34,848 bases of DNA from Thermoplasmatota archaeon (GTDB lineage Archaea; Thermoplasmatota; Penumbrarchaeia; Penumbrarchaeales; Penumbrarchaeaceae): the NCBI GenBank assembly GCA_965234725.1, contig CBDDUX010000109.1, positions 1 through 34,848 of the forward strand. Direction: 5' to 3'. The notes beneath the pieces were generated by a model that saw nothing but the letters and a program-made list of their open reading frames with translations, made no database searches and was not told the DNA's origin. Of the stretch, positions 1 through 34,848 are shown in pieces. Positions within the stretch are counted from its first letter, which is position 1, and the number at the start of each line of letters is the position of its first letter. The position numbers and the translations under genes are program-made.

Positions 1-37
1 TTATTTAAAACTTGCTCTCTTAACCCTTTCAATCTTC

Positions 38-583
38 CTAAAGGGGTACAAAGAATAACTCATCGGATAACTTTTTCGGATCCCTTTTCAAAACCAATAC
101 ATTCATACCGAATCCTTTTGCGATACTCGCCACGGCCTTTCCGATCCTTCCATAGCCAAGGATCCCGATCGTACTACCATGCAATCTCCCCAAATGTGGC
201 TGATCCATCCAATCCAACCATTGACATTGTTTTTGAAGATCAAGGTACATAGGCACCTTTCTGGCAATGGTCAGGAGATAACTGAAAACATGCTCTGCCA
301 TCTGCAGGGAATGTGCACCACCTGCATTGGTCAGCAAGATATCACTTTCCATGAATGCATCGGTAAAATGGTCTACTCCCTCCCAGGTGAACTGGATCCA
401 TTTCAATTGCTCCGCTGCCTCGATACCCTCAGGGATCGATCTTGAAAGAAGAATGGTTGCGTCTGAGATCTCCCTTTTCAGGTCCTCCTCGTTTTCAGCA
501 ACAACGATCTCCAGATCAGGTTGAAAAGCTCTTATCCTTTCGATCTCACTTTCATGGAACTGTTTTCCGATAACGAGCTTCAT
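38..583 (-). pseudogene. D-2-hydroxyacid dehydrogenase family, apparently truncated at 181 aa
   Basis: LKWIQ..GVD, LTNAGG, MAEH and GILGYGRIG Rossmann motif are present. A TAG follows shortly after the NAD-binding start, so the C-terminal catalytic Arg/Glu/His region (family is about 310-330 aa) is missing. It lies at the window edge, so a frameshifted continuation cannot be excluded. Confidence 0.6.
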
Positions 584-881
584 TCAAAACACCGTTCATT
601 TGAACATCCATATAGCAATATATATGATAAATGTCCCGATGGACCACGAAAAACGATGATCAATGTAATGAAGGGGAACAAAGTGACTCCCTATTCGTTC
701 TATAGAGTTGACAACCCAATGATCAAAAACCATTTTATTGATCTACCCAAAATTAAAGAGATCACTGTTGGGAAATAGGTGATATCTACCTGTAAGAATC
801 AAAATGATCGTTTGTTTGCAAAAACATATAATAATATCTATAGTTTTAATAATGTATGTTTTCCTTTACTATCGGTGACCA

Positions 882-2708
882 ATGGATACTCTGGCAAGGA
901 TGGAAGGAATTCTATTCGAAACTATATTCACCAGCTCTAATGATGTTATCTTGATACTTTCGCCAGAATTGAATCTGACCTCTATCAATCCAAGAGGTAT
1001 GGAATTTCTCGGGATCGGCCAGGATGCAATACAGAGCTCCTTTCGTGATATTGATCTCTTTGAGGAGGATACAAAAGATCTGTTTATCAGGATTTTTGAA
1101 GGACCAAAAAATGAAAACAGGGTGGAAGGAGAAGCGGGACTATACTTTAAAGATGGTCGTAGGGTTCGTGTAAGCTACAAATTGATCCAGATACTTAACC
1201 GAAAAGGGAAGTGTGATTCGCTTGTCCTGATTTTGACAGAGATATCAGGATCTACGGGGTACACAAAGGAGATCGAAGAAAGTCTGAGAGAATTCAGATT
1301 GGTGGTGGAAAATCTCCACGAAGGTCTTGGTATCCTGGACAGGAATGATAACATCCTCTATGCCAATCCGGCCATGTTAGAGCTCTTTGGATACGATCGT
1401 GAATTCCTTTTTGGGAAGAACATTGCAGATCTGGTACCTGAGGAGGAATTCAAAAAGATCCGGCAGATGTCCGAGAGATGGAAAGGCGGATTGAATGAGC
1501 GATTTGAAACAGTGATACTAATATCAAATGGAGAGATGAGGAGCATCCTTCTTTCAGGAACTCCCCGTCTCAATGAAGCAATGGAATACAACGGATATGT
1601 CGGAATATTCCTGGATATCACTGAATGGAAATCATCCGAGAAAGCGCTGAAACAAAGTGAGGAAAAGTACAGGGCCACGGTAGAGCAATCTGCAGAGAAC
1701 ATATACATTTACGATATAGGATCGGGATCCATTGTCGAATCCAACGCGGCACTCCAGAACCTGTTGGGTTATACCGCAGATGAAATGAAGACGCTGAAGG
1801 CAAAGGACTTCATTGCCCATGCAAATGTGAATATAAAGAAAAAGATAGATGAGATCCTTACAAAAGGGAAAGCGATAATTGGTGAAAGGATCTATAAAAG
1901 GAAGGATGGAACTCTGGTGAATGTGGAGGTTTCAGGAAGCAGCATCACCAGAGGGGAAAGGAAGATGCTTTGTATCGTGTCAAGGGATATCACGGAGAGG
2001 AAGAGATATCAGGAATCACTGATAGAAGAGAGGAACAGAGCCGAATTCTATCTGGACCTTCTTGCTCATGATATGGGAAATATCCTGCATGGAATTAAGA
2101 ACGGATTGGACACCTTTGAGATGGTTAGATGGGATAAAGAAAGGGAGAAGAACACAATGAATGTCGTTCATTCTCTCGCTGACAGATCAATGAAACTGGC
2201 CAGGGATGTGATGAATCTGTCCAGGATTAGAGAGGATCCCAAGGACATTAGACCCATTCAACTGAATATGATCCTTGAACAAGCATTGAATATGGCATTG
2301 GATGGTTTCCCAGAAATGAAAACTGAGGTCCATATGGATGTAGACCAGGGGCTTAGGATCCAAGCTGAGGATCTTCTGGTAGAGGCATTCTATAACCTCT
2401 TCCATAATTCAATAAAGGTCCAGGAAAGCGGTGTCGCAGTGATTGGAGTGAGCGCTCTAAAGAATCCTGGAGGGACCAGAATAGATGTCTGGGACCATGG
2501 GGGCGGCATGACCGAGGAGATTAAAGACGCCCTTTTCGACAGGTATTCGAATCCTGACAGAAAGGTCCATACCGGCATTGGGATGACCATTGTCCATATG
2601 CTTGTAAAGAGATATGGAGGAAGCATCCAGGTTTCGGACAGGATAGAATCAGGGACTGTTGTAGGCTCGAATTTCAGACTATTCTTACCGGATGCAAGTG
2701 AAGCTTAA
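882..2708 (+). CDS. Multi-PAS sensor histidine kinase (3 PAS + HisKA + HATPase), soluble
   Basis: PAS repeats (YANPAMLELFGY, ESNAALQNLLGY, DITE motifs), H-box LLAHDMGN, N-box NLFHNSIK, G1 DHGGGM, G2 HTGIGM. Confidence 0.9.
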   Translation: MDTLARMEGILFETIFTSSNDVILILSPELNLTSINPRGMEFLGIGQDAIQSSFRDIDLFEEDTKDLFIRIFEGPKNENRVEGEAGLYFKDGRRVRVSYKLIQILNRKGKCDSLVLILTEISGSTGYTKEIEESLREFRLVVENLHEGLGILDRNDNILYANPAMLELFGYDREFLFGKNIADLVPEEEFKKIRQMSERWKGGLNERFETVILISNGEMRSILLSGTPRLNEAMEYNGYVGIFLDITEWKSSEKALKQSEEKYRATVEQSAENIYIYDIGSGSIVESNAALQNLLGYTADEMKTLKAKDFIAHANVNIKKKIDEILTKGKAIIGERIYKRKDGTLVNVEVSGSSITRGERKMLCIVSRDITERKRYQESLIEERNRAEFYLDLLAHDMGNILHGIKNGLDTFEMVRWDKEREKNTMNVVHSLADRSMKLARDVMNLSRIREDPKDIRPIQLNMILEQALNMALDGFPEMKTEVHMDVDQGLRIQAEDLLVEAFYNLFHNSIKVQESGVAVIGVSALKNPGGTRIDVWDHGGGMTEEIKDALFDRYSNPDRKVHTGIGMTIVHMLVKRYGGSIQVSDRIESGTVVGSNFRLFLPDASEA

Positions 2709-2766
2709 AGGGATGTTCAATAATCTTTTATTAGGGGACCTGTTCCTATCTGGTAAAGGTGATGAA

Positions 2767-3837
2767 TTGGCTCGACCGGCACCAAGAAGAGATCATGATC
2801 CTTCAGAAGAAGAAAGTGAAAAAGATCGAAGACCATCTCCGGCGATGTTGATCGGGGGCCTGATTATTGCGGCAATGATCATCGTTATTGTTCTTGTAAT
2901 GGTGATCGGTTCAAATTCGGTTTCCTCCATCGTGGTAGGGAATGTTGAAAAGGATATCGACGGGATCGAATTTCCTATATATACCTCGGTGAATGGTTTT
3001 GGTGAATACAATAGTGACGTAAAGATAGAGATCTATTATGAAGACATGCCGGAGCCTTTGTATTCAGGAAAAGCCAATATCAAAGAGGATAGTGGCAGAC
3101 ATCAGGTCAACTACATGGACTTCGTCTGGGGAAACGGTGATTACCACATATATGCCAAGGCCGATGGAAAAAGTGACATGAACACAATAAGGATCGACTC
3201 TGTCGCAGATACCATTTCTCCCGAGTGGAAAGGATACAACGCTGACTTCAATAGAATGACGCACGATCATAATGTAGAGGTCACCATCGGATACATGTTC
3301 GGAAACAGGACCTCACCAGCTGGTGACGATCCTCAAGTCTATACGTTCAAGGGAGAGGTCCTTACCTCTGATGGCAGGAGGATCGAGATTAATTCCACTG
3401 ATTACCACGCCAATCTCATAAAGATAACCAAAGCCATGGACCATACCATCAAAGGGACCTATAAGCTGACAGGCCAGGTCACAAACGAATTCTGTCATCC
3501 CAATTCCCCTTTTAGAACAGTCAATGTCGACAAGAATAGCAATTTCGTCTATGACGCGTCACCCTTTGCAATAGCAGGAGATGATATTGAAGCGGACCTT
3601 TCCGGAGGAGAGGCTACCGTAGAATTGGATGCGTCGGGATCATGGGATGATTCAGCCATAGTTGAATACATATGGTACATAGGAGACGAAGCTATCGAAA
3701 CCACTTCCTCTCCCACATTATCTTATACATTTACCTCAGCCGGTACTTATTATGTTGCTCTCGGCTTGGAAGACGATGGAGGAAACAGCTCAGATGAGAA
3801 TGCCGAACTCTCCACATTAGCGGTCACCATCAATTAG
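2767..3837 (+). CDS. Membrane-anchored surface protein with C-terminal PKD domain
   Basis: N-terminal hydrophobic helix (LIGGLIIAAMIIVIVLVMVI) and PKD signature LDASGSWD..IVEYIW..YTFTSAGTYYVAL. Probable TTG start at 2767 after an AGGTGA SD (track ORF starts at 2692). Confidence 0.75.
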   Translation: MARPAPRRDHDPSEEESEKDRRPSPAMLIGGLIIAAMIIVIVLVMVIGSNSVSSIVVGNVEKDIDGIEFPIYTSVNGFGEYNSDVKIEIYYEDMPEPLYSGKANIKEDSGRHQVNYMDFVWGNGDYHIYAKADGKSDMNTIRIDSVADTISPEWKGYNADFNRMTHDHNVEVTIGYMFGNRTSPAGDDPQVYTFKGEVLTSDGRRIEINSTDYHANLIKITKAMDHTIKGTYKLTGQVTNEFCHPNSPFRTVNVDKNSNFVYDASPFAIAGDDIEADLSGGEATVELDASGSWDDSAIVEYIWYIGDEAIETTSSPTLSYTFTSAGTYYVALGLEDDGGNSSDENAELSTLAVTIN

Positions 3838-3893
3838 GTGCGGAGAAGTTAATCTTATGTGTTATCCCGGATGAAATGATCCAAACCAGGATC

Positions 3894-5108
3894 CTACCTG
3901 TCCATCTCTCTCGTTATCAGAAAATCCTTACATTTGAACACATTTGTCTTAATGCTACCGCCAAGGCCTGCTTCCAGATCGTTCCTTATCTTCCAGTAAT
4001 CTCCTGGTTCGACCGAATACCTTATGGTGACAGAACCTGCTCCCACTTCCAACAGGTCCTTTTTCAGCTCAGCTATTGTCCCTGATGATCCGAGTATGAT
4101 GTGATCACGTTTGAGAAAAGGTGATCTTAAAGATCCTTCAGATAACAGCGCAGTCCTCCTATGGTCCATTTCCATCAAGCAAACATCCCAACCGTTATCC
4201 GCTACTAGATTGCCGACCAATCCGGCCTTGACTACTGATGGATCGACCTCTAAAAGGTGGAAGCCTATCCTTGCTTCATCACATCTTGGTGGAAGTGGTA
4301 GGACCTCATCACAGGAGATCGAATCTCCATCAGGAAGGACCACAGCTGATCGAGTTCCATTTCTGGGTTCCCCCAGATACAAGTTCAACCTGTTGACCCT
4401 GCCGTCGATGGATATATATTCCGCTTCATGACTGAAATCTACCTTGTCGAGGGACATATATGGAGGCACCTCGAAACACATTCCGGAAACGATTTCCCTG
4501 TAGGTCCTCTCTATTGATCTTGGGTCTGGAACGATTTCTTCCATTGTCCTTTCTGATGACCCCGGAGGTCTTGCTGGATCGCTGAATATCAGGAAATCCC
4601 TGTTCACCATCTTCACGACTTCCTCAGAAAGACAGTCGGAATTGACGACCTCCACATTTTCAATACCCAGAGAGAGGAGGTTCATCCGTGTTATCAGGCA
4701 GTTGAGAGGATCCTTGTCCACAGCAAGGACATGGTCTGAAAACCGTGAAAATGAGATGACCTGCCCCCCCTGACCGCAGGTAAGGTCAGCAATATCGTGA
4801 TCCCTCATTCTTCCTGCACAATGGTCAGCGGCGATCTCTGGTGTGGCCCATCTCAAGCCTTCTGAGGTGAAGAACATCCTTTCCCCTTGGGAAAATTTAC
4901 CCCTTGCCTTCTTCCTGGAAAGGGCCATTTCCATGATCAGGTCAGCGACCTCGTTATTCATTGACATTGAATGGAGGTGGGAATGGACTCGAGAGGGAGA
5001 GAGACCGTCTTTTAACTGAGAGAACGATAGGTCCACCGAAGACATGATCTCTTCCATGGATGATCCGTGAAGAGGATCATATCTGCCCATTTGATCATTT
5101 GACATCAT
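3894..5108 (-). CDS. Class I SAM-dependent methyltransferase with THUMP-like C-terminus (probable RNA methylase)
   Basis: Motif I ADLTCGQGGQ, AVDKD, FSDPARP. Start set at ATG 5108 (AGGTG SD) because the longer track ORF overlaps rpl18e. Confidence 0.75.
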   Translation of the reverse strand: MMSNDQMGRYDPLHGSSMEEIMSSVDLSFSQLKDGLSPSRVHSHLHSMSMNNEVADLIMEMALSRKKARGKFSQGERMFFTSEGLRWATPEIAADHCAGRMRDHDIADLTCGQGGQVISFSRFSDHVLAVDKDPLNCLITRMNLLSLGIENVEVVNSDCLSEEVVKMVNRDFLIFSDPARPPGSSERTMEEIVPDPRSIERTYREIVSGMCFEVPPYMSLDKVDFSHEAEYISIDGRVNRLNLYLGEPRNGTRSAVVLPDGDSISCDEVLPLPPRCDEARIGFHLLEVDPSVVKAGLVGNLVADNGWDVCLMEMDHRRTALLSEGSLRSPFLKRDHIILGSSGTIAELKKDLLEVGAGSVTIRYSVEPGDYWKIRNDLEAGLGGSIKTNVFKCKDFLITREMDR

Positions 5109-5174
5109 GCACAGCCACCTTGAGAAGGGGGGCCATGGTAATAAACTTTTTAAATGATGGGGGCGTAACGTCGC

Positions 5175-5218
5175 TTCCTCCCTTCGGGGAGAGACATTAA
5201 AATACGATGTCGGAGGAG
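5175..5218 (+). promoter_or_regulatory. Structured 5' leader of the rpl18e operon (C-UUCG-G hairpin, second hairpin, anti-SD)
   Basis: CTCCC-TTCG-GGGAG 5178-5191; GACAT/ATGTC 5193-5211; TCCTCC 5176-5181 is complementary to SD GGAGGA 5212-5217; TTTTTAAA box at about 5147-5154. Confidence 0.45.
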
Positions 5219-5223
5219 TCAGA

Positions 5224-5586
5224 ATGGCAAGCCCAAAAAAGACCGATATGGGGCTTGTATCCCTCATCTTCGACCTGAAATCATGGTCGAGAGAGAATGA
5301 AGCCCCCATCTGGCGAGACATCGCAAAGCGTCTGGAAAAACCATCCAGGGTATGGGCCGAGGTGAATATCTCGAGGATCGCCCTTTACGTTAAAAAGGGT
5401 GAAACGCTCATAGTCCCGGGTAAACTTCTGGGTGCTGGCGATATAGATTATCCTGTGACAGTTGCAGCTTTCAAGGCAACTCAGGGAGCAAGGCAGAAGA
5501 TCACCGCAGCCGGAGGAACCGTGCTGACCATCCCCGAACTGGTAAAGAACAATCCTAAGGGGAAGGGTGTAAGGATAATGGGGTGA
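5224..5586 (+). CDS. rpl18e: 50S ribosomal protein eL18 (L18e)
   Basis: APIWRDIAKRLEKP, VPGKLLGAG, NPKG motifs; operon context. Confidence 0.95.
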   Translation: MASPKKTDMGLVSLIFDLKSWSRENEAPIWRDIAKRLEKPSRVWAEVNISRIALYVKKGETLIVPGKLLGAGDIDYPVTVAAFKATQGARQKITAAGGTVLTIPELVKNNPKGKGVRIMG

Positions 5587-5591
5587 GGGAA

Positions 5592-6014
5592 ATGGTGGAG
5601 ATAATAGATGCATCAGGACTTATCATCGGAAGACTCTCAACCCATGTTGCAAAGAGACTCCTTAAGAATATGGACCTCGAAGTGGCGATCATCAATTCAG
5701 AGAAGGCCATTGTATCCGGATCCAGGAAAATGGTCCTCGAGAGTTACAAGGGGAAGAGAGACTTGAACCACCCAAGGAAGGGACCTTATTATCCAAGGCT
5801 CCCGGATAGGATCCTTAAAAGGACCATACGTGGCATGCTGCCATATCAGCAGGAGAGAGGGAGGAATGCCCTCAAACGTGTCAAGGTCTATATTGGTAAA
5901 CCCAAGGAATTCGAAGGAAAGAAATCCATAACAGTAGAAGGAGCAAGGAACAGGGGTATCGATCAGTTCATGGAACTTGGCGAGATCTCTAGGGTCCTGG
6001 GAGCTAAGATCTGA
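5592..6014 (+). CDS. rpl13: 50S ribosomal protein uL13
   Basis: IIDASGLIIGRL, GPYYPRLPDRILKRTIRGMLP. Confidence 0.95.
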   Translation: MVEIIDASGLIIGRLSTHVAKRLLKNMDLEVAIINSEKAIVSGSRKMVLESYKGKRDLNHPRKGPYYPRLPDRILKRTIRGMLPYQQERGRNALKRVKVYIGKPKEFEGKKSITVEGARNRGIDQFMELGEISRVLGAKI

Positions 6015-6026
6015 GGAGGTCTTTGA

Positions 6027-6428
6027 ATGGGAAAGCTCGTCAATACAAGTGGAAAAAGAAAGACAGCCATTGCCCGAGCCGTTATCAAATCAGGCAAGGG
6101 AAGGGTAAGGATCAACCACAAACCCATAGAGCTGATCGAACCGGAAATTGCCAGGTTGAAGATGATGGAACCTCTTATCCTTGCAAGGGAGAAGGCTGAG
6201 ACCGTGGATGTCAATGTCACAGTGGATGGAGGAGGATTCATGGGCCAGGCAGACTCTGTTCGAACAGCTATTGCCAGGGGACTTGTGGAATTCTTCAGTG
6301 ATGAGGACCTCAAGGACCGCTATCTGCATTATGACAGGGCCTTATTGGTTAACGATCCGAGAAGACATCTTCCAAAAAAACCACTTGGCCGTGGTGCCAG
6401 GAAGAAGAGACAGAAATCATACCGTTGA
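6027..6428 (+). CDS. rps9: 30S ribosomal protein uS9
   Basis: [31 protein letters not shown]-terminus. Confidence 0.97.
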
Positions 6429-6441
6429 TCGAACGGGATCC

Positions 6442-6463
6442 GGCCCCCCCTTCTGGGGGGGTC
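6442..6463 (+). terminator. GC hairpin after rps9 (terminator or 3' stability element)
   Basis: GG-C7-TTCT-G7-TC stem-loop 13 nt after the stop codon; no strong U-tract. Confidence 0.45.
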
Positions 6464-6630
6464 CTTACTTAATTACCTGATTCCCTTGGTTTCAACCAGG
6501 GTATCAGTATGTTTTTCATAAGCAGAATAAATGCTTGATATTCTTATACTGAAGGACCAAAACTATAAAATCAACAATACATACACTCATCCATCGCATC
6601 ACACTTGATATTTTCCACCAATAGGGAGGT

Positions 6631-7374
6631 ATGACCCTGAGAAAAAAGGACAAAAAGAAATTGATGATCGGAGGAGCAGCCGTCTCCTCATTGTTCCTGA
6701 TCACATTGGTCATTGTTGCCCTTGTGGGAGGTAAGGAAGAAGCTCCCTCAATGAAGGCTCCGGGACTGGAGGAGTATGGAGAGACTACCACCACTTTCGT
6801 ATGCGAGGGGAGGATGGTGGGAGATGGAGAGACCGTTTACTGGAATATAGGAAGGCCCGGAAATTCTACCGACCTTATTCTTGTAACCGGTGTTCAAGTG
6901 CTCATTGCCTGGTCCGATGATGAGGCCCCGCCTGTATCCAGACCATTATACTCCAATACACCCGATACATTCATCCTTTCCGCTATCGGTATTCCACTCC
7001 TTTGGAGAAATGACCCTGCTGGAGGCAATAACACGAATGGGACGGAAGAAAAGGTCGTCAGGGTCAGCTCCACATCCCAAATGGGAACAACCAGGGTTTC
7101 GCTTGATATCATGAACAATCCTATTTTACTTGAGAGAGAGGGAAATGAGACCGGAGATGAATGGCAATGGGATCCAGAGGGAGCCTCACAGCCAGGAAGG
7201 ACAGGACTCTATATCAATGTGACCTGCATAGCTGGCCATATAGAATCGAACAGACCAGCCTTGCTAAGGTACAATGATCCGGGTGATGAGATCTCGATGT
7301 CTATTGCCCTTTCATACAAAGCTGTACCCAAAGAAATTGTAGATTCCTGGTTGGAGAACAACTATAGGAGCTGA
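6631..7374 (+). CDS. Hypothetical membrane-anchored or exported protein
   Basis: Basic N-terminus followed by a hydrophobic helix; GGAGGT SD; 247-aa ORF. Confidence 0.7.
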   Translation: MTLRKKDKKKLMIGGAAVSSLFLITLVIVALVGGKEEAPSMKAPGLEEYGETTTTFVCEGRMVGDGETVYWNIGRPGNSTDLILVTGVQVLIAWSDDEAPPVSRPLYSNTPDTFILSAIGIPLLWRNDPAGGNNTNGTEEKVVRVSSTSQMGTTRVSLDIMNNPILLEREGNETGDEWQWDPEGASQPGRTGLYINVTCIAGHIESNRPALLRYNDPGDEISMSIALSYKAVPKEIVDSWLENNYRS

Positions 7375-7378
7375 TCCC

Positions 7379-7729
7379 ATGCTGATAAAGAACGCTGAAG
7401 AAGTAGAGAGTCAGACTGTGGAAATGACGGGGGTTAAGGGGACATATATACAATGGCTTGCCTCTAAAAAGGACGGGGCTCCAAACTTTGCCATGAGGAG
7501 ATTCAAGGTCATACCAGGGGGCAGCATCGGTCTACATGATCATCCCTGGGAACATGAGATCTATATCCTGAAGGGATCCGGTGAGGCGTTCACTCCCAAT
7601 GAACGAAAGACCATCGGTCCGGGAGATGTCCTGTTCATACCGGGAAAAGAATCACACGGATACGAGAACACGGGTGAAGAAGACCTCATGTTCATCTGTA
7701 TGATCCCCAATTCCGGAGATCTGAGATGA
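7379..7729 (+). CDS. Cupin domain protein (cupin_2)
   Basis: HDHPWEHEIYILKG and GDVLFIPG..SHG metal-binding motifs. Confidence 0.9.
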   Translation: MLIKNAEEVESQTVEMTGVKGTYIQWLASKKDGAPNFAMRRFKVIPGGSIGLHDHPWEHEIYILKGSGEAFTPNERKTIGPGDVLFIPGKESHGYENTGEEDLMFICMIPNSGDLR

Positions 7730-7800
7730 ATATCCCTCCCTGAAAAGTATTAATTCCAACCGGCCATTATCACTATTGACCAATATCAGGAGGTTCTGAA

Positions 7801-8223
7801 ATGGTGGTCCATGCAGAGAGTATTGTATTCAAGACCCAAGGAGAAGGGGAGATCACGAATATCACCGATAGGGTCGAGGAGATCGTGGAGAGGTCCGGGA
7901 TCAAAACCGGGATCGTAAGCTGCTCGGTGGCCGGTGCCACTGCGGCTTTGACTGTCATTGAATATGAACCCGGCCTCCTTGAGGATCTTCCGGCAATGCT
8001 TGAGAGGATAGCTCCAAAGAAAATGGAATATGCCCACCACAGAACATGGAATGATGGTAATGGACATTCACATGTCAGGGCGTCCTTGATCGGTCCAGAT
8101 ATTACCATGCCTGTTCGAGATGGAAAACTTGTAAGGGGCACATGGCAGCAGATCATCTTTCTGGAACTGGATGTCAGGGAGAACAGGGACCGTCATGTCC
8201 ATGTAACGGCCATAGGAGAATGA
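7801..8223 (+). CDS. yjbQ: YjbQ/UPF0047 family protein
   Basis: TAALTVIEYEPGL, DGNGHSHVRASLIG, GTWQQIIFLELD. Confidence 0.9.
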   Translation: MVVHAESIVFKTQGEGEITNITDRVEEIVERSGIKTGIVSCSVAGATAALTVIEYEPGLLEDLPAMLERIAPKKMEYAHHRTWNDGNGHSHVRASLIGPDITMPVRDGKLVRGTWQQIIFLELDVRENRDRHVHVTAIGE

Positions 8224-8249
8224 CTGTCCCCGGGAATTAACGAATCCTT

Positions 8250-8460
8250 TCATTGACAGGCGGTATGCCCACTCCTGATTCTGACCCATCCCCGGGGTAT
8301 CTGTACGATGCCTGGGTTGGCCTTCGCATCATTCCTTGACGTCACGTCTGATTGGTCAGCGAGGGACCCTAAAAAGCACCGATTTGTTCTTGTTGCCCCG
8401 ATATTGCGAGGGCGGATCATTGATCACCGCCGTCTTCGATAACCAGGGCCTTGGACCATC
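8250..8460 (-). ncRNA. Candidate structured ncRNA (unassigned)
   Basis: 56% GC (100/180 over 8281-8460) with no plausible ORF, several stems, and a minus-strand TATA-like GATAAATA at 8478-8471. Confidence 0.3.
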
Positions 8461-8552
8461 CGGTTATTGATATTTATCGATTTCCCGGCAATACTTGACA
8501 CTCCTCACTGATAAATGTAATATAATGGATACCGATAAGGGGGGGATTCCTC

Positions 8553-8975
8553 ATGACAAGTCCCTTGACCTCTTTCGGTAAGGCCTGGAAAAGGTATTGG
8601 CATAAGAACAAGAGAGGAAAACTGTTCCTCGTTGCCACCTTAGGTACCATTGTCGCCCTTCTATCACTTTGGGAGCTTATGGAGTATTTCGATACCGAGC
8701 CCCTGAAGGGGCATCCAATCCCCGGAGTTGATTATTTGAATCAATGGGCCTGGGTCACCCTGGTTGTCGGAGGAGTGTTTTCGATAGGTGGCTGGCTCTA
8801 CTATTCCGATCATAACAAGAAATACAAGAAGTTCCATGAGCTGATCGATACGGACTCAAAAGCAATGTTTGTCAGAAATATCGATGAGATCGAAGAGATC
8901 GCATTGGAACTAGGTCCAGACTTCGAAAGGATCGTAATGGACAAAAGGAATGAATTCAAGGTCAAGACAAGATGA
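8553..8975 (+). CDS. Two-TM membrane protein, DUF3198-like
   Basis: Two hydrophobic helices followed by SKAMFVRNIDEIEEIALELG, recalled as DUF3198-like (Thermoplasmata). Confidence 0.65.
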   Translation: MTSPLTSFGKAWKRYWHKNKRGKLFLVATLGTIVALLSLWELMEYFDTEPLKGHPIPGVDYLNQWAWVTLVVGGVFSIGGWLYYSDHNKKYKKFHELIDTDSKAMFVRNIDEIEEIALELGPDFERIVMDKRNEFKVKTR

Positions 8976-9022
8976 ACATAACCTTTTTCTATCTTGACAT
9001 TAGATGATACTCAAGTGATTCC

Positions 9023-9421
9023 ATGGTAGCCTATTGTAAGGATTGCAAACGGTACGTGAATCAGTACTGCGAGATATGTAGCGGCAACTTCGGTGTCGAT
9101 GTATGCGAAAGATACGGCTGCGGTGGAAAAATGCTCTGCCCTGTCTGTGGTGGTAACAACCTCTCCAGTAAAAGGGAATCCGTAAGCCTCCCCTACGACT
9201 TCAAGAAGGAAAGGGAAAGGATATATTCAACTGATAAGAAGGCCGCATCAGATATTGAAGCAAGATATTTTGCAGAAAAAAAGATCAAAGAGGATAAGGG
9301 AACTGAAGTATCGGACCCGCAACAAGACAGTACTTCCAGACATTGTCCACTTTGCGGTTATCCTCTCAACATCAGGTGGAAGTTCTGCCCTGAGTGCGGT
9401 GTTTCACTTATCAAGAAATGA
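9023..9421 (+). CDS. Multi-zinc-ribbon protein
   Basis: CKDC, CEIC, CERYGC, CPVC at the N-terminus; CPLC..KFCPECG at the C-terminus. Confidence 0.8.
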   Translation: MVAYCKDCKRYVNQYCEICSGNFGVDVCERYGCGGKMLCPVCGGNNLSSKRESVSLPYDFKKERERIYSTDKKAASDIEARYFAEKKIKEDKGTEVSDPQQDSTSRHCPLCGYPLNIRWKFCPECGVSLIKK

Positions 9422-9425
9422 ACTA

Positions 9426-14013
<4,588 letters not shown>

Positions 14014-14075
14014 CTAATGCAGATGTTGTTTTGGTGCATCCCTAAAAATTCGACAATGGGTGAATTGCAGTGGAG

Positions 14076-14111
14076 TATTTAAATCCATCGCGCGCGCGTA
14101 CGCGCGCGTAC
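14076..14111 (-). promoter_or_regulatory. gyrB TATA box with abutting alternating purine-pyrimidine (Z-DNA/cruciform-prone) tract
   Basis: TTTAAATA (minus strand, 14083-14076) lies 5 bp from CGCGCGCGCGTACGCGCGCGTAC (14089-14111). Confidence 0.65.
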
Positions 14112-14190
14112 TATTAATGGTATATTTGGGTCTTAAAGACAAATTTCACCTCCAATGTTAATACAGTGATGAACACCCATCTCAAGATTA

Positions 14191-15909
14191 ATGAACGATC
14201 AGGTCATCTCCACGACCATGAAGGATGAGATAAGGGCCTTTGCTCTTCAAAACGCTCTTGAGCACGGGGGAAACCCCAGTATGGGGCCCATTATTGGAAA
14301 GATGATGGCTGCGCATCCCGAATTGAGAAGTGACCCAAAGGCATTATCCATTCAGGTCTCGGAGGTCCTTCAGGAGATCAGGTCCCTAAAAAAGGAAGAA
14401 ATGGAGCGGCTTCTCGTATCACTGGGGGGGGCTCCCGACCTGAGAAAGAGAGAGAGGAACGACCCCATGGTTCCGCTGGAGGATACAGATGATGAACAGA
14501 TCAGAATGAGGTTTGCACCGGGCCCTTCGGGACCTCTTCATATCGGGCATACCAGGGCAGCAATTCTCAATGATGAATATTGCAAGAGATATCATGGAGA
14601 GTTCATACTTAGATTAGAGGATACGAACCCTGAGAAGATCGATCCTGAAGCTTACAAAATGATCCCTGAGGATCTACATTGGCTCGGTGTGAAGGTCCAT
14701 GAGACTTACATACAGTCTGAGAGGTTCGAGATATACTACGAAGTGATAGACCAGTTGATCCGGAAAGGTGCTGCTTATGTATGCACCATGGACGCTGAAA
14801 AATGGAGAGAGTTGAAATCGAGGTCTATTCCATGTGAGGAAAGGGAACTACCTATTGAAGAACAGATGGAGAAATGGGACCGTATGCTTGAAGGGGTCTA
14901 TGATGAAGGGGAGGCTTCACTTGTGATCAAAACCGATCTCGATCACAGGAATCCTGCTGTTAGGGATTTTGTTGGGATCAGGATCAAACATGCCCCTCAC
15001 CCTATAACAGGAGATCGATATCACCTATATCCTCTCTATAATCTATCAGTAGCCATTGATGACCATCTAATGGGATGTACGCACATCCTAAGAGGTAAGG
15101 ACCATTTGAACAACACATTGAGGCAGGAATATGTTTTTTCACATATGGGATGGAAACTGCCTCATTTCACACATTACGGACTTGTATCCATTCCTGATAC
15201 CTTGTTGAAGACCTCTCTTATCAGGGAACAGATATCCTCCGGGAATTTCAAAGGTTGGGATGATATCAGATTGGGGACCGTAAGGGCACTTTCAGCTAAG
15301 GGTATTTTACCGGACTCCATTAGGAGATATTGGGTGGATGTCGGGGTCAAATCGGTTGATATCTCCTTCTCATGGGAGACCCTGGAATCCATCAATCGTG
15401 AATTGATAGATCCTGATTGTCCCAGGTATTTTTTTGTGAAGGACCCCGTCCAAATGGAGATTATGACCAATGAGGATATCATCGGAAAAGCTCCCCTTTA
15501 CCCCGGTAGACCTGAACTTGGAATGAGGGATTACCATTTCACTCCATTAGATGGTGGAGTGAAGGTTTTCCTCCCAAGAGAGGATCTAAAAGTCCTGAAA
15601 AAAGGGTCCTTGATAAGATTGAAGGACCTGTGTAATGTCGAGCTGGAAAAAGATGATGGCTCAATCGGGAAGATCAAAAAATCGGATATCAAGACTTTGA
15701 AGGCCCTCGGTGGTCATATAATCCATTGGGTCCCTGATCGATCGTTGGAATGTCAGATATCGTTGAGTGATGGCACTCAATTGAATGGATTGACAGAACC
15801 ATCGACCATCGATGCTGCGAGGGACGGGGTGGTAGTGCAGTTTGAAAGGATGGGATACTGCAAAATGAGATTTGATGGAAAGATAAAAGGTAATTTTACC
15901 CATTCATAA
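14191..15909 (+). CDS. gltX: Glutamate--tRNA ligase (archaeal type)
   Basis: RFAPGPSGPLHIGH, RLEDTNP, DDHLMGCTHILRGKD, GWDDIRLGT, VQFERMGY. Confidence 0.95.
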   Translation: MNDQVISTTMKDEIRAFALQNALEHGGNPSMGPIIGKMMAAHPELRSDPKALSIQVSEVLQEIRSLKKEEMERLLVSLGGAPDLRKRERNDPMVPLEDTDDEQIRMRFAPGPSGPLHIGHTRAAILNDEYCKRYHGEFILRLEDTNPEKIDPEAYKMIPEDLHWLGVKVHETYIQSERFEIYYEVIDQLIRKGAAYVCTMDAEKWRELKSRSIPCEERELPIEEQMEKWDRMLEGVYDEGEASLVIKTDLDHRNPAVRDFVGIRIKHAPHPITGDRYHLYPLYNLSVAIDDHLMGCTHILRGKDHLNNTLRQEYVFSHMGWKLPHFTHYGLVSIPDTLLKTSLIREQISSGNFKGWDDIRLGTVRALSAKGILPDSIRRYWVDVGVKSVDISFSWETLESINRELIDPDCPRYFFVKDPVQMEIMTNEDIIGKAPLYPGRPELGMRDYHFTPLDGGVKVFLPREDLKVLKKGSLIRLKDLCNVELEKDDGSIGKIKKSDIKTLKALGGHIIHWVPDRSLECQISLSDGTQLNGLTEPSTIDAARDGVVVQFERMGYCKMRFDGKIKGNFTHS

Positions 15910-16136
15910 GAGCGGATTAGGAGCATTCCAAGGGATGTCCCATAGGACCAATAAAAGCCAAAAGATTACTCAGAGACCATGGATGAAAATAATGACAGGA
16001 TACGAATTGACCTGGACATGGTAGAGATTTCCAGGTTCAGATCCTTGAAAAGAAGAAGCATGGTTAAAGAGGATCCCTTCAGCAAGGGATTGCTCTGATC
16101 CTTGGTAATAAAGTTCAATAAGGGTGTCTATACTTA

Positions 16137-16964
16137 ATGGTCGTGGAGATCAACAGGGAACTTCAAGGGATCGCAAGAACAGTTAATAAAGTGTTAAAAG
16201 AAAAATTCCCTGTAGGAGGGGGCGGGGGAAAGGTGGATTTTGGAGCCGATGGAGATATCGTATACGAGATAGACCGATTGGCAGAGGATACAATATTTGA
16301 TCTTATTGAAAAGAAAGGATTTGAGTGGAATATCATTTCAGAGGAAGCTGGTGAGATCGATAAGGGGAGCGAATGGACCCTGGTCGTGGATCCCGTTGAT
16401 GGAACTCATAATGCCATTTCAGCGATCCCATTTTATTCCACTTCCCTAGCTTTGCTTGATGAAAGATCAGGCGAAGTGAAAGAAGCTGTCGTTATGAACC
16501 TTGCCACAGGTCAGATCTACCATGCTACAAAAGATGAGGGTGCATTCAGGGATGAAAAGCCTATTCATGTCCGGCCCATGATCATAAATGAAGCAGTGGT
16601 TTCCTCATATATAGGTCCGGAAGCAAAAAAATGGGCTTATGAGCTGATGAATTGGCCTATGAGAACAAGATATTTTGGAAGCATCTCACTGGAAGTGTGT
16701 CTCGTGGCCTCCGGCTCCCTGGACATGTTCGTTATGTTCGGACGAATACCTCGATTGACGGATATCGCCGCCTCCACGTTGATCCTGAAGGAGGCGGGTG
16801 GGAATTCATTCATTATGGACAAGAAGGATTTCATATCTTCCTTTCAACCTAGGTTCATCAGAAATGATTCTAAAGCGTTCCTTTCCATAGGAGACCCTAA
16901 ATCTTTAAGAAGTGTTCTTGAAATATCAAAGGTCGACCATGTCATGGAGGATCTTGAAAAATGA
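16137..16964 (+). CDS. Inositol monophosphatase/FBPase family (FIG) phosphatase, possibly NADP(H) phosphatase
   Basis: GADG, ISEE, DPVDGT, RYFGS, R..DIAA. Confidence 0.85.
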   Translation: MVVEINRELQGIARTVNKVLKEKFPVGGGGGKVDFGADGDIVYEIDRLAEDTIFDLIEKKGFEWNIISEEAGEIDKGSEWTLVVDPVDGTHNAISAIPFYSTSLALLDERSGEVKEAVVMNLATGQIYHATKDEGAFRDEKPIHVRPMIINEAVVSSYIGPEAKKWAYELMNWPMRTRYFGSISLEVCLVASGSLDMFVMFGRIPRLTDIAASTLILKEAGGNSFIMDKKDFISSFQPRFIRNDSKAFLSIGDPKSLRSVLEISKVDHVMEDLEK

Positions 16965-17827
16965 AATTCGGACTCGTAGCCCATAATCAGAAGAAGTTAG
17001 CATTGGACGTGGCAAGGAATGTGATCACTTGGGCCAAAACACGAGTCAGTGAAGGCAATGATATTGAGATCGTTGTATATGATAAGGATTCTTCTTTCCT
17101 GAACAATTTGGAATTGGATTATTCGCCCATAGGTGAAATGAAGGCCGATATGATCATATGCGTGGGGGGAGATGGAACCATTCTCAGAACACTTCAACAA
17201 ACCAATGTTCCTGTCCTAGGTATTAATGCAGGATCCCTTGGTTTTCTGACGGAAGTTCTTCCTGATATGGTGGAGGATGCCTTGGATAGGGTCCTGGAGG
17301 GTAATTACGATATCGATAAAAGGTCAAGATTGAAAACTCTCCTCAACGGTGAGAGGCTGCCAGATGCCACAAATGAGGCTGTAATATCAACAAACACTCC
17401 TTCGAAGATCCAGGAATTCGAATTCTACATCGATATGGAATGGGCCCAGACCCTTCGGGCTGACGGCATAATAATTTCCACTCCTACGGGATCGACAAGT
17501 TATGCTCTCTCAGCAGGAGGCAGTGTGTTGGATCCAAGACTGGAAGCTATTGAGATCATTCCGATCGCACCTTTCAGGATCAATGCAAGACCCATCATCA
17601 TCCCCGATAAAAGTGTGATCACGTTGAAGGTTACCCATAAGACAAGGGGGGCGAACCTTGTTCTTGATGGATATTTCAGAAAGACAATAAAGAACAAGGA
17701 TGAGATTCTTTTCACAAGGTCAAAGATACAATCAAAGTTCATCCGGTTCGATATGAACTTCTACAAGAGGTTTGGAGAGAAGATCATTAGAGATAGGCCT
17801 GTCATGAACAAAAAGGGTAAATATTAG
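16961..17827 (+). CDS. nadK: NAD(+) kinase
   Basis: GGDGT, GINAGSLGFL, NE, DGIIISTPTGSTSYALSAGG. Confidence 0.95.
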   Translation: MKFGLVAHNQKKLALDVARNVITWAKTRVSEGNDIEIVVYDKDSSFLNNLELDYSPIGEMKADMIICVGGDGTILRTLQQTNVPVLGINAGSLGFLTEVLPDMVEDALDRVLEGNYDIDKRSRLKTLLNGERLPDATNEAVISTNTPSKIQEFEFYIDMEWAQTLRADGIIISTPTGSTSYALSAGGSVLDPRLEAIEIIPIAPFRINARPIIIPDKSVITLKVTHKTRGANLVLDGYFRKTIKNKDEILFTRSKIQSKFIRFDMNFYKRFGEKIIRDRPVMNKKGKY

Positions 17828-17856
17828 ACACATATTACAACTTTAGGTTGTATAGT

Positions 17857-18651
17857 ATGCCCGAGGAAGATGAGATCGAATTGGACAGGATCCTCTCCAT
17901 CCTTGAAAATCCGATCCGAAGAAAGATACTCATGAAACTGTCAAGGGATACCAATTACCCTCTTCAGCTCTCTAGGGAATTGAATGTGAGTCAACAGGCT
18001 ATCATGAAACATCTGAAAGTGCTGGAGGATAATTCCTTCGTCTCATCTTATGAGGAAAGGTCGGATAGAGGGGGACCACCCAGGAGAATATATGTCCCAA
18101 TGAGAAGATACTGTGTTAGAATTGATATTGGACCTAACACTTATTCCGAAGAATTCTATTCCTATCGTAACTATGATATTAAAAAGAGAGAGGACCTCGA
18201 TAGTTTGATCTCCAATGAAAAGAGGACCGTTATAGATGGAAAGATCACAGGTGAGATGAAGGATGATGTAGTGGCGGCTCTCCCGGCGTTTGCGGATCCC
18301 ATCCTTGAAAAGATGAGAATGGAATTGGAAAGTATAGTCCATGAAAATGATATGACAATTAAGACCAAGGGATTGAAGGTTCTAATAAGGAAGATGAATA
18401 GAGAGATCTCAGAAATGGAAATGAAGAGAAGAAGACTACTTGCGATCAGAGAGAGGACATTCCAAGAAGTCAATGGTCTTGTATCTGAAATATCCCATGA
18501 TTATATTGAAAAAGAGATACTTTCATTGTTCATTAAAGAAGAAATGGATGACATTGAAGGAATATCGGAAAAATTGAACACTAGAAAAATAGTTATCGAA
18601 AGGATATTGGATAAATATTTAAAAGGTATTAAGAGTGTGTCCGAGAAATAA
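17857..18651 (+). CDS. ArsR-type HTH transcriptional regulator with coiled-coil C-terminus
   Basis: LENPIRRKIL..YPLQLSRELNVSQQAIMKHLKVLE..GPPRRIY; the last five codons and the stop come from the MITE. Confidence 0.85.
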   Translation: MPEEDEIELDRILSILENPIRRKILMKLSRDTNYPLQLSRELNVSQQAIMKHLKVLEDNSFVSSYEERSDRGGPPRRIYVPMRRYCVRIDIGPNTYSEEFYSYRNYDIKKREDLDSLISNEKRTVIDGKITGEMKDDVVAALPAFADPILEKMRMELESIVHENDMTIKTKGLKVLIRKMNREISEMEMKRRRLLAIRERTFQEVNGLVSEISHDYIEKEILSLFIKEEMDDIEGISEKLNTRKIVIERILDKYLKGIKSVSEK

Positions 18652-18752
18652 AAAACAATCTCATCGGAGGGTATATTCAACCTTCAAACTCCCCGTTTTT
18701 CATGGAATAGTTACTCCTCCGTGCTAATGAAAGTCATTTCTCGGACAGGCTC
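18633..18752 (+). mobile_element. 120-bp MITE, copy 1
   Basis: TIRs GAGTGTGTCCGAGAAAT / ATTTCTCGGACAGGCTC (15/17 match); TTAA duplicated on both sides; 5 differences from copies 2 and 3. Confidence 0.9.
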
Positions 18753-18862
18753 TTAAATAAAGTAAAAAAGGTATTTTTGATATCGGATAATCATATTTTA
18801 TTTGACCTATCTTGAGTTTTAACCATGATGAATATGGATATATTCTATTATAGCATCCATAG

Positions 18863-19380
18863 AGAGACCACCTTTTCCACTGTAAATGAACTTTGAACCT
18901 TTGTATTGATATTATAATGAAACGATTATGATATACCATTAGAGCTTATAATTAAATAAAAATCAAATATATTATATAAAAATCAACTAATTACATAAAT
19001 GAATATTGCTCATTGATGTAACACTATTTTAAAACGATACTTCAAGATTTTTCATATCTCTGCGAAATCGATCAATTGTAATTGCCACTGGAAAAATATT
19101 TAATATATTAATTCTTATTAATAAAAAGATGGATAACGTTAAATACTAAAATATATTATATATATATAAATATATTAATATATAAATATATAATATAATA
19201 TAAAGAAAAATATTTCCATTTGAAATTGGAAAATTCATTTTCGTTGAGAAGATCGATGTGGTCATCTATTTATCGATTAGTAATGAGCGAGATATGATCG
19301 AGGAGCTGTCTATTTGTCCATTTCAAATCTATTACACATCTCATAAGTTACTGTTACAGTGGAAATGGAAGGGGGTCTCT
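18863..19380. other. Candidate replication origin: inverted ORB-like boxes flanking an AT-rich unwinding element
   Basis: TTACAGTGGAAATGGAAGGGGG (+, 19354), TTACAGTGGAAAAGGTGG (-, 18885), mini-boxes TTTCCAGTGGCAAT (-, 19094-19081) and TTTCCATTTGAAAT (+, 19213-19226); 58 bp of pure A/T at 19147-19204. Confidence 0.6.
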
Positions 19381-20508
19381 TAAATCTGTATGTTCTTTTA
19401 CTATGGAATTATATTTCAAAAGTAATTCCTTATTTATGGCTAACCATGATCGCTTTTTTGAAAATGAAAGGCCATTTACTTTCATTTTTTTTCTAAGCTT
19501 TTCATCATCGATCAATCTGGATACATTATCTGTAAATGATTTCACATCCTTTGATATAGATATCAAACCGCCTTTGGATTGAGATATGATCTCAGCACAA
19601 CCTCCAACATTAGATACTACAGCCGGGACTCCAGAAGCCAATGATTCCTGTATTACATTACCGAAGGTTTCTGTAGTGGATGGAAAAAGAAGTATGTCTG
19701 CACTTGCATAAGCTGTAGAAAGTTCTTTACCTATTAAATAACCGGGAAATATAGCGTCAGGCATTTCCTTTTTCAGATCCTCTTCAGCAGGTCCGGATCC
19801 TAAAAGGACAAAAGCGACCCTATCTTTATATTTCTCTTTCAAACGATTTTTTACTGAAATGAATACTCTTAGGTCCTTGTACCAAACGAACCTCCCTGAA
19901 TACAGGATCACTATTTCTTCATCAATCCCCCATTTGGTTCGGATCTTCTTGGACCTGAAACGAGGATTGAAATCTTCTCCTTTGATGCCTCTGGACCAGA
20001 TGATAGAATTCGTTATTCCATTTTCTATCAGTCTTTCTTGCATTGCCAATGTTGGGACCAAAGAATATTTGGAGCTGTTATAGAACCTCTTCAGATAGCT
20101 CCACATGGGAGTTGTTAGGGCCCCTAACTGATAATAGGAAAGATATGAAGGGAAATCCGTATGGTAAACGGAGACTACTGGGATGTTATTCCTTCTTCCG
20201 TAGAGTAGGAACTCTCTCCCTACCAGGTCAGGAGTTGATATATGGATAATGTCCGGTGCGAACTCATCCAATTGTCTTTTTGTCCTTAATCCGAAAAATC
20301 CCACCTTATAATCAGGATAGATGATAATCGGAACAGAAGCTAGCTTTTGCACACTGATGGCCCCTTCATTCACTTCTTCTGATATCTCGGGAGACCAGAT
20401 CATCACTTTGTGGCCTTGTTCCTTAATACACCTGACGAATTCGTACAAGGTCCTCGCTACACCATCCTTGTCCTTTACAAATGTCCCAGTATACAAAGCG
20501 ATCTTCAT
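19354..20508 (-). CDS. Glycosyltransferase family 4 (GT-B)
   Basis: MKIAL..DGVARTL, YHTDFPSY, FPSTTETFGNVIQESLASGVP. Confidence 0.9.
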   Translation of the reverse strand: MKIALYTGTFVKDKDGVARTLYEFVRCIKEQGHKVMIWSPEISEEVNEGAISVQKLASVPIIIYPDYKVGFFGLRTKRQLDEFAPDIIHISTPDLVGREFLLYGRRNNIPVVSVYHTDFPSYLSYYQLGALTTPMWSYLKRFYNSSKYSLVPTLAMQERLIENGITNSIIWSRGIKGEDFNPRFRSKKIRTKWGIDEEIVILYSGRFVWYKDLRVFISVKNRLKEKYKDRVAFVLLGSGPAEEDLKKEMPDAIFPGYLIGKELSTAYASADILLFPSTTETFGNVIQESLASGVPAVVSNVGGCAEIISQSKGGLISISKDVKSFTDNVSRLIDDEKLRKKMKVNGLSFSKKRSWLAINKELLLKYNSIVKEHTDLRDPLPFPL

Positions 20509-20603
20509 CTTTTATCTATCATCCCAATTACTTCGTTCCATATAATCGATTTCATCGGTCCTTTGATCTCCATTTCCATATTTTCAAGAAATGGTATATA
20601 GAA

Positions 20604-21112
20604 AAATGGTGCGGATGCCGGGAGGGGTGGAACTGTATTTTAATTCACGATATCCAAGTTCTACCCCTGAGATGAAAGGTAAACCTATGAAATCAATTTC
20701 CTTTCATTGTGTCTAATCATTTTCAAGCACCGTTTCTCGAGACAATGTAAATTTGACGAGAGAGAAATGGTGCGGATGCCGGGATATTAGACATCGCCAA
20801 AATCAGAGATTTTGTCTGCCTTGATATTTCTATATCGTCAATTTAATAAGCCGAAATATCAAGGACCAAGGTTCAAATCCCTCTCGACAATCAAAGCACC
20901 ATTAAATGGATCAAAGAATAATAATGAAGTAATGGTGCGGATGCCGGGATTTGATTCCGCAAAATCATAGATTTTGCTCAGGTTGAGCATTTTATATCGT
21001 CAAAGCTATATGCCAATTGCTCAACCACCCAGGGGTTCAAATCCCTCACGTCAATATTTACACACCATTGCATTTTATTTCAAAGCAATGATAGCAATGG
21101 TGAATGGAAAAA
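20604..21112. repeat. tRNA-Gly-linked array: three units, each starting with the tRNA 3' end (17/18/22 nt) and carrying a hairpin core
   Basis: TGGTGCGGATGCCGGGA at 20607, 20768 and 20933, versus TAGTGCGGATGCCGGGA in the gene at 21113; spacing 161/165/180 bp. Confidence 0.9.
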
Positions 21113-21115
21113 TAG

Positions 21116-21188
21116 TGCGGATGCCGGGATTTGAACCCGAGCAAGTAGCTTGGGAAGCTACTGTCCTACCGAGCTAGACCACATCCGC
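21116..21188 (-). tRNA. tRNA-Gly (anticodon CCC), intronless, CCA not encoded
   Basis: GCGGATG/CATCCGC acceptor stem, GTAGC-TTCCCAA-GCTAC anticodon arm, GGTTCAAATCC T-loop, discriminator A followed by CTA. Confidence 0.95.
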
Positions 21189-21247
21189 AACCGAATTGGA
21201 CAAATGGATATTGTACAATAGATAAAGAAAGTTTTCAGGCCCCCTTT

Positions 21248-21568
21248 TCAATCATCACTTTGCTGGGCCTTCTTCTTCAATCTCTTCAATCTTTCCTTTG
21301 CCGTGAAGCCAGTGGCATATTCAAGAAGAATATTTCTCTTTCTTACGGTGTCAAGGACCTGATCATCTGGAATCTTTACTGTGTTGATCTCCAGAATGAG
21401 CTGAGTTTTGGATTCAAGCTTTATCTTGATGGGGTCCATGGCACCGTATCTTGATATAAGCCAATCCTCCTCCTTCGTGCAATTTCCAAAGACCTCTTCC
21501 ATCTTTTCGAATAATTTGTCCCCTTCAATTTCCTTGAAGTTCCCTTTCTTGATGTCAAGTCTTTCCAT
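21248..21568 (-). CDS. Conserved archaeal protein (DUF5611-like)
   Basis: IKKG, YGAM, N.LLEYATGFTAKERLK motif recalled from this family. Confidence 0.6.
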   Translation of the reverse strand: MERLDIKKGNFKEIEGDKLFEKMEEVFGNCTKEEDWLISRYGAMDPIKIKLESKTQLILEINTVKIPDDQVLDTVRKRNILLEYATGFTAKERLKRLKKKAQQSDD

Positions 21569-21648
21569 GTGTTACCACCTGGTTGATGAACGGGTAATAA
21601 CTCGTTATATTGAAAAACTTTCTCTGATATTTCAAATTCCCAGTTAGA

Positions 21649-22593
21649 TCAATCCCTGACCCCGTCTTCTGAGATCGTTATGACAGCTTCCCCTTCTGGA
21701 AGGTTGGGGGAATCGATAAGGCGGGCGATCCTCCTGTTGCCCTTTGATTTCCTTAGATAAAGCCTAAATGTAGAAGTGTGGCCTAGGATATGGCCTCCAA
21801 TTGCCCTGGTGGGATCTCCGAAGAACGCATCCGGTTTGGCAGCCACCTGGTTTGTTACAGCTATTATTGCCTTATTCAGGTCTCCAAATTGCATCAGGTT
21901 GTGAAGATGCTTGTTTAATTTCTGCTGCCTCTCCGCCAATGCGCCCCTCCCAATGTATTCAGCACGGAAGTGAGCTGTTAGAGAATCCACAATTATCAGT
22001 CTTATGGGGAATTCTTTGGCTATGTCCCTTGCCTTTTCCGCAAGCAGCATCTGATGATGTGAATTGAATGCTCTGGCAACATGTATGGATTGTAGGACGG
22101 ATGTCGGATCCAGATCATAGGCCATGGCCATTTGGATGATCCTTTCAGGTCTGAATGTGTTCTCCGTATCGATATAGATCGAGTGTGCCTCATTTCCTCC
22201 ATCCTCGGCAGGTCTGAAATTGTTCACACAAAGCTGATGAGTGATCTGGGTCTTTCCGGATCCGAATTCTCCAAAGAACTCTGTGATACAACCGGATTCC
22301 AGCCCTCCTCCAAGTAGTTCATCCAGGGCCCTTGAACCCGTGGTTAACTTGATGACCTCCCTTCTTTTCTCCATGATCACATCGCCAGTGAGAAATCCTC
22401 CAACATCTGCAAATTTCTTGGCTGCGGCAATGATCTTTGAAGCAGTGGCTTCACCGATCTCCGCTGCTTCCACCAGCACAGAAGGTGAGGAGACTGCAAT
22501 GGACATCAGGTCATCGAAACCGGCTTCTTTCAGTTTTTCAGCTGTTGCAGGACCGACACCAGGCAGGTCTTCAACAGTCTTCTCATCTGTCAT
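21649..22593 (-). CDS. radA: DNA repair and recombination protein RadA
   Basis: [14 protein letters not shown], Walker [34 protein letters not shown]; no intein. Confidence 0.97.
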
Positions 22594-22678
22594 ATTTACA
22601 CCTCTTATGAGACCATAGCGGTCTTATCCAAATATAAATCCTTTACCATGGGGAGGGGTGTGTGAATGTGATTACCAA

Positions 22679-23740
22679 TCAATTCTCATCGAGGAATTTT
22701 TCTATCAGGGGTAGATATTCCTGATGCTTTATTGTTATGGTATCCCCAGGTGAGAATAGATTGATCGATGGTTCGTGTTTGAGGTTGCAGAATTCCTCGA
22801 GTGCCGTTGAATAAAGTTGACGGTTCTTGGTGAACTGGTCGAAATCCCTGAAAAGTGAAAGGGAAATCGTTTCAGATCCGCCATAAACTGCAAAGAAGCT
22901 GGGTAGATGCAATGACCTGACATCTGGCCCCTTCCGATTCGATGGGTCATTCCTTTCATAGGTAGCCTCTACTAAACAAAGGATATTGAAACCCAGTTTC
23001 CCGTAATCTATCACCCGGGTCTTCTTGATCACTCCAAGGTCCAAGAGCTCTTTCTTGTGTCTTGCCACTGCTTGTCTTGTTGTGTCCAGATTGCTGGCGA
23101 TCTTGTTATCGGGAAGGTCGGGGGCTTCCAGTATCCCCTTGAGTATCATTTTCTCCTTCTTGGAGAGGTGGTAGATCTTATCCTTTGCCTTTTGAAGACT
23201 GAATTCTGCATTTCCCTTCTCAGGGTTCCCTTTGGGGCCAATGGAGAAGGCTCTTTCAAGGACAGCAGTATAATCGAAGTTCTTTGTAAGTGATGAGATG
23301 GTCAAGGGATAGAGTGTTGAATGCCATCTGTTCTCAAGAAAGAGTCCCCTATCTTTCAATCCAGACATGATCTGATCCTCGGATATCTTAAAATGGGTAT
23401 AATTTTTATATAAGGAAAGGTAGAACAGAGTATCTCCAAAGATCATGGCAGTATAGGTGTTCGGGTGGTTGAGGAACAAATTCTTAAGATGGGATACATC
23501 ACCTTTGTCCTTTACCATCCTGCTGAGTTGGGTCCAGTTTACGGATAGGAGTTCATAGTCCAATATCTCAACGTTAGGGACTATCCTATCAAAGATCAGG
23601 TCCATCCTCTTCATCTTGTTCTTTATAGCGTTCAATGTTGACATTCGGACCCCGATCTTGTCCGACAACTGTCTATCATTCAGCATGGGGTACCTTACAA
23701 GCCCCCAGAGTATGATCTTCTCATTCTTTGATAGCTTCAT
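22679..23740 (-). CDS. Tandem-duplicated Lrp/AsnC-like wHTH regulator
   Basis: Two similar halves: KLSKNEKIILWGLVRYPMLNDRQLS and HLSKKEKMILKGILEAPDLPDNKIA; second half has IDYGKLGF. Confidence 0.7.
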   Translation of the reverse strand: MKLSKNEKIILWGLVRYPMLNDRQLSDKIGVRMSTLNAIKNKMKRMDLIFDRIVPNVEILDYELLSVNWTQLSRMVKDKGDVSHLKNLFLNHPNTYTAMIFGDTLFYLSLYKNYTHFKISEDQIMSGLKDRGLFLENRWHSTLYPLTISSLTKNFDYTAVLERAFSIGPKGNPEKGNAEFSLQKAKDKIYHLSKKEKMILKGILEAPDLPDNKIASNLDTTRQAVARHKKELLDLGVIKKTRVIDYGKLGFNILCLVEATYERNDPSNRKGPDVRSLHLPSFFAVYGGSETISLSLFRDFDQFTKNRQLYSTALEEFCNLKHEPSINLFSPGDTITIKHQEYLPLIEKFLDEN

Positions 23741-23917
23741 TCACTGACCTCCTCCTTCTGTATCAGACCTGCTCTCCCCATAGCGATGTATATCTTAAAT
23801 CTTCCTGAAAAACATATCATTACCCATAATTGAATACGTTGAAAAATAATATTATGATACAATCTGTTATTATGTATATAATAATATAAGCAAATGGTCA
23901 AAAAGGAAGATCACTGA

Positions 23918-24835
23918 TCAATCCATGATCCCTTCAAGGTCGTCCATTCCTTTCTGATATCTTTCCATCTTCTCCTCAACAGCTGTCCCGCTCTCGGTGA
24001 GGATCCTAATTCCCTCATCACCCTTCAAGGTTCCGTCAATAATGGTATCGGATGTCGTTTCGATCCAGGTTCCTTTGAGATCACCGGCCAACCTGGCCGA
24101 ATGGTGAATATCAATCCTCCCCTCTGACCTGATACTGCCATTGATAACTACATTTTCTCCCAGATAGATGTCTCCCTTGGTACGGATCTCACCGAAGACC
24201 TGCACTTCCTCTCCGATATCAAGAGAACCCCCGATCTCCAGGTCACCAACAACCTGGCATCTCGCCGAGATCTTCATATCTCCTGGTATGATGATCTTGT
24301 TCTTTGTGATCCGACTACCTTTTGGGATATAGGTAAAATCCTGGGAGATCAAGAAGTTCTCCTCATCTCCTTCTTCAAGTTCCTTGAAAAAATTCTCCAC
24401 TTCTTTGGAGTCGTTCTTTCTTAACAGTTCAAGAAGATAAAGTAGGATATAGACTATCACTGAGATCGGATTGCGGATATTGATCCTACCCTTGGAATCT
24501 ATCGCTTTTGGATCGATCTCAACATCCTCTCCGATCTCGAGGTTCTTTCCAACGACCAGTTCTCCGGCGATCCTGCATCTTTCTCCTATGAATATATCAT
24601 TATCACCCGTAATATTCCCCAGAATACGAGTTCCTTTGTCTACCCGGACCTCTCCTATGGATACGATGTCTCCTTCCATTTCAATGGATTCACCGAGAAA
24701 GACCCTCCCCTCTGTGATCAGGTTTCTTGAAATGTAGGACTTGTCCGAAATGATCACATCTCCTTTGCATCTCACAAAGTTCTCGTCCATGACCGTTCCG
24801 GCGGGTATATTGCATAGAGACCTATCGAAGACCAT
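23918..24835 (-). CDS. Beta-helix repeat protein (polymer-forming cytoskeletal/bactofilin-like, COG4801-like)
   Basis: Repeated (I/V)xG(D/N)I..G.V.IG motifs in two blocks separated by a hydrophobic helix and an acidic linker. Confidence 0.7.
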   Translation of the reverse strand: MVFDRSLCNIPAGTVMDENFVRCKGDVIISDKSYISRNLITEGRVFLGESIEMEGDIVSIGEVRVDKGTRILGNITGDNDIFIGERCRIAGELVVGKNLEIGEDVEIDPKAIDSKGRINIRNPISVIVYILLYLLELLRKNDSKEVENFFKELEEGDEENFLISQDFTYIPKGSRITKNKIIIPGDMKISARCQVVGDLEIGGSLDIGEEVQVFGEIRTKGDIYLGENVVINGSIRSEGRIDIHHSARLAGDLKGTWIETTSDTIIDGTLKGDEGIRILTESGTAVEEKMERYQKGMDDLEGIMD

Positions 24836-24925
24836 TTTCCTTTCCCATTCCCCTTTATTATCGCTAATAAAAGGTAAGACATATTTACTATTTAATTGAG
24901 GCAGGGGGTGTCCCTGGGAAACGGA

Positions 24926-25378
24926 TCATAGATCGAGTAGAATTCTACCTGAGAACCCTCCAATAATCTCTTTGATCATCGCACCATGGTATGTGACAGC
25001 TTTCACCTCCATTCCCCCCTCTCCAGCGGGGATAGAGGCTTTGAAGAGCATGCCCTTCATCAAGAACCCGGGTTTGCCACCTAAGGATAATTGATGAAAT
25101 GTTAGGTCCCGGATCACATTGTTTTCCGAATCGAAGATAAAAAGGAGTTCAGAGAGTGCATCCACCATTGATGTTTCCCTATCTGAAGCCGGAAAGCTCA
25201 TTTCGAAAGGAATGCCTCCCCCCTCTAAAAGAAAACAATCGGACATCACGCCGTATAGGCCATCGACAAGGTTTCCAAGCATGGAATTCAGATCGGTCCC
25301 GCTTGCATCGATCCACAGGTCTGCCGTATGATCTCCGTATATGACGGAATCCTTATCAGGTCTGTAGATGGGGTCCAT
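24926..25378 (-). CDS. Archease
   Basis: DHTADL, EVKAVTYH, C-terminal LLDL; start uncertain (25378-25411). Confidence 0.9.
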   Translation of the reverse strand: MDPIYRPDKDSVIYGDHTADLWIDASGTDLNSMLGNLVDGLYGVMSDCFLLEGGGIPFEMSFPASDRETSMVDALSELLFIFDSENNVIRDLTFHQLSLGGKPGFLMKGMLFKASIPAGEGGMEVKAVTYHGAMIKEIIGGFSGRILLDL

Positions 25379-25455
25379 AAACGTCATAAGTTCGAAATCA
25401 TTTAAAAACAATGTCTCTTATCTTCCGATAACATTGGCGGTGATATCTTCTGAGA

Positions 25456-26490
25456 ATGATCAAGAGAGATGATATCAAAGGCGAATTCAGTCTGAGGATC
25501 ACCGACCGTGATGATCTATGGTTCCTTTATCAGGTGATAGGTCCAGGAGTTATTGCTGGATCATTGACCAACAGGAAGCTGGAATCAAAGGACGATCAGG
25601 TAAGGGCGGACTCACAGCCCAGGGTCAAGGTATATCTTCGGATCGAGGTCAAGGAGACGGAGTTCCACCCTTTTTCCGATGCATTGAGGTTGAAGGGGAC
25701 GATCCTAGAAGGTCCCCCAGATATCTCCGGACACCACACATTGAATGTAGAGCCGGGGACCAACCTTGATATCACTAAAACCACCATCACTGAACACGAT
25801 ATCCAATTGTTGGAAGAAGCTGAAAAAGCCTCCCTGATACCCAAGGCACTTGCATTGACAATCGACGATGAATCAGCTGAACTGTTCCGGTTGAGGGAAT
25901 ACGGACTAGAGCCCCTGGGAAGGATAGGAGCTGGCCCCGGGGGAAAGAGGTATCCTTCGAAGGACAAATGGGAGATCATGATGAAAGAGGTCCTTGAGCT
26001 AATAACCAATAACTATTCCCTAAATGTGCCGATAATCGTTACAGGTCCAGGTTTCTTCAGGGATGTCGCCGGGAAGGAGATCAGAAATATTCCCGGCATC
26101 AAAGCGGAAGATGTCTATGTTGTTCCATCTTCCTCAGTAGGCAGGTCTGGTCTGAAAGAGGCCCTCACGAGGAAGGAGGGAATGGAAAAGCTCTTGGAGA
26201 AAACTAGGTTTGCAAGAGAATCAGATTCGATCCAATTGATCATGTCGAAGATAGCAAAAGGAAAAGGAGCTGCTTACGGTCTCGAGGTGATCGAAAGGGA
26301 CCTTTCCCTTGGAGCAGTAGAATTACTGGTGATCACCGAAGAACTATTCAGGACGGACCATGGGAAGAAGCTTTTAGCCATATCTTCCAGGACCGGTTCG
26401 GACCATCTGATCATCTCAACATCACATGATGGTGGGAAGATGCTTCAAAAACTTGGTGGAGCCGCAGTCCTCCTCAGGTTTGAGACCTGA
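25456..26490 (+). CDS. pelA: mRNA surveillance protein pelota
   Basis: DDLWFLYQVI, EFHPFSDALRLKGTI, HHTLNV, GPGFF, AAYG, LGGAAVLLRF. Confidence 0.93.
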   Translation: MIKRDDIKGEFSLRITDRDDLWFLYQVIGPGVIAGSLTNRKLESKDDQVRADSQPRVKVYLRIEVKETEFHPFSDALRLKGTILEGPPDISGHHTLNVEPGTNLDITKTTITEHDIQLLEEAEKASLIPKALALTIDDESAELFRLREYGLEPLGRIGAGPGGKRYPSKDKWEIMMKEVLELITNNYSLNVPIIVTGPGFFRDVAGKEIRNIPGIKAEDVYVVPSSSVGRSGLKEALTRKEGMEKLLEKTRFARESDSIQLIMSKIAKGKGAAYGLEVIERDLSLGAVELLVITEELFRTDHGKKLLAISSRTGSDHLIISTSHDGGKMLQKLGGAAVLLRFET

Positions 26491-26587
26491 AACCCCCCTC
26501 CTCCTCTATAAGTTCATTACCAAGGTCGTTCCATTTGAGTTAGTTTAATAACGGTCGTGTATTTACTGATACAAAGAGGTTGGTAAA

Positions 26588-27523
26588 ATGAAGGTACTTG
26601 TCACGGATGGAATTGCCAAGGAAGCTGTGAGAATGCTTGAGGATGCAGGTCATGAGGTGAAAGAGGCTGATCCATCCCCGGAAGAGCTTTTGGAGATCAT
26701 CGGTGATTTCAATGCGATCCTGGTCAGGTCAAAGACCAAGGTGAAAGCAGATGTTCTTGAAAAGGCCGTTAACCTGAAAGTCATAGGTAGGGCCGGTATA
26801 GGTGTGGATAATATCGATATCAAAGCCGCAAAGGAGAAGGGGATCAAAGTTGTCAATGCACCCACCGGATCCACGTTATCCGTTGCCGAGCTGGCGTTCG
26901 GGCATATGCTTGCACTCTCAAGAGGGATCGTGAAGGGCAGTTCAAGCATCAAGGAAGGATTGTGGCTGAAGAAACAATTGAAAGGGATGGAGCTTGACGG
27001 AAAGACCATAGGGATCGTCGGATGCGGTAGGATAGGACAAGCTTTAGGAGATCGTTCCCGTGCCTTTGGAATGACAACAATTGGGTTCGATCCTTATCTG
27101 CCACCGGAAGTTGCAAAACAGGTTGGGATCGAATTGGTGGAACTGGATGAACTCTTGAAGAGATCGGATTTCATTTCTTTGCATGTAGCGTTGACCGATT
27201 CGACCAAGCATATGATATCCTCTCCTCAGTTCGAAATGATGAAGAACACAGCTTACATTATCAATTGTGCAAGGGGCGGGGTCATCGATGAAGAGGCCCT
27301 TTACAAAGCATTGAAGGAGGGCAAGATCGCTGGAGCTGGACTAGATGTTTTCGAAACAGAACCACCAGGCTCGATAAAACTTGCCGATCTTGATAATGTG
27401 GTGTTCACACCGCATATCGGTGCAAATACAAAGGATGCTCAGTTCAAGGCTGGTACACTTGTTGCAGAACAGGTCGTAATTGCCCTCAAAGGGGATGTAC
27501 CGCCTTTCTGGGTCAACAAGTGA
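26588..27523 (+). CDS. serA: D-3-phosphoglycerate dehydrogenase-like (short form, no ACT domain)
   Basis: LVRS.TKV, GRAGIGVDNID, GCGRIG, INCARGG, DVFETEP, TPHIGA; substrate not certain. Confidence 0.75.
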   Translation: MKVLVTDGIAKEAVRMLEDAGHEVKEADPSPEELLEIIGDFNAILVRSKTKVKADVLEKAVNLKVIGRAGIGVDNIDIKAAKEKGIKVVNAPTGSTLSVAELAFGHMLALSRGIVKGSSSIKEGLWLKKQLKGMELDGKTIGIVGCGRIGQALGDRSRAFGMTTIGFDPYLPPEVAKQVGIELVELDELLKRSDFISLHVALTDSTKHMISSPQFEMMKNTAYIINCARGGVIDEEALYKALKEGKIAGAGLDVFETEPPGSIKLADLDNVVFTPHIGANTKDAQFKAGTLVAEQVVIALKGDVPPFWVNK

Positions 27524-27588
27524 AGCCTTATACTGATGTTACAAAAGAAGAAGATAACGTATCTATGACGTGATTTATATTATACATT

Positions 27589-28692
27589 TCAACTTTGGTC
27601 TGAAATGATTGATCCGATCTCTTTCAAGATCCTGTCGGAGACAGTCTTTGTATCGAACCTCTTGGCCCTTTCAATACAATCTCCTTTCATCGAAATGAAC
27701 TCATCCATGCTTCTCTCAAGTATAATGTTCCTCAATTCATCTGTTGATCTGAAGAAGAATGCGACCTTTTCATCCAGGTATTCCAATGGTCCTCCTTCTT
27801 GGACGCAGATCACAGGCTTTCCTGATGCCATGGCTTCGATGGGAACCATGCCGAAATCCTCATCTTTTCCGGTGAATATGAATGCTTTGCATCTGGAATA
27901 AAGGTCGACCAGCTCATCATCGGAAACCCTTCCAAGGAATTCCACATCGGCTCCGATATCTCTTGATAACATTTCGAGCTTCTTTCTTTCAACTCCATCG
28001 CCAGCGATCTTGAGGTGTTCTCCAGTTCCTGCCATGGCCCGGATCTGCCAATCTACACGTTTATTTGGCCTGAGCCCTCCGGATGTAAAAAAGAAATCTT
28101 CGGAGGGTCGGTCCTTGAACTTGCCTGTATCAACAGGTGCTCCAACGGCCCCTCTAGGTCTTAGTCCATAAGATTTTTCGTATCTTCGCAATATTAGTTC
28201 GGAATTCGTGATCACCTGTCGGGGATCTACGACGGTTGTGAACAATCTCCTGTCAAGGTACTGCCTGTATCTGAAAAGGGATCGGGCAACTTGATAACGG
28301 GGAAATCCCCAAGTTCTCATTTCAGAGATCACCATTTCCTTCAGATCGAAGAAGCCTCTTTCAGGAGTGTGACAGAAGTAGATGTAGGGGGTCCTATCCT
28401 TTCTGATCCTGAAACATGGCATGGGGGTGGAATACATTATGAAATCCGCATCCACATCCTTCCTATGGGTCATGGCATTCCTTATCTCAAACTCTCTTCT
28501 TGTGAAGGATCCGGGATGCTTGATCTGGTGGACCCTGACCATTTTTGTAATTCCGGGGTATGACTCTTCCATCAAATCCTTGAAATCACATATATAGATC
28601 CTGGAACCCCATTGTTTAGCCATCTCGTAGACCAGTTTTTCTGATCCGTTGTTGCCCTCCGTTATCGAGGCATGAAGGATTGCGATTTTCAT
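27589..28692 (-). CDS. Glycosyltransferase family 4
   Basis: YFCHTPER, KRVD, EDFGMVPIEAMASGKPVI; start likely MKIAILH at 28692. Confidence 0.9.
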   Translation of the reverse strand: MKIAILHASITEGNNGSEKLVYEMAKQWGSRIYICDFKDLMEESYPGITKMVRVHQIKHPGSFTRREFEIRNAMTHRKDVDADFIMYSTPMPCFRIRKDRTPYIYFCHTPERGFFDLKEMVISEMRTWGFPRYQVARSLFRYRQYLDRRLFTTVVDPRQVITNSELILRRYEKSYGLRPRGAVGAPVDTGKFKDRPSEDFFFTSGGLRPNKRVDWQIRAMAGTGEHLKIAGDGVERKKLEMLSRDIGADVEFLGRVSDDELVDLYSRCKAFIFTGKDEDFGMVPIEAMASGKPVICVQEGGPLEYLDEKVAFFFRSTDELRNIILERSMDEFISMKGDCIERAKRFDTKTVSDRILKEIGSIISDQS

Positions 28693-28711
28693 AAATTCTC
28701 CTCTCATAATT

Positions 28712-29575
28712 TTAATACCCATTTAATATTCGGTTTTTAATTTTTCCAAGAGTTTTTTTCATTTTTAATGCTGAAATGTATAAATAATAAAATAGAATCA
28801 TGAATATATATCGGTTCTTGAAATTTCGCTTTAAGAATTTCTTATGACTTTCAATGTTCTTACGTTCATTTTTATTTTTTTCCTTATGATAACCTCCAGG
28901 AGATTTATAGATATGCCAGAGATATGCTTGAGGAACTGCAATATATCTCCTATGCGGTTTCAATTTAAGTGTTCTAAGAAATAGATCATCCTCCTCCCTC
29001 AACCCAGAACCTGGAACAAGGGTTGGCCATAGTTCTTCCAATCCCTCGAAGAATTCCCTGTAACAGAAGTATTGATTATGGCATACATGTTCGGTGGGGA
29101 CCAGGGATTTCTTTTTAGGGATTCCGGTGAAGAAACCATAGGTCTGATATGGATCCGTTGGTTGAGTGATGGGTGGTCTCAGGTTATTGATATCTTCTGA
29201 TTGGATGTACATTCCAAACAAGCATGTATTTTTATCTTGTTCTTTTAAGACATTATACAGATTATTAATATAATCTTCATGCCAGATCATATCATCTTCA
29301 TTATTTGTGATGATATTTCCTGAGCTCAGTCTAAAAGCTTCATTCCAGTTCTCACCACCCGTCCCTCTTCTGATCTCATTCCTTTTTATTATAAACCTAT
29401 TATCAGCGATATACTTTTCCAGAACCTTCCAGGTCCTTTCATTTGAACAATCATCAATTATCACTATTTCCAACTCAAGATCATCTGGGATGTTTGAATT
29501 TAAAATCGATTCGATGGACATCTCTATTGTGTCATCTCTATTGTAAGAGCTGATGAGGATACTGAGTTTATCCAT
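28712..29575 (-). CDS. Glycosyltransferase family 2
   Basis: SILISSYNR, IIDDCS, NEDD, REEDDL; noticeably AT-rich. Confidence 0.88.
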   Translation of the reverse strand: MDKLSILISSYNRDDTIEMSIESILNSNIPDDLELEIVIIDDCSNERTWKVLEKYIADNRFIIKRNEIRRGTGGENWNEAFRLSSGNIITNNEDDMIWHEDYINNLYNVLKEQDKNTCLFGMYIQSEDINNLRPPITQPTDPYQTYGFFTGIPKKKSLVPTEHVCHNQYFCYREFFEGLEELWPTLVPGSGLREEDDLFLRTLKLKPHRRYIAVPQAYLWHIYKSPGGYHKEKNKNERKNIESHKKFLKRNFKNRYIFMILFYYLYISALKMKKTLGKIKNRILNGY

Positions 29576-29742
29576 GAGCTAATATATGTTTCATATAAAA
29601 AAGAAATTCCATGGTTCATTTCAATAAGCAAACATCAGTAAAGAAGACCCCAATTAATAAGGAAATATTATATCTTCATCCCATTTGTGATCTAAAGTTT
29701 GAATATTTCCGCATCATTGTCCGAATATTTTTAACAGCTATA

Positions 29743-29862
29743 GAGTGTGTCCGAGAAATAATAAACAATCTCATCGGAGGGTATATTCAACCTTCAAACT
29801 CCCCGTTTTTCAAGGAATAGTTACCCCTCCGTGTGAATGAAAGTCATTTCTCGGACAGGCTC
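29743..29862 (+). mobile_element. 120-bp MITE, copy 2
   Basis: Same TIRs as copy 1; TATA duplicated on both sides; identical to copy 3. Confidence 0.9.
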
Positions 29863-29913
29863 TATACACAAAATAATTAATAATCGGATTTTCTACCATG
29901 ATAGCCCGGGGTA

Positions 29914-30801
29914 ATGATCATGACAATGGAGAATGATCCCAACAGGTCTGAAACCGTGATATTCCTTCACATTCCAAAGGCTGCAGGTAGTACAATTCAG
30001 AATATCATTGATAGAGAATATAGCAGATATCCTTCGGGATCCGTTTATTTGTTTGATGGATCCGATCTGGAACGAACGATTTCAAAATTTAAGGATATGA
30101 CAGAGAATGAAAGGAACAAGATTAAGATTTTAAAGGGGCATATGAACTATGGATTCCATAAATATTTCAAAAATAAATGTAAATATTTCACTCTTCTAAG
30201 GGATCCCGTGGACCGTGTTATCTCGGATTTCTATTACATTTTAGAGCAACCTTCTCATTCTCGTTATCAAAGAGTGATGAAAGAGAAGATGGATCTTGAA
30301 GATTATCTTAGAAGTAAAATGAGTGTGGCAATGGATAATGCCCAAACAAGACTTCTTGCAGGTTATCTTTCAGGTGTTGGAGATGTTAATGAAGGGGACA
30401 TTCCGTTCGGTGAATGTAATACCAGCATGTTAGATGATGCGAAAATGAATTTAAGGAATGGTTTCGCCGTTGTGGGTCTTACTGAAAGGTTTGACGAAAC
30501 ATTGTTGATGCTTCAAAGAACATTTGGATGGCGGACCCCTTTTTACACCAAGGCAAACGTAACAAAAAAGAGACCCAGGAAAAAAGAGGTATCGGAAGAA
30601 TCTTTGGAGTTGATAACAGAATATAACCATTTGGACATTCAATTGTATGATTATGCCGCCACCCTCTTCCAAGAGAAGATCGACTCCCTAGGGGAAGAAT
30701 TCCAAGAAGATCTGATAAAATATAAAAAAAGGAACTTGAAATATCAGAAGTTAGGGAAAATATCCGAACCCCTCTTCTTGCAGCTTTATAAACGAACATG
30801 A
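29914..30801 (+). CDS. Sulfotransferase family 2 protein
   Basis: 5'-PSB FLHIPKAAGST, 3'-PB LRDPVDRVISDF, VGLTERFDE, NHLDIQLY. Confidence 0.88.
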   Translation: MIMTMENDPNRSETVIFLHIPKAAGSTIQNIIDREYSRYPSGSVYLFDGSDLERTISKFKDMTENERNKIKILKGHMNYGFHKYFKNKCKYFTLLRDPVDRVISDFYYILEQPSHSRYQRVMKEKMDLEDYLRSKMSVAMDNAQTRLLAGYLSGVGDVNEGDIPFGECNTSMLDDAKMNLRNGFAVVGLTERFDETLLMLQRTFGWRTPFYTKANVTKKRPRKKEVSEESLELITEYNHLDIQLYDYAATLFQEKIDSLGEEFQEDLIKYKKRNLKYQKLGKISEPLFLQLYKRT

Positions 30802-31000
30802 ATATGCATTCAGGAGGCTCCCCCTACCTACAATTTTCCATGGCGATATCCTGCATTTTTGTTTGTTTGGGTATTTCGATCTAAGAGGAGGTGAAATACC
30901 TATAAACAAGGTTTTGTCAAGCTGTAAGGAGGAAAGCAGTGTGGATGTGTGTTCATTATTATGGGAACCTTTCGATATTGGCATCGTTCTGGATTATTAA

Positions 31001-31120
31001 GAGTGTGTCCGAGAAATAATAAACAATCTCATCGGAGGGTATATTCAACCTTCAAACTCCCCGTTTTTCAAGGAATAGTTACCCCTCCGTGTGAATGAAA
31101 GTCATTTCTCGGACAGGCTC
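31001..31120 (+). mobile_element. 120-bp MITE, copy 3
   Basis: Same TIRs; TTAA duplicated on both sides; identical to copy 2. Confidence 0.9.
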
Positions 31121-31242
31121 TTAATCTAATAATTAACATACAACAAGAGCGAAGCCCAATATGATGATATGGCCCAATATGGGCAGTTAACGAGATCCAC
31201 GACACTTGATTCATTATCCTGACCCACATGGTTAAAAGATCG

Positions 31243-32415
31243 CTAATTTATGGAGTGAGTGATATGGTTGCTGATGAAATGGGGAGAATGTGTGGAGATC
31301 TCGCTGTTGGCAATTCTCCTTTTGATATCGGAAGCGATCCTTACGGAAGCGTTCCCATCTCCGAAGGGATGTTTCCAAGAGTTTTTCTTGATATTCATGA
31401 CGGAATCGATGAAGAATTTGAGTTCTGTTTGTGAATATATATGGTCCCTGGGGTTGAAACGGATCGAACTTCCCACATCATATACTTCGGGTCTCTCGGT
31501 GGAAAACCTTGCCTGGATGGTTGGGATGCCTAAGATGCAAGATTCCTCGACAATGGTGCCAGAATCAGTGAGAACGTGGCTGGAGGAGTCCATTAAATAA
31601 AGTAGTTCCTTGTATCCAATTGGATCGAATATCGAAACATTATCTGGTATTTTGATATTGAGTTCTTTTAAACTTCTCTGTGTTCTGTAACCAGCAAAGA
31701 AAAGTACTTTGTAAGGTTCCATTCCGGCAAGGTTCATAATATTCCGAAGAGGTTCTTCTTCATCAATATTCTCTCTTCTATGGCAGGTCATAACTATGAA
31801 CTCGTTTCTTGTCACATTATATCTTGAATGGAATTCTCCATAGAGCGAATTCTCCTTTCTGGAAAGGAAGAACTCCTCAATGACATCGACGATAGGATTG
31901 CCGGTTACAACGATCCTTTCGGGGTAGATCCCTTCCAGGACCCCCTTATCCTTATACTGGGGGAGGTAAGCATAGATGATATCAGAAAGGTGATCGATCA
32001 TCACCCGGTATTTTTCTTCAGGCATTTTCCAATCGTATGATCTCATACATCCTTCTATATGAAAGATCGGAATGTTCAGCTGGGCTGGCGAAATACATCC
32101 GGCAACAGTATTGGTATCCCCCAGAAACAGGGCTAATTTTGGTTTCTCATTTTTCAAGACTTTGTACAATCCATTGATGATATTTCCGACAAGTTCAGCA
32201 TCGTTTTCTCCTTTTGCACCCACCTCATGATCCGGTTCCCTGATATCCAACTCACTGAAGAAAACATCTTTCATATTTTCTGAATAATGCTGTCCTGACC
32301 AGATGAACTTCAGATCGATTTCAGAGGATCCATCAAGAATTTTCAAGATCTTTGAGCATCTGATTATGTCTGGCCGGATTCCCAATATCAAAGCGACCTT
32401 ATTATTTTTCGGAAT
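31243..32415 (-). CDS. UDP-N-acetylhexosamine 2-epimerase (WecB/WbjD family)
   Basis: GIRPD, SGQHY, LGDTNT, HIEG.MRS, MPEE, HRRENI, TDSGT..EE, TERPE, GDGNAS; start is either ATT 32415 or TTG 32391. Confidence 0.88.
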   Translation of the reverse strand: MPKNNKVALILGIRPDIIRCSKILKILDGSSEIDLKFIWSGQHYSENMKDVFFSELDIREPDHEVGAKGENDAELVGNIINGLYKVLKNEKPKLALFLGDTNTVAGCISPAQLNIPIFHIEGCMRSYDWKMPEEKYRVMIDHLSDIIYAYLPQYKDKGVLEGIYPERIVVTGNPIVDVIEEFFLSRKENSLYGEFHSRYNVTRNEFIVMTCHRRENIDEEEPLRNIMNLAGMEPYKVLFFAGYRTQRSLKELNIKIPDNVSIFDPIGYKELLYLMDSSSHVLTDSGTIVEESCILGIPTIQARFSTERPEVYDVGSSIRFNPRDHIYSQTELKFFIDSVMNIKKNSWKHPFGDGNASVRIASDIKRRIANSEISTHSPHFISNHITHSIN

Positions 32416-33304
32416 AAAATCCCTCCTTTTTCATGAAAGTTCTCATTTCGGAAAGGCTATTCTCAATTGTATCCATTCTATTGTGATATGGCCAATGATC
32501 GATCTCTGTTGAAAGGGTTCTATCTACCGGTGGGCCGATGTTATCCACTTTTTCAATTGTGAAATCTTTCTGGAATATCTTGGCAATCACTTTCAATAGT
32601 TGGAATTTATCCACTTCAGAATTTCTTACACAATGCCAAATCATCGACCTTTCGATAAGGTCATCAAATAAAGATTCCCTTATTACATGATCGCACAATT
32701 GAGCAAACTGTAATGTTGTCATACCGTTCCATCGGTGATGCGAAAACCCTTTTAAGACCGCCCCATCAGGTTGTTCAAGGAACCATTCAAGTAAACTTAA
32801 CTTTCCTTTTAGCTCAGGTCCAATGATAGATGTCCTTAAATTCAGGACATTACCGTCGTAGACCTCACCCAGACTTTTTGATTTTCCATATACATCAAGA
32901 GGATCATGAATGGAGCTTTCCACATATTTTCCATCTTTTCCCGAAAATACACAGTCAGTTGCGATCTGTATGACCCGGCATCCGTTTTTTCCAGCAATTT
33001 TGGACATTTCATGGGGGAAGAGTGAATTTACCAAAATTGCATTCTTCTTTCCAACGGGGTCATCATCTTTGCAATGGGGTTTGATTATTCCTATACAATT
33101 AATAATATAATCTACACCTTCGTTTTTTACGATATCATTTAATTTTCCAATACCATTCTCCACATCGAAGTAAATATGATCTTTATTATGTCCATCGTTC
33201 CCTCTATGGGTTGAAATGACATTATGGTCATCCAGTGTTCTGAGATAAAGGTCCACCATGGAACCGAGCATACCAGTTGCTCCCAAGACCAATATTGAAG
33301 TCAT
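32402..33304 (-). CDS. RmlD-like NDP-4-keto-6-deoxyhexose reductase (SDR)
   Basis: GATGMLG, INCIG, ATDCVFSG, YGKSK, RTSIIG. Confidence 0.88.
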   Translation of the reverse strand: MTSILVLGATGMLGSMVDLYLRTLDDHNVISTHRGNDGHNKDHIYFDVENGIGKLNDIVKNEGVDYIINCIGIIKPHCKDDDPVGKKNAILVNSLFPHEMSKIAGKNGCRVIQIATDCVFSGKDGKYVESSIHDPLDVYGKSKSLGEVYDGNVLNLRTSIIGPELKGKLSLLEWFLEQPDGAVLKGFSHHRWNGMTTLQFAQLCDHVIRESLFDDLIERSMIWHCVRNSEVDKFQLLKVIAKIFQKDFTIEKVDNIGPPVDRTLSTEIDHWPYHNRMDTIENSLSEMRTFMKKEGFYSEK

Positions 33305-33315
33305 TCAAAATCACC

Positions 33316-33765
33316 TCATCGATTTTCAGCTTTCCAAATATCCTCACCCAGCAGGTCCCAATCAAAACGTATATCGTCTTCAAGACTTTCTTTCAAACTA
33401 CGGTTTGAAAAGAACTGGATCGTAGAACGTTGTTCAAGTGTCCTAAAACCATTTGCATACCCTTCCGGTATCTTCAATATGGCTGGTTTTCTTTCAGAAA
33501 GGATAAACCTCTGAATATTTTTCTTTCCCTTGAGGGGTGTTGAAAGGTCATCAAGAGGGACTGCGATTACCAGGGCGGAACCCTTTGGTACATATACATA
33601 TTTGATCTCATGTCTATGGCCATGAAATGCCCTTATTATCTCAGTATTGTAGTTGGAAACCTGATAGAATCTCTTCACATCTGGGAAATTGAAATCATTG
33701 ACGAAGTAAATCATTCCCCTGTCATCTACCGCGGATCCACCATTTATCAATTCAAGTTCTGCCAT
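33316..33765 (-). CDS. RmlC-like cupin (NDP-sugar 3,5-epimerase family)
   Basis: DDRG, IRAFHGH, IPEGYANGF, DDIR. Confidence 0.85.
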   Translation of the reverse strand: MAELELINGGSAVDDRGMIYFVNDFNFPDVKRFYQVSNYNTEIIRAFHGHRHEIKYVYVPKGSALVIAVPLDDLSTPLKGKKNIQRFILSERKPAILKIPEGYANGFRTLEQRSTIQFFSNRSLKESLEDDIRFDWDLLGEDIWKAENR

Positions 33766-34741
33766 TTGATTCGATCTCCTTCATGAATTTTTGATTATGG
33801 TAATTGGAAGAATACGGATGCTTGATCCTATGCTGTTTTATTAGGGTCATTATTTCTAAAGCACCATCTTCCACTGTTAAATTGAATCTAACCGGAGAAT
33901 TACATCGAAGATATCTTTCATTGTCGACCCTATAGTTCCTATGGTCTTCAAATTCTAGACTGGAATATATGATCTCAACGGATTTTTCGCTTATAGACAC
34001 ATTCTTGATCCTTTCGGCCAATTGTCTGATCGTCATATTCTCCTGGGCCAAGTTGTATGTTCCTTTTTCAAGGATTGGCTGTTCGTCAGTTTCGATCGCG
34101 GCATGGACAATTGCAAGGGCAGCATCCTTGACATGAAGTAATGGCCTCCATTGATCTCCGCCGAAAACATTCAAAGGTTCACCAAGCATTGATTTGACCG
34201 AGAGAATATTAACTACCAGATCCATTCTGACCCGGCTGAAATGGTCTGAAACACCATGCAGAGTCCCCAATCTAAATACAACAGAATCCTTGTTCTTTAG
34301 ATTGGATTCAGCCTCAAGTTTCGTCGATGCGTAGAGGGAGAGAGGTTTTTTCGGAGAATCCTCATTTAAAATCCCTTCTCCTTTTCCATAAACAGAACAT
34401 GTTGAGGTGAAGACGATCCTCCCATCATAATTTTTGGAAAGCCATTGGACAGAATTCTGGTTAACTTCGATTGTTCTTTGGGGGTTGACAGCACATGCCC
34501 CATCTCCAACGATCGCTGCCAACCATATTATGGTATCCGGGGAAAACCGGTCTATGACATCTCCGAGTAGATCGCTATCGGTAACATCACCATATACGAA
34601 ATTTACATTCTTCCTGTAATCCCGTTCATAAATAAGCGAATCATAAACCAGTACATTTGTCCTTTTCTCGAGTAGGATGTCCACAACGGAACCCCCAATA
34701 TATCCTGCTCCACCAACAACCAAAACTTTTTGTGTCTCCAT
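33752..34741 (-). CDS. NAD-dependent epimerase/dehydratase (extended SDR)
   Basis: GGAGYIG, LAAIVGD, STCSVYG, YASTK, QWRPLLHVKD. Confidence 0.9.
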   Translation of the reverse strand: METQKVLVVGGAGYIGGSVVDILLEKRTNVLVYDSLIYERDYRKNVNFVYGDVTDSDLLGDVIDRFSPDTIIWLAAIVGDGACAVNPQRTIEVNQNSVQWLSKNYDGRIVFTSTCSVYGKGEGILNEDSPKKPLSLYASTKLEAESNLKNKDSVVFRLGTLHGVSDHFSRVRMDLVVNILSVKSMLGEPLNVFGGDQWRPLLHVKDAALAIVHAAIETDEQPILEKGTYNLAQENMTIRQLAERIKNVSISEKSVEIIYSSLEFEDHRNYRVDNERYLRCNSPVRFNLTVEDGALEIMTLIKQHRIKHPYSSNYHNQKFMKEIESNGRT

Positions 34742-34848
34742 ATTACCACCCGAAATCAATAAGGACCTTTATGGTATAAGTGTAAGATATATAATTCAGT
34801 ACTTCACTAATTTCCTCCCTGCAATGAATGGTTTTCGTATACAAGCAT

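Follow-up and report, generated by a model that had tools for sequence, protein, structure and literature searches.

Gene-free structured units in arrays behind tRNA genes of a Thermoplasmatota archaeon, possible mini-elements directed at the tRNA 3' end

The window analyzed in this work, that is, the whole stretch of 34,848 nucleotides (contig C109 of genome G000), carries a tRNA-Gly(CCC) gene on the minus strand, placed at 21115/21116-21188 by ARAGORN and Rfam and followed directly at its 3' end by CTA instead of CCA. The reverse complement of its tail, TGCGGATGCCGGGA, was found at four exact sites (20610, 20771, 20936 and, in the tRNA itself, 21116), a number reached in none of 100 shuffles. 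With spacings of 161, 165 and 180 nt behind the tRNA, these sites bear out a previous reading of the sequence only, which had described three tail copies every 161-180 bp. Behind the gene stand three units, each closed by an exact tail copy; numbered in tRNA order, they measure 180, 165 and 161 nt. Units 1 and 2 belong to a family that we call X and unit 3 to a second family, Y. The sequence-only reading, which numbered the same units 3, 2 and 1, rightly saw that its units 2 and 3 share an architecture but missed that its unit 1 is of another family.

Covariance model R1 matches unit 1 at 20945-21048 (109 bits) and unit 2 at 20782-20884 (94.6 bits). Hairpins A and B of both units lie where they had been placed before (table 1), and so do the loop motif of hairpin B, ATATCGTCAA, and the element GGTTCAAATCCCTC. 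What had escaped attention are antisense copies of the cognate tail or T arm, present near the left end of each unit; in unit 1, this copy has the sense T loop (20946-20954) as its pairing partner. The start of the copied segment varies by family, at position 53 or 55/56 in X and 60 in Y, and the Y copy always runs from T-loop position 60 to the discriminator (14 nt). Conserved boxes include TCGTCAAT, twice per Y unit, AAAATGATTAnACACG and the hairpin AAAATC nnn GATTTT. The units have neither ORFs nor ORF remnants, and across the conserved families they measure 140-220 nt. The original 3' flank, beyond the array, is orthologous in the congener G004 and in other relatives.

Table 1. Features of the tRNA-Gly(CCC) array and its downstream flank
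Feature	Position	Strand	Basis or remark
GT4 glycosyltransferase gene	19354-20508	-	downstream limit of original 3' flank
Original 3' flank: CCA and trailer, weak H0-like inverted repeat	20509-20609	-	ends at GT4 gene start
Unit 3, family Y, 161 nt	20610-20770	-	
Unit 3 tail copy	20610-20623	-	
Unit 3 hairpin H2	20624-20667	-	loop motif at 20643-20654
Unit 3 hairpin H1	20672-20707	-	
Unit 3 antisense trailer/tail	20728-20739	-	
Unit 3 TCGTCAAAT box	20751-20759	-	
Unit 2, family X, 165 nt	20771-20935	-	other subfamily than unit 1
Unit 2 tail copy	20771-20784	-	
Unit 2 hairpin A	20798-20814	-	
Unit 2 hairpin B	20819-20864	-	arms 20819-20830/20853-20864
Unit 2 antisense T arm	20870-20881	-	
Unit 2 H0 arms	20896-20904/20930-20938	-	
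Unit 1, family X, 180 nt	20936-21115	-	from base after discriminator to discriminator of own tail copy
Unit 1 sense T-loop-like end of X and tail copy 1, GGAATCAAATCCCGGCATCCGCA (minus strand)	20936-20958	-	
Unit 1 hairpin A, GCAAAATC nnn GATTTTGC	20959-20977	-	sequence; covariation
Unit 1 hairpin B	20981-21026	-	arms 20981-20992/21015-21026; 12 pairs, compensatory changes in all
Unit 1 antisense copy of tRNA T arm, GGGATTTGAACCC (minus strand)	21033-21045	-	inverted repeat; fold
Unit 1 hairpin H0	21063-21102	-	arms 21063-21071, 21094-21102; sequence; ssDNA fold
tRNA-Gly(CCC), positions 1-73	21116-21188	-	ARAGORN; Rfam RF00005, 64.4 bits

The stems are kept by compensatory change, at 15 of 20 pairs in X (20 copies) and 21 of 24 in Y (27 copies), which sustains the earlier view that selection acts on the structure. 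Among 67 distinct X copies, 95.9% of the cells were paired, against 67.6% after shuffling and 37-52% in slid controls, and 319 cells with double changes were observed versus 71.5. On alignments of related sequences, G.U outnumbered A.C pairs by 41:6 when fitted to the model, favoring the tRNA-sense strand, and by 13:4 (X) and 34:16 (Y) when built with MAFFT. Judged by these wobble pairs, the strand that folds appears to be the tRNA-sense (minus) strand and not the plus strand on which the hairpins had been read earlier. As single-stranded DNA, unit 1 is predicted to form H0 and a three-way junction, which the antisense T arm closes by pairing with the sense one (-33 kcal/mol, z -3.3; none of 200 shuffles was equally good). 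At least seven contiguous complementary bases are available for this closing helix in 41 of 68 distinct X copies.

The array at tRNA-Gly(CCC) had been viewed as a single locus, whereas the system occupies many tRNAs. Searching within 3 kb for the last 16 nt of each tRNA, with up to 2 mismatches, we found 1-5 copies of the own tail at 14 of the 40 tRNAs detected by ARAGORN in the window genome. All 23 copies lie downstream and on the same strand, with none upstream and none antisense. Two intron-bearing tRNAs present the same picture. Tail-copy units are present at 22 of 33 tRNAs in G004. A covariance-model search, as proposed in the sequence-only reading, took family X beyond the window genome to 25 of 25 sampled genomes of the order, and in families f1 and f2 all 26 genomes, G000 included, have it. 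The association with tRNA genes, raised there too, was also found: at the loci examined, a same-strand tRNA lies within 1 kb upstream of 67 of 71 X matches, and the best match per relative has such a tRNA in 23 of 26 cases and one on the opposite strand in none.

One X subfamily is common to Gly-CCC, Gly-TCC, Glu-TTC and the tRNA of contig C75, and cognate antisense T arms were found for Gly, Glu, Asp, Gln, Ser, Thr and the C75 tRNA, which bears an intron. Tandem copies may be near-identical, as in the 4 x 143 nt behind tRNA-Arg. A cassette of 0.8 kb behind the C75 tRNA encodes a ParE-type toxin and its partner, and ends with the same layout of hairpin, TAA, hairpin A and tail. Arrays often finish with a distally truncated X that has no tail copy, and the first unit's trailer and H0 may recur after the last tail (38 nt identical in C63, 45 nt in C26). 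For at least five tRNAs of G000, the contig breaks off downstream within 80 nt.

Comparison of unit content between strains and relatives, another suggestion of the earlier reading, revealed differences in number, order and family. The orthologous tRNA-Gly(CCC) locus holds X, X and Y in G000; X, X and a different element in the place of unit 3 in G004, where unit 2 has an orthologous unit; only a truncated X in G003; and no unit in G013. Among contigs of metagenome run X2, about 95-97% alike to the window, exactly unit 1 is missing in one case (joint 20934 to 21115, skipping 180) and exactly unit 3 in another (joint 20603 to 20765, skipping 161). Both joints fall inside a 20-nt repeat, and such unit-precise absence can also stem from ordinary recombination between the repeats. 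Since unit content differs between related genomes and single units are absent, the units are mobile or rapidly turning over, rather than fixed sRNA genes. Small shares of the sequence words of the stretch also occur in sequencing runs other than X1. In the very thin data of RNA runs X14 and X15, the matching contigs are from other organisms and extend over the tRNA, the flanks of which differ from those in the window, and over a 31-nt piece (20792-20822). We saw no unit transcript in these data, and no circular or excised unit in the analysis as a whole.

The absence of integrase, reverse transcriptase and cas genes, claimed before, was confirmed on contig C109, where PF00589, PF00078 and PF01867 have no match. 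Elsewhere in G000 there are seven matches to the tyrosine recombinases (PF00589), XerA among them, two tRNA-Thr genes are each followed by an integrase gene some 1 kb further downstream, and larger insertions with tail copies stand behind the C75 tRNA and tRNA-Ala. Within the 26 genomes of f1 and f2 (G000 included), all of which have X, Cas1 (PF01867) was found in five and reverse transcriptase (PF00078) in six, with none of the latter in G004 and G001, and the Y1 HUH transposase (PF01797) in none. G004 and G007 have 18 X matches each and no Cas1. In G000, a solo Cas1 of 407 aa adjoins tRNA-Leu(CAG). Reverse transcriptase, Cas1 and IS200-type transposases are too patchy across genomes to be the drivers of the units. 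HUH Rep proteins (PF02407 and PF01446) gave no match in five genomes, and control genomes were equally silent.

An IS110-type transposase occurs in five of five genomes tested; the only such gene of G000, at the end of a contig where no tRNA tail is close by, shows no link to the units. Other candidates were rejected. A bridge-RNA-like guide in the hairpin B loop was examined by comparing loops with tails in 67 copies: the longest shared word averaged 2.79 in sense and 2.88 in antisense, against 2.93 and 2.83 after random re-pairing. The 27-copy alignment of Y showed some UGAUGA-like boxes in hairpin H1 but no conserved CUGA partner, as a C/D box or k-turn would have, and the TATA-like stretch in the Y H0 loop, considered as an archaeal promoter, is not conserved. 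A tRNA or split-tRNA gene on the opposite strand lacks acceptor pairing, and ARAGORN and Rfam find a single tRNA. Only tRNA was reported by cmscan for the window at the gathering threshold and for 20500-21250 at E<=1, so the identity with a catalogued Rfam family that the earlier reading had allowed for did not emerge. A sub-threshold mascRNA match (E<=1) lies on tRNA-Gly itself.

We believe it quite likely that the units are mobile or selfish elements. More tentatively, and with somewhat less than even confidence, we favor the view that the array represents three insertions of gene-free structured mini-elements targeting the 3' end of tRNA genes. Serial insertion of a tiny tRNA-targeting element, one of the options in the sequence-only reading, is in keeping with the spread over the genome, with the turnover seen among relatives and with the presence or absence of exact units in strains. 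None of the papers searched describes such elements. Each unit begins at the base behind the discriminator or CCA of a tail and continues with a T-rich trailer and H0, the far arm of which is antisense to the trailer and to the final bases of the tail. X units next have an antisense copy of the T arm of their own tRNA. Two conserved hairpins follow, and the unit closes with a new sense tail copy that begins in the T loop or T stem and extends to the discriminator. As every unit brings a new sense tail copy, the tRNA is left intact and older tails are displaced downstream into the array.

The mechanism that we infer, with its single-strand intermediate, crossover site and enzyme, is possible but somewhat doubtful in this particular form. 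The tRNA-sense strand of a unit would travel single-stranded and folded, and pairing between its sense and antisense arms may imitate, as a duplex, the T arm and tail of the tRNA gene. Both integration and loss would be site-specific recombination events, located in the T loop or tail and carried out by a hypothetical recombinase acting in trans; Williams reportedly described the T loop, in 2002, as a sublocation of crossover in tRNA integration. A T-loop crossover requires the right tail for each tRNA, yet one X subfamily serves several tRNAs, and their matching tails would need extra steps such as core exchange between resident frameworks. The truncated terminal X may be explained by decay, although an aborting copying mechanism could account for it as well.

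The logic of this mechanism would be that of CTXphi-type elements (IMEX) and integron attC sites, which are folded single-stranded sites used by a recombinase that the element does not encode. Our units similarly have no recombinase gene of their own, show the predicted layout (target copy - loop - antisense copy - body - target copy), form arrays as in serial integration and conserve structure better than sequence, and their inverted arms are predicted to fold as a mimic of the double-stranded target (H0 and T-arm helix). They differ in having many different tRNA genes, at the tail or T arm, as targets instead of dif or attI, in being gene-free and of only 140-220 nt, and in having arms individually matched to each tRNA. 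The role of Xer or IntI would be filled only by analogy, and the tyrosine recombinases of G000 are not linked to units. MITEs are likewise small, non-coding, multi-copy and presumably mobilized in trans, with inverted ends comparable to the antisense and sense T arms; in the units, however, these "inverted ends" are local target copies, and a strict orientation and position is kept with respect to tRNA genes. No parent IS emerged, the IS110-type gene of G000 being the one considered.

Different explanations must be weighed against serial insertion of mini-elements. In the rtT/tyrT 178-bp repeats of E. coli (RF00391), tandem units with 3'-end copies follow a tRNA, as they do here, and the units could in the same way serve the cell as small structured RNAs, transcribed together with the tRNA and excised at the tail copies by tRNA-processing enzymes. 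The covarying structure, the G.U bias toward the strand of a read-through transcript, and the T-rich trailer and tail with which every unit starts and ends would agree with this. We nevertheless find it rather improbable, because number, order and family vary between congeners down to the empty orthologous site of G013, a closely related strain lacks individual units, and a tRNA-like minihelix would require a 5' acceptor strand, which is absent from the tail copies. The tyrT analogy drawn earlier holds for the layout only: RF00391 has no match, and here there are many tRNAs, at least two families, antisense copies and strain turnover. It is decidedly improbable that a transposase or casposase made staggered cuts at the tRNA end, the tail copy being a target-site duplication. 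Duplication at insertion would explain why each copy matches its own tRNA, the Y copy of 14 nt comes near the 15-bp duplication of the A. boonei casposase (14-15 bp for casposons), for which the tRNA-Pro T-loop region is described as the upstream recognition segment guiding insertion at the tRNA 3' end (PMC5137440), and a solo Cas1 adjoins a tRNA in G000. Against it, most unit-bearing genomes have no Cas1, the duplication is confined to the tRNA and differs in length between families, cognate antisense copies are not explained by target duplication, and the sole inverted ends are the T-arm copies, with casposon-like terminal inverted repeats not seen.

Integrase elements with attL/attR sites at tRNAs resemble the units in that direct repeats of the tRNA 3' part flank the insert and the tRNA is regenerated, and the units might be worn-down att-site arms left by serial integration of integrase-carrying plasmids or viruses. 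Kilobase-size integrative elements are well known to leave partial tRNA genes (PMC9897764), and G000 does have larger tail-copy insertions and integrases near tRNA-Thr genes. This origin seems very unlikely for units about 100 times smaller, free of integrases, genes and ORF remnants, that fall into conserved families with covarying hairpins across two genome families, one family serving many tRNAs, that sit at about half of all tRNAs and that form near-identical tandems as behind tRNA-Arg. Finally, no dedicated enzyme would be needed if fold-back priming and template switches at the conserved T-loop microhomology created the units in the course of replication or repair, and homologous recombination then spread them in the population. 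Junctions in T-loop sequence common to all tRNAs, X cores flanked on both sides by inverted copies of the local tRNA, arrays that end in a truncated X and the recurrence of the first trailer and H0 after the last tail are in line with such a process. But the conserved boxes point to a protein partner, orientation is strictly fixed, and several switches per event, recurring very often, would be required, what makes this course of events highly improbable too.

Taking the mini-element view further, the T arm and tail might be the docking site of an integron-like cassette system with its enzyme in trans. Protein-less cassettes would enter as folded single strands imitating the end of a tRNA gene, most of them empty (X and Y) and some gene-bearing (the ParE pair), would form arrays and would exchange cores between tRNA loci via the flanking T-loop sites. 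In this full form we judge the idea unlikely.

Viruses and plasmids classically land at tRNA genes. In this case, elements carrying structure alone occupy that site at about half of the tRNAs. Such units break assemblies and can pass for tRNA pseudogenes. If a host enzyme indeed acts on a folded single strand, the principle of CTXphi and integrons would extend to archaea and to a universally conserved target, and arrays of tRNA-end fragments misread by annotation pipelines would be explained.

Within the window, the last bases (tail) of tRNA-Gly(CCC) are found as their reverse complement, TGCGGATGCCGGGA, at exactly four plus-strand sites, one inside the gene and the others at 20936, 20771 and 20610, a number reached in none of 100 shuffles. 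The tail copies are spaced by 180, 165 and 161 nt, and on the minus strand the neighbours are, in order, RadA, a DUF5611 protein, the tRNA, the array and a GT4 glycosyltransferase. The hairpins and motifs described here by an earlier, sequence-only reading are present in the window sequence where it had placed them. The sole Rfam family matching the array region was tRNA.

Coordinates of the tRNA-Gly(CCC) array and of the other features discussed, all in the genome of the window (contig C109 is the window)
Feature	Contig	Position	Remarks
tRNA-Gly(CCC)	C109	21116-21188	minus strand; only tRNA in the window
Unit 1, family X	C109	20936-21115	
Unit 2, family X	C109	20771-20935	
Unit 3, family Y	C109	20610-20770	
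tRNA, downstream side at contig end	C4	1-75	
tRNA, downstream side at contig end	C103	24-98	
tRNA, downstream side at contig end	C75	80-156	
tRNA, downstream side at contig end	C87	20805-20882	
tRNA, downstream side at contig end	C30	20053-20130	
Y units with tRNA-Ala tails	C28	5463-5700	
Y units with tRNA-Ala tails	C38	73619-77594	
Y units with tRNA-Ala tails	C12	9037-9187	
Solo Cas1	C59	6-1229	locus L022; contig start
tRNA-Leu(CAG)	C59	2370-2456	
Tyrosine recombinase	C102	6823-7296	320 aa
Tyrosine recombinase	C44	20287-20766	320 aa
Gene-carrying insert	C75	14887-15790	locus L064:88-990

Read in the tRNA direction, a unit starts at the base after the discriminator, or at CCA, and runs up to and including the discriminator of its tail copy; the units have no ORF. 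Family X consists of a T-rich trailer, a hairpin (H0) whose second arm is antisense to the trailer and the last tail bases (e.g., GCACCATTA / TAATGGTGC), a short box (ATTGACGTGA or similar), the T arm in antisense copy (GGGATTTGAACCC), hairpin B, TGA, hairpin A (GCAAAATC nnn GATTTTGC) and GGAA, followed by the sense T loop and tail. The antisense T arm is cognate to that of the preceding tRNA, unusual T arms included, as in Asp (GAATTTGAATC), Gln-CUG (CCAGATTCGGACTGG), Thr-CGU (GATTCGGACCCC), Thr-UGU (GATTCGAACTCT) and Ser with four G/C. Family Y starts with CCA and a trailer, has the box TCGTCAAT in the loop of its H0 and TGGTGC at the end of the antisense arm, and continues with a conserved single-stranded stretch (AAAATGATTAnACACG), hairpin H1, CTCA and hairpin H2, whose loop repeats ATCGTCAAT; the 14-nt tail, which spans T-loop position 60 through the discriminator, lies immediately 3' of H2. 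By sequence comparison, the X core on the opposite strand shares the order of Y, that is, hairpin, TCA, hairpin with a ATCGTCAA loop, and T arm.

The stems keep their pairing despite changed arm sequence, as the earlier reading had claimed. In a MAFFT alignment of 20 X cores, hairpin B (12 bp) and hairpin A (8 bp) show compensatory change, on both sides of the stem, at 15 of their 20 pairs; in Y, 21 of the 24 pairs in the three helices (H0, H1 and H2; 27 copies) are likewise compensatory. A covariance model of the X core (R1), built from the same alignment, matched related genomes, with 71 copies on the loci examined. In its 67 distinct rows, which are model-fitted and hence biased toward pairing, a bias from which the MAFFT result is free, standard pairs make up 95.9% of cells (67.6% when shuffled, 37-52% with a slid partner) and double-sided changes 319 cells against 71.5 expected in shuffles, values matched by none of 500 shuffles. 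The predicted single-stranded DNA fold of unit 1 (-33 kcal/mol, z -3.3, equalled by none of 200 shuffles) comprises H0 and a three-way junction, with hairpins B and A enclosed by a helix of the antisense and sense T arms. Among 68 distinct X copies, this helix reaches 7 or more contiguous pairs in 41 and 9 or more in 33, with a mean length of 8.0 against 4.5 with shuffled partners. On the tRNA-sense strand, G.U prevails over A.C wobbles by 41:6 in the model-fitted X alignment and by 13:4 (X) and 34:16 (Y) in the MAFFT alignments; since related rows were counted and much of the Y excess stems from two columns, these counts are suggestive that the folding form is a single strand with tRNA polarity, RNA or DNA, instead of a protein-bound duplex.

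The units are widespread in the genome of this uncultured Thermoplasmatota archaeon (3.54 Mb in 114 contigs). Searching 3 kb on each side of 40 ARAGORN tRNAs, on both strands, for their last 16 bases with at most two mismatches, we found 23 tail copies at 14 of the tRNAs (counts that depend on the threshold), all 23 downstream and on the strand of the tRNA. They include five copies at tRNA-Arg(GCG), formed by four near-identical 143-nt units and one of 202 nt, as well as units behind tRNA-Glu(CTC) (2 x 216 nt), tRNA-Leu(GAG) (164 and 163 nt), tRNA-Gly(GCC) (163 nt) and tRNA-Gly(UCC) (221 nt). Two intron-bearing tRNAs overlooked by ARAGORN likewise have tail copies. Five tRNAs could not be assessed, as their downstream side lies less than 80 nt from a contig end; tail-copying repeats probably break the assembly at these genes. 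Downstream tail copies, one or more per gene, also accompany 22 of the 33 tRNAs of the congeneric genome G004. An nhmmer search of the window's genome revealed 8 X and 13 Y copies, all adjoining tRNA tails; four of the Y copies adjoin tRNA-Ala tails distant from any tRNA gene, a separation presumably due to large insertions or to contig breaks. Y units with tRNA-Ala tails on C28, C38 and C12 lie kilobases away from the tRNA-Ala genes or on another contig, and each has an extra 55-nt hairpin module upstream, whose far arm is antisense to the Ala tail.

We searched R1 against 37 genomes of the class. Matches were obtained in every genome of the window's family, the window's own and 23 others, and in both genomes of a sister family of the same order, with 1 to 18 matches per genome; the 12 genomes of other families gave three matches, all marginal (E about 8e-4). 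In the 26 relatives, a small and non-independent sample of draft genomes, the best match had a same-strand tRNA 26-220 nt upstream in 23 and an opposite-strand tRNA beside it in none, and in 15 the tail of the upstream tRNA followed directly; two of the marginal matches are among the three that lack such a tRNA. Altogether, a tRNA on the same strand lies no more than 1 kb upstream of 67 of the 71 R1 matches. Repeats next to tRNA genes are frequently missing from assemblies.

Unit number and order, in turn, differ among congeners. Synteny at the tRNA-Gly(CCC)-glycosyltransferase locus is kept in relatives while unit content varies: the X, X, Y of the window are replaced in G004, with flanks 86-92% identical, by the same two X and a different X-like element in place of Y; G003 has only H0 and a truncated left part of X; G016, G001, G020 and G009 have other combinations; and in G013 the tRNA-to-gene interval is without units. 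Asp and Leu-UAG have units in G004 and only a truncated X in the window's genome, whereas the reverse holds for Gln-CUG. Thr-UGU, Thr-CGU, Lys and Val have units in G004 only; in the window's genome, a coding region is next to the two Thr genes instead, and other, unit-free sequence lies downstream of Lys and Val. Moreover, a metagenome run of another study has contigs about 95-97% identical to the window in which single units are missing: the 161-nt Y unit at the joint 20603->20765 and the 180-nt unit 1 at 20934->21115, each exactly, with 20 bases shared at each joint. Therefore, a strain nearer to the window's genome than G004 has one unit instead of three. Such turnover would not be expected of fixed small RNA genes, and would be expected of mobile or rapidly exchanged elements. 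We thus consider it likely that the units are mobile, selfish, gene-free elements. A 31-nt segment spanning hairpin A of unit 2 (20792-20822) has one-mismatch matches in short contigs of two metatranscriptome runs; these come from other organisms or relatives and are not evidence for transcription here.

The layout of tail, trailer, loop, antisense arm (trailer, tail end and T arm), hairpins, and sense T loop and tail led us to propose strand exchange by a folded circle, a mechanism we favour tentatively, although we regard it as less likely than not. The intermediate would be a single-stranded circle of exactly one unit, whose sense and antisense arms would pair into a duplex copy of the end of the tRNA gene. 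The folded circle would then exchange one strand with the chromosome within the T loop or tail, supplying the gene with a complete tail and displacing the old one behind the insert; repeated rounds would produce arrays, and single units would be lost by the reverse reaction or by plain recombination between tails. CTXphi integration at dif and integron attC sites follow the same logic of folded single-strand recombination, and unit anatomy fits the CTXphi comparison point by point. The T arm, two 5-bp inverted arms around a 7-nt spacer, is a natural recombinase site and a known crossover place for integrases. For the A. boonei casposase, too, the T arm serves as the recognition segment (PMC5137440).

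The mechanism has weak points. If the crossover lay in the T loop, the tail brought by the element would have to suit the tRNA; copies of the X subfamily with the stem GGTTGAGCA are nonetheless present behind several tRNAs (Gly-CCC, Gly-UCC, Glu-UUC and the C75 tRNA), all of them with cognate flanks. Because the cores of these copies are near-identical while their trailers and H0 are unrelated, we suspect, as a further assumption, that cores would be swapped between resident tRNA-specific frameworks via the two flanking T-loop sites. Several arrays finish with a distally cut X without a tail copy, which decay of the oldest unit or an abortive copying process would explain. A third weak point is that both the recombinase and the free form would be hypothetical.

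As for candidate enzymes, we surveyed 26 genomes of the window's and sister families, all X-bearing. IS200/IS605 Y1 transposases were found in none, reverse transcriptases in six (neither G004 nor G001) and Cas1 in five (neither G004 nor G007, with 18 X matches each); this patchiness or absence excludes all three as general drivers. The window's genome has a solo Cas1 (407 aa) directed away from the 3' end of tRNA-Leu(CAG), with a 315-aa ORF between them, a candidate casposon interrupted by the contig end. It also has seven tyrosine recombinase matches, with no link to the units in any result; two of these genes follow tRNA-Thr(CGU) and tRNA-Thr(GGU) at a distance of about 1 kb, and a related coding region is found directly 3' of both tRNA-Thr(UGU) and tRNA-Thr(CGU), where G004 has X units. 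These insertions are probably ordinary integrated elements. An IS110-type gene occurs in all five genomes tested; no tRNA tail was found near that of the window's genome, and no guide-like match to the tail emerged when the hairpin B loop was tested.

In the full-text literature searched, which excludes most subscription journals, we found no description of gene-free structured mini-elements copying tRNA tails, so absence from print is unproven. Published accounts cover kb-size integrated elements that leave tRNA fragments (PMC9897764), casposons (PMC5137440) and, in Methanopyrus kandleri, an unexplained palindromic motif that follows about half of the tRNA genes at a distance of about 10 bp (PMC5217627). 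This motif has a position like that of H0 and may be a related phenomenon.

A 0.8-kb insert behind the intron-bearing C75 tRNA, whose isotype is uncertain (Ser(AGA) by ARAGORN with introns, a CAU-like anticodon region by eye), carries genes for a 65-aa DUF7557 protein and a 90-aa ParE-family toxin. Its right end consists of a B-like hairpin, TAA, an A hairpin (GGAAAATC TCT GATTTTCT) and a degenerate tail, a layout like that of family X. The C75 tail occurs at 12 sites on six short contigs (C53, C72, C75, C85, C90 and C106), leaving out two matches on C6 and C14 with no element-like flank, and the upstream flank of about 90 nt is often identical, a pattern pointing to larger integrated elements or to an array of cassettes at the C75 tRNA. 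Contig C106 has two tail copies that bracket two ORFs beside a CRISPR-Cas locus (Cas4-Cas1 fusion, Cas2 and a Cas3-size ORF). Given the X-like end and the recurrent tail of the C75 cassette, family X may represent the empty version of a cassette able to carry genes.
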